The notes: generated by a model from the sequence alone, not told the origin. DNA of 64,000 nucleotides from an uncultured Chloroflexia bacterium (GCA_963797095.1 CAWCNY010000004.1:384001-448000), one strand, 5' to 3'. Positions 1-64,000 are shown, counted from the first letter of the stretch. Numbers and translations: made by a program.

Positions 1-27
1 GCCTACCAAATCAACCTCATCTGCATA

Positions 28-1104
28 TCAATCCGATGCCGAGACAATCTGCAGCCATTCAGGGAACAACGGCAAACTCTCCGACAGGTCGCGTGCCACG
101 GTAACAAAGCTATCACCTGCCACCTTGTTGAAGCCAAGCTGTCGAAAGAGAAGCCGGATCGGCAGATTCCGCTCGTTCACCCTGTACACCGCCCGAACCC
201 CCTTCATTCCCATCTCGATTGCCTCCTTCATTATCCAGAACACCAGCGCTGCCGGTATGCCGCGCCCCTCAACCCTGCATGACAACATAACCAGTTCAAT
301 AAGCCACACCGAAGCAGGCCAGGGTGGTTCCGTATCAACCAGGGCAGCCCCAATCAACCCGTAGTCGCCGAAACGATCCGTCAGCCGGGCTACAGGCATT
401 AACCAGCGCGGGTCATGTAACCGTTCCACCAACTCTTCACGATAATACGTGCGACCCGTAGAATTCAACTGGTGCGTCCTCTCGGTCATTTCAAGCACGC
501 GAGGCAGGTCCGCGTCCGTCGCAGGTGCTATTTCAAGATTCATCTCGCACCACTTGAGGAATTCAGCCCGGCTTCCTCTGAACGATGCTTCACTCTCCCG
601 CCTTATCTCTTCCTGCCTGTACATCTCCGCCCGGTGCTCGCTCTCCAGTGTCCCCGATCCGGCGTTGAAAGCAGGTGAATCCAGCGCCTCCTTCAGTTCA
701 TCAGGCGAAAGCACAAGCACCTGCGGCAGCATGTAGGCCACTTCTGCACGCTCAAATGGGTTATCATCCACGAATGCCAGGGCCTCAAGACCTAAATTCA
801 ACTGATCCGCGATGCGCCGGAGCGACCCGCTCTTAGGCTCCCAACTCACCTGAGGCGCTACGATATGCGCCTTCAACTCAGGATGCGAAAGAAGCAGTTC
901 GCGCATAGAAGGATCGTTCCTGCTGGCCACGCTGCTAACGACCCCGCGCCGCTCCAACTCCTTGATAATGCCAATCAACGACGCGTCCGGCGAGGGTGGG
1001 GCCTCGTTCACATCTCCTTCGACTGCCACTCCGGGCCAGAGCGTATTGTCCAGGTCCCAAACAACGCACTTTATGGGCTTTATGCGTTCCGGCCTAGCAC
1101 TCAC
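28..1104 (-). CDS. FkbH-like HAD-IIIC phosphatase / glyceryl transferase with C-terminal GNAT-like domain
   Basis: VVWDLDNTLW (DxDxT), SVASRND, FVDDNPFER, RTHQLN, DRFGDYGLIG and LSCRV (conserved Cys) are the FkbH-family motifs. Confidence 0.9.
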   Translation of the reverse strand: MSARPERIKPIKCVVWDLDNTLWPGVAVEGDVNEAPPSPDASLIGIIKELERRGVVSSVASRNDPSMRELLLSHPELKAHIVAPQVSWEPKSGSLRRIADQLNLGLEALAFVDDNPFERAEVAYMLPQVLVLSPDELKEALDSPAFNAGSGTLESEHRAEMYRQEEIRRESEASFRGSRAEFLKWCEMNLEIAPATDADLPRVLEMTERTHQLNSTGRTYYREELVERLHDPRWLMPVARLTDRFGDYGLIGAALVDTEPPWPASVWLIELVMLSCRVEGRGIPAALVFWIMKEAIEMGMKGVRAVYRVNERNLPIRLLFRQLGFNKVAGDSFVTVARDLSESLPLFPEWLQIVSASD

Positions 1105-1454
1105 AATCCCGGCCCCGAGTAGCCGCCCCGAACTATGCGGCGCACGCTGGCGTGCCGAGGCTTAAGCCCATCGCGGATCACCTCAATCACCTTGTCGGTG
1201 TTCATAGCCCCGCACGTAAAAATGTCAAGCGCCGCGAACCCTTCGTCCACCCAGGTATGGATCGATATATGCGACTCTGCCAGCAGCAGAAACCCCGTCA
1301 CACCCTGCGGGCTGAACTGGTGAAAGTGGCTGTGCAGAATGGTAGCTCCACCCGCTTCGGCGGCGCGGCACAATAATTCCTCTATAGGCTGCACTGTAGC
1401 CAGAACAGCAGGGTCCTGCACCCATATATCGTACAGTACGTGTCTATTGATCAT
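1101..1454 (-). CDS. speD: S-adenosylmethionine decarboxylase proenzyme (class 1B)
   Basis: HQFSPQGVTG, LLAESHISIHTW (E/S autocleavage site) and DIFTCG. Overlaps both neighbours by 4 bp. Confidence 0.9.
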   Translation of the reverse strand: MINRHVLYDIWVQDPAVLATVQPIEELLCRAAEAGGATILHSHFHQFSPQGVTGFLLLAESHISIHTWVDEGFAALDIFTCGAMNTDKVIEVIRDGLKPRHASVRRIVRGGYSGPGL

Positions 1455-1927
1455 CTTAAGGTCATCTTCATGGTCAGATGTTCGGCCTCGAACCCGAACT
1501 TCCTGTATATCAATCTCATTGGGGTGTTGTTCACGTGTACCTTACCAGTTATCTCACTAACACCCATACCCTTCGCATATTCCATGCCGTGAGCGAAGAT
1601 CGCATCTGCAACTGCGGCACTCTCCGGGTGATCTAGCCCATGTGCCACGGCCAGAGACCGAAATGTAGCGTATCGCTCGCCCGTCAGAAAATTGGTGTTG
1701 AGCGCCACCCACAACCAGCCGGCGACCTTTCCGCTTTCGCGCTCCTCCACCACGAACATCCCGTCCCGGTCGCGCTCCATAGCTTTCGCCAGCTTCTTCC
1801 GGTGCACCTCTGCGTCTACTATCGGGTCGTCCGGGAATGAGATACGCGCAATCTCTATCTCAAATTCCACGATGGCAGACAAGTCTGCCTCGTTCGGAGC
1901 GCGGAATAGATATCGATCTGTGGACAT
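1451..1927 (-). CDS. GNAT-family N-acetyltransferase
   Basis: VAGWLW, RSLAV and VHVNNTPMRLIYRKFGF (motif B). Start moved to ATG 1927 (MSTDRY) because the upstream extension overlaps the previous gene. Confidence 0.8.
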   Translation of the reverse strand: MSTDRYLFRAPNEADLSAIVEFEIEIARISFPDDPIVDAEVHRKKLAKAMERDRDGMFVVEERESGKVAGWLWVALNTNFLTGERYATFRSLAVAHGLDHPESAAVADAIFAHGMEYAKGMGVSEITGKVHVNNTPMRLIYRKFGFEAEHLTMKMTLR

Positions 1928-2054
1928 GAGCAGCAAATGGCCGGTAGGTTTAAGCGAATGGCTAAAATTAAGTATAACGCGATTTGCAAGGCCGCGCACG
2001 CCTGAATCAGCTTCAACAGGAAAGGTCAGACCCTGTGCGCACCTGGTCACGCGC

Positions 2055-3338
2055 TCAATTGCTCCCGCTGCCCCCATTGCGGCTAGAATTGCCGGGCGCA
2101 TGCTTCCGGGAAAGCAGCTTCAAACTGTGCGAACTGCACTGGGGGCATCCGGCCTCTTTCAAAGTCTCGATAGTAGCGTATTGGCCCCCGGCCTGCCCGC
2201 CGACCATCACCTGCGTGCCGCACTCCGTACACACATAACGCCTGATCGTGGGACGAACCTGTCCAGTGTAGATATTCTCCGTGTACTCGCCATCGACAAG
2301 AGGGAGGCTCGCTTCCGTCGTGCGCAGCACATACAGGTCACTCACCCCGGCCAGCACTCCCGCGCCCACATACTCATTGAAGTTCGGCACGAGGCGTTCT
2401 ATCACCAGTCCCATGCGTGCGATTGCGCTTTGCACCTCCACCTGTTCGTCGGGCGGGCGGTGCCCAAAATGCAGGTATATCTTCCCACCCTCCGGCCTTA
2501 TCGCCTGCACGGCCCGCGAAAGAAACAATTCAAGACCGGGCAGCGTATACGGCGGATCTGTCGAAACAGTTTCGAACTCGCCTTGCAAGTCTCGATGCAA
2601 GGGCTGGCGCACATCGTGGTGCACCAACCCAACCAGCACCTCCTCCTCAACAGCGATATCGCGCAGGTGATTCAGGATGCGATTGTCCGTGTCGAGCGCC
2701 ACCACCCGCCGTGCCAGTTTCCCCGAGGGCGAAAGCTCCTTACCCGCCAGCGCGATAGCGGCTGACACCGAGTCGTCATCCCCAAGCACCAGCACGTGCT
2801 TCCCCGCAAGTGCCCCATCTTCATACATCAGCGCCACACGCCGAAGGTTGGTCTCAGGCGTGCAATGGCTCTGGTCCAGCGTTACATCAACACGAGGATT
2901 GCCCATAAAATGCCTGCGAAGCACCTCAAGCAAATTGCTCCACACCCGCCCTTGAGGCGCAACGCCCAGGCCACCGCACTCTGGGCAGATCACAGCGTTG
3001 GTATGCCCGGCCTCCGCATCCTCAGATGACTGCTCAGAGGCACGCAAAGACGCCCAACCCCAGGCGTCACCGATCATACTATCGGCAGCCCCGGTCAGCA
3101 CCAAATGAGGTCCAGCTTCCAGCACACCCGCCTTCTCAAGCTCGCGCCTCACGGCTGTCACCACAGGCAAAGGCAACCGAACCATGCGCGCCAGTGCCCT
3201 CGCAGTCAGCGGCTCAGCGTTTCCGTCGTGCTGCGCCCTATACACCACGCGTAGCACCTCTTCCACCCCCGCAGCCCCCTCCCGAAGTTGCGCCCGCTCG
3301 GCCACCGATTTCAGCAAACTATTCCTATCCGTAAGCAT
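2055..3338 (-). CDS. BpsA-family (bis-aminopropyl spermidine / branched-chain polyamine synthase-like) protein with HTH and Zn-finger motifs
   Basis: LDQSHCTPETNLRR, VLVLGDDDSVS, LDTDNRIL, HDVRQPL, TDPPYT and PNFNEY; CPECGG and CTECG...CPQC Cys pairs. Start at ATG 3338 with AAGGGGA RBS. Confidence 0.8.
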   Translation of the reverse strand: MLTDRNSLLKSVAERAQLREGAAGVEEVLRVVYRAQHDGNAEPLTARALARMVRLPLPVVTAVRRELEKAGVLEAGPHLVLTGAADSMIGDAWGWASLRASEQSSEDAEAGHTNAVICPECGGLGVAPQGRVWSNLLEVLRRHFMGNPRVDVTLDQSHCTPETNLRRVALMYEDGALAGKHVLVLGDDDSVSAAIALAGKELSPSGKLARRVVALDTDNRILNHLRDIAVEEEVLVGLVHHDVRQPLHRDLQGEFETVSTDPPYTLPGLELFLSRAVQAIRPEGGKIYLHFGHRPPDEQVEVQSAIARMGLVIERLVPNFNEYVGAGVLAGVSDLYVLRTTEASLPLVDGEYTENIYTGQVRPTIRRYVCTECGTQVMVGGQAGGQYATIETLKEAGCPQCSSHSLKLLSRKHAPGNSSRNGGSGSN

Positions 3339-3360
3339 TGTCCCCTTCAGTAAGTTCCAA

Positions 3361-3445
3361 TCACCAGCGACCAACAACCACGAACCAGGAACCAGAAACT
3401 TGGAACTTGGAACCTGGAACCAAGATCTAGGAACCAGCCAAAACC
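3361..3445. repeat. Degenerate heptamer tandem repeat (GGAACYW-like), intergenic
   Basis: cgaacca ggaacca gaaactt ggaactt ggaacct ggaacca... Confidence 0.75.
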
Positions 3446-4884
3446 AGCGCGGACCTCGGCAAAATAGCAACCTTGAGAGCACCGTTCTCCACCGTATACG
3501 TATGCCCTTTCCACACATCCTTGAGACTGGTGCCATCCTGCAATAGCTCCCCGACTGGTATTGAGGGTTCTTCCGGCAATTCACCCTTGTTGAAGACAGC
3601 AATCACACGGTCCCCATCCAGGTGACGCGCCAGCGCGTACACATTATCTTCCCCATAGAGCGAGCTAAACCGCCCCGACCTGAGCGCCGGGTGCTCGTGC
3701 CGCAAAGCGATAGCCTGCTTGAAGAAGCTCAACGTATCTTCGTCCCACTTGCTATCGTCCCATGGGAACGCTGCCCTGCTCATCGGATCCTTCCCACCCG
3801 CCATCCCTATCTCGTCCCCATAGTAGACACACGGCGCGCCCGGATAGACCATCTGGAATAAGGTCGAAAGCCGGAGCGCACTTCGGTCTCCTGCCGCGAT
3901 TGTCAAAAAGCGGGCCGTATCATGGCTATCGAGCAGGTTTAGCTGCACAGCGGTAACCTCAGGCGGATATAGCTGCAATAGCGCATCTACCTCGCGAGCG
4001 AACTCGCCACCCGCCAGCTGGCGTAACGGCCACAGCGTCGTCCCCTGCACCAGACCGGGGTCCTCAATCTTCTCGATAAAGAACTCTATACACAGCTTCG
4101 TGAATAGGTAGTTCATAACCGCATCAAACTGGTCCCCTTGTAGCCATCGAGAAGCATCTTCCCAGATTTCGCCCACGATGTAGGCCTCCGGATTCGCTCC
4201 TTTCACCCGCCTCCGGAACTCCTGCCAGAAAGCATCGTCGTTTATCTCGCCCGGCACGTCCAACCGCCACCCATCGATCCCGAACTCTACCCAGTGCACC
4301 GCCACGTCGAGCAGGAACTCGCGCACATCCTGCGTGTCGGTATTGAACTTGGGTAGGGCGTGCAGATTCCACCACGCGTCATAATTTGGCGCGCTGTACG
4401 TGTCATACGCGTGTAGCGGCCACCCCTTGATCCTGAACCAATCGAGGTATGGAGAATGGGGGCCATTCTCCAATATATCGTTGAACTGAAAGAAGCCTCT
4501 GCTCGCGTGGTTGAACACCCCGTCCAACACTACCCTCACGCCGCGCCGGTGCGCCTCGTCCAGCAGAGTCCGGAACGCAGCGTTTCCCCCCACCAACGGG
4601 TCCACTTTAAAGTAATCGTGCGTGTGATACCGGTGGTTGGCTGTCGATTGGAATATGGGGTTGAAATAGATCGCGTTCACCCCCAACTCCACCAGGTAAT
4701 CGAGATGCTCGACCACTCCGATCAGGTCGCCACCCTTGAACCCATGAGAGGTAGGCGGGCTGTCCCATGTCTCCAGGTTGCGCGGCTTGTGCAGACTCGC
4801 GCTCTTTGCAAATCTATCAGGGAATATTTGGTAAAAGACGGCATCCCGCACCCATGCGGGCGTCTGCACCGACGTTTCAATCAT
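3427..4884 (-). CDS. GH13 glycosidase (cyclomaltodextrinase / neopullulanase-like)
   Basis: FYQIFPDRF, GGDL, DGVFNH, DGWRLDV, GEIW, LDSHDTAR and YYGDEIGM. Confidence 0.93.
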   Translation of the reverse strand: MIETSVQTPAWVRDAVFYQIFPDRFAKSASLHKPRNLETWDSPPTSHGFKGGDLIGVVEHLDYLVELGVNAIYFNPIFQSTANHRYHTHDYFKVDPLVGGNAAFRTLLDEAHRRGVRVVLDGVFNHASRGFFQFNDILENGPHSPYLDWFRIKGWPLHAYDTYSAPNYDAWWNLHALPKFNTDTQDVREFLLDVAVHWVEFGIDGWRLDVPGEINDDAFWQEFRRRVKGANPEAYIVGEIWEDASRWLQGDQFDAVMNYLFTKLCIEFFIEKIEDPGLVQGTTLWPLRQLAGGEFAREVDALLQLYPPEVTAVQLNLLDSHDTARFLTIAAGDRSALRLSTLFQMVYPGAPCVYYGDEIGMAGGKDPMSRAAFPWDDSKWDEDTLSFFKQAIALRHEHPALRSGRFSSLYGEDNVYALARHLDGDRVIAVFNKGELPEEPSIPVGELLQDGTSLKDVWKGHTYTVENGALKVAILPRSALVLAGS

Positions 4885-4906
4885 CTATGATTAAGTCCTT
4901 CGTAGA

Positions 4907-5539
4907 TCACCCCAGGTTGGCCCTCATCATCTCAACCAGGGTCTTGATCGCTGCCTCGTTGTAGCTGTCCTCGTTCCAGGGGATTATCAGGTCGGCGTAT
5001 CGCTTGCTAGGCTCCACAAACGCCAGGTGCATTGGCCGCACCGTCCGTTTGTACTGCTCTATCACCGATTGCATCGACCTCTCCCGCTCCCCTACGTCTC
5101 GTACCAGCCGGCGTATGAACCTGATATCAGCGTCCGTATCAACGTACACTTTTATGTCGAGTAGCTCGCGTAGCTCAGGCTCAACGAGTATCATTATACC
5201 CTCAACAATGATAACAGGTTGCGGCTCTACACGCACGGTATCGGGTGTTCGCGTATACGTTGCGAAGTCGTACTGTGGCCTCTCCACCACCGACCCTGCC
5301 AGCAGGGCGCGCAAATGCCTGACCAGCAGGTCTGTCTCAAGCGCATTGGGGTCATCCCAGTTCCTGGCGCGTAGCTCTTCTATCGCCACGCCCGGAAACT
5401 CGCGGTAATACTCGTCGTGCGGCAGCAGCGCCACGTTGCCTCGCCCTACCGCCTCCACCAACCGGCCCACCACCGTGCTCTTCCCCGACCCGCTTCCCCC
5501 CGCCACTCCTATGGTAAGAGGAACCTTTCCAGGAGACAT
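4907..5539 (-). CDS. udk: Uridine kinase
   Basis: GVAGGSGSGKST P-loop, IIVEGI, DADIRFIRRLVRD and FVEPSKRYADLIIP. Confidence 0.93.
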   Translation of the reverse strand: MSPGKVPLTIGVAGGSGSGKSTVVGRLVEAVGRGNVALLPHDEYYREFPGVAIEELRARNWDDPNALETDLLVRHLRALLAGSVVERPQYDFATYTRTPDTVRVEPQPVIIVEGIMILVEPELRELLDIKVYVDTDADIRFIRRLVRDVGERERSMQSVIEQYKRTVRPMHLAFVEPSKRYADLIIPWNEDSYNEAAIKTLVEMMRANLG

Positions 5540-5545
5540 ATAAAC

Positions 5546-6703
5546 TTAGTCCCTCACAACGCCGGTAGAGGCGTGCGTGCGCGACGCGCCTCGCCGCGCC
5601 AGCACCCGCTCGTACACATCCAGGGTGTTCCGGGCTGCCCTCTCCCACGTAAACTCGGCGGCGCGCGCAAGGCCAAGCGCACTCAACTCGGCCCCCAGGT
5701 CCGGCTCCATGCACAACCTGTAGAGAGCAGCGGCAATCTCTTCAACCGACAGCGGATCGACCAGCAAGGCCGCGCCATCGGCCACCTCGGCCAGGCCCGA
5801 AGAGCCGGACGTGACCACGGGCGTGCCGCACGCCATCGCTTCCAGCACGGGCAGGCCGAACCCTTCGTATATTGACGGGAAGGCCATCGCCGAAGCAGCT
5901 GAATAGAGGGCAGGTAGGTGCTCAAAAGGTACATAGCCCGTGAACACCACCTCCGACCCCAATCCCAATCGCTCGACCTCGGCATAGATCGGCTCGCAAT
6001 GCCAGCCTGGCTGCCCGACCAATGCCAGCTTGTGCGGCAGGCCGCGCTTGCGCAATTGAGCGAATGCATTAATAAGACGGGTCAGGTTCTTGCGCGGTTC
6101 TATAGTACCCACATACAGGACGTAGGGCCCATTGAGCTTATAGTGAGCGCGCACCATCTCCAGTTGCTCTCGGTCTTCAACCCGCATGAACGCAGGCGAC
6201 ACTGCGTTCATGATTACATGCACCTTGTCGGCGGGAACCTTCAAGAGACGCACAATATCGTCGCGGGCACTCTTCGATACAGTAACGATGGCCTCAGCCC
6301 GCCGCACCACCAATGGAATAAGGGTGCGGTCCAGCAACAGCTTCTTCCACCTGTGCAGCCCGGGGGTGATGAACAGGGTCATATCGTGGATCGTGACTAC
6401 ATAAGGGCATGCGGTGGCAACCGGCGCGAGATAGTTGGGGAAATGACAGATATCGGGGCGTACCTGCCGGAGCGTGCCCGGCAGTACCCCCTGCATCCAG
6501 GCGACCCGTACAGGGAAGAAGCGCCCAATATAGAACCGCTCGTGCGCAAGGCGTGTCCAGGAGCCGTTCACCTCGCGGTTGGTGAACAGGAGGTAATCAT
6601 GCTGGGGAGCCACTGCCATCATCCCCGCGAGGAGATTCTGGGCGTAGTACCCAACGCCCGACTTGAACCCTTGTAGAGCCGAAGCCTCGTATCCAATCAA
6701 CAT
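5546..6703 (-). CDS. Glycosyltransferase family 4 (group 1)
   Basis: SGVGYY, TIHDM, VGTIEPRKN and FPSIYEGFGLPVLEAMACG (EX7E). Start moved to ATG 6703, outside the heptamer repeat. Confidence 0.92.
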   Translation of the reverse strand: MLIGYEASALQGFKSGVGYYAQNLLAGMMAVAPQHDYLLFTNREVNGSWTRLAHERFYIGRFFPVRVAWMQGVLPGTLRQVRPDICHFPNYLAPVATACPYVVTIHDMTLFITPGLHRWKKLLLDRTLIPLVVRRAEAIVTVSKSARDDIVRLLKVPADKVHVIMNAVSPAFMRVEDREQLEMVRAHYKLNGPYVLYVGTIEPRKNLTRLINAFAQLRKRGLPHKLALVGQPGWHCEPIYAEVERLGLGSEVVFTGYVPFEHLPALYSAASAMAFPSIYEGFGLPVLEAMACGTPVVTSGSSGLAEVADGAALLVDPLSVEEIAAALYRLCMEPDLGAELSALGLARAAEFTWERAARNTLDVYERVLARRGASRTHASTGVVRD

Positions 6704-6747
6704 CCCGTCGAGCCTTTCGTCTTCAGTAGTAGCTAGCCAGCTATCAA

Positions 6748-6830
6748 AACCGGGAACTTGGAACTTGGAACTTGGAACTGGGAACTTGGAACTGGGAACC
6801 ACCGCCCCTAGACTACCGACTACCAACTGT
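6748..6830. repeat. Heptamer tandem repeat (GGAACTT/GGAACTG about x7, then GACTACC)
   Basis: Seen directly in the sequence between the GT4 and ligase genes. Confidence 0.85.
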
Positions 6831-8645
6831 TCGCACGCTCGCCGCGCTCGCCGCAAGTAGAAACCAGAAGACTACGTATATGGGTGTCGAGAATAAAAAA
6901 TAGTCTACCACACCATGAGCAAAAAAAGCTACCAGCGCCGATGTAGTCCCGACCCCCAGCAACCAGGAAGGACCTGTGGGCATGCGCAACAGCCCGCGAA
7001 CCGCCCGCCACAGTGCCAGCCCCGCCAACCACAGGAACGCCGCACCTCCCACAATGCCCAGATTAGTGAACATCTCTATGTACGTATTATTCGTAAAGAT
7101 ATTGCGGTTCCAGTCGGTCACACCGGCGTATTCGCCATACAGGTTGCGAAAACCGTCCGGCCCCACTCCCGTGATCGGGTGCGCCAGGAACATCTTCCAG
7201 GCTACCCGCCAGAGCTTGGTGCGCTCAACGCTGGTGGTGTCCGCGATTGCCTCTACATCCAGCGGAGGCGGCATCGCGGACGCAGGTGGCTGCTGGCTGC
7301 CCACTACCTCTGCCACCGCCTCGTTAATTATGTACGCTCGTATCTCACCTTTCATGCCCTGCTTGCGATCAAACCAGGTGACGTTTTCGTGCACCATGTC
7401 CCACTCAAAGCGGTAGCGCCCAGGCTGCGGCGGCGCTTGCACTATAGCCAATACGGAGACGGTTTCACCCGGCGCGACATCGTGCGGCAGAGGTGAGCGA
7501 AGCCCATCAAACACAAGGTATACATTCTCTGTCGCGCTCAGCCAGTGGTAGCTCACGCGCACGGGCAGCACTCCACTGGCAGGCCATTCCATCTGGCCGT
7601 CGTTCCTTAGCGTCACAGGCACGCTGATCACTTCGCGAGCAGACAAATCAGGCAGCGGCTCCGCCGTCACCGTCGCCTTGTACCAGTCCAGGTCGTTCTC
7701 TGTAAGCAGGCGCAGGCGGAACATCGGCTGCGTAGCTAACACCACCGCCCCACCCACCGCCATTACACCCACCACCACCGCCAGCGACCGCCAAACGCGG
7801 CGAAGTTCGATTTCGTAACCTGGCGAGGTTTGAGGCTCAAGAGGGCTATAAGCCTCAACCTTGGACGCTCGCCCCTTGATAATCGCCGCCACCGCAAACA
7901 CAGCCAGCGCAACCACCACCCCACCCAAAGCCGCACGGCTAAACGTCAAGATCAAGGCCACCATATATATCCCGGTCGCCACATACAGCAAAGCCAGTAC
8001 GAAGCGTCGTTTCCCCTCGGACACCTGTCCCTCGCCGAACAAGATGCTAACTAGGTAGCGTGCTGCGAATATCATGGCGATAGAAATCAGCACGGGCAGC
8101 GCCATCTCAAAATACATGGCCGCCCCGTTGGCATACTCGAACGTGCCACTCAGCCGCAGCATCCCACCTACCGTAGTCGGTTGTGGCTTGAACGCTTTCA
8201 GGAACGGCTGGATGTCGAATCCAGGCGCGAACTCCAATAGCCCCAACACGGCGGAAACGAAGCCTGCTCCCACAAATACGGATAGAGCTACAAATAACCT
8301 GCGGCGGCTGCGCAGCGTCTCCCATGCCACCGCATAGACCATCGCCCCCATCACCAACCGGTAACCGAACTGTACCCCCAGTGCCCTGTATTCACCGAAG
8401 ATTGTCGAAACCACGGTCGCGCCCAGCAGCGCCAGAATGGGCCACTTCAAAGGCAGCCTCAACAACTGTTGCCGCGCCCCACTATCCAACACAAGCCTGA
8501 CAACAAATACTCCGGCCAGTACGAACAGTGCTGCTTCCAGGTTTGTGAAGGTCGCCCAAAGAAAACGCCCAAGCGGTGGGTAGCCCGCCTCAAACGGGCT
8601 GAGCGCTACCACCGCCAGCAACACTCCATAGAGCGCCTTGTTCAT
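6813..8645 (-). CDS. O-antigen ligase / Wzy-C family membrane protein with an inserted soluble Ig-like domain
   Basis: RLSGTFEYAN, LTFSRAA, HPITGVGPDGF, NNTYIEM and AHGVVDY; insert VTLRNDG..W...VSYHW...PGRYRFEWDMV. ATGA overlap with the flippase. Confidence 0.8.
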   Translation of the reverse strand: MNKALYGVLLAVVALSPFEAGYPPLGRFLWATFTNLEAALFVLAGVFVVRLVLDSGARQQLLRLPLKWPILALLGATVVSTIFGEYRALGVQFGYRLVMGAMVYAVAWETLRSRRRLFVALSVFVGAGFVSAVLGLLEFAPGFDIQPFLKAFKPQPTTVGGMLRLSGTFEYANGAAMYFEMALPVLISIAMIFAARYLVSILFGEGQVSEGKRRFVLALLYVATGIYMVALILTFSRAALGGVVVALAVFAVAAIIKGRASKVEAYSPLEPQTSPGYEIELRRVWRSLAVVVGVMAVGGAVVLATQPMFRLRLLTENDLDWYKATVTAEPLPDLSAREVISVPVTLRNDGQMEWPASGVLPVRVSYHWLSATENVYLVFDGLRSPLPHDVAPGETVSVLAIVQAPPQPGRYRFEWDMVHENVTWFDRKQGMKGEIRAYIINEAVAEVVGSQQPPASAMPPPLDVEAIADTTSVERTKLWRVAWKMFLAHPITGVGPDGFRNLYGEYAGVTDWNRNIFTNNTYIEMFTNLGIVGGAAFLWLAGLALWRAVRGLLRMPTGPSWLLGVGTTSALVAFFAHGVVDYFLFSTPIYVVFWFLLAASAASVRTVGSR

Positions 8646-10033
8646 GAAGGAAGCTCCAGGTCGGCTGGCGACGAGTTCGAGATCGTCGGCTGCGAATTGC
8701 TTGGGCGCACCTGAGACAACCCATCGGCCCCGGCATGCCCGGCGGCGGCACCGTGCCGCACCACTGCAACAGCGCATAGCGCAAATAGCGCAACTTCGGT
8801 TGCAATCGTCGCCAGCGCCGCCCCTACCAACCCCAGCGTAGGTATCAACACTACGTTGGCCCCCACGTTCACAAAAACCGAAGTCAACGTGAACAGCGCA
8901 TACAGCCTCGGCTTATCGACCGCGATCAGCGCATTAGTCAACCCATAGTTCAAATACATAGGCACACAAGCCAGCGCCAACCAGGCAAGTATCGGCCCGG
9001 ACGCCGCATACACCGGGCCATACAGAACGCCGACGATCGGCACCGCCAATATCGCCAGCACTGAGGTAGCTAGCACACCCAGCCCAAGCAGCACAAGCAT
9101 CGTTTGCCCAAGCAGGTCGCGTAACACCTTCGTATTCGATCCATCCACGCGCGCCGACCGGGCCAGCAAAGGGAAAGTTGCAGCCAGCAGCACACCAGGC
9201 ACTATCAAGGAAGGCTCGAACAGTTTGTAGGCCACATTGTACACGGCCAACGCTTCATGCCCCAGGATCGGCGGTATCAGCAAATTGTCCACACGAAACG
9301 AGATAATGCTGAAAATCACCCCGATACCCACCGCCGTAGGTTGCGTCAACGAGCCGCGCCAGTAAGCCCAATCTATGCGCCACAGCGGATGCACGTAGCG
9401 CAGCAACAGCCTGTAGCTCACCCCGATAGCCGCCAGTGTCGCGAGCACAAAGGCAATCGCCAACCCCCACACCCCCGCGCCCACCAGCAACAAACCCACG
9501 CCAAGCGCCAGGGTGATCCCCCGCGCTACCAACCCGGTCCACGCCTCCCATCCCAATCTACCAAGCGCACGAAAACAGTTAGCCAGGTAGTCCAGCCCTG
9601 TGCCCAGCACCATCGCCAGCCCCACCACCAGCAAAGCCCCCTGGTTGCCCACAGGCTCAACGTACACCGCCCCCGCGATCAGCAGCATAGCAACCACGGA
9701 TAACCCACTCTTGAGCAGCAGCCCGCCCCCGATCAAGCTCCCCGCCGCCACCGGATCGCCAAAGCGTTGCTTCCCAGCTTCACCCGCGATCAGGAGCCGC
9801 GCGAGCTCTCTCTGCACGAACATTTGCAGCCCAAAGTCCGCCACCTGTGCCAGCATGAAACCGATGCTAAGCGCGAACGTGAAATCCCCGAAATCGCCCT
9901 GTGACAACTGGCGCGCGGCGACCCACAACAAGCCATATTGTAACAATCTGCCCGTAAGGTCGGATCCCAGCTTCGCCAGCGCTCCCCGCCCCTTGATTAT
10001 GCGTGCGAAATTGAGGATCATTGAACCAAACAT
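8642..10033 (-). CDS. Polysaccharide flippase (Wzx / MOP family)
   Basis: 12-14 hydrophobic segments; ADFGL, RVDNLLI, AVYNVAYK and LIPTLGLVGAALAT. Start at 10033 is supported by TGaTACAAT 7 nt upstream. Confidence 0.85.
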   Translation of the reverse strand: MFGSMILNFARIIKGRGALAKLGSDLTGRLLQYGLLWVAARQLSQGDFGDFTFALSIGFMLAQVADFGLQMFVQRELARLLIAGEAGKQRFGDPVAAGSLIGGGLLLKSGLSVVAMLLIAGAVYVEPVGNQGALLVVGLAMVLGTGLDYLANCFRALGRLGWEAWTGLVARGITLALGVGLLLVGAGVWGLAIAFVLATLAAIGVSYRLLLRYVHPLWRIDWAYWRGSLTQPTAVGIGVIFSIISFRVDNLLIPPILGHEALAVYNVAYKLFEPSLIVPGVLLAATFPLLARSARVDGSNTKVLRDLLGQTMLVLLGLGVLATSVLAILAVPIVGVLYGPVYAASGPILAWLALACVPMYLNYGLTNALIAVDKPRLYALFTLTSVFVNVGANVVLIPTLGLVGAALATIATEVALFALCAVAVVRHGAAAGHAGADGLSQVRPSNSQPTISNSSPADLELPS

Positions 10034-10082
10034 GATCAGGATTGTATCATAAAGTAGGCGATTCTTTACCAACCACATCTCT

Positions 10083-10667
10083 ATGAAGCTTCCCCTGACA
10101 CTCCCCAGGTCACGCCCCGCCCCGCACAACGTCGAAGGCTTGGCATTCGACTGCGAATTGGCCGCCCGAATTCGCGACGGCGACCGCACAGCGTTCGACC
10201 GCCTTGTCGAGCGCCATCTCCCGCGTGTCAATCGCTACTTGCAGCACAGATTGGGCCTGGGACATGACGAATTGGCCCTCAGTGTCGCCTCCTCTACCTT
10301 CGAAGAAGCCCTGCACAAGCTCGGCCCCTACGCCCGCAAGACCGCCACTACCCCCATGGAGTTCTGGCTGCTCAGGCTTGCCGAACGCAACCTCGCCAGG
10401 CAACACCACCCCCCCAAAGCAAAAGCGTCCGAGCCACCAACCACCACACCAACCGAGGGCGACGACCTCCCTACCGTCAGGACGGCTATGCAAACCCTCC
10501 CCAGGCGATATTCTTCAGTCCTTACCCTGGCTCTATTCGAGGGTATGACCGCCGAATCGATTGCGTTCGCATTGGGCATGAGCCAGGCGCGTGCCATGCG
10601 TCGGTTGCGGGCAGCCCTGCGACAAATAGGGAAACGATTGGTGGCCCAATCCGAGGGAGATAGCTAG
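10083..10667 (+). CDS. ECF-type RNA polymerase sigma factor (divergent)
   Basis: GDRTAFDRLVERH, FWLLRLAERNL (region 2); LPRRYSSVLTL...EGMTAESIAFALG (region 4). Confidence 0.7.
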   Translation: MKLPLTLPRSRPAPHNVEGLAFDCELAARIRDGDRTAFDRLVERHLPRVNRYLQHRLGLGHDELALSVASSTFEEALHKLGPYARKTATTPMEFWLLRLAERNLARQHHPPKAKASEPPTTTPTEGDDLPTVRTAMQTLPRRYSSVLTLALFEGMTAESIAFALGMSQARAMRRLRAALRQIGKRLVAQSEGDS

Positions 10668-10668
10668 C

Positions 10669-11856
10669 TTGGACGCGCTGCGACGCCTCATCCAATCGGC
10701 GACCGGCCAGGGCGGCGACCGTCAGGTGTGGCGCGTCCCACCATCTGAGCGCGCCCCACGAGCGCCGCGCCTGGGCGGAGCAGATCGCGCCCTGTCCGAT
10801 GCTCTCACACAACTTGGCGAGGGTGTTCCCCTCAACTGGGGGCAGATAGAAGACGACCCTGAGTTACTGACCCTCGCGCGGCTCCAGGGCGCAGCCCAGG
10901 AATCTCGGCTGCAATCTGTCCCCGAGCCTCCACCCGCCGAGCGCGCCAGGATCGTGGAACAGCTGGCCGCACAACTACCGAAACCAACGCCCCCTAAGGC
11001 GCAGAAGGTCGCGCCCAAAAGCCTCGCCGGCTTTTCGGAGCGTGTACAGGTGCTCACTCAGGTCGAGGAAGATGTTCCCCTCCACGCCAGCGTGCCCAAA
11101 ACGCTGGTGCGTGTGGTGCTTGCTTTGGCCGCTGTTGCTCTGGTCGTGTTCGGCATCTCCTGGGTCATAAGCACTTTCACCACCCCCGCCTTCACCTGGA
11201 TCGAGGTCAGGAAGGGCAGCGACCTGCTCAACCGGATCACCAGGCCCGGCGGCTGGCAACAATACCCATGCAAAGTCGAGCGGCAGTCCAGCCCCCTCGC
11301 AAGTGAAGGCTTCCATACCTACACATCGGCCAAGATCATACGCGACCGGCTCACCTTCGACATCCCCCTCCTCCCACTGCAAGTGTCTAACCCTTCCACC
11401 TACACTCTTGAGTTTAGCCAGGCGTCCGTCGCTCCATGCAAACTGGACGATGAAGTCAGCAACGATCCGGGCGCGATGCTCAAACTCAACTACAATGTCC
11501 ACTACACAATCATAGACCCTACTGCTCCGCTCACCGCCCTCGGCAGCCCCACAGGCGAAAAGGAAGTAATAGTGCCCCTGGTGGCCTACGTTGCTCGCGA
11601 ACAACCCATCCCCATTAACGTGCGCGAAGGCACATGGCGTGAAGTCCATCTGACATCCGCCAAAGGCGGGCCTGATCTACATGGCGTGATCTGGCAGGGC
11701 GACTATTTCCACGACAGGTCGGGTGAGGCATGGTACGGCCCGGTGATCGTCCTCCTGGTCGAGCGAGGCGACATGATCATGGAGCTTGAAGGCGCGCCCC
11801 ACGACGGCATCACCGAGGATTTCCTCCTGAACGTAGCCCAGAACGTCGCCTGGTAG
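10669..11856 (+). CDS. Single-pass membrane protein, probable anti-sigma factor
   Basis: Directly follows the ECF gene; helical cytoplasmic N-terminus, one TM helix, extracytoplasmic C-terminus. Confidence 0.55.
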   Translation: MDALRRLIQSATGQGGDRQVWRVPPSERAPRAPRLGGADRALSDALTQLGEGVPLNWGQIEDDPELLTLARLQGAAQESRLQSVPEPPPAERARIVEQLAAQLPKPTPPKAQKVAPKSLAGFSERVQVLTQVEEDVPLHASVPKTLVRVVLALAAVALVVFGISWVISTFTTPAFTWIEVRKGSDLLNRITRPGGWQQYPCKVERQSSPLASEGFHTYTSAKIIRDRLTFDIPLLPLQVSNPSTYTLEFSQASVAPCKLDDEVSNDPGAMLKLNYNVHYTIIDPTAPLTALGSPTGEKEVIVPLVAYVAREQPIPINVREGTWREVHLTSAKGGPDLHGVIWQGDYFHDRSGEAWYGPVIVLLVERGDMIMELEGAPHDGITEDFLLNVAQNVAW

Positions 11857-11865
11857 CCCTGTACT

Positions 11866-11894
11866 TTGACACGCTTCACCTGGCGGTATAGAAT
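11866..11894 (+). promoter_or_regulatory. Sigma70-type promoter TTGACA-17-TAGAAT, probably giving a leaderless mRNA
   Basis: TTGACA 11866-11871, TAGAAT 11889-11894, GTG start at 11901, no SD sequence. Confidence 0.7.
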
Positions 11895-11900
11895 CGGCCC

Positions 11901-13589
11901 GTGATTGACAAAGTTCATGGTCGCGTCTTGCCCCCCTGGCATGTATGGGCAGCCTGGCTGGCGGCAGGGGCGCTCCTCCTGCTGGCGATACCTTCCATTG
12001 CCCGTTTCGTGGGCACCTCCGGCGATTGGCTCAACTACCCCTACCCACGTCCCGGCTCGGAAGGCCTGATCCTCTACGAGTCCCTCCTTTCCAAACACGG
12101 CGGCAACGTCTACGCCCCCATCACCCCCGACCGCTTTATCTCCGGCCCCTACCCTCCCATCTACTACTGGCTCGCCGTTCTGGTCCTGCCCGACCATCTA
12201 CCCGACTTTTCCTCGCCCCAAACGGTCACTTCCATATTCGCTCCTGGCCGAACCATTTCCCTGGTCGCCGCCATAACTGCGGCCCTACTCATCGTCTCTA
12301 TCGTCACCGCCGGAGGATATGCGGTTCGGGACAGGCGTAGGTTGCTGTGCGGCATCATAGGAGGCGCTGTTGGTGCAACCATATTCCTCGCTATGCCCCA
12401 GGTGGAAGTATGGGCCACCCGCTTCAGGGGTGACATGCTGATGATCGCTCTTACAGCGGGCGGCCTGGCCTGCATATCGGCAACTTCATCAGGAACATCG
12501 GACGACAATCGCCTGGGCTGGCCCTGGCTGGTCGCGGGCGCTGCCCTCTTCTCGCTCGCCTTTTTCACCAAGCAGACCGCCGTGGCAGGCCCTATTGCTG
12601 CCGCCCTCTTTCTTTTGGCACGCGACTGGCGCTCCGGCCTCAAATGGTGCGCGCTGATGTTCGCCCTGGTAATCGTGCCTTTCGCCGCCCTCGACCTCGC
12701 CACCGCTCACTGGTTCTACCTGAAGATGGTCGATTACCACTCACTTCCGCTAAGGAGCCTCACCCTCGAACGCCTCCTCCAGTTCGCCTTCTGGGAGGAC
12801 CAGTGGCCCGTCATTCTCCTGGCAATCGCCTACGCCCTCTTATCTGCCCTCACTCTGCGCGGCGTTTCCCGCCCTCCCCCTACAGGCCCAACCGAGCGAA
12901 CCTTCTTGTCTCGCTTGCCCCGTCTCAAAGTGGACAATACCCTTCTGATCCCTTTCTTCGTACTCGCCGCCCTCACTACGCTCCCGACCGGGGCAGTGGT
13001 CGGCGCGGACCACAACCATCTCTTGATGCCCGGCCTTGCCGTATCGCTTGGGGTAGGAGCGCCGGTCGCCTTCCTGCTCAATTACCTCACAACTTCCGAA
13101 AGTCCCGTTCCTGGGCAGCCCTGGAACCGGTCGCGCTCTACCTACACACTATCGGCGGCGGTATCAGCGGTCCTCATCGGCCTGTACCTCCTTGTTACGT
13201 CGCCACCATCCTCCTGGTACAATCCCGACCTCACGGTCCCCCCTCCTGAGCAGCAAGAGCAATTGCGCAAAATTGTTCTCAATATCCAGCAAAACCCCGG
13301 CGCTCTCTTCTTCGCGGACGACCCCGGTATGCTTGCGCTGGCGGGCAAGGAAACACCCTATGACGATCCCTTCACGATGACCGCTCTCGCTGAACAAGGT
13401 CGCTGGGACGAATCTGCCTACCGAAACCAAATAGGCCAGGGTAAGTTCGCCCTCCTGGTCCTCTCATGTGATGTGACCTCACCCAACAGTTGCCGAGGCG
13501 ACACCTTCACCCCCGGCGTGCTAGACGCAATTCGCGACGGCTACACAATCCTTTTCCGCGACATCCTCTACACCTACGTACCGAAATAA
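11901..13589 (+). CDS. Polytopic membrane protein, GT-C / PMT-like glycosyltransferase
   Basis: EGLILYE...YPPIYY, RGDML and FFTKQT; many TM segments and a C-terminal soluble domain. Confidence 0.6.
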   Translation: MIDKVHGRVLPPWHVWAAWLAAGALLLLAIPSIARFVGTSGDWLNYPYPRPGSEGLILYESLLSKHGGNVYAPITPDRFISGPYPPIYYWLAVLVLPDHLPDFSSPQTVTSIFAPGRTISLVAAITAALLIVSIVTAGGYAVRDRRRLLCGIIGGAVGATIFLAMPQVEVWATRFRGDMLMIALTAGGLACISATSSGTSDDNRLGWPWLVAGAALFSLAFFTKQTAVAGPIAAALFLLARDWRSGLKWCALMFALVIVPFAALDLATAHWFYLKMVDYHSLPLRSLTLERLLQFAFWEDQWPVILLAIAYALLSALTLRGVSRPPPTGPTERTFLSRLPRLKVDNTLLIPFFVLAALTTLPTGAVVGADHNHLLMPGLAVSLGVGAPVAFLLNYLTTSESPVPGQPWNRSRSTYTLSAAVSAVLIGLYLLVTSPPSSWYNPDLTVPPPEQQEQLRKIVLNIQQNPGALFFADDPGMLALAGKETPYDDPFTMTALAEQGRWDESAYRNQIGQGKFALLVLSCDVTSPNSCRGDTFTPGVLDAIRDGYTILFRDILYTYVPK

Positions 13590-13626
13590 GCCTTTCAACG
13601 ATGTACAATCTGTTTTTTGCAATAGA

Positions 13627-13680
13627 GAATCTTCGTGCTTCGCACTCCTTCGTATCTTCGTGTTCCGGTCTTCGTGTTCC
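13627..13680. repeat. Short degenerate tandem repeat (CTTCGTG-like, about x5)
   Basis: cttcgtg cttcgca ... cttcgtat cttcgtgttcc ... cttcgtgttcc. Confidence 0.55.
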
Positions 13681-13749
13681 AGGAAAAACACCTTGCATAC
13701 TAAGGCCCCCTCACGTACACTTAACGGATAGACCAATCGAGGCAGACAC

Positions 13750-15201
13750 ATGGCAGACAAGGTTCGATTACGAATAGCACCTTCCCCAACGGGCGACCCC
13801 CACGTCGGCACGGCTTACATGGCGCTCTTCAACAGAGCGTTCGCCCACAGGCACGGCGGCAAGTTCATCCTCCGCATAGAGGACACCGACCAGACCCGCT
13901 ACAAGGAAGGCTCCGAGCAAGAGATACTCAAAAGCCTCGACTGGCTTGGCCTCATGCCCGATGAAGGCCCCGGCATCGGCGGCGACTACGGTCCCTACGT
14001 GCAAACTCAGCGCCGCGACCTTTACCCGAAGTGCGCCAACCAGCTTGTCAACAGCGGCCATGCCTATCGCTGCTTTTGCACCAAAGAGCGCCTTGACCAA
14101 CTCCGCCAGGAGCAAATAGCGCGCAAAGAGCCGCCGCGCTACGACCGCCGTTGCCTTTACCTCCCCAAACATGAGATCGAGAGCTACCTGGTGGCAGGTA
14201 TGCCCTACACGATCCGCCTGCGCGTGCCGGACGAGGGCCAAACCTCCTTCAACGACCTCATAAGGGGCGAGATCACCTTCGATAACAAGGAGTTGAACGA
14301 CCCCATCCTCCTCAAGTCGGATGGCTTGCCCGTCTATCACCTTGCCGTGGTTGTAGACGATCACTTTATGGAGATCAGCCACGTCGTACGCGCCGAGGAG
14401 TGGATCAGCAGCGCGCCACTCCACGTAATGCTATACAACTTCTTCGGCTGGGACCTACCGTACTTCGCCCACTTCCCCCTCTTACGCAACGCTGATCGCT
14501 CTAAGATCTCCAAGCGCAAGCAGAATACGTCCATCAAATGGTACCGTGACCAGGGCTACCTCCCTGAGGCGATGGTCAACTTCCTTGCCCTCATGGGTTG
14601 GTCTATGCCCGATGGTAGCGAGATATTCTCGTACGAGGACATTGAGCGCGAATTCACATTCGAGCGCGTAACCACCGGTGGCCCCGTCTTCGACCTCGTG
14701 AAATTGACCAGCATCAACGGCAAGTACATCCGCATGCTGTCGGACGACGAGCTTTATGAGCGCCTCCTGCCCTACCTACCCGAAGACCTCGACCGAGACA
14801 GGGTGCGCAAGATCGTGCCCGTTCTGAAAGACCGCCTCACCCGCCTAGGCGAGTTCACCGACCTCACCGGCTTCTTCTTCGGGCCTCCACCCGACTATGC
14901 GCCTTCTCTGTTAGTGCCGAAGAAAGGTACTCCCGAAAGTGCTTTGGAGGCCCTCAAGAGAATCAGAACACTCATGTCCGATCTTCCTGAGCCGTGGACC
15001 CACGAGGAATGGGAAGCCCGGATGCGCGCCCTGGCCGAGGAGCTTGGAATGAAGGCGGGCGACCTCTTCATGGTCCTGCGCGTCGCCATCACCAGCAGCA
15101 CCATCTCCCCACCCCTGTACGAGAGCATGGAAATCCTGGGCAAGGCCGAGGTGCTCAGCAGGATCGATACAGCCATAGGCAAATTAGAAAACCATACTTA
15201 A
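13750..15201 (+). CDS. gltX: Glutamate--tRNA ligase
   Basis: RIAPSPTGDPHVG (HIGH), LRIEDTD, CFC...YDRRC and KISKR (KMSKS). Confidence 0.97.
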   Translation: MADKVRLRIAPSPTGDPHVGTAYMALFNRAFAHRHGGKFILRIEDTDQTRYKEGSEQEILKSLDWLGLMPDEGPGIGGDYGPYVQTQRRDLYPKCANQLVNSGHAYRCFCTKERLDQLRQEQIARKEPPRYDRRCLYLPKHEIESYLVAGMPYTIRLRVPDEGQTSFNDLIRGEITFDNKELNDPILLKSDGLPVYHLAVVVDDHFMEISHVVRAEEWISSAPLHVMLYNFFGWDLPYFAHFPLLRNADRSKISKRKQNTSIKWYRDQGYLPEAMVNFLALMGWSMPDGSEIFSYEDIEREFTFERVTTGGPVFDLVKLTSINGKYIRMLSDDELYERLLPYLPEDLDRDRVRKIVPVLKDRLTRLGEFTDLTGFFFGPPPDYAPSLLVPKKGTPESALEALKRIRTLMSDLPEPWTHEEWEARMRALAEELGMKAGDLFMVLRVAITSSTISPPLYESMEILGKAEVLSRIDTAIGKLENHT

Positions 15202-15265
15202 GTACACCCCAAAACCTGTCCAGATTTGTCCTACCTTTGCCTTATACCATATGAGGGGAAGTCCA
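15187..15265 (-). repeat. Dispersed 79-bp repeat, copy C (inverted); overlaps the gltX stop codon
   Basis: Reverse complement aligns without gaps to 38668-38746 (62/79 identical, counted by hand). Confidence 0.8.
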
Positions 15266-15381
15266 ACCATCTAGTGGACTGAACCGCCGAAAACCCGCGA
15301 AAACAATCAAAACATGTACCAAAGTACACGTTTTTCCGGGTGCCGCATAGACAGCGTTGTAAGCGCAGGCCTTGGGCTTTC

Positions 15382-16143
15382 CTAAATCAAAGCCTTACTC
15401 TTGAAAGATTCCCATTGGCCGTCGCGCAGGTGGGCAACGTAAAAAATATGCTCAAGGAAACGTGAATGGGCGATCAGAACCTCTTCGCCAGGCTGAAGAT
15501 TCACGTAGGCATTCTTCTCTATCCGGAAGACAACGCGTGGGCCGGGCGCGCCCAGCGAAGCAGGCGCAACCTCCACCTGCGACGATATTCGGTCACGCGA
15601 GAGATATCCGCTGCGCCTCGGAGGGGAGGGGAGAGCACCGCCAGCACCACGTGGCTTCACGATCTGTGAGCGGTCCACCGACGCCGCCACCTGCTCATCG
15701 GTTATCTGTGAAGCCATGTACTGGTCTGGACCCGCATAGGCTGGCGTCACCCCAATCCAATCGCCCGCCATACGTCCGGCCACCGCGCGTTTGTCGGCCA
15801 GCGTGCCGCGAGTGTAGTGCAAGGGAGATGAAAGATCTCGCACTCCCTTGATCAGCGCAAGCAGGAAGTAGACGGTCAGCGCTGTCCCGACCAGCCCAAA
15901 TGTGCCGCAAAACAGGAAACCGGCAGGTGTAGCCCCGGCGGTTCCTCCCTCGGAGGCGTTCCAGGAGTTGGCGGCATTGCCAAAGGCCACCACAGTCAAG
16001 AAACCTACCAGCAGGAAGAGAAGAAGGGTCGCAAGCAGAGTGACCACTATTGGCAAATAGTAGTTTATTCGAGGCAGCCCCTCAATCGCATCTGATCGTG
16101 GCAGATTGTCCTTGCCCCGCCCCAGCAGTGACCTGACCTTCAT
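15382..16143 (-). CDS. Hypothetical membrane protein (2 TM)
   Basis: Open frame with two hydrophobic helices. TTGAAG-17-TATAAT lies 7 nt before ATG 16143. Confidence 0.65.
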   Translation of the reverse strand: MKVRSLLGRGKDNLPRSDAIEGLPRINYYLPIVVTLLATLLLFLLVGFLTVVAFGNAANSWNASEGGTAGATPAGFLFCGTFGLVGTALTVYFLLALIKGVRDLSSPLHYTRGTLADKRAVAGRMAGDWIGVTPAYAGPDQYMASQITDEQVAASVDRSQIVKPRGAGGALPSPPRRSGYLSRDRISSQVEVAPASLGAPGPRVVFRIEKNAYVNLQPGEEVLIAHSRFLEHIFYVAHLRDGQWESFKSKALI

Positions 16144-16226
16144 AGACGCCATTATATTAGCCCTCCCGATTGGCTTCAAGCCAATTCGTGCTATAATGAT
16201 CTCACTTCGTCGCGCAACTGAGGAGC

Positions 16227-17495
16227 TTGTTGTCTACCTGGTTCAACATCAGCATAGCCCTGGTGGTCTTCATGGGCCTGGCGAGCGGAGGAATGTTCAG
16301 CCTCGTGCTGATGTCCAACCGCAAGCAACAGGCACCGTTCACCATAATCTTCGGCCTCATGCTCCTCATTGCTGTGCTTGGGGCAGTAGGCTCGGTCAGC
16401 ATAATCCACGACCTCACCGGCGGCCTTGCCAACTCGGTTGTGCTGTTGGTCCTCGCCTGCACCCTGGGATACGCCCTCACTACTTTCTCGGTACTCTCCG
16501 CTGGCAGGAGCAAGCCGTCCCTCGACCCAACCAATCTCCCTGTCGCGGGCAATGGCACCGAGCGCACAGACGTTATTCTGCTCGCGCCCGGCGAGCCGCC
16601 TGAGTACAATACCCGCCACGCTGCCCGGCGTCTTGAGTTGGCCGACGACCAGCAGGACGTGCCACCTCTCTTACTTCGCCCGTTCTACATGCGCGACATC
16701 AAATCGAAGTACCAGTCTATCGGTGTAAGCCCATACAGAGAATCCCACATTGAACTCGCGCGCAAGGTTCAATCGAGGCTTGACCAGACCCATCATGTGT
16801 CGGTTGCCTTCTATTCGGACCAGCCTTCGCTAGCTGCTGCTTTCGTTGAAGGCTTGCAGGGAGGGTCCCGCCATATCGTGATCGCGCACGTGCGTGTAAC
16901 AGACCCACCAGATGCGGTGTTGACAGGCGACCTCTACGAGGGAGTCGACCCGGTGCGATATGGCGCGACGCTTCACCACGCCGAACCGCTATGGGACTCG
17001 CAGCTATTGCCTCAAATCTATGTGCGCCGCATTATCGAGGCGCTGCCGCATATCGGAGCGGATACCGCCGACGTGGGATTGCTTTTGGTAGGGCGTGGGC
17101 ATATACAAACAGGCGAGTCGTCGGTAACGCGCTATATCCAGGAGTCGAACTATCTGCGGCGCGTGCGCGATGCGCTCTTGCGCCTTGGGTTCGACGAGAA
17201 CAGTATGGCTGTGGGGTGGCTGAGACATAACCCAACGGTTAGCGAGAGCCTCCAAACTCTGATTTCCGCGGGCGCAAAAATGGTTTATTGCCTTCCTGCT
17301 TCGTTCCCCGCCGACGGTATCAACACACTCTTCGACATCCGAGCGCAGGTAGATTCGATCGTGGCCGCCAACCGTATCAAGTTCGTGTCGCTCGGAGCCT
17401 GGAACGCCGACGATCTGGCGGCAGAAGAGATCGCCGCTTATGTGCGTGCGGCATCTCCGGCATTCGCTCCCGCCAAGCTTACCTCGCGAGTATGA
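16227..17495 (+). CDS. Membrane-anchored ferrochelatase / CbiX-fold protein
   Basis: Three N-terminal TM helices, then VILLAPGEP, YQSIGVSP, AFYSDQPS and FPADGINTLFDI, resembling class II chelatases. Confidence 0.6.
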   Translation: MLSTWFNISIALVVFMGLASGGMFSLVLMSNRKQQAPFTIIFGLMLLIAVLGAVGSVSIIHDLTGGLANSVVLLVLACTLGYALTTFSVLSAGRSKPSLDPTNLPVAGNGTERTDVILLAPGEPPEYNTRHAARRLELADDQQDVPPLLLRPFYMRDIKSKYQSIGVSPYRESHIELARKVQSRLDQTHHVSVAFYSDQPSLAAAFVEGLQGGSRHIVIAHVRVTDPPDAVLTGDLYEGVDPVRYGATLHHAEPLWDSQLLPQIYVRRIIEALPHIGADTADVGLLLVGRGHIQTGESSVTRYIQESNYLRRVRDALLRLGFDENSMAVGWLRHNPTVSESLQTLISAGAKMVYCLPASFPADGINTLFDIRAQVDSIVAANRIKFVSLGAWNADDLAAEEIAAYVRAASPAFAPAKLTSRV

Positions 17496-17642
17496 AGGCC
17501 AGACACCGCTGCCGCTCGGCGGATTGTAGGTTCCCCTTGCGTAAGTTATAATATTGGTTGGCATTCGCAAACGTCGTTGCCGCAGATGGCAGGCGAGTAA
17601 CTACCACCTGTTTTCATAAAGCGAGGAGGAAAGGCTAGGCGC

Positions 17643-19016
17643 ATGGAGAGATGGTTCCCGAGTGGCTATGGATTCCGGCGCTGGGCGGTGGTTTTCGCGC
17701 TGGGGGTTGGCATCTTGGCTGTCGGATTGGCCATGGGCATCACCAATCTCTACAGGATGTATGTGGTCGATAATAGCGGCACCACCTTCCTCTATTTCGC
17801 CACACTCCAATCTATCGGCCATCCGTGGCGCGAGATTCTTGTAGCTATTGTCGGTGTTGGCTTGCTGGCGTGGGGGGCTGTTGGTATCAGCAAGGCCGCT
17901 CAGGCTGCCGCAGCACTCGGCAAACCGCTCGAAGTGCCGGTGCTAGCCCCCATGCGTGCCGCGCGCCGGGCGGGTGGGCCTCGCATCGTCGCCATAGGTG
18001 GCGGCACAGGCATGCCCACCCTCCTGCGTGGCCTGAAGGAACTCACTGATAACATCACCGCTGTGGTGAATGTCGTGGACGACGGCGGTTCATCCGGCAG
18101 GCTTCGGCGCGACCTGGGAATCTTGCCGCCAGGAGATTTCCGAAACAATCTGGTGGCACTCTCCGAGGTCGAGCCATTGATGACCGAGCTTTTCCAGTAC
18201 AGGTTTGAAGGTGCAGGAGAGCTTGAAGGTCATTCGTTCGGCAACCTCTTCCTCGTAGCAATGACCGGAGTCACGGGCAATTTTGAGCAGGCGATCCGCG
18301 AATCGTCACGCGTGCTTGCGGTGCGCGGCAAAGTGCTCCCCTCGTCCCTTGAAGACATAGAACTTTACGCCGAATTACAGAACGGCGACATCGTGCGAGG
18401 CGAGTCGGTAATCCCGCGCACGCCCGTGCCCCTGAAAAGGGTGTTCATGCGCCCCGCCCACGCCGCAGGCTACCCTGAAGCCCTCTCGGAGATATATAAC
18501 GCAGATATCATCGTGCTTGGGCCAGGCTCGCTATTTACCAGCATAATGCCGCCTTTGCTTGTAGAAGACATCGCACGCGCGGTGAAGAACAACCGCACGG
18601 CGGTCAAAGTGTACATTTGCAACGTCGCCACTCAGCCGGGCGAGACCGACGGTTTCGGAGTGGCCGAGCACGTTCAAGCGATCCACGATCACATCAACTC
18701 CAGGCTGTTCGACTATGTGATCTACAATTCCAACATGGAGAGCGCACGTAATATCAAGCCGGAATGGAACGTGCAGGCGGTCACACTCGCGGGAGCAGAC
18801 AAGCGCTTCCCCAGGATAGACTTCGTCCCGGCAGATGTTGTGCGCGATGATAATCCTCTGCGCCACGACCCGGCAAAACTCGCCGATGCGGTCAAAAGTC
18901 TCTATTACAATCGCGGTGGTCGCAACGGCGCTCCAGGGCGCGAAAGAGAACGGAGAAACGGCACCGATCACAAATCGGTGGTGAAGGACCAGGGATCGGT
19001 TACTCAAAGACTATGA
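17643..19016 (+). CDS. yvcK: YvcK/GlmR family (CofD-related) UDP-GlcNAc-binding protein with N-terminal TM helices
   Basis: IGGGTG, DDGGSSGRLR, PPGDFRN, GHSFGNL, GPGSLFTS and RHDP. Confidence 0.9.
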   Translation: MERWFPSGYGFRRWAVVFALGVGILAVGLAMGITNLYRMYVVDNSGTTFLYFATLQSIGHPWREILVAIVGVGLLAWGAVGISKAAQAAAALGKPLEVPVLAPMRAARRAGGPRIVAIGGGTGMPTLLRGLKELTDNITAVVNVVDDGGSSGRLRRDLGILPPGDFRNNLVALSEVEPLMTELFQYRFEGAGELEGHSFGNLFLVAMTGVTGNFEQAIRESSRVLAVRGKVLPSSLEDIELYAELQNGDIVRGESVIPRTPVPLKRVFMRPAHAAGYPEALSEIYNADIIVLGPGSLFTSIMPPLLVEDIARAVKNNRTAVKVYICNVATQPGETDGFGVAEHVQAIHDHINSRLFDYVIYNSNMESARNIKPEWNVQAVTLAGADKRFPRIDFVPADVVRDDNPLRHDPAKLADAVKSLYYNRGGRNGAPGRERERRNGTDHKSVVKDQGSVTQRL

Positions 19017-19037
19017 TCGCCGGTCGCCGATGCATAA

Positions 19038-20072
<1,035 letters not shown>

Positions 20073-20094
20073 TTGAAAGTCAATGATCGGTAAC

Positions 20095-20180
20095 CGGTTG
20101 CAGAAACCTGGAACTTGAAACTTGAAACCGTAACCCTCCATCTCCCCCGACTACCGATCACCAACTTCCAACTACCCGCA
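20095..20180. repeat. Heptamer tandem repeats (GAAACTT-like and GACTACC-like) in the gap-pgk spacer
   Basis: gaaacct ggaactt gaaactt gaaaccg ... cgactac cgatcac caacttc caactac. Confidence 0.65.
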
Positions 20181-20185
20181 AAACT

Positions 20186-21403
20186 ATGGACAAAATGACT
20201 CTACGCGACGTGGATGTCGCGGGCAAAAAGGTGCTGGTGCGGGTGGACTTCAATGTGCCGCTCGATGAGAACGGCGCGATCACAGATGATACACGCATTC
20301 GTGCCTCGCTGCCAACCATCCAATATTTACTTGAACAAGGAGCAGCGGTAATCCTGATGTCGCACCTGGGCCGTCCGAAGGGTGGTCCCAATCCGAAATA
20401 CAGCCTCGCGCCGACCGCCGTGCGGCTTTCTGAAATGCTTGGTGGCAATATTCCCGTCGAAATGGCCCACGATTGCACCGGACCGGAAGTGAGAGAACAG
20501 GCTTATAACCTGAAACCGGGAGAGATACTTATACTCGAAAATCTCCGGTTCCACTCGGAAGAGGAAGCCAACGACGGTGATTTCGCCCGGCAACTTGCGG
20601 ACCTCGCGGAAATCTATGTAAACGATGCATTTGGGTCTGCCCACCGGGCGCACGCCTCAACCGAAGGTGTGGCCCACTACCTGCCCGCAGTGGCCGGCTT
20701 CCTGATGGAGCGTGAGATCGGCGTTATGGGCGACGCTTTGGAGAACCCGAAGCGCCCATTCGTCGCCATTCTCGGTGGCGCTAAGGTCTCGGATAAGATG
20801 GGCGTGATAGGCAATCTGCTCGGCAAAGTTGATAGCTTAATCATCGGCGGCGGCATGGCAAACACCTTCCTGAAAGCACTTGATGTCGAAATAGGTGCTT
20901 CGCTCGTGGAGAACGATCGGTTGAAGGATGCTGAGGAATTGGCCGGTCTGGCAGGCTTGCGAGGCGTTGCCCTTCTGTTACCCTCGGACGTAGTAATAGC
21001 GGATAGCTTCAGCGCCACTGCCGACCACAAGGTAGTGGACGCACACAACGTGCCTGAAAGCGGTGGCGCTGAAGGCTGGCGTATTATGGACATCGGGCCT
21101 GACTCTTCCTCACGATATGGCGAGGTAATCCGAGCAGCGAAAACGGTGGTCTGGAATGGCCCGATGGGTGTGTTCGAAATGGAGCCGTTTTCGCATGGTA
21201 CGCTGGCCGTTGCCCAGGCCGTATGCGATGCGACGGAAGCAGGCGCGACCAGCATAGTAGGTGGTGGCGACTCTGTTGCTGCCATCGACAAGATGGGACT
21301 TGCCGACAAAATTACCCACATCTCGACAGGCGGCGGAGCGTCGCTGGAGTTCCTCGAAGGGCGCGAGCTGCCCGGCGTGGCCGCGCTCAACAAGAAAGAA
21401 TAG
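20186..21403 (+). CDS. pgk: Phosphoglycerate kinase
   Basis: [34 protein letters not shown] and STGGGASLE. Confidence 0.98.
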
Positions 21404-21479
21404 GTGGGATGGTATAATAACGAATAGAGTACGACAAGCCGCGGCATGATCAAGCCCAAAGGAAGGATAGAACGCAGTA

Positions 21480-22286
21480 ATGAGCAAACAAAATATGACC
21501 AAAGGTGGCGCGCCACCGCGCAAAACCGGAAACAATCCGGCCCAAACGCGGAACAAGCAGGGTAGTTACTCTGCATCATCGAAGGGCGCTACGTCAGGCA
21601 CATCGACGAACCGGCCAGCCAATGGCGCATATACTAACCGGGCAGGAGCACAGGCACGGCCCCGAGCCGTTCAAGCCAAATCGAAAGGCGGTTTCCGCCT
21701 GCGCCCGCTCGATATTGCTCTTATTCTCGCGGGCGTTCTCATAGTGGGCTTCATTGTCTTTAGCGCGTTCCAGGTCCCACCCGTCCAGGTGGACGCCGGC
21801 GCGGGCGTGTCGTCAGATGCCACACACGTGCCTGTAGGTCAGGTCGCTCCCGACTTTACTGTGCAGAACATAGATGGCAGCAACTATACTCTCAGCGAGC
21901 ACAACGGCGATGTGAGAGTCCTCGAATTCATGGCGACGTGGTGCCCTCACTGCCAGGAAGAGACGCCTGTCTACAACCAAATTTATGACACCTATGTAAG
22001 CACGGGTAAGCCCGTGGAGATGATGGGGATCAACGCCACACCGAGAGGGCATGACAACACAAGCCCCGCCACCGTGGACGACCTCAAGTGGTTCCGCGAC
22101 AACATGGGTGCGAAATACCCGCTCATGTTTGACAAGGCGCTGGCATCTGCTCAGGCATATGGGGTGCTTTCCTATCCGTCCGTCTATATCGTTGACCAGA
22201 ACGGAAAGGTCGCATTCGAGCCACCGACTGACTCGCTGCCCACTTACGACCAGCTGGCGGCCAAAATCGACGAACTGTTGAAGTAA
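21480..22286 (+). CDS. Membrane-anchored TlpA / redoxin-family thiol-disulfide protein
   Basis: One TM helix, APDFT, FMATWCPHC (CxxC) and cis-Pro YPS. Confidence 0.85.
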   Translation: MSKQNMTKGGAPPRKTGNNPAQTRNKQGSYSASSKGATSGTSTNRPANGAYTNRAGAQARPRAVQAKSKGGFRLRPLDIALILAGVLIVGFIVFSAFQVPPVQVDAGAGVSSDATHVPVGQVAPDFTVQNIDGSNYTLSEHNGDVRVLEFMATWCPHCQEETPVYNQIYDTYVSTGKPVEMMGINATPRGHDNTSPATVDDLKWFRDNMGAKYPLMFDKALASAQAYGVLSYPSVYIVDQNGKVAFEPPTDSLPTYDQLAAKIDELLK

Positions 22287-22291
22287 CTTGT

Positions 22292-22317
22292 GCAGGGGCG
22301 AAGCGTGCTTCGTCCCT
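22292..22317. repeat. REP-like palindrome
   Basis: aggggcgaagc-gt-gcttcgtccct hairpin just after the stop codon. Confidence 0.45.
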
Positions 22318-22331
22318 TCTTTGGACCCAAC

Positions 22332-22952
22332 ATGGCAAATATCACCACACACGACGAAGCCTGGGATCCCGATCAGGCCGGCGAACAGGCGCTCGCAACC
22401 GGTTCGACTTGGGACCGAATACGCGACTTCCTGACAGGCCCCTACCCGACTCTCATATCACGGTTGGTTTTGGGCAGCATTTTGCTGTTGGCAGGTATCA
22501 CCAAGTTGGGCGTGCCCGAAACAATGAGACAGAGCATCCTGGCCTATGAGATACCCTTGCCCGATTTTCTGGTAAGCGCGATGTCCGTCGGCATGCCTAT
22601 TTTGGAAGTGGGCCTGGGGGCATGGCTGCTGCTGGGGCTGTTTACCCGCTTTTCAGGGGCAGCAAGCGCGGTGTTCATGGCTATCTTCACAATCGCCATC
22701 ACATCAGCATGGCTGCGCGGCCTCGATATTAGCTGCGGCTGCTTCGGCGGCGCACAAGCTAACGGACTTGGGCTTGCTCTGCTCAAGGCCCTCGGCCCGA
22801 TTGGGGATTACCTGGCTAACGAAAAGGCCAACCTCGAAACAATCCTGCGTGATGTCGTGCTCACGCTGATGGGCGTGCACCTTGTTTTCGTGCCCACCAT
22901 CTTCAGCCTGGACCGGCTGCGTCAGCGCGCCGCCGAACAAGAAGAAGAATAG
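22332..22952 (+). CDS. MauE/DoxX-family redox membrane protein
   Basis: RLVLG..LLAGITKL, PILEVGLG, RGLDISCGCFG and RDVVL. Confidence 0.85.
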   Translation: MANITTHDEAWDPDQAGEQALATGSTWDRIRDFLTGPYPTLISRLVLGSILLLAGITKLGVPETMRQSILAYEIPLPDFLVSAMSVGMPILEVGLGAWLLLGLFTRFSGAASAVFMAIFTIAITSAWLRGLDISCGCFGGAQANGLGLALLKALGPIGDYLANEKANLETILRDVVLTLMGVHLVFVPTIFSLDRLRQRAAEQEEE

Positions 22953-23003
22953 GCTGACGGCTTCCCACGTAGACAACACTCACCCTGCAACTGACAACCA
23001 ACC

Positions 23004-23777
23004 ATGAGAAGACCCATAATCGCCGGCAACTGGAAGATGAACAAGGACCCGGACGAAGCCTTCGAGTTAATGGACGATATGCTCGAAGACCTCGATGTAA
23101 TAGAGGGGGTGGATGTTGTGATCTGCCCACCCTTCCCATCGATTGAAACCTTCGCCGATTTGTTCGATGGCACTACCCTCTTTTTGGGTGCGCAGAACAT
23201 GTTTTGGCACGATAAAGGCGCATACACCGGCGAGGTGTCGCCGCTCATGCTCAAGGGTAGATGCGATTACGTGATCCTTGGACATTCGGAGCGCCGACAG
23301 TACTTCCACGAAACCGATGAAGACGTGCGTAAGAAGGTAGACGCCGCCCTTCGACACGCTCTCGCGCCGATAATCTGCATAGGCGAGAACCTGGAGCAGA
23401 ACGAGGCAGGCGAGACTCTGAGCGTGATCGAGCGTCAGGTGACCGCCGCGTTCGATGGCCTCACAATGGAGGATGCGCTGAAATGCGTTATCGCTTACGA
23501 GCCGATTTGGGCGATCGGTACGGGACGCCCCGCCACCGGCGAAGGTGCCAATATGGTGGCAGCCGAGATCAGGCGGCTAGTCGGCGAGATGCACGGCTCT
23601 ACGGTAGCCGATGAGCTTCGGATTCAATACGGGGGCAGCGTGAACGCGACTAATATAGCGGAGTTCGTATCTCAACCCGAGATCGACGGGGCGCTGGTGG
23701 GCGGCGCATCCCTGGACCCAGAGCAGTTCGTGCGCATCGTAGCCACCACACAAGATGTCTATCGCAAGATAACCTGA
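23004..23777 (+). CDS. tpiA: Triose-phosphate isomerase
   Basis: AGNWKMN, GHSERR, AYEPIWAIGTG, YGGSV and LVGGASL. Confidence 0.98.
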   Translation: MRRPIIAGNWKMNKDPDEAFELMDDMLEDLDVIEGVDVVICPPFPSIETFADLFDGTTLFLGAQNMFWHDKGAYTGEVSPLMLKGRCDYVILGHSERRQYFHETDEDVRKKVDAALRHALAPIICIGENLEQNEAGETLSVIERQVTAAFDGLTMEDALKCVIAYEPIWAIGTGRPATGEGANMVAAEIRRLVGEMHGSTVADELRIQYGGSVNATNIAEFVSQPEIDGALVGGASLDPEQFVRIVATTQDVYRKIT

Positions 23778-24004
23778 TCTCGCCAATTCTCATTGATAAT
23801 CGCGCGCCTGACCGCTTGTTCGGCACCCTGACTCCACGTCATTTGCTGTATAATTCAGGTGAATCAAGTATATTTGCAACCCCTGATGCGAGAGGGGCAA
23901 GCGGCATCATCCTCACTACTTGGCATTCGCACCAACGGTCATACAGCAGCGTCCGGCTTACCCCTCCCACCGCAGGTGGCTGCCCACCATCGGAGGGCAA
24001 AAGC

Positions 24005-25360
24005 ATGGCTCGAACACATATTGTTGGCAAGCAAACACATGCCGGACCCATAGCAGATCGGTCACCCGGCATTGCACGCGCCCTTATAAGAGACTTATTT
24101 GGCCCCACAACCCAACGGCATTTCAACGTGCGCTACTGGGACGGCACAGTTGAACGAGGCGGCGAAGACAACACACCACGATTTACGCTCATTTTGAAGC
24201 GGCCCGAAGCCTTGCGACGGATGCTGCTGCCGCCCAGCCAGCTAGCCATAGGTGAAGCCTACCTGCGTGACCATTTCGACATCGAAGGGAGCATGGAAGA
24301 AGCCGTCGCAACTGCCGACCGCCTCGCAGAGCGATTAGGGTCTCCATTGGCATTGGCGCGGGTAGCAGCAAGAGTCCTGGCGCTACCGGCCGGTACCCAC
24401 AAAACCGTAGCAGACCAGGCACGAGGAGAGGTGCATCTGGAAGGCGGCTTGCACAGCCGGAAGCGTGACGCAGCTGCGGTGCGCTATCACTATGACGTTG
24501 GCAACGACTTCTATGCGCTGTGGCTGGACAAGCAGATGGTCTACTCGTGTGCCTACTTCGACACAGGCACGGAGAGCGTCGATCAGGCGCAGGAAGCCAA
24601 ACTCGACTATATATGCCGCAAGCTAAGGCTTCAACCTGGTGAAAGGCTGCTAGACATCGGCTGCGGCTGGGGGGGCCTGGTAAGGCATGCTGCCCGTCAT
24701 TACGGTGTGAAGGCGCTGGGCATCACGCTAAGCGAACCGCAAGCAGCACTGGCCCGTCAGCGAATCGTGGGAGGCGGCCTTGAGCATGATTGCCGCGTGG
24801 AGATACGAGACTACCGAGAATTGGACGAAGCGCCATTTGACAAGATCGTGAGCGTAGGGATGGTCGAGCACGTCGGGCACGAAAAGCTGCCGCTTTACTT
24901 CAAGCAGGCGTACAAGCTGCTCAAGCCGGGCGGGTTATTCCTGAATCACGGCATAGTAACAGTGTCAAGCGGCCAACAAGGCCTGGGCGCATGGGCACGT
25001 AGCAAGTTGTGGCGCGAAGGCGAGTTCATCAGCAAGTACGTCTTCCCTGACGGCGATCTAATCCCGACTGGCCAGGTGCTAGACTATGCCGAAGATGCCG
25101 GCTTCGAGGTGCGCGATGTGGAGAGTCTGCGCGAGCACTATGCACTGACCCTACGCCACTGGGTCAGCAGATTGGAAGAGCACCACGAGGAAGCCGCCAG
25201 ACTGGTCGGCGAACCAACATACAGGGTGTGGCGTATGTATATGTCAGGCTCTGCGCACGGCTTCGCCTCCGGAAGCCTGGGAATCGTGCAATCGCTGTTG
25301 TCCAAACAAAAAGAAGGCGGAGAGTCCGGACTTCCGCTTACGAGAGCTGACTTGTATTAG
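24005..25360 (+). CDS. cfa: Cyclopropane-fatty-acyl-phospholipid synthase family methyltransferase
   Basis: HYDVGNDFY, YSCAYF, LDIGCGWG, SVGMVEHVG, YVFPDG and HYALTL. Start at ATG 24005 after GGAGG. Confidence 0.9.
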   Translation: MARTHIVGKQTHAGPIADRSPGIARALIRDLFGPTTQRHFNVRYWDGTVERGGEDNTPRFTLILKRPEALRRMLLPPSQLAIGEAYLRDHFDIEGSMEEAVATADRLAERLGSPLALARVAARVLALPAGTHKTVADQARGEVHLEGGLHSRKRDAAAVRYHYDVGNDFYALWLDKQMVYSCAYFDTGTESVDQAQEAKLDYICRKLRLQPGERLLDIGCGWGGLVRHAARHYGVKALGITLSEPQAALARQRIVGGGLEHDCRVEIRDYRELDEAPFDKIVSVGMVEHVGHEKLPLYFKQAYKLLKPGGLFLNHGIVTVSSGQQGLGAWARSKLWREGEFISKYVFPDGDLIPTGQVLDYAEDAGFEVRDVESLREHYALTLRHWVSRLEEHHEEAARLVGEPTYRVWRMYMSGSAHGFASGSLGIVQSLLSKQKEGGESGLPLTRADLY

Positions 25361-25383
25361 GAAGTTGGCTGATGAAGCCCATA

Positions 25384-28300
25384 TTACGGAGACTCTTCTA
25401 AACGAGAATCATTACTGGTTTCGTCTTCAGAAGCTTGCTCCCCCTTTTGCTCTTCAGCGGGTCCAAACCCCAGAGTATAAGCCATCTCCACTACCCCGCG
25501 ACGCATCATCCTATCGGCTTCCTGGAGACCGCCAAGCAGAGGGTTTTCCGGGTTCTGATGGATGAACATATCGCGGACCTGGCGCATAATATCCAGCGTC
25601 TTGTTGAAGGTCATCACGAGGTCGCCTTCGCTCATGTCCATGCTGTCGAGCAGGTCGGCCAGCGATGTACCCTTACACCAGGCACGGGCTGCCCCAAAAA
25701 AGAAAGGGTTGTAACCGGGCGTGAGGCGCAGATCCTGCCTCCGCTCGGCCTGAAAGATGGCATTTTGCAGGTCATCCAATTCTCGGCGGAGGTTGACTAT
25801 GTATCGAGGTAGCAGCAAGCGGTTCAGGAAGTCGATGTCCCTGTCATACGCAAACCACGAGAATATCTCGGCCAGGTCCTCAGGCTTAAGGCCCTCAAGA
25901 TAGTTGCCCTCAATCATCTCGGTGATCATCAATGCGTTCGAGTCGAAGATATCGGCCAATTTCCTGGCCTTGTCGGTAAGCGCACCTTTGCGGATATAGC
26001 TGAACTGCACCAGCACATTCACCAGTCCATTCAGTGTATTTTGCAGGCGTGTTTCCTCGTAGCGGCGGCTCTCCTGTAGCCTGCGCTCCGCCGCATCGCG
26101 GTCGAGCATAAGACGGGCGCGTTGTCGCCTGTACTGCCGGTGCTCCTTGCGCACCTTACAGGCATGGCAGACATGATTGCGTTCGGCCTCGGCAGCACCT
26201 TGCACCTCTCGGCGCGCTTGTTCCAGGCCGGCTTGCGCCTTTTCGGCTGCCGCTCCAACCTGCGCCGATAGATTTGCACGGTACTCAGCGATCCACTCCT
26301 CCAGATCGGGTAATTTCTCCAAAGCCGCTTTCAATTCCGCTTCAAGTGCGGCCATTTCGTCGGCGGGGAGGAGTTGATCCAATGGGACAGTGGGGGGTAC
26401 GGCCAGGGTGGTCAGCGCAGAAGGTAACGATACTGAGACCCCAGGCTCAGGCAGGTAATCTATCTGCCGGTACTCGGTCACAGGCAAGACGGATGAGCCT
26501 TGTAACTTGGGACTCCCATCTTTGGACCTTGGATTGTCCGGCGGTGCAACTTCAAGGAAAAGTCCGACCACCGCGCCGAGGCCATGACCCAGGTAGACAG
26601 CCCAACCGCGATTCGCCAGGTGCATGAGAGCGCCCTTGTGAATAGTTCTGAAGGCACGGCGAAGTTCGTCCCGCTCAGGTCTGCGCCACGGGATTCCTTC
26701 CCGCTGGGACTGGAGGTAGAGTAAGTTCTGCTCGGCTTTCTTTTCCATGCGACGCGCTTCGTCGAGCACGCGTCCTAGCTTTTCATATTCGTCCAGCAGC
26801 TCTTCGCCGTTCTCGTATCCAATCAGGCAACCTACGGGCACTTCGGCCAGCCGTTCTTCCTCCTCATCCAGGTCTTCCTCGAGGTCACGAAGTCGTCTGT
26901 TTTGCTGAAACTGCAGAAGGGATGCACGCATGACACTCAATACCCGCTCCTCAGGGGACGTTCCTGGCGATGTTTGCGCGCCAGCTATCCTTGGTTCTCC
27001 CTCAGGCAGTGCTTCGTATGTCGTGCTTCGTCCTTCGTCCAGCACCCGTGGTGTCTCCCACAGATTGAGCACTGTGTTGTAGCGCATTGTGAACGCACTC
27101 TCGACGGGGCGGAGCGGCCCCGTGGCTATGTTCAGCGCCTCGTGAAAGGTGACGAATGGCGAGTACGGGATTACAACGTGGCCCTGCTCGTCGATACCTC
27201 TGCGACCTGCCCTGCCTGCCATCTGCTGGAACTCGTTGGGCAGCAGCGGCCTCTTGCTCACACCGTCCCATTTGCTCATGCGCCCGATAACCACTGATCG
27301 CGCAGGCATATTCACACCGAGCGCGAGGGTATCGGTCGCGAATACCACCCGCATCAATGCTTCACCGAATAGCTCCTCGACCAGTTGCTTCAAGATCGGA
27401 AGTAGTCCGGCGTGATGAAAACCAAATCCACGCCTCGCCAGGTAGACCACCAGCTGCACCTGCTCAAGATGCCTATCCTCAGGTGACAGGCGCTCAAGGT
27501 AACTGGCCAATATATCGTTGATACGAGCCAGTGTGCGAGGGTCGCGCACGGCTTGCAAGCGCATCATCGCACAGACCTCGGCGGCCGCCTCACAGTCGCG
27601 GCGCGAGAACTGGAAGAAGATCGCGGGCAGCAGGTCGTCCTTCTCCAACGTTTCCACGATCTCGCGTGGGGTCGGCTCGGTACGCTCTCTGCTTATGCGC
27701 TCCTCCTCAAGTATGGGAGCGCGCCTGTTGCCCCGCAGCTGCTTCTTGCGCGTCTCGCCTCCCACATTGAAATCGACCACCTGTTGTCCCTTGGAGTTGA
27801 TTACTAGATTGAGCTTCCCGTCAAGAAAATAGTAAAGGGAGAGAGGCACCGCGCGCTTGAGGTGCGTCACAAGGTGGATGGGGCGGTGCGTCCTGCTTAT
27901 CCAATCAGCAACTTCGGGCGCATTGCTCACCGTGGCCGACAGGCACACAAGTTGGATGTAGTGCGGGCACATGATGATCAACTCTTCCCAGGTAGTACCA
28001 CGCTCAGGGTCGGCCAGGTAGTGTATCTCGTCAAAAATAATGCAGCCCACATCCCAAAGCTCAGAGGGGGTTTGCAGGAGCATATTGCGCAGCACCTCGG
28101 TGGTCATAACCATGATCTGGCCGTGGCGGTTCTCGATGATGTCACCTGTGAGCAGGCCCACGCGATCGGCCCCGTACTGGTCGCGCAAGTCGCGGAACTT
28201 CTGATTGGAGAGTGCCTTGATGGGCGTGGTATACATCACCCGCAATCCCTTCTGGGCCATCCTGAACACCCCGAACTCGGCCACCACGGTCTTGCCCGTG

Positions 28301-28491
28301 CCGGTCGGTGCGGCCACCATCACGCTCTCATCACTCGCCAGGTGGGTGATAGCCTCCTCCTGGAATGCATCTAAGAGAAATGAGTAGCGCGAGCGGAACT
28401 CTCTTAGAAGTTCGTCGGATACGCGATTTCGGGTCTGAGAGTGTTGTTCTTCGGGAACAGGAACAGGAAGTTGTTTAGGTTTCTTTGGCAT
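25384..28491 (-). CDS. Ski2/HelY-family DExH RNA helicase
   Basis: APTGTGKT, PIKALSNQK, DEIH, SAT, HHAG and QMAGRAGRRG; C-terminal DSHCT-like region. Confidence 0.92.
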   Translation of the reverse strand: MPKKPKQLPVPVPEEQHSQTRNRVSDELLREFRSRYSFLLDAFQEEAITHLASDESVMVAAPTGTGKTVVAEFGVFRMAQKGLRVMYTTPIKALSNQKFRDLRDQYGADRVGLLTGDIIENRHGQIMVMTTEVLRNMLLQTPSELWDVGCIIFDEIHYLADPERGTTWEELIIMCPHYIQLVCLSATVSNAPEVADWISRTHRPIHLVTHLKRAVPLSLYYFLDGKLNLVINSKGQQVVDFNVGGETRKKQLRGNRRAPILEEERISRERTEPTPREIVETLEKDDLLPAIFFQFSRRDCEAAAEVCAMMRLQAVRDPRTLARINDILASYLERLSPEDRHLEQVQLVVYLARRGFGFHHAGLLPILKQLVEELFGEALMRVVFATDTLALGVNMPARSVVIGRMSKWDGVSKRPLLPNEFQQMAGRAGRRGIDEQGHVVIPYSPFVTFHEALNIATGPLRPVESAFTMRYNTVLNLWETPRVLDEGRSTTYEALPEGEPRIAGAQTSPGTSPEERVLSVMRASLLQFQQNRRLRDLEEDLDEEEERLAEVPVGCLIGYENGEELLDEYEKLGRVLDEARRMEKKAEQNLLYLQSQREGIPWRRPERDELRRAFRTIHKGALMHLANRGWAVYLGHGLGAVVGLFLEVAPPDNPRSKDGSPKLQGSSVLPVTEYRQIDYLPEPGVSVSLPSALTTLAVPPTVPLDQLLPADEMAALEAELKAALEKLPDLEEWIAEYRANLSAQVGAAAEKAQAGLEQARREVQGAAEAERNHVCHACKVRKEHRQYRRQRARLMLDRDAAERRLQESRRYEETRLQNTLNGLVNVLVQFSYIRKGALTDKARKLADIFDSNALMITEMIEGNYLEGLKPEDLAEIFSWFAYDRDIDFLNRLLLPRYIVNLRRELDDLQNAIFQAERRQDLRLTPGYNPFFFGAARAWCKGTSLADLLDSMDMSEGDLVMTFNKTLDIMRQVRDMFIHQNPENPLLGGLQEADRMMRRGVVEMAYTLGFGPAEEQKGEQASEDETSNDSRLEESP

Positions 28492-28636
28492 AGGTTGGTT
28501 AGTAGGACCAGGAGTAAATGGGATAGACTAATCTACTTCAAAAGTGTGTTATACTATTTTCCTGAGGCAATATACTGCACTGACACCGGCTATAAAGTGC
28601 GGCCGGTAGTTTATTGTGCTGGCAAAGGAGGACCCG

Positions 28637-30904
28637 ATGGGAGCTTCTGATAATAGGCATTTCATGTCAGCGTTGCGGCGAGGTCTTCTTGTGTGTGGAG
28701 CAGTCCTACTTTTGCTGGTTAGCATATTGATTGTAACATCCACCTCCAGGGCGTCAAGTGATTACTCACCCTACCTTGCACCATGCCCGGCGTGGGCAAT
28801 TGATTCTACACCGAGCGAAGGTACCTTGGGCAGCGTTCTATCTTCGGTATCGGCAGTATCCGCCAATGAGATATGGGCCGCAGGCTACACAATATATCAG
28901 CAGGTGGGACCGGACACCTCTTATAAGAATCTTGTAGAGCGCTGGGATGGCACTGCCTGGCAGATCATATCTACACCAAATCCGGACGCAACCACTAATT
29001 ATCTCAATGCAGTACTCGCATTCTCCAGCCAGGATGTGTGGGTCTCAGGTACCGGCGGAGGCGGTGACAAGCCACAGCCATTTCTGCTTCATTGGGATGG
29101 TCAGCAATGGAACAATGCCACGCTTCCGGCGCTTGATCCCTCTGGCAATGAGTTGTACGCCCTTGCGGGAACAGGACCACAGGATATATGGGCTGTAGGG
29201 AGTATCGGCTGCAATAAGTGCAAGACCGAACACAGCTTGGTGCTTCACTACAACGGTGTGGACTGGCAATCGGTAGGTGTGTACGCAGGTGCATACGCTG
29301 ATGCTATCTTTGGCATGTCAGTGCTCTCGCCAACAGAAGTATGGTTTGCTGGGTACCAAGTTGGGGATGAGGTGCAGCCTCTAACAATGAGATGGGATGG
29401 TCAACACATAGAGAATATTGAGACTATTGTACTACCTGGAAACAGAGGCATCCTGCTGGCGATTAAGGCTCTGAGTTCTTCTGATGTTTGGGCGGTCGGC
29501 TATTCGAACACGTATAAGACGGCAAGTCAGAAGCACAAGCTGCTAATTCACTTCGACGGCGAGTACTGGCAGGAGATCAGCTCCCCAAATCCTAGCGAGG
29601 AAGGAGCTCAATTGAATGCAATTGATGGCAGCGGACCGAACGATATTTGGGCAGTAGGTTCCTTCATCGCATCTGCCAAGCCATATGCGTTCATTCTGCA
29701 CTACGACGGCCATACATGGTCCCAATCTGACAACCCCAATCCCGGCGATCACGCCACTCTCTACAGTGCTTCAGTAACACCTAATGGCGACCTGTATGCT
29801 TCAGGCTGTCAATCAGGAGCTGGTGGATTGGAGCAAACGGCCACGCTTGTCGAGCGCTACACAGACAATTGCACACAACCACCATCCACTGCAGTACCGA
29901 CTGCTTCCAGCCCGACAAATACTCCCACACTGATACCAACGGTTCAAATTCCAGGGACGAGCAGCCGTACTTTTCCAGAAACAGATGAGACTTTAAACGG
30001 CGTATTTCTTGATTATTGGCAGCAAAATGGTGGATTAGCCCAACAAGGTTATCCTATTTCCGGTCTTATTGGCGAGATTTCGCCTTTAGACAAGAAGCCT
30101 TACACTGTGCAATACTTCGAGCGTGCGGTATTTGAATATCACCCTGAGAACCAACCACCATACGAGGTGCTTCTATCGCAGCTTGGCAGATTCCAATATG
30201 ATCAGAAGTATCCGGATGGTGCTCCAAACCAAAGACCGAGCACAAGCACGGATTCGGTGCTCTTCTCAGAAACCGGCAAGCGTCTTGGTGGCAGGTTCCT
30301 GCAATACTGGCAGCAGAATGGCGGATTGACCCAACAAGGTTACCCTATTTCCGATGAGTTCGATGAAAAGTCGGACCTTGATGGCAAAATATACACTGTC
30401 CAATACTTCGAGCGTGGCGTGTTTGAGTATCATCCTGAGAACCAACCACCATACGACGTACTACTCTCGCAACTTGGCACATTTCGGTACAAAGTACAAT
30501 ACGGTGGAGAAACGCAAGCACATTCTACACCTACAAATCAGCCCCAAATTACCCCTACAGCTACGCTGGTGGTCCCGCAAGCGACGGCGACCGCAACAGG
30601 GCCATGTGACGGCATACCAGATGGCGATCCCGATATTGAGTTCCTGAGCGGACGCTGTGTCTACAGAGGCGCAGTTGTGAAGACTCGGGTGCGCTCATTC
30701 GATAGTGAGCAAATAGTGGTCACCGTATATGGTCCTGATTCAGATACACTCCATGATCCCTCACAACGAGTGTACATTCGGGGTCAAGATTATGTCGACG
30801 TAAATTTCGGTACTGTTGATAAAGAACCCGGTATTTATAGAGTAACAGTAGAGGGCGTCACCACACACCGGAAGGGTAGTACCTACTTCAAAGTAATACC
30901 CTAA
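28637..30904 (+). CDS. Secreted beta-propeller repeat protein with a Pro/Thr linker and two 'FPETG..GYPIS' repeat domains
   Basis: Signal peptide; repeated (D/E)xWAVG...HWDGxxW units; duplicated YWQQNGGLxQQGYPIS...YFER units; AAGGAGG RBS. Confidence 0.8.
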   Translation: MGASDNRHFMSALRRGLLVCGAVLLLLVSILIVTSTSRASSDYSPYLAPCPAWAIDSTPSEGTLGSVLSSVSAVSANEIWAAGYTIYQQVGPDTSYKNLVERWDGTAWQIISTPNPDATTNYLNAVLAFSSQDVWVSGTGGGGDKPQPFLLHWDGQQWNNATLPALDPSGNELYALAGTGPQDIWAVGSIGCNKCKTEHSLVLHYNGVDWQSVGVYAGAYADAIFGMSVLSPTEVWFAGYQVGDEVQPLTMRWDGQHIENIETIVLPGNRGILLAIKALSSSDVWAVGYSNTYKTASQKHKLLIHFDGEYWQEISSPNPSEEGAQLNAIDGSGPNDIWAVGSFIASAKPYAFILHYDGHTWSQSDNPNPGDHATLYSASVTPNGDLYASGCQSGAGGLEQTATLVERYTDNCTQPPSTAVPTASSPTNTPTLIPTVQIPGTSSRTFPETDETLNGVFLDYWQQNGGLAQQGYPISGLIGEISPLDKKPYTVQYFERAVFEYHPENQPPYEVLLSQLGRFQYDQKYPDGAPNQRPSTSTDSVLFSETGKRLGGRFLQYWQQNGGLTQQGYPISDEFDEKSDLDGKIYTVQYFERGVFEYHPENQPPYDVLLSQLGTFRYKVQYGGETQAHSTPTNQPQITPTATLVVPQATATATGPCDGIPDGDPDIEFLSGRCVYRGAVVKTRVRSFDSEQIVVTVYGPDSDTLHDPSQRVYIRGQDYVDVNFGTVDKEPGIYRVTVEGVTTHRKGSTYFKVIP

Positions 30905-30907
30905 CGA

Positions 30908-32317
30908 CTACGAAGATGCCTTTGCAAGGCGGGCGAAGAGCCTCCCCCAATAACGCAGGCTGGTACGGTAGTGGTCTAGCCGTACATGCTCGTTGGGAGA
31001 GTGGATAGCGGAGCCTTCGTAGCCGGGACCGCAAATCTTGGCGGTAGGAATCCCCAGCCCATTGGCGATCAATGCGAAGGGGCCGCTACCGCCCGTCATC
31101 GGCTGGGCCGACGCACCTCCAGCTTCCAGTTCATCCCACACCAACAGAGCATCCTTGATAAACGGGTGGTCAACAGGTGTCTTGCCCGGCACGCGTCCCC
31201 CAAGCATGACCAGTTGCACGTCTGTGAAGCCGCGCCTGTCAAGATGGGCACGAATAAGCTCCATCATCTTCTCAGGTGATTGTGTTGGCACCAGGCGAAA
31301 GTCCATCTTCGCGACGGCCGTGGACGGCACAATCGTCTTGGAACGCGGGCCGCTGTAGCCGCTCACCAAGCCCTGGATGTTGGCCGTCGGCCCAAAGAGG
31401 CGCGCGCGCAATACATCACGCCCTGTAAGGCCCCTCTGCCAATGGCCCAGGCCATAAAGCTTCTTGAGGGCTTCTTCGTCAAACGGCATGGCATCTAGGG
31501 CGGCAAGATCTGTTGGCGTCGGAGGCTCAATCAGGGCGTCAAGACCGTCAAGGGTAATCCTGTCGTCGCTATCCTTGATAGTGGCAAGCGCCTGCACTAA
31601 TCGCCACGCGGGATTGGGGACGATGCCTCCATCGCGCGAATGCACGTCACGGACCGGGCCGGTTGCTCTCAATTCCACATTCAAAAGCCCTTTCTGGCCG
31701 CAGATCACCACCGGTTGCTCTAGCTCATTGCGGCTGCCGTTCTCCCATGCGCAGAAATCGGCCTGAAGGCGAGATGCATTGGTAAGCACAATGTCTCCCA
31801 AGTGAGGGCTTGTTATCTCTTCCTCTCCCTCTATCAGCCAGCGCAGGCGCAGCGGCAGTGCGCCAATCGTGGACTCGTAGGCACGTATGGCCTGAATGCG
31901 CCCAAGCAAGTCGCCCCTATCGTCAGCCACTCCTCGCGCATAGAACTTGCCATCTCGGACTTCCCCTGCGTAGGGAGGGCTATCCCACAATTCAAGAGGC
32001 TCCGGCGGCTGCACATCGTAGTGGTTATAGAGGAGGAGAGTGCGCGCACCGCTGCCAAGTTCGCCCAATATCACCGGCGCACCATCGTCAACAGGTACAA
32101 TCTCAGAATTCGCTCCAAGCTGATCCAGCTTGCGCTTTACCATTGCTACGCTTTCGGCGATCCCGATCTTCTGACCGGCAAGCGCGGGCTGGGCGCAAAA
32201 CTCGCGCAACTCAGCGATGAACTCTTCAAAATGTGCATCTATATAGCGGTCATAAGCCCGGAATTCCCTGAGTTCTGCTTTTTGCATTGAGGTTCCTTGT
32301 ACATCAGATGACGCCAT
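30908..32317 (-). CDS. M20/M25/M40 family metallopeptidase (ArgE/DapE-like)
   Basis: YNHYDVQP, ARGVADDRG, EGEEE and HSPNEH. Confidence 0.9.
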   Translation of the reverse strand: MASSDVQGTSMQKAELREFRAYDRYIDAHFEEFIAELREFCAQPALAGQKIGIAESVAMVKRKLDQLGANSEIVPVDDGAPVILGELGSGARTLLLYNHYDVQPPEPLELWDSPPYAGEVRDGKFYARGVADDRGDLLGRIQAIRAYESTIGALPLRLRWLIEGEEEITSPHLGDIVLTNASRLQADFCAWENGSRNELEQPVVICGQKGLLNVELRATGPVRDVHSRDGGIVPNPAWRLVQALATIKDSDDRITLDGLDALIEPPTPTDLAALDAMPFDEEALKKLYGLGHWQRGLTGRDVLRARLFGPTANIQGLVSGYSGPRSKTIVPSTAVAKMDFRLVPTQSPEKMMELIRAHLDRRGFTDVQLVMLGGRVPGKTPVDHPFIKDALLVWDELEAGGASAQPMTGGSGPFALIANGLGIPTAKICGPGYEGSAIHSPNEHVRLDHYRTSLRYWGRLFARLAKASS

Positions 32318-32320
32318 GCC

Positions 32321-32938
32321 TCAATTACGCACCCAGATCAGTTTCATAGGGAGAAAGATACCTCCACGCTTCACCACCAGTTCGACGTGCAAGCCTGAAT
32401 CCCTTACCACGCGCTCGGTATCCTGGTTGAGCCTGCATCCACCCGCCAGCTTGAACCACAAGGGGGCCAGCCTGTCCTGCATCCACGCCTGCCACGGGCG
32501 ATCCGCACGCACATGCTCCAGGAAACGCATCGGGGCGCCGGGCTTAAGCACGCGCTTCGCTTCAGCCAGTGCCCGCGCCGGGTCTGGGATTGTACAGAGG
32601 GCAAGCTGGCACACCAGGCCATCGAACAGACAATCGCCAAAAGGTAGGTCGTGGGCCGAAGCCGCGATTGGCACTACTGTAGCAACCGATTTGCGCGCCT
32701 TCTCTGCCAACCGGCCAACACTGGCAAGGTCAGGCTCGGTCGCGATCACAGTTACACCCGGCGAGTAATGGCTAAGGCTGAAACCCGTGCCAGCTCCAAT
32801 CTCCAGGATCAAGCCCTTGAGCGGAGCGATCAGCCTGCGCCTGCTGGGGGCAAGAAAGAACATCTCAGGACCTCCCTGTAGAACCACATCATACGCCAGA
32901 GCTATGAACCTGCTGCGAAGGCTCTTATGCATCGCCAT
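32321..32938 (-). CDS. Class I SAM-dependent methyltransferase
   Basis: LEIGAGTG, LPFGD..FD, LCTIPD and RVLKPG..FLEHV. Confidence 0.88.
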   Translation of the reverse strand: MAMHKSLRSRFIALAYDVVLQGGPEMFFLAPSRRRLIAPLKGLILEIGAGTGFSLSHYSPGVTVIATEPDLASVGRLAEKARKSVATVVPIAASAHDLPFGDCLFDGLVCQLALCTIPDPARALAEAKRVLKPGAPMRFLEHVRADRPWQAWMQDRLAPLWFKLAGGCRLNQDTERVVRDSGLHVELVVKRGGIFLPMKLIWVRN

Positions 32939-32941
32939 AGT

Positions 32942-33895
32942 CTACAGCACGAAAGTAGTGCCAACGCTCGTGGCGATGAAGGCGTCCGGCAATTCGGCAG
33001 CTATTCTGCTCACAGCCCGCCAGCCGGTGCAGTGGCCCGGCACCAAGCAGTCCGGTGCAATCGCCTTGAGGGCGGCAACAGTAGGCTCGATAATTGGCTC
33101 GAAGCCTGGCCCCGTCAGATGGAACCCGCCGATTACGGCATATACTTTGTCGATACCCGTGATCCTTTGGGCGTTGCGGATCACATTGATGATCCCCGAA
33201 TGACCGCAACCTGTGACAATTACCAGTCCCTTACCTTTGACATGTATGATCGCACATTGGTCATCATGAATCAGAGGGTCAGGCTCCCAGTGATCGCCGT
33301 GCCATGCCTCGTGCCCGCGCAGACCTTTCTCAAACTCTGTCGTACGTGCCACCTCCCCCGACAACAGCACCATCCCATCCACCAACATCGAAGGTCCGAC
33401 CTCTTCGACTATCTCTACACCCATCCTGCTGAGGTCGGCACGGTTTGGCGGCGGCAGTTGCAGTTCCATTCCGTTCGGCAATACAAGCCTGCGCGCCAAG
33501 AAGGCGTCCGGGTGCAATATGACAGGCATTCCCAATCTGCCCAGGCGGTCCAGCAGACCTGGCAGGCCCATAGCGTGGTCAGCGTGGCCGTGGCTCAGAA
33601 TGATCGCCTGGATGTCGTGCGCGTCCACCTCCATCAAGTCCATGTTGTACAGGATGCCCTGCTTGCTCACTCCCGTATCGAACATGATCTTGCCACGCTT
33701 GTCGCCGCTCTGCACCTCGATCAGCGCCGAAAAGCCGTGCTCGGCTATCGGAAAAGGCTTCTCGAAGAGATCGCTCGTCAGCTTGAACCGGCGGGCCACC
33801 GCAGACCCGGTCATAAGGACATCTACCGAGTTGTCACATAGAATCGATACTTGAACCGCGTCTGCCTTGGTCAATGCAATAGCTTGCGCGTCCAT
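32942..33895 (-). CDS. MBL-fold metallo-hydrolase
   Basis: EHGFS, FDTG, SHGHADH, TGCGH, GGFHL and PGHCTG. Confidence 0.88.
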   Translation of the reverse strand: MDAQAIALTKADAVQVSILCDNSVDVLMTGSAVARRFKLTSDLFEKPFPIAEHGFSALIEVQSGDKRGKIMFDTGVSKQGILYNMDLMEVDAHDIQAIILSHGHADHAMGLPGLLDRLGRLGMPVILHPDAFLARRLVLPNGMELQLPPPNRADLSRMGVEIVEEVGPSMLVDGMVLLSGEVARTTEFEKGLRGHEAWHGDHWEPDPLIHDDQCAIIHVKGKGLVIVTGCGHSGIINVIRNAQRITGIDKVYAVIGGFHLTGPGFEPIIEPTVAALKAIAPDCLVPGHCTGWRAVSRIAAELPDAFIATSVGTTFVL

Positions 33896-33910
33896 GTCTC
33901 CTCCAATTAC

Positions 33911-34876
33911 TTATGAAATAGACCGTATCCTCTCGATCAGCTCAGGCGAGTCGGGCATTCTTCCTATGCTGGCTAGCCTGGGCACAAGTTCTCGCCAGGC
34001 GGGGTCCGCTACGAAGGCGCTGCGAAACAGTGGCGTGGCCTCATCCCATTGCCCGGCGGCGGCAAGCTGGCACGCATGCCAGAAATGCAATTCCGCATTG
34101 CCAGTCATAGCTTTGCTGTGTGCCATTGCTTCATCGAACTCACGGCGTGCCAGTTCAAACCTGCCGGGTCCCAGAGAGGTATCCCGTACGATCTGTTCTG
34201 CTTGTCCTGCATGCTTGTAGGCGCGAGCCACGTCGAGCAAGCGGCGCAACTCCGGCAGAGGTTCAGGGTGGTCGTCTACGCGAAGGTCAAACAGGCGCGT
34301 TTTCCAGGGAGCGCCCGACAACTCTCCGCCTACCACCAGCAACGCCGCCGACTGCTTGCCTCGTATGTCGCCTCCTTCGGCCTCTGCCGCTTCCAGTGCT
34401 ACCATCATACGCTCAGCAAGATCGCCTTTGGCAGCTTCAAAGGCTTCCGCCATAGCGTTCCAAACGGTATTCTTCAGCATGAGATTGGCTTGCACACTGT
34501 AATGTTTTCCCGCGAGATGTCCCGCTTCCGGGATGCAAAGGCTGCCCGTGTGCACTGCCACATTTCCTAGCGAGTCAACCATCGCCACCTGCCGCACAGC
34601 GGCGTTGGGGTCTGCCGCCAACAACCCGTCAAGGGCCTGCCCGGCAGTCTTACCCGAACGCATCATCTCCAGGCCGAGTGGCCCGTACGACGCTTCGGCC
34701 ATCGATTGCGTGGCCACCGCTCCCACGCCAGCCTCGGCCCACGGCACGATCTTTCCAACGCAAAAGTAGTGCGACTGGACTGCCACGCCCCACTGAGACG
34801 TTTCAGAATCGTAAGCACCTATCGAATACGTGTGGGCCGGGATCAGCGGCTGAAGGCCGGATTCACCCTGGTTCAT
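33911..34876 (-). CDS. DUF1028 (Ntn-hydrolase-like) protein with C-terminal TPR-like helices
   Basis: HTYSI, GVGAVATQS, GGDIRGKQSAAL and DLRVDDHPEP. Start at ATG 34876. Confidence 0.85.
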   Translation of the reverse strand: MNQGESGLQPLIPAHTYSIGAYDSETSQWGVAVQSHYFCVGKIVPWAEAGVGAVATQSMAEASYGPLGLEMMRSGKTAGQALDGLLAADPNAAVRQVAMVDSLGNVAVHTGSLCIPEAGHLAGKHYSVQANLMLKNTVWNAMAEAFEAAKGDLAERMMVALEAAEAEGGDIRGKQSAALLVVGGELSGAPWKTRLFDLRVDDHPEPLPELRRLLDVARAYKHAGQAEQIVRDTSLGPGRFELARREFDEAMAHSKAMTGNAELHFWHACQLAAAGQWDEATPLFRSAFVADPAWRELVPRLASIGRMPDSPELIERIRSIS

Positions 34877-35216
34877 TACTACCCCCTTGTAGATACAAAT
34901 AGCGACAGTGCGGACGACATCAGCATATCTTACGCCCATTTTATCACTGCACGGCAAGGGCTATTCAGCCATGGAACATGCAGAGTCCCACCTAGCGCCT
35001 TGTGTCCTCCTCATTCTGCGCTGGACAAGTGCTCAATTAATATGCCGAAAGTTGTTCATTTTGTGTCTATCTGCGAGAATGGGGTGCCCAGAAGCGTCTG
35101 TGATATAATTGCCCTTGCCACATTGTGGTCTTTTGGGGTCCGCGCTTCCCCCATCCCGCGTCCTCGATCTGCATCGCTGCCGCGGTTGCTACTCATATTT
35201 GAAAGGTGTGCTAGCC

Positions 35217-37116
35217 ATGAAACTTGTTCGTTCCATCGCTATGGCGCTTGCTGGAGTGATAGTCGGGCGGGCCATCGTCTCGGCTATGAAGGCGAGACGT
35301 CCTGAAAAGAGAGAGGAGAAGTCGGGATCGTCAAGCCTGCTGGTGCGTTTGTTCACGGCAGTAAATCAATACGTTGAATGGCATGAGCTTCCTCCCATGC
35401 TCGGCCTGCTCAATATGGTTGCCTTCCGCATAGTCCTCAGAGAGAAGAATCTTTACGATACTTCATCGAGCGCCGAGGGGCGCAGCATCGCCACCCAGGC
35501 CGCCCCACGCGATCCCCATGACCTATACTGGCGGACAGTTGACGGCACTTACAACGACCTGGGTGACCCGAAAATGGGCATGCTCAATACCCGCTTCGGG
35601 CGCAACGTGCCTGTCGAGAAGACTTTTCCTGAGCCGGAGCCTGCCCTTCTCAGCCCTAGCCCGCGACTGGTCAGCCGTAAGCTGCTGACACGCGATGAAT
35701 TCAAGCCCGCGACCACCCTTAACCTCCTTGCGGCGGCCTGGATCCAGTTCATGACGCACGACTGGTTCAATCACGGCGACAACCAGCCGGATAACCACTT
35801 GCTCGTGCCGGTCGGAGATGACGACCCCTGGTTCGAGAAGCCGATGCGCATCCAGCGTACCCTTTCCGACACGACACGCACGCCGGACGAATCGGACAAA
35901 CCGCCAACCTACATGAACGCTGTATCGCACTGGTGGGACGCCTCCAGCATATATGGCTGCGACGAGGCCAGTTGCGCCAGAGTGCGCGCCAAATCGGGCG
36001 GGAAACTGATTGTAAAGAACGGACGCCTCCCGCTCGACCCCGACACGGGCCTTACTATTACCGGGTTCAACAGCAACTGGTGGTTGGGGCTGGGCCTGCT
36101 GCATACTGTCTTCACGCTCGAACACAACGCTATCTGCGACCGCCTCAAGCAGGAATACCCCGATTGGAGTGACGAGCATCTTTTCCAGACCGCCCGCCTC
36201 ATCATTGCCGCTCTGATGGCTAAGATACACACTGTCGAATGGACGCCTGGAATTTTGAGCCACCCGGCAATCCACATGGCAACCCAGACCAACTGGTGGG
36301 GCATGGCTTCCGAGAGAGTCAACAAGGTATTCGGGCGCATCAGCGGCAGCGAGTTGATAAGCGGCATCCCCGGCTCAGAAACGGACCACTACGGTGTGCC
36401 CTTCGCGCTGACCGAGGAATTCGTAGCGGTGTACCGTCTCCACCCACTCATCCCTGATGATATAGACATATACTCGATGACCACAGGCGAAATACTTAAG
36501 AAGCTGACCTTCCCCGATATAGCCAACAGGAATGCCGCCACCGTTATCGATGATAAAGTGTCGGTAATCGATACACTATACTCCTTCGGCATATCCCACC
36601 CCGGTGCTATCGAGCTGCACAACTTTCCACGTTTTCTACAGGATATAGTTACACAGACCGGCGTGCGCGTTGACCTGGCAGCCGTCGATATCACTCGCGA
36701 CCGCGAGCGAGGTATACCACGCTACAACGAATTCAGGAGGCTCTTACACCTCAAGCCGTTCGAACTCTTTTGACGAGATTACCCCGAACAAGCAATGGGT
36801 GAAGGAGTTGAAGGAGGTCTATAACGACGATATCGAACGTGTTGACCTGATGGTGGGTATGTACGCGGAAAAGCCGCCCAAAGGGTTCGGCTTCAGCGAT
36901 ACCGCCTTCCGTGTCTTCATCCTTATGGCCTCAAGGAGGCTGAACAGCGACCGCTTCTTTACCACAGACTACAATCCCAGGGTATATACGCAGGCCGGCA
37001 TAGACTGGATCAACCGCAATGACATGGGCAGCGTATTGCTGCGGCACTATCCGGAACTTGCCGCCCCACTCCGAGGTGTCAAAAACGCCTTCGCACCCTG
37101 GGTGAAGGTAGTCTGA
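35217..37116 (+). pseudogene. Heme peroxidase of the fatty-acid alpha-dioxygenase type, split by a 1-bp frameshift near 36757-36765
   Basis: WIQFMTHDW (distal His), HTVEWTP, EEFVAVYRLH (Tyr and proximal His) and RDRERG in the first frame; VDLMVG and MASRRLNSDRFFT continue in the next frame. Confidence 0.85.
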
Positions 37117-37119
37117 CAT

Positions 37120-38160
37120 CTAGGCCTCTTTTCGCAATCTGGCGCTTGCATAATAGACCAATTTGCGAGCGCGATTCGTGCTTCTCAGAGGCCGGATGTC
37201 TGTTGAGCTGGTGTTCCAGGGATTGAAAGTGTAACCCTCGATCTCTTGCTCATCAGCCGGGTTCAATTCCTGCCCAGGGATGACTAGCTGCGCGATTGTG
37301 GTCGAAGGCGCGACTTCCTCCTTCCATTCAACAGTTCCGTCCTCGATAGGCGTTTTGTCGTCGTCCACGTATCTTTGCACCTTAAAGTCAAATCGCACTT
37401 CACCTTGCTTTAGACGCGATATCAACTCGGCACGCAAATCATCTGCTCTGCCTTCGCTTGACCTCTCCTCCGGAACGAGCTTGAACATCAACGCGACGTT
37501 CCCGAAGGCATAAGGGGCGCGGCTCCAAAAGGTCTCAGTGGCGAGGCTCGCCACGGGGCGCGAGGTCTGTTCTCTCAAAGTGCGGAACACGCGCAGCGTC
37601 TCCTTCAAGCCAAGACGCCGTGCGATCCTGACGAGCGCTGCCAGCGTTCTCCAGCCTCTCGATTTCCACAAGACGGCGGGATACACAGGCGGGCGAACGA
37701 GCAGGCTATGGCCGCGAATTGCCTTGCATCGCGCGCGTGGGACGTGGGAATAGGGCGCGTTGGTCATCAGCAGATCGTGGTCGTTTCCTGTCCCCGCTTT
37801 CACTCGAATAGCCAGGCCGCGAAGGTCGCGTGACAAGTCCGGCTGAACGATGCTGCTCGCGTTCGAGAAACGCACGTGAGCCTGGTACTCCTTGCCGGGC
37901 TGAAGGATGCCTACCCTAAGGTCCTCCGGGATATCGGGCAGCACCCGGAACTCGGCGTTCTTTGTGCTTGCACGCAAGCGGGCGTGCTGTGCGCGCTCGA
38001 TGTGCTGGTTGCTCTCGATGCGCCGGATATCTCTTTGTATGCGGTTGATCTCAGGAGCAAATCGCCGCCTGATTAGCTCATCCTCGGCCTCCTTGCTTCC
38101 ATCCAGGAAGATTTCTTGCCAACTAGTGCCTGCTCGGTTCGTGGCGGTGCCGTTCGACAT
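37120..38160 (-). CDS. Catalase-related small heme protein, carrying an internal compensated frameshift
   Basis: RAQHAR, VRFSNAS, RGLAI, FWSRAPY, PIED, FNPW and NRARKLVY; 7-bp tandem duplication at 37736-37749. Confidence 0.75.
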   Translation of the reverse strand: MSNGTATNRAGTSWQEIFLDGSKEAEDELIRRRFAPEINRIQRDIRRIESNQHIERAQHARLRASTKNAEFRVLPDIPEDLRVGILQPGKEYQAHVRFSNASSIVQPDLSRDLRGLAIRVKAGTGNDHDLLMTNAPYSHVPRARCKAIRGHSLLVRPPVYPAVLWKSRGWRTLAALVRIARRLGLKETLRVFRTLREQTSRPVASLATETFWSRAPYAFGNVALMFKLVPEERSSEGRADDLRAELISRLKQGEVRFDFKVQRYVDDDKTPIEDGTVEWKEEVAPSTTIAQLVIPGQELNPADEQEIEGYTFNPWNTSSTDIRPLRSTNRARKLVYYASARLRKEA

Positions 38161-38667
38161 TCAAATGCCCTCCAGCCAATATGCTGAAGAAGTCCCAGCC
38201 TGTGGGTCAAAGGACAAGGTCAGGCAGCGTACAGGCTAGCGTACAAGCTTTTGACGATCCTCAGCTCAACTCTGTACATTACCAACTCAATAACAGACAG
38301 AGTAGGCCAACCTGTCCATGTGTGAGCGTGGGACTAAACAGACATCAGGGTCCGTGGGGGATGTCTGAAAAGTGAAATTGCCCCACAACTGACGCCTGAC
38401 CTGCGCCAGTACGTCCGAGAAAGTAGCCTCCCGCTTGTGTAGGGTAAGAGGCCGGGTCTTGTCGAGATGTATAATCCAGCAAGAACACCAACCCCTCCCC
38501 CCGAACCTGGACGTGCACCTTTCAGCGCATCCGGCTCTCCAGACCTGCTATTTTCGTATGAGAGCCTCTCGGTTCATCCGAACCAGCCCTCCACTATCCA
38601 GAACAGTCCTGCAGCCCTTCCCCCTGTCTCCCCTATTACAAGGAGCAGAGGTTGGCGGCCGGGTAGC

Positions 38668-38746
38668 TGGATCTCCCCTCATATACGAAATGACATTGGT
38701 GGTACAAAACAGGACACGTTTTGGGGTGTACTTAAGTACGGTTTTG
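38668..38746 (+). repeat. Dispersed 79-bp repeat, copy A, with GTACTTAAGTAC palindrome at 38728-38739
   Basis: Ungapped alignment to copies B and C. Confidence 0.8.
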
Positions 38747-38997
38747 TTGGGCGCGAACCCGGAGATGCGGGTCTGGAGATGAAACTATTGTGCATCACGT
38801 GTCGAAGTGATATACTCATGCCTACGACGCCCTGTAGGGTGCGTCATTAGTGAATGTGAAGGTCGCTTTGTTCGAGCGCCTGTTATCTCTTGATTAGAGC
38901 TAACGAGGCGACTTACAGGCCACGCGCCCTGATAGAGCCTGCTGGCAGGCCGTAAGCAGGGCAGTATTGATACCGGCCCAGTGAAAGGAACTCCTTC

Positions 38998-41357
38998 ATG
39001 GTTCGTCTGTCTTCCCCTATCGAGAACATCAAGCCCAGCTACACTGTTGTGATAATCGGCTCAGGATATGGAGGGAGCATCGCGGCTTCCAGGCTGGCCC
39101 GCGCGGGCCAGCAGGTGTGCTTGTTGGAGCGGGGCAAAGAGTTTCAGCCTGGGGAGTATCCTGATAGCCTCACGCAGGCAACGGGCGAGATGCAGACCGA
39201 CCTACCGGCAGGACACGTCGGACCGCGCACGGGCCTCTATGACCTGCGCGTCAACGAAGATATCAACGTCTTTCTGGGCTGCGGCCTGGGCGGCACGTCG
39301 CTGTTGAACGCCAACGTGTCGCTTCGTGCCGAGCCACGCGTCTTTGACGATCCGCGCTGGCCCCAGGCGATACGCGATGACCTACCCACTCTCATAGAAG
39401 AAGGCTACAGCCGAGCCGAGGAGATGCTCAGGCCAAGGCCCTACCCTGAGCACTTTCCGGTCCTGAAGAAGCTGCAAGCCCTGGAAAAGTCGGCAGCGCT
39501 CCTGGGCGAGAAGTTCTACAGGACACCGATTAACGTCAATTTTGAGGACGGTGTGAACCACGTGGGGGTATACCAGCGCGCGTGCCCCCTTTGCGGCGAT
39601 TGCTGCTCTGGGTGCAATTACGGCTCCAAGAACACCCTGATCATGAACTACCTGCCGGATGCGAAGAACCACGGGGCTGAGATCTATACGGAAGTGGCGG
39701 TCAAGTATGTCGAGCGGCAGGAAAGCAGGTGGCTGGTGCACTTCGATGTGCTCGGAATCGGGCGAGAGAAATTCCATGCCCCCAACCTGTTTGTGAGCGC
39801 CGACCTCGTGATCGTGGCGGCGGGCGCGTTAGGCTCAACCGAAGTACTGCTCCGCTCGAAGGAGCAGGGCCTCGCGGTCTCCGATAAACTGGGGCACGGG
39901 TTCACTGGCAACGGCGACGTGCTTGGCTTCGGTTACAACAACGACGAGCCGATCAACGGCGTTGGCATCGGACGCGAAGCCGACGGGACATCCGACCCGG
40001 TTGGGCCGTGCATCACAGGCATAATAGATGTTCGCAACCGCGAAAATCTCAATGAGGGCATGGTTATTGAAGAAGGGGTAGTGCCGAGTCCGCTCGCCTC
40101 TTTGCTGCCTGCCGCGTTTGCCACAGCATCGCATATCGTGGGCAAAGGCACCGATACGGGAGCCGCTGACGCTGTGCGTGAAGCGGGACGTGAGTTAGGA
40201 AGCGTCGCACTAGGTCCATACCACGGTGCAGTGCGCAACACGCAGACCTATCTGGTCATGACCCACGACAACTCGGCAGGCCACATGTACTTGAAAGACA
40301 ATCGCCTGCGTATTGACTGGCCCGGCGTAGGCTCTCAACCGATCTTCGGGAAAGTGAACGCAAACCTTGAAGAAGCCACGCGTGCCCTGGGCGGCACCTA
40401 CATGCGCAACCCGATCTGGACGCAGCTTTTCAAGAAAGACCTTGTCACGGTCCACCCCCTGGGCGGTTGTCCAATGGGAGAAGACGCCGAGCGCGGAGCA
40501 GTCGATCACAAAGGGCGAGTTTTTTCCGGCAGCGGGGGACAGGAAGTCCATGAGGGCCTGTACGTCTGCGACGGGGCCATCATACCCCGCTCGGTGGGTG
40601 TGAACCCTCTGCTGACGATCTCTGCCATTTCGGAGCGCAATGTTGCTCTCCTGGCAAAAGAGCGGGGTTGGGAGATAGATTATGCCCTTACCCCGGTGGC
40701 TGCGAAGGAAGACGAAGCTCCACGACTTGGCATCCAGTTCACCGAGACGATGAAGGGCTTCTTTTCAAACGTCGCCTTTGAGACCTACGAGCAAAGCTGG
40801 ATCAAGGGCAAGAAGGACAAGTCGCACTTTGAGTTCACGCTGACGGTCGTCTCGGATGACCTGGAGCGCATGCTCGAAGACCAGGAGCACAAAGCGAAGA
40901 TCATGGGTACAGTGCTGGCCCCATCCTCTCGGCCCAACCGCTGACGGTCACCAACGGCGAGTTCAACCTGTTCGTGCTGAATCCTGACGAACCGCATAGC
41001 AGGAAGATGCTCTACCGGATGACCATGCTCTCCGAGGAAGGCAAGAGCTATCTTCTGGATGGTTTCAAGCTGGTGCGCGACGACCCCGGCCTCGATATGT
41101 GGTCTGACACCACCACGGTCTTCCTGACCGTAAGCGAGGGCGAAGGAAGCGATATGAAAGTGGTGGGCAGGGGTATACTTAAGATCAAGCCTATGGACTT
41201 CGTACGGCAGATGACCACCATGCGGATCAACAACGCCAGAAATTTAGAGCAGGTGCTTGAGGCCAATGCGCGCTTTGGGCGCTTTTTCGCGGGCGCGCTT
41301 TTCGACGCCTACGCACGACTGGCCAGGCGCAAGAAGAAAGTAGAGGAGCAGTCCTGA
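38998..41357 (+). pseudogene. GMC oxidoreductase (cholesterol-oxidase-like) with C-terminal domain, split by a 1-bp deletion near 40926
   Basis: IGSGYGG, GLGGTSLLNANV, CxxCGDCCSGC, TVHPLGGC and GVNPLLTI. Adding one C gives APSLSAQPLTVTNGEFNLFV, continuous with ORF 40974-41357. Confidence 0.85.
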
Positions 41358-41358
41358 A

Positions 41359-42399
41359 ATGGCCGATTCCAGGAGGAAACACAAAGAAACTGTGGTCCCA
41401 TTCACGACCCAGGATGGGATCGAATGCAACATGATCAGGGTGCAGGGCGATGAGGCTCCGCCCAAAGGGCCTGTGCTCCTCTCACCAGGGGCTGGCGTGC
41501 GGGCCGAAGTGTTCCGCGCGCCTGTTGAGACCACAATCGTCGATGCTCTCATTGAGGCAGGCTACGAACCCTGGCTCGAAAACTGGCGAGCCAGCATCGA
41601 TGTTAAGCCCAATAACTGGAACCTGGACAAAGCAGCGCTCTACGACCACCCGGAAGCGGTCAGAACGATCGTGAAAGAGACAGGCTGGCCTGAGATCAAA
41701 GCGATCATCCACTGCCAGGGGTCCACCAGCTTCATGATGTCGGCGGTGGCGGGGCTTGTGCCCCAGGTGAAGACCATAGTCAGCAACGCCGTTTCGCTGC
41801 ACCCCGTTGTGCCCACCTTCTCTCGCGTCAAATTGAAGGCTATCTTGCCTATGCTGTCTCTCTTCACCAGCTATCTCAGCCCGGAGTGGGGTGTAAAGGC
41901 ACCCACGCCGACCGCCAAAGCCATAGCCCTAATGGTCAGGGTGTTTCACCACGAGTGCGATAATACTGTGTGCAAGCTGGTTAGCTTTATCTACGGCACA
42001 GGCTTTCCCGCCCTCTGGCGGCACGAGAACCTCAATCCTGAGACGCATGAGTGGCTGAAGCGCGAGTTCGCGTTCGTGCCTGTGACCTTTTACAAACAGA
42101 TGGCGCGCTGCGTGAGCAAGGGGAACCTCGTTTCGATGAAGGGGGGCACGGCCCTGCCACGAGACTTCGCAGCCCAGCCGCCCAGGACAGATGCGCGCTT
42201 TTCCTTCTTCGCCGGTCGCGAGAACCTTTGTTTTCTCCCCCAAAGCCAGGTGGAGACGTACAAGTACTTCAATGCACAGCGACAGGATTTCCATTCCCTG
42301 CATATTATTGAGAAGTACAGCCACCTGGATATGTTCATGGGACAGCATGCTTCGCGAGATGTATTCCCCCTTATGATCGCCGAGCTAGATAAGTCATGA
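41359..42399 (+). CDS. Alpha/beta-hydrolase-fold protein with a Cys at the nucleophile elbow
   Basis: WLENWRAS, IIHCQGS and YSHLDMFMG; translationally coupled to the GMC gene. Confidence 0.8.
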   Translation: MADSRRKHKETVVPFTTQDGIECNMIRVQGDEAPPKGPVLLSPGAGVRAEVFRAPVETTIVDALIEAGYEPWLENWRASIDVKPNNWNLDKAALYDHPEAVRTIVKETGWPEIKAIIHCQGSTSFMMSAVAGLVPQVKTIVSNAVSLHPVVPTFSRVKLKAILPMLSLFTSYLSPEWGVKAPTPTAKAIALMVRVFHHECDNTVCKLVSFIYGTGFPALWRHENLNPETHEWLKREFAFVPVTFYKQMARCVSKGNLVSMKGGTALPRDFAAQPPRTDARFSFFAGRENLCFLPQSQVETYKYFNAQRQDFHSLHIIEKYSHLDMFMGQHASRDVFPLMIAELDKS

Positions 42400-42492
42400 C
42401 GACCATGCACGCGAAGTAATGTCCCTATTTAGCAGTCCAAATCAACACTAACAGCGCACTGCCAACCACCGAACCTAGAAAGGTTTTGACTA

Positions 42493-45069
42493 ATGGCTAC
42501 CACACATCAGATCCAGGCAAAATGGCAACAACTATTCGATACAGGCATCGACCTGGGAGAAGCGGTCGGTCTTGAGCAGGACGCGGGCTTCGATAGCCGT
42601 TACCAGCAATACGAGGGGGGCCGGATCTACCACCACAACGAGATCGGCACCTTCGCAGTGAGAAGCCCCATTCTTGACAAGTACATCGAGATGGGCGCGT
42701 CACGCGCCGATCCGCAAACGGGAGTGCGTGAGCTAGGTTTTCCAACTTCCGACGAAACCCGCACCGAAGATGGACTTTACCCGGCGCAGTATTTCGAGGG
42801 TGGGGCCATCATCTGGATGAGGGGTGTGGGTGGCATATGCATCTACGGCGATATTTACCAGGAATGGAGGAGGGCCGGCGGCGAGATCGGTGAGTGGGGC
42901 TATCCGGTTTCGGACCCAATCGCGGTCGAGGGCGGGCAGGTGGTGTACTTCGAGCGGGGGTGCATGTGGCAGGAAACGGCCACTCGCGAAATCGTCCATT
43001 GCAGGCTCTATCCGCCTCTGCTCGGCAGACCGCAACTCATCGACCCTGAGGAGGAAGTACACTTCGACAACATACTGATCTGGGAGGTGCCTGGCGACTC
43101 GCTTAGCAGGTTGGAGAGCGAGCACCGCGATTTGTTTGAGCAGGTTTGGACGAACAACCTGTTGCTCAGGCCGGTGGTGGCTACGGGGGATCAGATCGCG
43201 GCGGTGCCCCTCACTCCGCGGAGAAGCGCCAACTCAAGAGAGGGGTTCTTGCACCTCGACCTGGTGGCCGACCCGGATAGCACAAAGGATCGCACACTTT
43301 ACAACATCTCCCTACACCTGCCTCGCCACCAACCTTATGACCTTGCCCCACACTCTGTATATGCCAAAGCTTTGTGGGACAACTTCGGGATCATCCACGC
43401 AACGGACCTCCACCTGAGCCGCCGCGTTGAAGACTTCCGTCGAAAGCTGAGGGAGCTAGGGTTGGAGAATGCCGTCGAGCAGTACAACTGCTTCAACGAC
43501 AACTTCCGCGACATGGTGCATTATGCCAACTACCTGTACGACTCCGGCAAACTTGACCTCATTTTGATCACCGGCGATGTGACCGACTATATCTTCGAGA
43601 AGGACGACAACCAGCAAGGGGGCGGCAACTTCTACTTCTTTGAGCAGTTGGTGCGCGGCTTGTGGGTCTCGCCTACCGACGAGCCTGGCGAGGAATTGCG
43701 GGTGCCTGTGTTCACCATACTCGGCAACCACGACTACAGGCCCAACGGCTATGACCTGCTGTGCGACCTCGACCTGGGCGACGAAGGGCGTTGGGACTGG
43801 TGGCCCGACTGGCTCTACACGCCCGCCAAGAGCAAGAACATCAACGGCTATGCGGCGCACAACCTGACACTTGAAGAGTCCCTGGCATTGCAAGGTGGGC
43901 ACAAAGAGCAACTAGACTCGGAGGCCGCGTATGATATGGTGAGGGTCGATCCTAAGGCTCTCAGGTATTACCACGAGCGCATCAACGACAAGCTCTCATA
44001 TACATTTCAGCTTGGTAGGCATCGCGTGGTCATGATCGACAGCAGGTGGGAGTTAGGGATCGTGGAGGGCACCTTCCGCGACTATTTGAGACTGGCGCTC
44101 AACAGCTTCGATGAAGACGCGCGCAACTGGCTGGCCCAACATCCGAATTGCATGGGCTTCGAAGACAACGAGTTGCAAATGGTAAAGGACACCCTGGAGG
44201 CAATAGACAGGGACGCACTGGTGATAGTGGGCGTGCACGCGCCCCCGATCAACCCAAGCGGCGACGAATGGCCCCACTACTTCCGCGAAACCCTGCACTC
44301 GGCTGCCAACGAATATGAAACGCTCGGATATCTGCTGAGGCGCGACCGCAAGGCGTTCGCCCACAGGCGATGGAGAGGCCCGACTGTCGATCCTTCGCAG
44401 GTGTACCCCGACTGGATCCGCACCGGCACGCCCTACTTCAAGCAGGGCGGTATCGGTGACTTGCTCGATTACGGGATCGCCAGGGGCAGCACAGAGGACT
44501 TTCTGGAGATGTGTGTCGGGCAGGGTGTGCCCAGGAAGGTTGACCTGGTGCTGTGCGGGCATATACATACGAATGTAGAATACAGGCTTGAATGGGACGC
44601 CGAAAAGCGATTCCTCTTCTTCACCGACTTTTATACCGAGAACCCCAATACATACTATCCAACACTGAGCAGTCTCGATCCGATTACGGGCGAATATAGA
44701 TCTGGCGGGATCCCAGCGGCGAAAGTGCAAATCGAGGTGAAAGAAGACGCGCCGCCGGACGCTGCACCTGAGATAATAGGTGAAGGACACGCCAGGCTGG
44801 TGGTGCCTCCGTATGAGGAACCGCTTATCTCGACCGGCAACCCGCGCGGTTGGTGGGACCAGCACCGGCCTTTGATCATACAGACCGCTTCACTTGGGTC
44901 AATGGACCGCGACCAGCGCGAGGAGTTCCCAAGCCCGTCGTTCCAGGGGTTCAGGGTGATATCCGTCGAGAACGACGTTATCACGAATGTTCACTATGTA
45001 ACCCTCACCGCGCTGAGGCGGCGCGACACACCAATACCCACTACGCTGCTGCCCGATCCACCCACATAA
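42493..45069 (+). CDS. LGFP-repeat plus calcineurin-like metallophosphoesterase
   Basis: LGFPTSDE and WGYPVSD repeats; TDLH, TGD, GNHD, VHAPP and CGHIH motifs. Confidence 0.8.
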   Translation: MATTHQIQAKWQQLFDTGIDLGEAVGLEQDAGFDSRYQQYEGGRIYHHNEIGTFAVRSPILDKYIEMGASRADPQTGVRELGFPTSDETRTEDGLYPAQYFEGGAIIWMRGVGGICIYGDIYQEWRRAGGEIGEWGYPVSDPIAVEGGQVVYFERGCMWQETATREIVHCRLYPPLLGRPQLIDPEEEVHFDNILIWEVPGDSLSRLESEHRDLFEQVWTNNLLLRPVVATGDQIAAVPLTPRRSANSREGFLHLDLVADPDSTKDRTLYNISLHLPRHQPYDLAPHSVYAKALWDNFGIIHATDLHLSRRVEDFRRKLRELGLENAVEQYNCFNDNFRDMVHYANYLYDSGKLDLILITGDVTDYIFEKDDNQQGGGNFYFFEQLVRGLWVSPTDEPGEELRVPVFTILGNHDYRPNGYDLLCDLDLGDEGRWDWWPDWLYTPAKSKNINGYAAHNLTLEESLALQGGHKEQLDSEAAYDMVRVDPKALRYYHERINDKLSYTFQLGRHRVVMIDSRWELGIVEGTFRDYLRLALNSFDEDARNWLAQHPNCMGFEDNELQMVKDTLEAIDRDALVIVGVHAPPINPSGDEWPHYFRETLHSAANEYETLGYLLRRDRKAFAHRRWRGPTVDPSQVYPDWIRTGTPYFKQGGIGDLLDYGIARGSTEDFLEMCVGQGVPRKVDLVLCGHIHTNVEYRLEWDAEKRFLFFTDFYTENPNTYYPTLSSLDPITGEYRSGGIPAAKVQIEVKEDAPPDAAPEIIGEGHARLVVPPYEEPLISTGNPRGWWDQHRPLIIQTASLGSMDRDQREEFPSPSFQGFRVISVENDVITNVHYVTLTALRRRDTPIPTTLLPDPPT

Positions 45070-45078
45070 TAAAGGAAA

Positions 45079-46035
45079 CTAGAGGCCGAGCAGCCGGGTC
45101 AATATGCCGGTTTCATCAACAGGCTCGGCTTTTTCCCCATCTTCCGGAGCAGCCTCGGCAACAGGTTCAACGGCGTTCACACCGTCGTCGGGGGCAGCAT
45201 TGATTCGCTGGTAGTCGAGGGTGAGACGCCCGGCGACGAAATCTGCCACCTCGCGATTATCCCAATAGCCGTCGTGGGCCTTGCGCGGGTTGGCCCCCGT
45301 CTGGACCACGATATCCTCGAGAGTGAACCTGCCCTTGAACAGCACCTGGAGTGGGTAGGCTATGAGGTCTTGCGCGTCGAGGAAATTATACCAGACGCCA
45401 TCATCCGCTACCAGGGGGATGTGAGGGGCTTCAGGATCGGCATCCTTGCGGTGGCCAGTAAGCTGCCGGTCGAGGTCGAGAGTAAAGAGGGCTATGGGCG
45501 AGCCCATTGTGAAGAGGTTGGTAGGCTTGAACCCTGCTTCCTTCCATTTGTCGTTGCGATGGGCGTTTTCGTGAAGGGTGTCGAAGGCCACCACCGAGCC
45601 GAGGCTGTGGGCGATGATCGAGACGGAGTCGCCACTGCTGATATACGGCTCAATTTTGTCTACGACAAGCTTGTGTATCTCGGCGCTCCAATAGGCCGAT
45701 TTGTACACCATCACGTCGCTGACGGAGGTGATGATCTGGCGGCGTATCTTGTCGAGGCCGGCCGCGCGGTTTATGCGGCTTGAGAGGCCGTAGAGCTTTT
45801 CGGACTCTTGCTCGTAGGCGTTGAGCAGGTGGTTTTGGGCATCGTCGCCGATTTTGGAGTAGTTGACACGCTCGTAGGTGATGATCTCGGAGATTTCTTC
45901 GGCGGTCGCTCCTTCGGGTAGCACGTGGTAGTCCACCAGTTTCCTGGTTATGAGGCTGGAGAGCCTTGCGGAGAAGTCCCAGTTGATGACGGTGGGCGCG
46001 ATGCCGTGGATGAATATGACACGGAGCTTGTTCAT
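45079..46035 (-). CDS. Alpha/beta hydrolase (lipase-like)
   Basis: FIHGI, IAHSLGS, TMGSP, NFLDAQDLIAYPL and AHDGYW. Confidence 0.8.
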   Translation of the reverse strand: MNKLRVIFIHGIAPTVINWDFSARLSSLITRKLVDYHVLPEGATAEEISEIITYERVNYSKIGDDAQNHLLNAYEQESEKLYGLSSRINRAAGLDKIRRQIITSVSDVMVYKSAYWSAEIHKLVVDKIEPYISSGDSVSIIAHSLGSVVAFDTLHENAHRNDKWKEAGFKPTNLFTMGSPIALFTLDLDRQLTGHRKDADPEAPHIPLVADDGVWYNFLDAQDLIAYPLQVLFKGRFTLEDIVVQTGANPRKAHDGYWDNREVADFVAGRLTLDYQRINAAPDDGVNAVEPVAEAAPEDGEKAEPVDETGILTRLLGL

Positions 46036-46321
46036 GACGACGCCTCTCTTCGTATGAGGTAGAGGGAATGTCCATTTTGCCGATGTATCAAACTATACAC
46101 TAATGTTGGCCGATTGAAAAGGTGGGGGGCCGTCTCAATGTGAACTCATGCATAAACATCTTGCCATCAACTCCATCGTCCAGCACCCCGATCTCGACCT
46201 TGGGAAAGTCTGGATTAGGGAACTTGATGGTGTATAGTTGATATTGTATGCTGGAATCCACATCAGGACCACTTCCTTCAGAATTGTCGGCATATTACAA
46301 TTCAACGAGAGGTACATATCT

Positions 46322-48249
46322 GTGTCTATCGCCGCCCGCGTATTTGCTTATCTGTTCCTCTTGGCCTTGTCCGCCACCTCTCTCTTTATTTCTCAGACAG
46401 ATCCTGCACCTAAGTCAGACTTGATTTCCTCTACATGTGATTCCGAATGGCAAATGGCCCCAGGACCTACTGGCGTGTCTGGTTGCCACTTTGGGACGTC
46501 GATGGTATATCGAGCAGCAATGTGTGGGCGGTAGGATATCAGTTTGGCGGTGGTGGAAGCAGTCAGCCGATATTCGTACATTGGGATGGCAGCCAATGGA
46601 CCTTGGTACCAGGTGCGGTTGTCAACTGGTACAATCAGCTTCATGGAATATCGGTCATAGCAAGCGATGACGCGTGGGCCATAGGCTACAGCGGTTGTGA
46701 GGAGGGTTGTCAGAGCCACACACTGATAGAGCACTGGAACGGACACCAATGGTATGCTGGTGGTACACCCAACTTCGGCACTGGTTTCGATGCCATAGAG
46801 GGCATAGCAAGCAACGATGTGTGGGCTGTCGGTCCGCAAATAATAAATTGGGATGGGAGTGAGTGGAGTGTCGTACCCGACCCTGGTCTCGGCTCGCCTT
46901 ATCTGACAGCAATAGATGCGGTGTCTGCCAATGATGTATGGGCAGTAGGTTATTACTATGGTGGCCCAAATAGTTATCCTTCGGTAGTTTCACATTGGGA
47001 CGGCACCAGTTGGAGCCTATCGTCAGCGCCCGACGTCGGTAAGCTAGCAGGTGTGAAAGCACTTTCGACCAATGATGTCTGGGCGGTGGGCAGCGGGGAC
47101 TTCCTTCACTGGGATGGCACAGCCTGGACAGAGGTGGATAATCCTACAGGCGGTGGTTTCGAAGCTGTAGATGGCATTTCGACGGATGATGTCTGGGCTG
47201 TGGGTTATTCCTTAGTAGCTCATTGGGATGGGAGTAGGTGGAGTGAAGTACCAGGACCGGATGGTAATCATAAGACCTTGCTCGGCGTGTACGCAGCTTA
47301 GGCTGACGATGCCTGGGCAGTAGGTTGGAGCAACGATGGCGCATGGGGTTTGGAACATTATTATCCTGCGCCCTGCCCACCACCTTGTCCCTCTGAGCGA
47401 TTCACCGATGTTTGCCCAACCGACTACTTCTACCAGCACGTGCTGGACCTGAATGACCTCGGCGTGCTAGCGGGCTACAACTCCGCACCTCCTTGCGATG
47501 AGCCTGCTCACATCCCATGCTTCAAACCATACAACTTGACCACCAGAGGCCAGGTGTCGAAGATAATCGCTTTGGCCGCGGGCTTCAATGAGCCTGTTAG
47601 CGGCCAGGAGTTCGAAGATGTGCTACCCGATCATACCTTCTACCAATATGTCGAACGGATGGCATCGAGGGGCATCATCGTCGGCTATCCATGCGGTGGA
47701 CCGGGTGAGGCATGCGGCCCTGATAACTTACCCTACTTCCGTGTTGGTGCAACGGTCAATCGAGCGCAGTTAGCCAAGATGACCGCCCTCTCCTTTGGCT
47801 TCCAGGACCCTGTAAGCGGCCAAACATTCGAAGATGTGGTGCCTGTCAATCACTTCTACCCCTTCATCGAGAATCTTGCCCGCCGAGGCATTATCAATGG
47901 TTATGCGTGTGGAGGACCAGGTGAGCCGTGCATACCTCCTGGGAATAGGCCCCTCTACCGGTACGGCGATCCAATAACCCGAGGCCAGGTAGCCAAGATT
48001 CTTAATCTCGCCAGAGTGCTGTCGATACCCACTCCCACTCCCACTCCCACTGTCCCAACTGCCACGCCAACGGCTGTGGTAACGCTGACCAATACGCCTA
48101 CACCTCTGCCACCTAGCCCTACATCCCAAATCGCGACACCGACATCTGGCACACCAATTACCAATCCCACCTCAACCCCTATCACTACCACTGAACCCAA
48201 GTCGCAAACACTCGCAGTCACACCTGGAGTTGGAAGACGAGGGGCATAG
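46322..48249 (+). pseudogene. Secreted beta-propeller plus SLH-domain protein, with a frameshift near 46488 and an in-frame TAG at 47299-47301
   Basis: Signal peptide is in the frame of ORF 46238; DVWAVG..HWDG repeats are in the frame of 46447; GVYAA*ADDAWAVG reads straight on into the SLH repeats (47350-48249). Confidence 0.8.
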
Positions 48250-48275
48250 TGGGATTTGCATCTCAAAATCCATGC

Positions 48276-49265
48276 TCAATCGGTGAACTCCTGCACGAAC
48301 ATCTTCCCGTAAACCCCACCATCGAGCACCCCGATCCCGATCTTGCGGAAGCCGGGGTTCAGGATATTCGCCCTGTGGCCGGGCGAGTTCATCAGGCCGT
48401 CGTGCGCAATCTCCAGTGTGGGGGCCAGCGCCAGGTTCTCCCCGGCCAGCCTGTAGGTGATCCCCGCAGCGTCCATCCGCTGGAAGGGGTCCACCCCCTC
48501 AGGCGTCTCATGCGCGAAATACCCTCTCTGGAACATATCACGCCCGTGGTAGCGCGCCAACTCCTGCAACTGGTCGTCCATCGTCAGCGCCACAAGGCCC
48601 CTGCTCGTGCGCTCCTGGTTCACCAGGTCGAGCATCCCCTGCTCATCGTTGGGCGATACCTCCGGGTTAGCTACCGTGAACTGTAGCTGGACGCTCTCCT
48701 CACTCCCCGCGTTCTCGCCTTCCTGGGTGGGCGGCTTTATCGTGAGGAAGCCGAGCGCCTCCTGAGCCGCAGGCCCGAACACCCCCTCAAACGGCCTCTC
48801 CAGTGCCAGCGTAGCCGACACCAACCGCCCGCCTATAGGCGACTTGAGCACGTCGGTGCGAACGTTGCTCTGCGTGGGCAGCAAAGCCAGTAGCGTCAGC
48901 AGCACAGCCGCCGAGATAGCCCCCTGCAACGCCCCAGGCAGAATTGCCAGCGCCCGGTTGCTCGCGCTTTGTTGCAGCCGCCACCCGAACCCCTTTAATA
49001 TGCTGTGCTCGATAAGGGTGAACACCCCCTCCGCCACCAGCCACAACCCGACAAAGGCTATGGGCTTGCTCCACACAAGCGACCAGTCGAACTGCGTAGC
49101 CAACCATTCTGATACAGGTGGGAAGAAGGCGAATCCGATAATGAGCGACAGCGCGAATCCAAGCAACGACATCAACACGGCCACGAACCCGCGCCTCATC
49201 GCCCCATAGGCCGTGAGCCCGATTATTACCAGCGCCACCAGGTCGGGCCAGGAAAAATCAGTCAC
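48276..49265 (-). CDS. CvpA-family membrane domain fused to a CAP/SCP domain
   Basis: GAMRRGF, NRALAILPG; LVNQER, HGRDM, YFAH, GENLA and MNSPGHRANIL. Confidence 0.88.
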   Translation of the reverse strand: MTDFSWPDLVALVIIGLTAYGAMRRGFVAVLMSLLGFALSLIIGFAFFPPVSEWLATQFDWSLVWSKPIAFVGLWLVAEGVFTLIEHSILKGFGWRLQQSASNRALAILPGALQGAISAAVLLTLLALLPTQSNVRTDVLKSPIGGRLVSATLALERPFEGVFGPAAQEALGFLTIKPPTQEGENAGSEESVQLQFTVANPEVSPNDEQGMLDLVNQERTSRGLVALTMDDQLQELARYHGRDMFQRGYFAHETPEGVDPFQRMDAAGITYRLAGENLALAPTLEIAHDGLMNSPGHRANILNPGFRKIGIGVLDGGVYGKMFVQEFTD

Positions 49266-49557
49266 TCTGTACCTCGAAGTCGGTCACAACCTGCACCGCG
49301 CATGCCTCGCGGAATGGCCCAGCGAACGCCACATGCGCGGGGTGTTCCGCATACTCGTTCACCCCGTCGATGTTGTCAAAATACATCACGAAACAGTGCG
49401 AAAAACTCTGGTTGCGCCCTCCGACCACCGGGCCGTACACCACCCTCGAAAGCGAGGGCACTCGTCCCGGCAAGCCTACAAGTTCGGCCTCGATACGCGC
49501 GCGCTCCTCAGGCGGCGCGTCTTCTCGGTATGTCCACAGCATAATGTGCTGAATCAT
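49258..49557 (-). CDS. Dabb family stress-responsive alpha/beta barrel protein
   Basis: MIQHIMLW...YAEHPAH...DF; GGAGGG RBS. Confidence 0.85.
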   Translation of the reverse strand: MIQHIMLWTYREDAPPEERARIEAELVGLPGRVPSLSRVVYGPVVGGRNQSFSHCFVMYFDNIDGVNEYAEHPAHVAFAGPFREACAVQVVTDFEVQSD

Positions 49558-49868
49558 TTCCCCTCCACCGGCGCACTTCTCACCACGATCGACCTCATTA
49601 TATGGTCTGCCCGGCACGCGCACAATGTCCCAACCTCCTGATTGCGTATCGTGATGCGTGCCCCCACAACATCGTGCCGTAACCCTGTTCGTACACTATG
49701 CAGGAAGTAAAACAGCCTGCCAAGAAGATACGCAAATGATGCCGAAAGTGTAACAGTAATCCGTATTGGCCAGTAGGGCGCCCCTGAGGCTCGCATCGGC
49801 CTGCATTATGGCAAGAGCGATAAGGCGCACGAAGTAAACGACAAGGCCTCCCAGTAAGAGGGTAGGAG

Positions 49869-50099
49869 ATGGTTGCAAGATTAGACTGGCTGAACAATGG
49901 GATAGACCGTATGCTGGCCGGAAAGAGACCCCAAACACCGGCAGAGTGGGGAGCGCCTGGTAGTATTCCCCGTAAAGATATCGAAATGCTCAGGTGGGCC
50001 GCCGAGTTCAACAGCCTCAGGCAGAACGCCGCGCGCCCGAACCCGGCTTTCATTGCCGCATTAAAGGCACAGGTGCTTGCCATGGTAGAAGAGGCGTAA
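49869..50099 (+). CDS. Small hypothetical protein (76 aa)
   Basis: AGGAG immediately upstream; amphipathic helices ending in PNPAFIAALKAQV. Confidence 0.55.
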   Translation: MVARLDWLNNGIDRMLAGKRPQTPAEWGAPGSIPRKDIEMLRWAAEFNSLRQNAARPNPAFIAALKAQVLAMVEEA

Positions 50100-50135
50100 T
50101 AGATCGCAAGTCATTTGAGGAGGATAATAGGAGAG

Positions 50136-50714
50136 GTGCACAACTTTAACAGGATCATCCGGCAAATTGGCCTGCCCGCTATGCTGGTCGGGCTGCTTGG
50201 CGTGGGACTGGCGGCCTGTGGCGCCGCGCCCACCGCTACACCTGCCCCACAACCGACCGGCACAGCTGGCCCAGCAATCAGCGATCCTACCGCCACGCCG
50301 GTACATTCCCCAACCACGGCACTACAGCCCACACCTACCAACACGACCACAATGGCAGCTGATCCCGCCGCCACCACTGTTGCCATGACCGAGGACCCCG
50401 CCCCTACCGAGGCAGGCATGGAAGGCGAGGTGCAGGAAGTTCAGCTCACGATCCAGGAGTGGAAGATCACCCCTGCCACGGTCGAGATCAAGCCGGGTCC
50501 TGTCAAGTTCATCGTCACCAACATTGGCGAGTTCTCGCACAACATCACGATTGTGGGCGGCTCTGGCGTGGTCGGAGCGACACCCACCTTCGCGGCCAAC
50601 GAAAGCCCGCAAGAAATATACATAGAAGAGATGCAAGCAGGTAACTACGATATGATGTGCAGCCTCCCAGGCCACGCCTCTCTGGGGCAAAGAGGCACCA
50701 TCATCGTCAAGTAG
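50136..50714 (+). CDS. Cupredoxin-domain lipoprotein
   Basis: Lipobox LAAC, Pro/Thr linker, N..EFSHN and CSLPGHASLGQ. Confidence 0.85.
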   Translation: MHNFNRIIRQIGLPAMLVGLLGVGLAACGAAPTATPAPQPTGTAGPAISDPTATPVHSPTTALQPTPTNTTTMAADPAATTVAMTEDPAPTEAGMEGEVQEVQLTIQEWKITPATVEIKPGPVKFIVTNIGEFSHNITIVGGSGVVGATPTFAANESPQEIYIEEMQAGNYDMMCSLPGHASLGQRGTIIVK

Positions 50715-50757
50715 AGCCTACGCCTTTCACGCGCAAGGACATACCTCCCATTAGCGA

Positions 50758-50786
50758 TTGACATAACCCACCTGTTGCGGTAAGAT
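50758..50786 (+). promoter_or_regulatory. Sigma70-type promoter TTGACA-17-TAAGAT
   Basis: Close consensus match upstream of the MscS gene. Confidence 0.6.
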
Positions 50787-50808
50787 TGCTGAAATCCCTG
50801 AACGGCAG

Positions 50809-52845
50809 GTGGATATGACCTGGGAAGATCTGGCTAACTTTGGCATCACGTTGATCCTCTGGATAGCCATCACACTCCTCGTTTACTTATTGCTGTTCCG
50901 TTGGCTGCGCGTGCTGGTTGGACGTACCAGTTTCGACGCCGACAATATCGTCCTGAGCACGATCCGCGTGCCGGCGATCGTGGCTGTCGCCGCCTACGGT
51001 CTCGTGCAGGCCCTCGATCAGTGGCAGTTTGCCGCCTCCGTCACCCACTTTATCCGCGATGCCTACATTGTCATCCTGATCGCGGCCATTTCCTACCTCG
51101 GCTGGCGCATCGTCAAGGAAGTGGTCTTGCGATGGCTGTCCCGTCGCGCCAACGAAACAGACAGCAGGATAGATGACCTCGTGGTGCCGCTCATCGGCAC
51201 TGTTGGACCCCTCATCTTTTTCCTGGTAGCCCTCACCTCTATTCTCCAGTACCTCGGCATTGACGTGGGCCTGCTGGCCGCCAGCCTCGGCATCGTCGGC
51301 CTGGTGATCGGGCTGGCGTTCCAGGATTCGCTCACCAACCTCTTCAGCGGCATATACCTGATGATCGACCCATCGTTCGTGGAGAACGACCTCGTCGAGG
51401 TTGGCGGCAATGTCTACACTGTTGAGAAGGTGGGCCTGCGCATGACGCGCATGTACGACATGGAGACCCACACCCTCATCTTCGTTCCCAACAAGCAGCT
51501 CACAGGCGAGCAGATCGCCAACATCACCAGGCCCACCATCGATCTAAAGATCAAGATGTCGGTCAGTATGCCGAGTTCGACCGATCCGGTGCGTGCGATA
51601 ACCATTTTGCACGATGTGATATCCAGCCACCGCAATGTGCTGGGCATACCGGAAGTGAAGCTGGAGGCGCTTCGCAAGCGCATTGATGATCTGATCCAGC
51701 GAGACCCCGCCATCGTGCAGGGCGAACGAGCGCCCACTCTGACGGCTGCTTTCAGTGCCCTGGAAAGCTGGCTGGCGGGCGATGCAGGCACAGAAGAGGA
51801 CCATGCTCGCCTGGTCGATGTTCGTAGAGAAATGAACGATCGCCTGACCGATGCACAGACGGCGTTGCGCAAGTTGCCGCGCGGTAGGCTGGCAGGCGAT
51901 GATCTGGAGCGCCTGCACCAGGCGCTTGGGGGACACTCAAATTCTGTCGAAGAGATCAGCGAAAACCGCATAGAGCGGCTGAATAAGGCATTTGACGCGG
52001 TCAAACAGCGCTATGCTGGCCCTGAGCTGGCACCTCTGGCTGCCGCAATCACACGCCTCAATGAGTTGGACGCCGTTGAGGACGAATTGGAAGCCACCGT
52101 CAACGGCCTGGAAAAGGCCCGCGAAGCCGAATTGGACCGCCTTATGGCTGCATTGGTGTGGGCCGGCGATTGGCTTGCCGAGGAAATGATCGCACATGGG
52201 CACCGCGACGAGGCGGCCCGTATCTCTTTGTGGGTGCGAACTATGGCCGGCCTCTACTCAGAGATCGAAGCAATCGAGTCGGTAGATGGGCTGGATCGCG
52301 AGTTGGCTAAACTGGCTGATTGGCTGCGCGAGATGGAGCAGGGCGGCCTTACCAACGCCGAGCGCGCACGAATACGCACGCTGTTTGGTTCGTGGGGCGG
52401 CCTCAAGCAAATGGAGGTAAGGCGCATAAACGAATTGAGGCGCAGGGTCACACGCTGGATGGATTGGAAAGAGAAGGACACCCTCTCGCGGATCGAATAT
52501 GAAAACCTCCTTCTTCAGTGGGAGCGCAAGTTGCGCCTCCTCAGCAAAAAGATTCCCGACACAGGCATAAGAGACGAGGACGCCCTGGATACCGAGTTGG
52601 TCGCCACCCGCAAGTGGGCCCAATCGGTCCAATTCATGGAGCGCCTTCCTGAGTGGAAGCTCCCGTCCATCACCGTGCGCTCTTTCGATAGCTCCTCGAT
52701 GGAATACACGCTGATTTTCAACGTGGACGACATCAAGCAGCAGCATTTCGAGCGGGCGGCCTACGTCAAGAGCGGTATCCTCCTCGACCTCTTTGAAGCC
52801 TGCAAGCGCGAAGGAATAGAGGGTCCAAGCGCGAAAGTGGCGTAG
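50809..52845 (+). CDS. MscS-family mechanosensitive channel with a large helical insertion
   Basis: IGLAFQDSLTNLFSG, VGLRMT and FVPNKQL; the C-terminal FDSSSMEYTL...EGIE segment is displaced by about 340 aa. Confidence 0.85.
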   Translation: MDMTWEDLANFGITLILWIAITLLVYLLLFRWLRVLVGRTSFDADNIVLSTIRVPAIVAVAAYGLVQALDQWQFAASVTHFIRDAYIVILIAAISYLGWRIVKEVVLRWLSRRANETDSRIDDLVVPLIGTVGPLIFFLVALTSILQYLGIDVGLLAASLGIVGLVIGLAFQDSLTNLFSGIYLMIDPSFVENDLVEVGGNVYTVEKVGLRMTRMYDMETHTLIFVPNKQLTGEQIANITRPTIDLKIKMSVSMPSSTDPVRAITILHDVISSHRNVLGIPEVKLEALRKRIDDLIQRDPAIVQGERAPTLTAAFSALESWLAGDAGTEEDHARLVDVRREMNDRLTDAQTALRKLPRGRLAGDDLERLHQALGGHSNSVEEISENRIERLNKAFDAVKQRYAGPELAPLAAAITRLNELDAVEDELEATVNGLEKAREAELDRLMAALVWAGDWLAEEMIAHGHRDEAARISLWVRTMAGLYSEIEAIESVDGLDRELAKLADWLREMEQGGLTNAERARIRTLFGSWGGLKQMEVRRINELRRRVTRWMDWKEKDTLSRIEYENLLLQWERKLRLLSKKIPDTGIRDEDALDTELVATRKWAQSVQFMERLPEWKLPSITVRSFDSSSMEYTLIFNVDDIKQQHFERAAYVKSGILLDLFEACKREGIEGPSAKVA

Positions 52846-52960
52846 TCGGTAGTCGGTAGTCGGAAGTTCCTGGTTCCTGGTTCAATCGCTATCAGCCGGT
52901 AGTCGCCGCTCTGCTAGGGGCTACCGGCTACCGGCTACCGGCTACCGACTACCGACTACC
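52843..52960. repeat. Inverted heptamer arrays (GTAGTCG x3 ... CTACCGG/CTACCGA x5) able to form a long hairpin
   Basis: Seen directly; the two arrays are reverse complements of each other. Confidence 0.8.
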
Positions 52961-52986
52961 CCCTCGCCCGTCTGCTATAATAAGCT

Positions 52987-55944
52987 ATGGATGCCGTTGG
53001 CCTGAGTCTGGCGCGCCCACTAGCCCTGTTATTCCTCCTCGCGCTGGTACCTCTGGCCGTGTACCTCTCTCGCACAAGTATGGCTCTGATGAGGCCACGC
53101 AGGCGGCGCTGGAGCCTGGCCCTACGTATCGCCCTCATTACCCTGCTCGTCCTGGCTCTCTCCGGCTTGAGCGTCGTTCGTGCCGCAGACCGCCTTTCAG
53201 TGGTCTTCCTCGTTGACCGCTCGGATAGCATCTCCGCGGAAGCGCGTGCCCTCCAGGCCCAGTACATCAACTCAGCCATAGAGGGCATGAAGGAAGGCGA
53301 CGCAGCCGGGGTGGTCGTCTTTGGGGCCGATGCCCTCGTAGATCGCCCCGTGACGACCGATCACTCGCCGCCAGACCTCGTAAGCAAGCCCATTCCCACC
53401 TACAGCAACGTGGAAGATACCATCCGCCTCGGCCTATCCATCCTCCCCTCCGATACTGCGAGACGGCTAGTCCTTCTCTCTGACGGCAAGGAGAACCTGG
53501 GTAGCGCCGAATGGGCCGCAAGGCTTGCCGCGGCCAACGGCGTGCCCCTCGATGTGGTGCCCCTCTCGTCGGAGAGCGGCCCGGAGGTATGGCTTGATAA
53601 CCTGTCTGCCCCCTCTCCGGTGCGCGAAGGTGAGAGTGTATCGCTCGAAGTGAGCGTCGACAGCAGCACCGATACCACTACCACGCTCACGCTCTACGAA
53701 GACGGTCTACCCATCACCTCACAGGCTGTGACGCTCGTCAGCGGCACCAACAAGTTCGTCCAACAGCTTCCCCCTGCCACCAGGGGCTTCCATACATATT
53801 CCGCGACAGTCGATTCCCCGCAAGGGGCAGACACTCGCCGTGAAAACAACCGCTACAGCGCTTTCTCTCTCGTGCTGGGCAAGCCACACATCCTGATCGT
53901 CGAAGGTCACGACGGGGAATCGTCTGCCCTACAGGCGGCGCTCTCGCCCAGCGTGTCCGCCGATGTGGTCGCGCCGGAAGCCATGCCGCAGGACATTCCG
54001 GCCCTGGCAGGCTACGATGCCGTGATACTGGTGAACGTGCCCGCCTCCAGCCTCACCCAGGTTGGCATGGAAAACCTCCAAACCGTCGTGCGGGAGCTGG
54101 GGAAAGGGCTGATAGTGATCGGGGGCGATGAAAGTTACGCCGCCGGAGGCTACTTCCGCACACCCATAGAGGAGATGCTTCCTGTTGATCTCCATCTCCC
54201 TTCCAAACTCGATATTCCAACGGTGGCGATGGTGATGGTGATCGACAGGTCGGGCAGCATGATGGAGGCCCACGGTAGCGGAATTGGCATTGCTAAGATC
54301 GAGCTTGCCAAGGAGGCTGCCGCCCAGGCTGTAGCCCAGCTAAGCGAGCGCGACTATGCAGGAGTTATCACCTTTGACAGCGCGGCGGATTGGGTGGTCA
54401 ACCTGCAACCCCTCGGCGACCCGGCCATGTTCAAGAGCAAGATCGGGAGTATCTCAGCCGGGGGTGGCACCAATATCTATTCGGGGCTGGCACCCGCCGT
54501 CGACGCCCTGATTGCAAGCAAGGCCAAGAGCCGCCATATAGTCCTTCTGACCGACGGCGTATCCGAGCCTGGCGATTATGACGGGCTTCTCGCCAAGATG
54601 GCGGACAACAACATCACGCTTTCGACAGTTGCCGTCGGGCTCGATGCCGACACCAACCTGATGACGTACCTTGCCCAAAAGGGCAACGGCAACTACTACT
54701 ACACCGAAGACGGCAACGCTCTCCCCCAGATATTCGCCCACGAGAGCCACATAGCCTCCCGTTCCTACCTGATTGAGCATCCGTTTGTGCCTGAGCGCAC
54801 CTCGCCCTCTCCCATCCTTGACGGGCTTGGCGGCCTCCCTTCATTGCAGGGCTACGTGGGCACCTCACCCAGGCCAGGTGGGCAAATATCCCTTGTGTCC
54901 GATGCCGGGGACCCTGTGCTCGCTCAATGGCAGTACGGCCTGGGCCGGGTAGTTGCCTGGACCTCCGACGCTAAAGGCCAATGGGCCAAGGATTGGGTGG
55001 GGTGGGACGATTTCGCTCGCTTCTGGGCGCAGACCCTGAGATGGACCACGGGCACCCAGTCAGGAGGTGAATTGCAGCCTCGCATAGCGCTCGAAGGCAG
55101 TACGGCCCGCATCACAGTCGATGCGTCCTCTCCCGATGGGCAATATCTGAACGACCTGGACGTAAGCGCCGTGGCGGTCAGCCCCGGCAGCATTACCTCT
55201 ACAGTTACCCTCCGCCAGGTGGCCGCCGGGCGCTACGAAGGGACGTTCCAGGCCACCGAGGAAGGTGCCTACCTGGTGCGGGTAGGCGCGACAGGCGGCC
55301 AGGCAGGGGCCAACCTGAGCCAGACGCTTGGCGTGGTCGTGCCCTACTCACCCGAATACAAGGGCAATGCCACCGATGATGGGCTGCTGGCACGTCTCGC
55401 CACACTTACAGTCGGGCGGCAGCTTCTACTCGCTGACACCAAAGCGCCGTTTGAGCACAACATCCAGGACGTGCGTACGAGTACCGACCTTTGGCCTCTG
55501 CTTCTGCTGCTGGCTATCCTCCTTCTCCCGTTCGATATTGGAGCGCGCCGCATAAGAGTCACGCGAGCCGACCTATCGGAGTGGGTTGCCGAGGTGCGCC
55601 GCAGGTTGGGTCTTGCCCCACGCCACCCTGTACCCGTGGGTGCCGGGCAGGCCACCACACCCGAGTTGGCTGCTATGATGGGTGCGAAATCGAGGGCGCG
55701 TGACCGCAGCGCAAGCGCAAATCCACGCGCTGCCACCCGTGAACAAAAGCTGGTAGAAGAGCCGCAAACCCCCACATGGATCGCAGACCTGAACGCAAGC
55801 AATACCGGCCGTTCCCGAAGCAATGAGGTGCCGGAGTCTCCACAGCCCGTAAGGATTGAGCCATCGCCGGCACCAACGTCCGAAGCGCCAGGAGAAGACG
55901 AATCCCTGGCCGCCAGGCTACGCCGGGCGAGAGAAAGACGCTGA
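52987..55944 (+). CDS. Membrane protein with two vWA domains and a glutamine-amidotransferase-like domain
   Basis: DRSDS and DRSGS MIDAS motifs, LLSDG, LLTDG, GGDESYAAGGY and WQYGLGR; TGcTATAAT 5 nt before the ATG. Confidence 0.85.
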   Translation: MDAVGLSLARPLALLFLLALVPLAVYLSRTSMALMRPRRRRWSLALRIALITLLVLALSGLSVVRAADRLSVVFLVDRSDSISAEARALQAQYINSAIEGMKEGDAAGVVVFGADALVDRPVTTDHSPPDLVSKPIPTYSNVEDTIRLGLSILPSDTARRLVLLSDGKENLGSAEWAARLAAANGVPLDVVPLSSESGPEVWLDNLSAPSPVREGESVSLEVSVDSSTDTTTTLTLYEDGLPITSQAVTLVSGTNKFVQQLPPATRGFHTYSATVDSPQGADTRRENNRYSAFSLVLGKPHILIVEGHDGESSALQAALSPSVSADVVAPEAMPQDIPALAGYDAVILVNVPASSLTQVGMENLQTVVRELGKGLIVIGGDESYAAGGYFRTPIEEMLPVDLHLPSKLDIPTVAMVMVIDRSGSMMEAHGSGIGIAKIELAKEAAAQAVAQLSERDYAGVITFDSAADWVVNLQPLGDPAMFKSKIGSISAGGGTNIYSGLAPAVDALIASKAKSRHIVLLTDGVSEPGDYDGLLAKMADNNITLSTVAVGLDADTNLMTYLAQKGNGNYYYTEDGNALPQIFAHESHIASRSYLIEHPFVPERTSPSPILDGLGGLPSLQGYVGTSPRPGGQISLVSDAGDPVLAQWQYGLGRVVAWTSDAKGQWAKDWVGWDDFARFWAQTLRWTTGTQSGGELQPRIALEGSTARITVDASSPDGQYLNDLDVSAVAVSPGSITSTVTLRQVAAGRYEGTFQATEEGAYLVRVGATGGQAGANLSQTLGVVVPYSPEYKGNATDDGLLARLATLTVGRQLLLADTKAPFEHNIQDVRTSTDLWPLLLLLAILLLPFDIGARRIRVTRADLSEWVAEVRRRLGLAPRHPVPVGAGQATTPELAAMMGAKSRARDRSASANPRAATREQKLVEEPQTPTWIADLNASNTGRSRSNEVPESPQPVRIEPSPAPTSEAPGEDESLAARLRRARERR

Positions 55945-56014
55945 TCTGCTACCTCGCCACGCGCCACCGAGTATGCTATAAAAGTACGACTTTCACACCC
56001 AGGAGGGGCATCAT

Positions 56015-56374
56015 ATGAGCGACAACGCCGTTGACACCTGCATCTTCTGCAAGCTAGCCAAGGGGCAGGTGCGCGCCGAGATCATTTTGCAAGACGACAA
56101 GCTAATCGCCTTTAGAGACATCCACCCCCAGTCCCCCGCCCACGCGCTGGTGGTCCCGCGCAAACACATCACAGCCCTGTGGGACACCGACCAGGACGAC
56201 CAAATGCTGCTGGGGCATATCCTCCTGGCATGCAATGAGGTCGCCCAGGAGTTGGGGGTAGCCGAAAGCGGCTACAGAGTTGTGATCAATTCCGGTCCAG
56301 ACGCCGGTCAGAGCGTGGATCACCTGCACTTCCATGTCCTCGGAGGGCGCACACTGCAATGGCCTCCGGGCTAG
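56015..56374 (+). CDS. Histidine triad (HINT) nucleotide-binding protein
   Basis: CIFC, FRDIHPQ, GQSVDHLHFHVLGGR and WPPG. Confidence 0.95.
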   Translation: MSDNAVDTCIFCKLAKGQVRAEIILQDDKLIAFRDIHPQSPAHALVVPRKHITALWDTDQDDQMLLGHILLACNEVAQELGVAESGYRVVINSGPDAGQSVDHLHFHVLGGRTLQWPPG

Positions 56375-56384
56375 GATGCTCCCC

Positions 56385-58994
56385 CTACCTCGTCACGCAG
56401 TCGGGGAAGAACACCAGCACCACCATCTTGGCTGCTTGCGCCCTGGTCACATTGCTCGATGGATGGAATGTGCCATCCGGATAGCCGTTGATTGCACCCG
56501 CGTTGTACATCGTCTCAACATAGTCGTAGAAGGTCGAGCCTTCGGCAACATCGGAGAAGTGTGGGCCTCCGCCCGTGTTGACCGGTAGGACAGCCGCCAT
56601 CACGACTATCTTCGCCATCTGGCCCCTGGTAGCCTGCCCGCCCGGCCTGAAATACGGCATGCTGGCTGCCCCGCAAGGCTCACCCGGCCCCCCGCACGCG
56701 TAACCTGAAATCACACCGTGCATGTATAACTGCCCGATCCACGGGTAGAAAGTGCTTGCAGGGCTTACATCCTCAAACGACTGCTCACTCACCACATCAT
56801 CAAACCCTGCCGCCATAGCTACGATCTTCGCTATCTGGCCTCGCGTGATCTCGTTGTTGGGCCTGAACGTGCCATCGCTATACCCTCCGATGATACCGTG
56901 ACAGTAGAGACAATGCACAAAAGCATAGTACCAATCGGTTTCCGTCACATCGCTAAAGCTCATCGTGCAGCTGGTAGCTGTAGCCGTAGCAGTTGTAACG
57001 GCCGTATCGGTCGGTAACTCTATCGCGGTGCCTGTAGGCTCAATGACTGGCGTTTCGGTCGCTTCGACTGCCGTCGCTGTGCCGGTGGGGGCAGCGACCG
57101 TATTGGTGGGCGTGCTGGTCGGAGTGTCCGTGGCAACTTCTGTTGGTGTACTTGTCGGCACTGGCGTAGACGTGGGCGTGCTCGTTGATGTATGCGTCGG
57201 AGTGTTCGCAATCGCTGTATTGGTGCCGGTGGGTAGCATTGTATAGGTGGGTGCTACCGTGGGAGTGGTGAGAGGGCAGCTGGCCGTAACGGTCACATTG
57301 ATATCAACGGCGTTTGCCATATTGTCCGCCATATCGAACGCTCTGGCCTTGATCGTGACAGGGCCGCTGGACATTATGTTCCACTCGTACGACCAGTTAT
57401 CGGTCCCTCCTGCCGTGTGCCAGGTGCTGCCATTGTCCACGCTGACTTCCACGCGCTGGAGGCCGCTCCAGTAGTCATGCGCTGTACCTGTAATAGTGAT
57501 CGCGCACCCGTCGATCTCCTGCCCGTTCGCCGGGCTGGTGATCACAGGCACATCCGGATTGTAAGGGTCAAGGCTTGGGTCAGGCTGGAAGGTGTCAGTG
57601 TTCACGGCATTTACAACCAGGCCGAACTTCATGTCGCCCGCGTAGAGGCAGGTACGTTGCAGGCCGCGCAGGTTGCACGGCAGCCAATCCACACCCCACA
57701 CATCGTCCCATGAGCCGCTTGTGTCCGAGTTGAGTTGCTGCCGGAATACCTGGGTGATCGTGGGCGGGTTTTCGATGGTATTTATCAGGTTGCCCCTGAT
57801 GCCCGCTCTGTACCAGGCGTCAAGCAGCAGGTCGAGGCCCGGACCCAGAGGCTTGATAACCATATTATGGGCGCGGTTGGAAGCAGCCACACTGTCACCG
57901 CCTACGATATCGGCCACAAATTGCGGGCTGCTGATATTGGAGATGTCGTACATCTTCACTTTGCCCAGGCTGGGGTTGTTGATGAATTCATCCTGGACGA
58001 ACACGTAGCGGTCGTCGGTTGTCGGCACGGCATGGTGTATCAAGAAACTGCTGGGTCGTATCGAGTCGAGCGGGTTGAGGGGCGTGGGTGTTGCTCCACT
58101 CACAAAAGCGTTCTCATCGAATATCTGAAGGCCGCCGTCCCAGTCGGCCACGTAAACCCTGCCACGCACCACATTTGAGTCGTGCGCGAAACCCGCCGAT
58201 GGGCGCTGGTAGCGGTTGACCTCGAAGATGTTCGCCAGATTATGGATATCCAGGGCTACAATCTTGGTTCCCGACCCCGACTCGCCCGACATGGTAAGCC
58301 AGGCATAGTCTGCGTTGCCGTTTTCGTCAAGCGATACGAAATGCTCATGCACCGTACACCAGTCAGCGCCCGATTTGCGCGTGACGAACTGCGGGTTATA
58401 CGGGTCGTTCACGTTGTACACGAAGAAACCGCAACCTGTGCCGGAGCCACGCATCGTTACCGACAAATACTGGTTGCCGTTCTGCTTCCAGTCGAAAATG
58501 GAAAGCGAAGCGGTGCCGCTCGAAGGGAAGCCCTCGTCGTGGAGGAGCACCGGATTGTAGGGGTCATCAACGTTGTAGATGAAGAACATCCTGTACTCGA
58601 AGCCGGAAAGCCCTACATAGTCATGTCCCTGATATTGCCAGGTGGCGACATCCCCCATCATCCAGTAGGGGGCGCAATTCGTATACGGATAAGCAATGGC
58701 GATGGGTGAGAGGCCTGCGAATGGTGGCTCAGGGATAAGCCCGCTACAGGGGTGCGACAATCCATCTGTATCGGTGGTGATGACCCCCGGCACGCTGGCG
58801 GAAGGTGGGCCCTGGTGAAGTTTATAGGCATCGGGAAATGGTGGGGGATTGAGCAGGTGGCCCGATGAGTCCGTGTCGAAGTTCGCCTGAGATCCTGTCA
58901 TCATGCCACCCAGGCCCGACGAGGCGACCCCCGACATGAGCAAAACGATGAGCACAGCGATGCCCGCCAACACATAGAGACGCCTGAACTTCAC
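56385..58994 (-). CDS. S-layer-anchored protein: LVIVD-type beta-propeller, Ig-like domain, Thr/Pro linker and three SLH domains
   Basis: Signal peptide; YVADWDGGLQIFD and YDISNISSP repeats; GYSDGTFRPNNEITRGQ and CGGPGEPC. Confidence 0.85.
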   Translation of the reverse strand: MKFRRLYVLAGIAVLIVLLMSGVASSGLGGMMTGSQANFDTDSSGHLLNPPPFPDAYKLHQGPPSASVPGVITTDTDGLSHPCSGLIPEPPFAGLSPIAIAYPYTNCAPYWMMGDVATWQYQGHDYVGLSGFEYRMFFIYNVDDPYNPVLLHDEGFPSSGTASLSIFDWKQNGNQYLSVTMRGSGTGCGFFVYNVNDPYNPQFVTRKSGADWCTVHEHFVSLDENGNADYAWLTMSGESGSGTKIVALDIHNLANIFEVNRYQRPSAGFAHDSNVVRGRVYVADWDGGLQIFDENAFVSGATPTPLNPLDSIRPSSFLIHHAVPTTDDRYVFVQDEFINNPSLGKVKMYDISNISSPQFVADIVGGDSVAASNRAHNMVIKPLGPGLDLLLDAWYRAGIRGNLINTIENPPTITQVFRQQLNSDTSGSWDDVWGVDWLPCNLRGLQRTCLYAGDMKFGLVVNAVNTDTFQPDPSLDPYNPDVPVITSPANGQEIDGCAITITGTAHDYWSGLQRVEVSVDNGSTWHTAGGTDNWSYEWNIMSSGPVTIKARAFDMADNMANAVDINVTVTASCPLTTPTVAPTYTMLPTGTNTAIANTPTHTSTSTPTSTPVPTSTPTEVATDTPTSTPTNTVAAPTGTATAVEATETPVIEPTGTAIELPTDTAVTTATATATSCTMSFSDVTETDWYYAFVHCLYCHGIIGGYSDGTFRPNNEITRGQIAKIVAMAAGFDDVVSEQSFEDVSPASTFYPWIGQLYMHGVISGYACGGPGEPCGAASMPYFRPGGQATRGQMAKIVVMAAVLPVNTGGGPHFSDVAEGSTFYDYVETMYNAGAINGYPDGTFHPSSNVTRAQAAKMVVLVFFPDCVTR

Positions 58995-59229
58995 GGTTGC
59001 GCTCCTTCTTCTCCTCCCTGCTGAGGATCAACGGAATGAAAAACACTCGGGAAAGACCCATCAAATGGGCGGGCAAGAACGGCTGTGAGGACTGGGTACA
59101 ATTATGCGGGAAACCCTACCTGTAGTCAATAGCGATTTCGACCTTCATCTAACAAGCCTCAAGGTGCCCGATGTACTTGATACCACACCCGATTTTGCAC
59201 ATCCCACAAGTCGGTCGTATAATTCCGGC

Positions 59230-59553
59230 ATGGCGATGATCTCGCGCAACTGGGTACGCATACTTAGCTGGGGGCTTGTGCTTGGCCTCCTGGCCAGCCT
59301 GATCGCCGATTGGGGAGAGTGGGATCGCTTCCTGCTCAACCTGCTCTGGCGCATACTCATAACCATCGCGGGCGGCGTGATCGGGATGATCCTCAACATC
59401 TTCGCCTCAGGCTATGTCAACATGGGTACCAACGTGATCGAGAGCATGGGCATCACCCGCTTCAGCAACGACACCGCCCAGAAAATCGAGAACTCGTTTG
59501 TGTTCGTACTCGCTCTTACCGCCGCTATTCTCTCGATGATCTTCATCACCTGA
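59230..59553 (+). CDS. Small membrane protein (3 TM)
   Basis: Hydrophobic ORF; TTGCAC-17-TATAAT lies 6 nt before ATG 59230. Confidence 0.65.
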   Translation: MAMISRNWVRILSWGLVLGLLASLIADWGEWDRFLLNLLWRILITIAGGVIGMILNIFASGYVNMGTNVIESMGITRFSNDTAQKIENSFVFVLALTAAILSMIFIT

Positions 59554-59574
59554 GTTTCCGGCATCTGAAAAGCG

Positions 59575-59630
59575 CTTACTGCGTATTGCTTATTGCGTAC
59601 TGCGTATTGCGTATTGCTTATTGCTTATTC
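59575..59630. repeat. Heptamer tandem repeat (TTGCGTA/TTGCTTA, about x7)
   Basis: Seen directly in the sequence. Confidence 0.85.
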
Positions 59631-59745
59631 CCCTATCCCAGATCCGCCGATTACCAACTACAAATTGTAGACCCTTGGCTAGCCGCCAACCAGTTTTTTG
59701 GGATTATGTGGGTCAGACGTTGGATTCGCCCTCACTTACTTAAAT

Positions 59746-60887
59746 ACTCACCTTACGCAGCCGAAGTGTTGAATGGTAGACTAAAGGGATGACGAACAAA
59801 GAACTGCTTGATCTGTACACTGACTACCTGATAAGCTCTTTCGGTCTGACCACCGGCACGGGCTTGAGCGCATTGCTGAGTGGAAGCGTGAGCCATGACC
59901 CCATTCAACGCTTCCTCTCCAAGGGAGAGTTCACCTCTGCTGACCTGTGGCATTTTGTCAAGCCTCATGTGCGAGCCGTTGAGCAAGAAGATGGGTGCAT
60001 CATCGTGGACAACTCCATCTCGGAGAAGCCGTACACAGATGAGAACGACATCATCGCCTGGCACTATGACCACTCCAAAGGCACAACGGTCAAGGGGATA
60101 AACTTCCTCTCGGCCTTGTACCATGTGCCTGAGTTGGAGGTGTCGCTGCCCGTGGGTTTTCGGTTGGTAAGAAAGACTGAGCAGTATGTGGACCCTAAAG
60201 ACGGCAAGACCAAGCGGCGTGATCCGGTCAGCAAGAACGAGCACTATCAGGCGTTGTTGCGGCAAGCCAAGCACAACCAAGTGTTGTTCCGCTTCGTGCT
60301 CAACTTCGTGCTCAATGACGTGTGGTATGCCTCGGCGGACAATATGCGCTTCGTCAAAGTCGAATTGGAGGGGGATTTCATCATGCCTCTCAAGACCAAC
60401 CGCAAGGTGGCCTTTACCGAGGGAGACAAACGACAGGGTCGGTACATGCGTGTGGACAGTGTGCCGCTGGAGACGGGTGAGGTGCGGACGGTCTATCTTG
60501 AAGGGATAGACTTCCCCTTGATATTGGTCAAGCAACTCTTCGCAAACGAAGATGGTGGTCAAATCACCCAGTATCTGGTGTGCTCGGATGTGACATGCAC
60601 CTTCGACCAAATCACCACAATCTACCAGAGACGGTGGAACGTGGAAGAGTATCACAAGTCGCTGAAGCAGAATGCTTCTTTGGAACGCTCGCCAACTCAC
60701 ACAGTGTGCACCCAGACCAACCATTTGTTTGCCTCTTTGTGTGGGTACGTCAAGCTCGAATTGTTGAAGCTGTCCAATCATCTCAACCACTTTGCTCTAA
60801 AGAGCACTATCTACTTGCGTGCCATGCAGGTCGCCTTTGATACCTTCCGCCAACTTCAACCTGTTCGCCTGGCTGCGTAAGGTGAGT
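59746..60887 (+). mobile_element. IS701-family insertion sequence
   Basis: Perfect 17-bp terminal inverted repeats ACTCACCTTACGCAGCC (59746-59762) and GGCTGCGTAAGGTGAGT (60871-60887) around a DDE transposase. Confidence 0.9.
59789..60880 (+). CDS. IS701-family DDE transposase
   Basis: SHD...RFL, EKPYTDEN, NDVWYAS and YQRRWNVEEYHKSLKQN; the stop codon lies in the right IR. Confidence 0.88.
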   Translation: MTNKELLDLYTDYLISSFGLTTGTGLSALLSGSVSHDPIQRFLSKGEFTSADLWHFVKPHVRAVEQEDGCIIVDNSISEKPYTDENDIIAWHYDHSKGTTVKGINFLSALYHVPELEVSLPVGFRLVRKTEQYVDPKDGKTKRRDPVSKNEHYQALLRQAKHNQVLFRFVLNFVLNDVWYASADNMRFVKVELEGDFIMPLKTNRKVAFTEGDKRQGRYMRVDSVPLETGEVRTVYLEGIDFPLILVKQLFANEDGGQITQYLVCSDVTCTFDQITTIYQRRWNVEEYHKSLKQNASLERSPTHTVCTQTNHLFASLCGYVKLELLKLSNHLNHFALKSTIYLRAMQVAFDTFRQLQPVRLAA

Positions 60888-60963
60888 TAATGACATTGGC
60901 AGGGCAAAACTGGACAGGTTTAGGGTCGTACTTAAGTACAGTTTTGGGGAATTGCTCTTGACC

Positions 60964-61491
60964 GTGGACAAGCTTCGCATCTACACCATTGGCCACAGCA
61001 ACGCCTCCGCAGGCGCCTTCATTGCCTTGTTGCTAAACAACGGCGTGGAGGCGCTTGTGGACGTGCGTAGCTCACCGTATAGCCACTACACGCCCCATTT
61101 CAATCGCGAGACCCTGGCGGGTATTATTGCGGAAGCCGGAGTAGGCTACCATTATGTGGGCGACTATCTGGGTGGGAGGCCCAAAGACCCCACGTGCTAT
61201 AAGCATGGCAAGGTGCCGACCGGCAAGGTGGACTACTTGAAAGTTGTCGATTACGCCGAAGTCGCCAAGCGTCCCTGGTTCCGGAAAGGCATAGAAAGGC
61301 TGCTGGCGATAGCAGGCGAGCGACATACCGCCATCATGTGCAGCGAGGAAGACCCCCATAGCTGTCATCGCTACCACCTTGTAACCCCGGTGCTTGAACT
61401 AGATGGTATAGAAGTTGTGCATATACGGCACAAGTCGCAGCAAGCCGATATCGATCCCACCCAACCCCAACAGGCAAGCATGTTCGAATGA
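60964..61491 (+). CDS. DUF488 family protein
   Basis: IYTIGHS, LVDVRSSPYS, LGGR and MCSEEDPHSCHR. The start is uncertain (60952 or 60964). Confidence 0.88.
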   Translation: MDKLRIYTIGHSNASAGAFIALLLNNGVEALVDVRSSPYSHYTPHFNRETLAGIIAEAGVGYHYVGDYLGGRPKDPTCYKHGKVPTGKVDYLKVVDYAEVAKRPWFRKGIERLLAIAGERHTAIMCSEEDPHSCHRYHLVTPVLELDGIEVVHIRHKSQQADIDPTQPQQASMFE

Positions 61492-61928
61492 AACTTTATA
61501 CTATCGGTTTTACCAAGAAGTCTGCCGAACGCTTCTTTTCGTTATTGCGAGACAACGGCGTCCAACTCCTGGCCGATATACGTCTGCATCCAGGCGGCCA
61601 CCTGGCGAGCTTTGCCAAGCAGGACGACCTGCGCTATTTCCTGCGCGCCCTCGCAAACTGCGATTACATCCACCTTCCTCAGCTTGCACCCAGCGACGAA
61701 ATCCTCACCACATACCGCAAAGATAAGAAGTGGCCCCTCTACGTGCAAAGTTTTGAGGCGTTGATGGACGAGCGCGACATGCCGGGGAGCCTGGAAATGA
61801 GCCTCTTTCAGGAGGGCCATACCTGTCTCCTTTGCAGCGAACATACCCCCGACAAATGTCACCGCCGACTGGTAGCCGAGCGTATCGCATCGTACTGGCC
61901 CAACGTAGAAATAGTCCACCTGGTGTAG
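61488..61928 (+). CDS. DUF488 family protein (second subtype)
   Basis: LYTIGFTKKSAERFF, DIRL, LAPS and LCSEHTPDKCHRRLVAE; ATGA overlap with the previous gene. Confidence 0.88.
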   Translation: MKLYTIGFTKKSAERFFSLLRDNGVQLLADIRLHPGGHLASFAKQDDLRYFLRALANCDYIHLPQLAPSDEILTTYRKDKKWPLYVQSFEALMDERDMPGSLEMSLFQEGHTCLLCSEHTPDKCHRRLVAERIASYWPNVEIVHLV

Positions 61929-61991
61929 CCGCACAACTATCCGCTAACGTCCATCGCAACAAGTGGCACGCAACCAAAATCACCGATTTGC

Positions 61992-62771
61992 ATGTACGCC
62001 CCTGTCACCATCACCGACCTGACCCGTATGCAAGCCGACCACATCTGCGTCGCGGGCTACCTGCGGGATGGCACATGCACCCGCCCTCTGTTCCCCTGGC
62101 ATAAACCCCTCACAGAAAGCTGGGTCTGGCTCAAAGGCCAGGTCGTGATCCGGCCCTTCGCCGAGGTAGAGTTGGACTTACAGGAGCACACGCCACACCC
62201 ACCTCACTCGGAAGATTACCTGGTCAGCCCGACCTACTATCACCTACTGCGCCACCCTGGCACGGATCGAAGGTTGGATCTTCTCCGCAAAATAGAGGAT
62301 CCAAGCGTCGCAAGCATCTTCGGCGCGAAGATCCATGTTGACAATGGCTGGTTCTTGCTTGCGAACACGGGCAGCCGCTCTCTCGGAACGGTCAAACCCG
62401 TCGAGGTCGAAAAGGTTAGCTATGCGCTCCGCAAGAACAGCAGGTGGGACTATCGGATCGCCTTCACGGACGCGTCAGGCGCGCTTTACAGGCTTGCCGT
62501 CACCGATCTGGCCTTCCGGTACTATTTCGATCACGCCCGACTGCATGAAAAGCAGGCGCCCACAAATATCGCCGACCGTATGACCGGTACTCTTCGCGAA
62601 AGTGAGGTGTACCTGCGTATCGGCCTCGCCAGAGGTTGGGATCGCTACCCCGACAGGTGCCATCTGCAAATCACCGGCGTGTACACATTCTCCGATTACC
62701 TGGACGGCAAATGCTTTGCCGATTTCGCCCTCATTAAGATACAATCGGCCAAAGAAGACATACCATTCTAA
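61992..62771 (+). CDS. Dual OB-fold-like domain protein
   Basis: ICVAG...RP, PPHSED, RSLG, LAVTD, IGLAR and CHLQITGV pattern; the context next to a DUF488 pair fits. Confidence 0.6.
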   Translation: MYAPVTITDLTRMQADHICVAGYLRDGTCTRPLFPWHKPLTESWVWLKGQVVIRPFAEVELDLQEHTPHPPHSEDYLVSPTYYHLLRHPGTDRRLDLLRKIEDPSVASIFGAKIHVDNGWFLLANTGSRSLGTVKPVEVEKVSYALRKNSRWDYRIAFTDASGALYRLAVTDLAFRYYFDHARLHEKQAPTNIADRMTGTLRESEVYLRIGLARGWDRYPDRCHLQITGVYTFSDYLDGKCFADFALIKIQSAKEDIPF

Positions 62772-63304
62772 CCGGCCATAGCCAGGGGAAGCACTTCCCT
62801 CAAATCCTGTATATCGTGACCGAAGCACCGGAACCCCGCACCCATCCGCTCGCACTGGCCCCGGTAAATATTGTACGGGTCATCGTCCACGAGTAGCGCG
62901 TCTCCGGCGTCAATGTGGTATCCGTCTCTCCGTGCCATAGTGAGCATCCGCTTCAGCATGTAGTCTTTGTCCGAATGCCACTCACCGACCAGGTAATCCA
63001 TAAGCGGCATAGCCCCAAACGCTTCCAGGATTCGCCGCACATTCCCTTCGTGATTATAGCTGATAACACCCGTCAGCACGCCGCGATCCTTCAGCGTCCG
63101 CAACACATCGGGAACTTCGGGGCGCAAAGTGAAAAGCGCCCCATCGTCTCGGCGGACGAGGAGCGCATCTTCATTATTCGCTACAGGTTCATAGGTGAAA
63201 TCGGGCCAACCCGCCGCATCGGTCGGCGTGCGGTCGGAGAGATTGAGGCCGCTGGTGAGCATCCAGAGCGTCTCATCGCCATCAAACGCAACCAATCTAT
63301 ACAT
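62768..63304 (-). CDS. Magnesium-dependent phosphatase-1-like HAD-IIIC phosphatase
   Basis: AFDGDETLW, ISYN, K and LVDDD motifs. Confidence 0.78.
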   Translation of the reverse strand: MYRLVAFDGDETLWMLTSGLNLSDRTPTDAAGWPDFTYEPVANNEDALLVRRDDGALFTLRPEVPDVLRTLKDRGVLTGVISYNHEGNVRRILEAFGAMPLMDYLVGEWHSDKDYMLKRMLTMARRDGYHIDAGDALLVDDDPYNIYRGQCERMGAGFRCFGHDIQDLREVLPLAMAG

Positions 63305-63369
63305 AAATGTCAGGCAAGAGCATTTACGCTTTAGTATCTTTATTGCAGCCCATCACGGCCCGGTATAGC

Positions 63370-63669
63370 TTACCGGTAGCGGAACGTAATACGACCCTTG
63401 CTCAAATCGTAAGGGGAAAGCTCAACGAGCACGCGGTCGCCCGGCACGATCCTGATATAGTTCGTGCGCATTTTGCCCGAAATATGCCCCAGCACCTTGA
63501 TCCCGTTCTCAAGCTCTATATTGAAAAGGGCATTGGGCAGTGCATCAAGTACGGTGCCGTCCATTGTAATAACATCGTCGCGTGTGCGTCGCGGCCCTAC
63601 AGGGGCAGTCGCGTTCGCCGGGTTTCTGTTAGTCTGTTGTTTCTTAGGATAATATGTCTTCTTCTTCAT
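63370..63669 (-). CDS. infA: Translation initiation factor IF-1 with a basic N-terminal extension
   Basis: [29 protein letters not shown] and [12 protein letters not shown]. Confidence 0.95.
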
Positions 63670-63705
63670 GCGGTACGCATTTACCTCCAAAATAGGTGCA
63701 TCAAC

Positions 63706-63740
63706 AAAAAAGCCGAGTAGCAGTCTTGCGCTAACCCGGC
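63706..63740 (-). terminator. Intrinsic terminator-like hairpin plus U6 inside the infA 5' leader
   Basis: Minus strand reads GCCGGGUUAGC-gcaagacu-GCUACUCGGC-UUUUUU. Confidence 0.65.
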
Positions 63741-63878
63741 CCTGTGTTCTGTACCCATGCAAAACGCCCCCTAATTGGGCGGTTGCTTCGATACTCTCTT
63801 GAGATAGCAGGCGGAACGCATTGGCATCCTTTCCTCTAGCTCTTGACGCACAGGGCGGATTCGTATTGCTACACGTAA

Positions 63879-63907
63879 ATTATACACCCTACACGCACGA
63901 ATTACAA
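63879..63907 (-). promoter_or_regulatory. Sigma70-type promoter TTGTAA-17-TATAAT for infA
   Basis: -35 at 63907-63902, -10 at 63884-63879; predicted TSS near 63872. Confidence 0.65.
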
Positions 63908-63959
63908 TACGACTTGCGTCGTATATCTGAGCCGCACGCACACAACGAACGCCTTATAA

Positions 63960-63984
63960 GGGCAGCCACGCGGCGTAGCCCTAC
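63960..63984 (-). repeat. GTAG-type REP-like hairpin
   Basis: gtagggctacgccgcgtggctgccc on the minus strand. Confidence 0.4.
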
Positions 63985-64000
63985 TACAACTACCCATCTG

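Follow-up and report, generated by a model that had tools for sequence, protein, structure and literature searches.

A five-gene operon of a soil Chloroflexia bacterium and of several distant phyla: probable source of an acylated, polyamine-like compound not yet described

The window, that is, the whole stretch of 64,000 nucleotides that was analysed, belongs to the genome of a soil Chloroflexia bacterium and carries at its left edge most of an operon of about 3.6 kb. The genes are encoded on the minus strand in the order BpsA-like, GNAT, SpeD, FkbH-like and ACP, the last of them lying outside the window. The features are the following:

3376..3437, no strand assigned: heptamer tandem repeat (TRF: period 7, 8.9 copies)
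2055-3338, minus strand: BpsA-like aminopropyltransferase (427 aa, PF01861)
1451-1924, minus strand: small GNAT N-acyltransferase (157 aa, PF00583)
1101-1454, minus strand: class 1b SpeD proenzyme (117 aa, PF02675, TIGR03330)
28-1104, minus strand: FkbH-type HAD-IIIC/GNAT-fold loader (358 aa, TIGR01686)
1..27, minus strand: start of the spacer past the FkbH stop codon
G000:C4:383699-383971 (= L003:15699-15971), minus strand, outside the window: ACP (90 aa by translation, PF00550)

The earlier note had described four co-oriented genes here, and all of them were found as minus-strand ORFs at these positions; the 4-bp overlaps that it reported are also seen, at 1451-1454 between the GNAT and SpeD genes and at 1101-1104 between the SpeD and FkbH genes. 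A gap of about 130 nt separates the BpsA-like gene from the GNAT gene if the latter starts at 1924; its ORF is open to 2101, and the ATG giving a protein of 157 aa agrees with the starts of its homologues. An alternative start for the BpsA-like gene is an upstream TTG, which would extend the ORF to 3602, the ATG at 3338 being preceded by AAGGGG. The heptamer repeat lies within the 88-nt gap between a GH13 gene and the BpsA-like start, and 42 more matches to it occur elsewhere in the genome.

The SpeD protein is matched by PF02675 (E 1.3e-34) and TIGR03330 (121.7 bits, cut-off 75.65). When compared with the enzyme of T. maritima (PDB 1tlu; E 4e-23), the ESH..IHTW and FTCG motifs are identical, and the processing site reads LLAE followed by SHISIHTW, with cleavage, mapped from the split chains of 3iwb, between E60 and S61. 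In these motifs reside what we take to be the self-cleavage Glu-Ser site and the catalytic His and Cys. The protein is clearly a member of this family and the single AdoMetDC match in the genome, and would generate decarboxylated SAM (dcSAM). The canonical spermidine route (SpeE, nspC, agmatinase/arginase family) was not found in this genome, although, since it is 93% complete, the missing genes are not proof of absence. PF01564 gave only two weak matches in the genome, scoring 34.6 and 28.6 bits, the ORFs concerned being 587 and 791 aa long.

The BpsA-like enzyme is the sole BpsA_C protein of the genome, and shares its Pfam family with the BpsA enzymes (EC 2.5.1.128) of Thermococcus kodakarensis and Thermus thermophilus (PDB 5xnc and 6j27). 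It matches PF01861 at E 3.8e-45 (154.5 bits, cut-off 27) and Tk-BpsA (5xnc) at E 2.9e-23, and its AF2 model (pLDDT 90.8) finds Tk- and Tth-BpsA as top Foldseek matches, over about 370 columns. The two kinds of protein have a common two-domain architecture, with a winged-helix-like N-terminal part and a CxxC, and conserve the GDDD motif, the DPP aspartate and the FNxY tyrosine. According to PMC12979288, GDDD positions the aminopropyl group of dcSAM; in the BpsA-like protein it corresponds to G186-D187-D188-D189, in a Rossmann domain that also contains TDPPYT. G186, D188, D261, P262, Y323, C370, C398 and C401 are invariant among 40 sequences, in which C373 and D187 are nearly so, and D189 is nearly invariant in a 14-row alignment. 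In the HMMER alignment, with a tag offset of 20 residues taken into account, D225 and Y290 of Tk-BpsA correspond to D261 and Y323, both conserved. However, identity with BpsA is about 25%, a Pro stands in place of E259 of Tk-BpsA, a residue that the family does not conserve (Tk Y316 lies outside the HMMER alignment), and the C-terminus is different: no conserved acidic run was found where true BpsA has its flexible acidic aminopropyl-carrier cluster, and this region holds instead a conserved YTG..P..R.Y motif and a Cys4 zinc ribbon (C370, C373, C398, C401).

FkbH, OzmB and ZmaN systems load glyceryl-ACP for polyketide and tetronate pathways, the FkbH enzyme converting 1,3-bisphosphoglycerate into a glyceryl thioester on a Cys, from which the glyceryl group passes to an ACP. 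The FkbH-like protein matches TIGR01686 at 236.8 bits (cut-off 146.65), its residues 11-326 covering positions 3-320 of the 323 in the profile, as well as TIGR01681 (52.3 bits), and is 47% identical to FkbH-like proteins of Streptomyces and Micromonospora. Its N-terminal half is a HAD-IIIC phosphatase domain (DLDNT), in which D17, D19, T21, S61, K91 and D113 provide the expected motifs (DxDxT, S/T, K, DD), while its C-terminal half is a GNAT-fold domain with the invariant Cys276 (SCRxxGRG). The SCR Cys that the first inspection had pointed out is thus present, as S275-C276-R277, immediately before the xxGRG loop; a catalytic role for this Cys has reportedly come from work on OzmB. The six HAD residues, S275-C276-R277, R281 and N313 are invariant among 31 sequences, including one Streptomyces FkbH-like protein. 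In Foldseek searches with the AF2 model (pLDDT 92.0), the C-terminal half resembles RimI and phosphinothricin acetyltransferases and the N-terminal half 3slr.

It had also been suggested that an ACP gene be sought left of position 1, and one (PF00550, E 3.6e-11) begins 29 nt past the edge; it spans 29 to 301 nt left of position 1, starting 56 nt after the FkbH stop codon, and its attachment site, D44-S45, is invariant among 23 ACPs. The genes past it are convergent and unrelated. The operon has in common with FkbH/OzmB/ZmaN systems the TIGR01686 domain, the invariant HAD motifs and SCR cysteine, and a dedicated ACP, here directly downstream. Nevertheless, it differs from them in its partners, which are SpeD, an aminopropyltransferase and a GNAT. 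As the earlier note had stated, no PKS or NRPS is visible, and none appears beyond the left edge either: neither these nor FkbI/FkbK dehydrogenases or an FkbG methyltransferase were found in about 9 kb downstream (10 ORFs) or 21 kb upstream, where three ORFs have no Pfam match.

The small GNAT is matched weakly by PF00583 (22.6 bits, cut-off 20.7), PF13302 remaining below its cut-off (23.7 against 25.4 bits), and fused homologues reach 68.5 bits with the former. A profile of 29 homologues finds, among solved GNATs, YycN (1e-12), the Dpa polyamine acetyltransferase of Acinetobacter (1.4e-9), SpeG and PaiA, the polyamine N-acetyltransferases lying between E 1e-9 and 1e-6. The small GNAT shares with these last enzymes a genetic link to polyamine chemistry, but it is no nearer to them than to uncharacterised GNATs, YycN being the best match, and unlike them it has a degenerate motif A and a family-specific N-terminal FEIEIAxISFP motif. 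N133 and S90 are invariant among its homologues. The motif A Q/RxxGxG/A, which forms the CoA pyrophosphate loop, is absent from the window protein, which has AHGLDHPESAA in its place. The strict pattern [QR]xxGx[GA] occurs in none of the 32 GNATs of FkbH-bearing loci, whereas an R/Q and Gly-rich loop is kept in all 16 GNATs of uncut loci without FkbH (5 of them fitting the strict pattern), a contrast that represents few independent lineages. Binatia GNATs, with FkbH/ACP present, retain a Gly-rich WRGGETG loop. LuxI-type AHL synthases and FeeM-type N-acyl amino acid synthases are GNAT folds that take their acyl group from acyl-ACP, and offer a precedent for the acylation of an amine from a carrier-protein thioester, although the likeness to the small GNAT is a mechanistic analogy only.

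The earlier note had proposed looking for the same gene set in other genomes, and it was found again in loci of Chloroflexia, Actinomycetota, Binatia and Alphaproteobacteria; since the arrangement is repeated in other phyla, it is not due to chance. In a set of 79 loci anchored on a BpsA-like relative, with partners identified by tblastn (E <= 1e-3), a GNAT was found in 52, adjoining the BpsA-like gene in each; 59 loci have SpeD and 34 have FkbH. In all but one of these 34 loci, the gene immediately after FkbH encodes an ACP (26 of the window type and 7 of a divergent alphaproteobacterial type), the exception being L012, whose contig ends inside FkbH, and a GNAT is present in 31 of them, the remaining 3 being cut by the locus end. 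Loci in which all five genes are grouped number 9 in Chloroflexia, 12 in Actinomycetota and 4 in Alphaproteobacteria, and four of the five are present in 5 Binatia loci; overlaps between genes in other phyla are of 1-17 nt. BpsA-GNAT fusions exist as well: Pfam confirms them in two Bathyarchaeota loci (L046 and L062) and in L042 (Blastocatellia, Acidobacteriota), and in L047, L051 and L060 one ORF covers both matches. A core of BpsA-like, GNAT and SpeD genes without FkbH/ACP accounts for 18 of the 50 GNATs examined, 16 of them in uncut loci. The BpsA-like group is present in at least 368 species genomes among those scanned, mostly from soil and other non-thermophile lineages, and cultured carriers include Aureimonas glaciei, Aureimonas psammosilenae, Aurantimonas, and relatives of Bradyrhizobium and Rhodopseudomonas. 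Unlike BpsA, the BpsA-like protein is linked to GNAT, FkbH and ACP, and its hosts are soil Chloroflexia, Actinomycetota, Binatia, Alphaproteobacteria and Bathyarchaeota.

The reading that we favour, although we give it slightly less than an even chance, is that the five genes constitute one pathway, in which dcSAM-dependent aminopropylation of an amine is coupled to N-acylation by the GNAT, with glyceroyl coming from the FkbH-loaded ACP in the window lineage. Judging from the families to which the proteins belong, the BpsA-like enzyme would transfer the aminopropyl group of dcSAM to an amine acceptor, probably not spermidine. The FkbH-like protein would form the glyceryl thioester on Cys276 and load it onto the dedicated ACP, at the phosphopantetheine arm, and the small GNAT may then pass glyceroyl from the ACP to the primary amine of the aminopropylated compound. 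An N-glyceroyl (2,3-dihydroxypropanoyl) aminopropyl-amine is the product that these steps predict. Where a lineage has BpsA-like, GNAT and SpeD only (Bradyrhizobium type, Bathyarchaeota), the GNAT would act on an acyl-CoA, probably acetyl-CoA, FkbH/ACP being a presumed add-on that alters the acyl group. Synteny, fusions, tight spacing, the contrast in motif A and the presence of a sole AdoMetDC and a sole BpsA_C protein in the genome support this pathway, and the catalytic residues appear intact in SpeD, the BpsA-like protein, FkbH and the ACP. The functional link between aminopropylation and FkbH-type glyceryl loading, which had been put forward from the window, is reinforced by the ACP and by the synteny. 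Of the two outcomes that the earlier note had named as refuting it, a lack of synteny is not what was observed, and plain synthesis of N4-bis(aminopropyl)spermidine is not indicated, given the missing acidic carrier and the spermidine genes not found in the 93%-complete genome. In the literature searched, no description of the BpsA-like/SpeD/GNAT/FkbH/ACP combination was found.

The genes around the operon could suggest a different target. In Chloroflexia (the window and L004, L005, L006, L007, L010 and L016), it follows a co-directional Polysacc_synt flippase (Wzx), Wzy_C, GT4, uridine kinase and GH13; in L069, the one Aurantimonas locus scanned for such neighbours, the flanks encode a DegT/DnrJ aminotransferase together with AMP-binding and radical SAM enzymes, the AMP-binding family recurring in 4 loci; and a PEP-mutase/NTP-transferase fusion lies nearby in Binatia. 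The Chloroflexia and Aurantimonas flanks could mean that a glycan or another target, and not a free polyamine, is modified. The operon might aminopropylate and/or glyceroylate a surface glycan or lipid (an amino sugar or a head group). We consider this unlikely: none of these neighbours is common to different phyla, nor was any further gene family among the loci compared; the Bathyarchaeota and Bradyrhizobium-type loci lie beside ribosomal-protein or other unrelated genes; and Pfam scans of the five core proteins give soluble enzyme and carrier domains only.

It might also be argued that two loosely associated modules are present, with BpsA-like, SpeD and GNAT producing an aminopropyl polyamine N-acetylated from acetyl-CoA, and FkbH/ACP supplying glyceryl to another acceptor, or the GNAT-fold half of FkbH transferring glyceroyl by itself. 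The existence of the three-gene core without FkbH/ACP and the acetyl-CoA dependence of Dpa, SpeG and PaiA, among the solved relatives of the GNAT profile, would be consistent with it, and the C-terminal fold of FkbH could, against the single pathway, hand on the acyl group without the small GNAT. However, SpeD is situated between GNAT and FkbH with 4-nt overlaps, FkbH/ACP never appears without GNAT where the DNA is complete, and no other consumer of glyceryl-ACP (PKS, NRPS, FkbI/K/G-type) lies in the surroundings surveyed, so that this division seems improbable.

A third option keeps the glyceryl group as the acceptor: the BpsA-like enzyme would place the aminopropyl group of dcSAM on a hydroxyl of glyceryl-S-ACP, and the GNAT would then cap or release the product. 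BtaA, in betaine-lipid synthesis, is an analogue for such O-aminopropylation of carrier-bound glycerate. O-nucleophiles are within reach of the family, since PMC12979288 describes true BpsA as forming aminopropyl esters on its own carboxylates, and a zinc ribbon replaces that acidic carrier tail in the BpsA-like protein. Nevertheless, several lineages have BpsA-like, GNAT and SpeD without FkbH/ACP, so that a common metabolite is the more likely acceptor; the literature searched offered no precedent, and we regard the proposal as very improbable.

Ordinary synthesis of N4-bis(aminopropyl)spermidine beside unrelated neighbours, which would fit PF01861, GDDD, the best structural matches and the name "bis-aminopropyl spermidine synthase family protein" used in source annotations, is scarcely credible, since neither the acidic carrier cluster nor E259 is conserved, SpeE, nspC and agmatinase were not found in the 93%-complete genome, cross-phylum synteny and GNAT fusions speak against unrelated neighbours, and the carriers are mostly non-thermophiles, whereas PMC12979288 places branched polyamines predominantly in thermophiles.

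PMC12979288 regards BpsA-type enzymes as specific to thermophiles, in which they make branched polyamines. The proteins described here form a large sister group of BpsA, mostly non-thermophile, with a different C-terminus and fixed partners, and in their operon FkbH/ACP, known for providing polyketide and tetronate lines with glycerate, is connected instead to chemistry of the polyamine type, with no synthase seen. More tentatively still than the pathway itself, N-glyceroyl aminopropyl-amines may be a new class of metabolites and the first case of an FkbH/ACP glyceryl donor used independently of PKS/NRPS; the GNAT lacking the CoA loop would be an acyl-ACP:amine transferase, the zinc-ribbon BpsA relative would supply its aminopropyl acceptor, and transfer would have carried the module between soil Chloroflexia, Actinomycetota, Binatia and Alphaproteobacteria. 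Since carriers are in culture and the operon is small, these proposals are directly open to experiment. If the product is indeed an acylated aminopropyl amine, polyamine metabolism would gain an extra branch, and glycerate bound to a carrier protein a new role.

The earlier note had described four co-oriented genes at the left end of the window, with four-nucleotide overlaps, and the ORF coordinates together with the Pfam and TIGR matches bear this description out, 4 nt being shared at each of the GNAT/SpeD and SpeD/FkbH boundaries. It had also pointed to the DNA left of position 1 as a possible place for ACP or acyl-CoA dehydrogenase genes; an ACP gene is indeed present there, but none for an acyl-CoA dehydrogenase was found among the 10 downstream ORFs scanned, nor one for a PKS or NRPS, and none of these three types was seen in the 21 kb upstream. 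From the sequence, the operon order is BpsA-like > GNAT > SpeD > FkbH-like > ACP, about 3.6 kb in all:

2055-3338, minus strand: BpsA-like protein (PF01861, E 3.8e-45; AAGGGG precedes the ATG)
1451-1924, minus strand: small GNAT (PF00583, 22.6 bits, cut-off 20.7; homologues agree on the start)
1101-1454, minus strand: class 1b SpeD (TIGR03330, 121.7 bits, cut-off 75.65)
28-1104, minus strand: FkbH-domain protein (TIGR01686, 236.8 bits, cut-off 146.65)
L003:15699-15971 (L003 being sequence that precedes the window), 29-301 nt before window position 1, minus strand: ACP of 90 aa (PF00550, E 3.6e-11)

The FkbH stop and the ACP start are separated by 56 nt on the same strand, and the Asp-Ser attachment site of the ACP is invariant in 23 orthologues. 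Convergent genes past the ACP encode a PD-(D/E)XK nuclease, a response regulator, a histidine kinase and an ABC-2 transporter. A scan of the operon for promoters and terminators gave nothing above expectation (2 promoter-like sites versus a shuffled mean of 1.7; 0 terminators), and a search of sequencing runs listed no RNA run with the query sequence and just one soil-metagenome DNA run, containing a small fraction (0.17) of the words. Heptamer tandem repeats of 7-9 copies (units AACCAGG and GGAACTT; 3376-3437 and 6748-6799) occupy the intergenic stretches that precede the BpsA-like and GT4 genes; since the first has 42 more matches over six contigs of the genome, it represents a dispersed short tandem repeat family.

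The association of these genes extends across phyla. Using an alignment of 14 BpsA-like proteins as query, a scan of one genome per species yielded 597 matching stretches, 368 of them encoding a relative. The analysis kept the 79 top-ranking distinct loci, with gene presence defined by a tblastn match at E <= 1e-3. GNAT was detected in 52 of these 79 loci, SpeD in 59, FkbH in 34 and an ACP of the window type in 26, an HMM of this ACP likewise recognising 26 loci besides the window's own. Where the longer alphaproteobacterial FkbH occurs, a divergent ACP is the next gene (7/7 loci). In 33 of the 34 FkbH loci the next gene is thus an ACP, the exception (L012) ending within FkbH, and GNAT accompanies FkbH in 31 of 34, the remaining three being truncated by the locus end. 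The joint occurrence of BpsA, SpeD, FkbH and GNAT, proposed as a check in the earlier note, recurs in Chloroflexia, Actinomycetota and Alphaproteobacteria, with the full five-gene set together in 9, 12 and 4 loci, respectively. Five Binatia loci carry four genes, without SpeD; Bradyrhizobium/Xanthobacteraceae-type loci carry only SpeD, BpsA-like and GNAT; and in Bathyarchaeota BpsA-like and SpeD are joined by GNAT in some loci only. Among cultured bacteria, Aureimonas glaciei CGMCC 1.15493 and Aureimonas psammosilenae carry all five genes, and Bradyrhizobium and Rhodopseudomonas strains the three-gene form. Single-protein fusions of BpsA-like and GNAT are confirmed by Pfam in L046 and L062 (Bathyarchaeota) and L042 (Blastocatellia), one ORF covers both matches in each of L047, L051 and L060, and L067 may be an additional case. 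A quick tree built from 80 BpsA-like sequences, used solely for the clustering of gene context by clade, shows context tracking the clades, four separate ones of which contain the five-gene form.

Clustering of all ORFs at the loci revealed no further family common to different phyla, the lineage-specific neighbours including ribosomal proteins, QueT, transporters, a putative methyltransferase and PEP mutase. A PF00156 phosphoribosyltransferase gene lies directly upstream of BpsA-like and SpeD in five loci, four from Bathyarchaeota and one with the label Patescibacteria (L032, L040, L044, L053, L059), and its product might salvage adenine from the by-product methylthioadenosine. Four Binatia loci (L020, L021, L023, L045) have genes for a PEP mutase/NTP-transferase fusion and a squalene-hopene-cyclase-like protein upstream of BpsA-like on the opposite strand.

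The nearest solved relatives of the BpsA-like enzyme are the branched-chain polyamine synthases of Thermococcus kodakarensis (Tk-BpsA; 5xnc, E 2.9e-23) and Thermus thermophilus (Tth-BpsA), with which its AF2 model (pLDDT 90.8) aligns across roughly 370 columns that take in the N-terminal winged-helix-like domain. This domain was considered as a mark of a DNA- or RNA-directed enzyme, a reading that was dropped because true BpsAs and DnrK-type small-molecule O-methyltransferases align comparably, over about 370-380 columns; its presence therefore does not speak for a nucleic-acid target. A 2026 review states that Tk-BpsA requires the GDDD motif, Asp225, Glu259, Tyr290 and Tyr316 around the acceptor, and a cluster of acidic residues at the C-terminus (Glu339 to Glu345), which bears the aminopropyl group (PMC12979288). 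In the BpsA-like protein GDDD (186-189) is conserved, and so are D261, the aspartate of DPP within a complete TDPPYT motif, and Y323, the tyrosine of FNxY. A proline stands at the position of Glu259, and a conserved YTG..P..R.Y motif and Cys4 ribbon (C370, C373, C398, C401) replace the acidic tail. Since GDDD is conserved while Glu259 and the acidic tail are replaced, dcSAM binding is very likely retained, whereas the enzyme probably departs from Tk-BpsA on the acceptor side and in how transfer takes place.

The genome (G000; 6.0 Mb, 8 contigs, completeness 93%), in which the window occupies G000:C4:384001-448000 and whose homologues carry the label Chloroflexia, contains one AdoMetDC and one BpsA_C protein, both within the operon. 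PF01564 (Spermine_synth) gives only two weak matches, of 34.6 and 28.6 bits, inside ORFs of 587 and 791 aa (G000:C2:988284-988670 and G000:C3:166288-166650); these may be fusion proteins resembling spermidine synthase, which could likewise use the operon's dcSAM. Neither nspC nor any member of the arginase/agmatinase family was found in this 93%-complete genome, which is suggestive, without amounting to proof, that spermidine is not the acceptor.

FkbH family enzymes form a glyceryl thioester from 1,3-bisphosphoglycerate and transfer it to holo-ACP. The FkbH-like protein shares 47% identity with FkbH-like proteins of Streptomyces and Micromonospora, and its predicted active sites are intact, the HAD residues D17, D19, T21, S61, K91 and D113 being invariant in 31 sequences, as are S275-C276-R277, R281 and N313. 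In the AF2 model (pLDDT 92.0), the N-terminal HAD half resembles 3slr and the C-terminal half has a GNAT fold, with RimI and phosphinothricin acetyltransferases as top matches. The cysteine immediately precedes an RxxGRG loop, where the pantetheine pyrophosphate binds in GNATs, a placement that fits glyceryl loading of an ACP. The enzymes that produce and use up 1,3-bisphosphoglycerate, GAPDH and phosphoglycerate kinase, are encoded 16 kb from the operon (19059-21403), and triosephosphate isomerase adjoins the cluster in Aureimonas psammosilenae (L061:4152-4973); this proximity is possibly coincidental. A second FkbH-type protein of 791 aa (L083:8572-10947, in another region of the genome, G000:C3:625572-627947; TIGR01686, 323 bits; PF21211 FkbH_N) neighbours an acyltransferase, a CDP-alcohol phosphatidyltransferase, CTP_transf_1, a hexapeptide transferase and Acetyltransf_6, and its surroundings look like a lipid or envelope locus.

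In the small GNAT family the N-terminal motif FEIEIAxISFP is strongly conserved, and R8, D14, E22, W70, T81, S90 and N133 are invariant. Among solved GNATs its profile matches YycN best (1e-12), followed by the polyamine acetyltransferases Dpa, SpeG and PaiA (1e-9 to 1e-6), and an ESM Atlas look-up retrieved generic GNAT clusters only. The CoA pyrophosphate loop pattern [QR]xxGx[GA] occurs in 0 of 32 GNATs from FkbH-bearing loci, whereas those of uncut FkbH-free loci have R/Q plus a Gly-rich loop in 16 of 16 (strict pattern in 5), a contrast that spans few independent lineages and to which the Binatia GNATs, with WRGGETG, are an exception. This difference hints that, where FkbH and ACP are present, the ACP is the acyl donor of the GNAT. 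A GNAT-ACP complex prediction, run without controls, scored 0.06 versus a mark of 0.32, a value that counts neither for nor against an interaction.

The gene families, their intact active sites, the ACP and the linkage across phyla are direct observations; we tentatively propose a five-gene pathway whose chemical steps and product we infer from family membership, and which we consider plausible, if somewhat short of probable. SpeD would supply dcSAM, and the BpsA-like enzyme would add an aminopropyl group to some amine; the FkbH-like protein would load glycerate onto the ACP, and the GNAT would move the glyceroyl group to a primary amine of the aminopropylated product. In the three-gene form, an acyl-CoA would serve as the GNAT donor instead.

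It seems unlikely that the operon decorates the cell envelope, although in Chloroflexia the following genes precede it on the same strand:

8642-10231: Polysacc_synt/MurJ-like flippase, co-directional upstream block (5546-10231)
6813-8777: Wzy_C membrane protein with an Ig-like insert, same block
5546-6856: GT4, same block
4907-5539: uridine kinase, after the GT4 block
3427-4884: GH13, with the uridine kinase after the GT4 block

In one Aurantimonas locus (L069), DegT, AMP-binding and radical SAM genes flank the operon. None of these neighbours is common to different phyla. Six Chloroflexia loci preserve the order from flippase to GH13 ahead of the operon. In L069 (14-2634, 7938-9080), the DegT/DnrJ aminotransferase and AMP-binding genes lie upstream of BpsA-like and the radical SAM gene after GNAT; the AMP-binding family occurs in four loci (L069, L036, L037, L056). 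At these loci FkbH has 571-607 aa, with an N-terminal extension lacking any Pfam match at E <= 0.01. Equally improbable, in our view, are two loosely linked modules, or a transfer carried out by FkbH's own GNAT half. O-aminopropylation of carrier-bound glycerate appears very doubtful. Ordinary branched-polyamine synthesis is the least credible reading of all, since the acidic tail is lacking, no spermidine route was found in the 93%-complete genome and the partner genes are fixed.

The same 2026 review describes BpsA and its products as occurring mainly in thermophiles (PMC12979288). In our literature search, with subscription-only papers and supplements outside its scope, no publication was found joining FkbH with polyamine or S-adenosylmethionine decarboxylase, and nothing relevant on combinations of aminopropyltransferase, ACP, GNAT and dcSAM or on glyceroyl with spermidine. 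The individual parts are members of known families, and it is the gene combination, the altered BpsA C-terminus and the use of FkbH and ACP without a PKS that appear to be undescribed.
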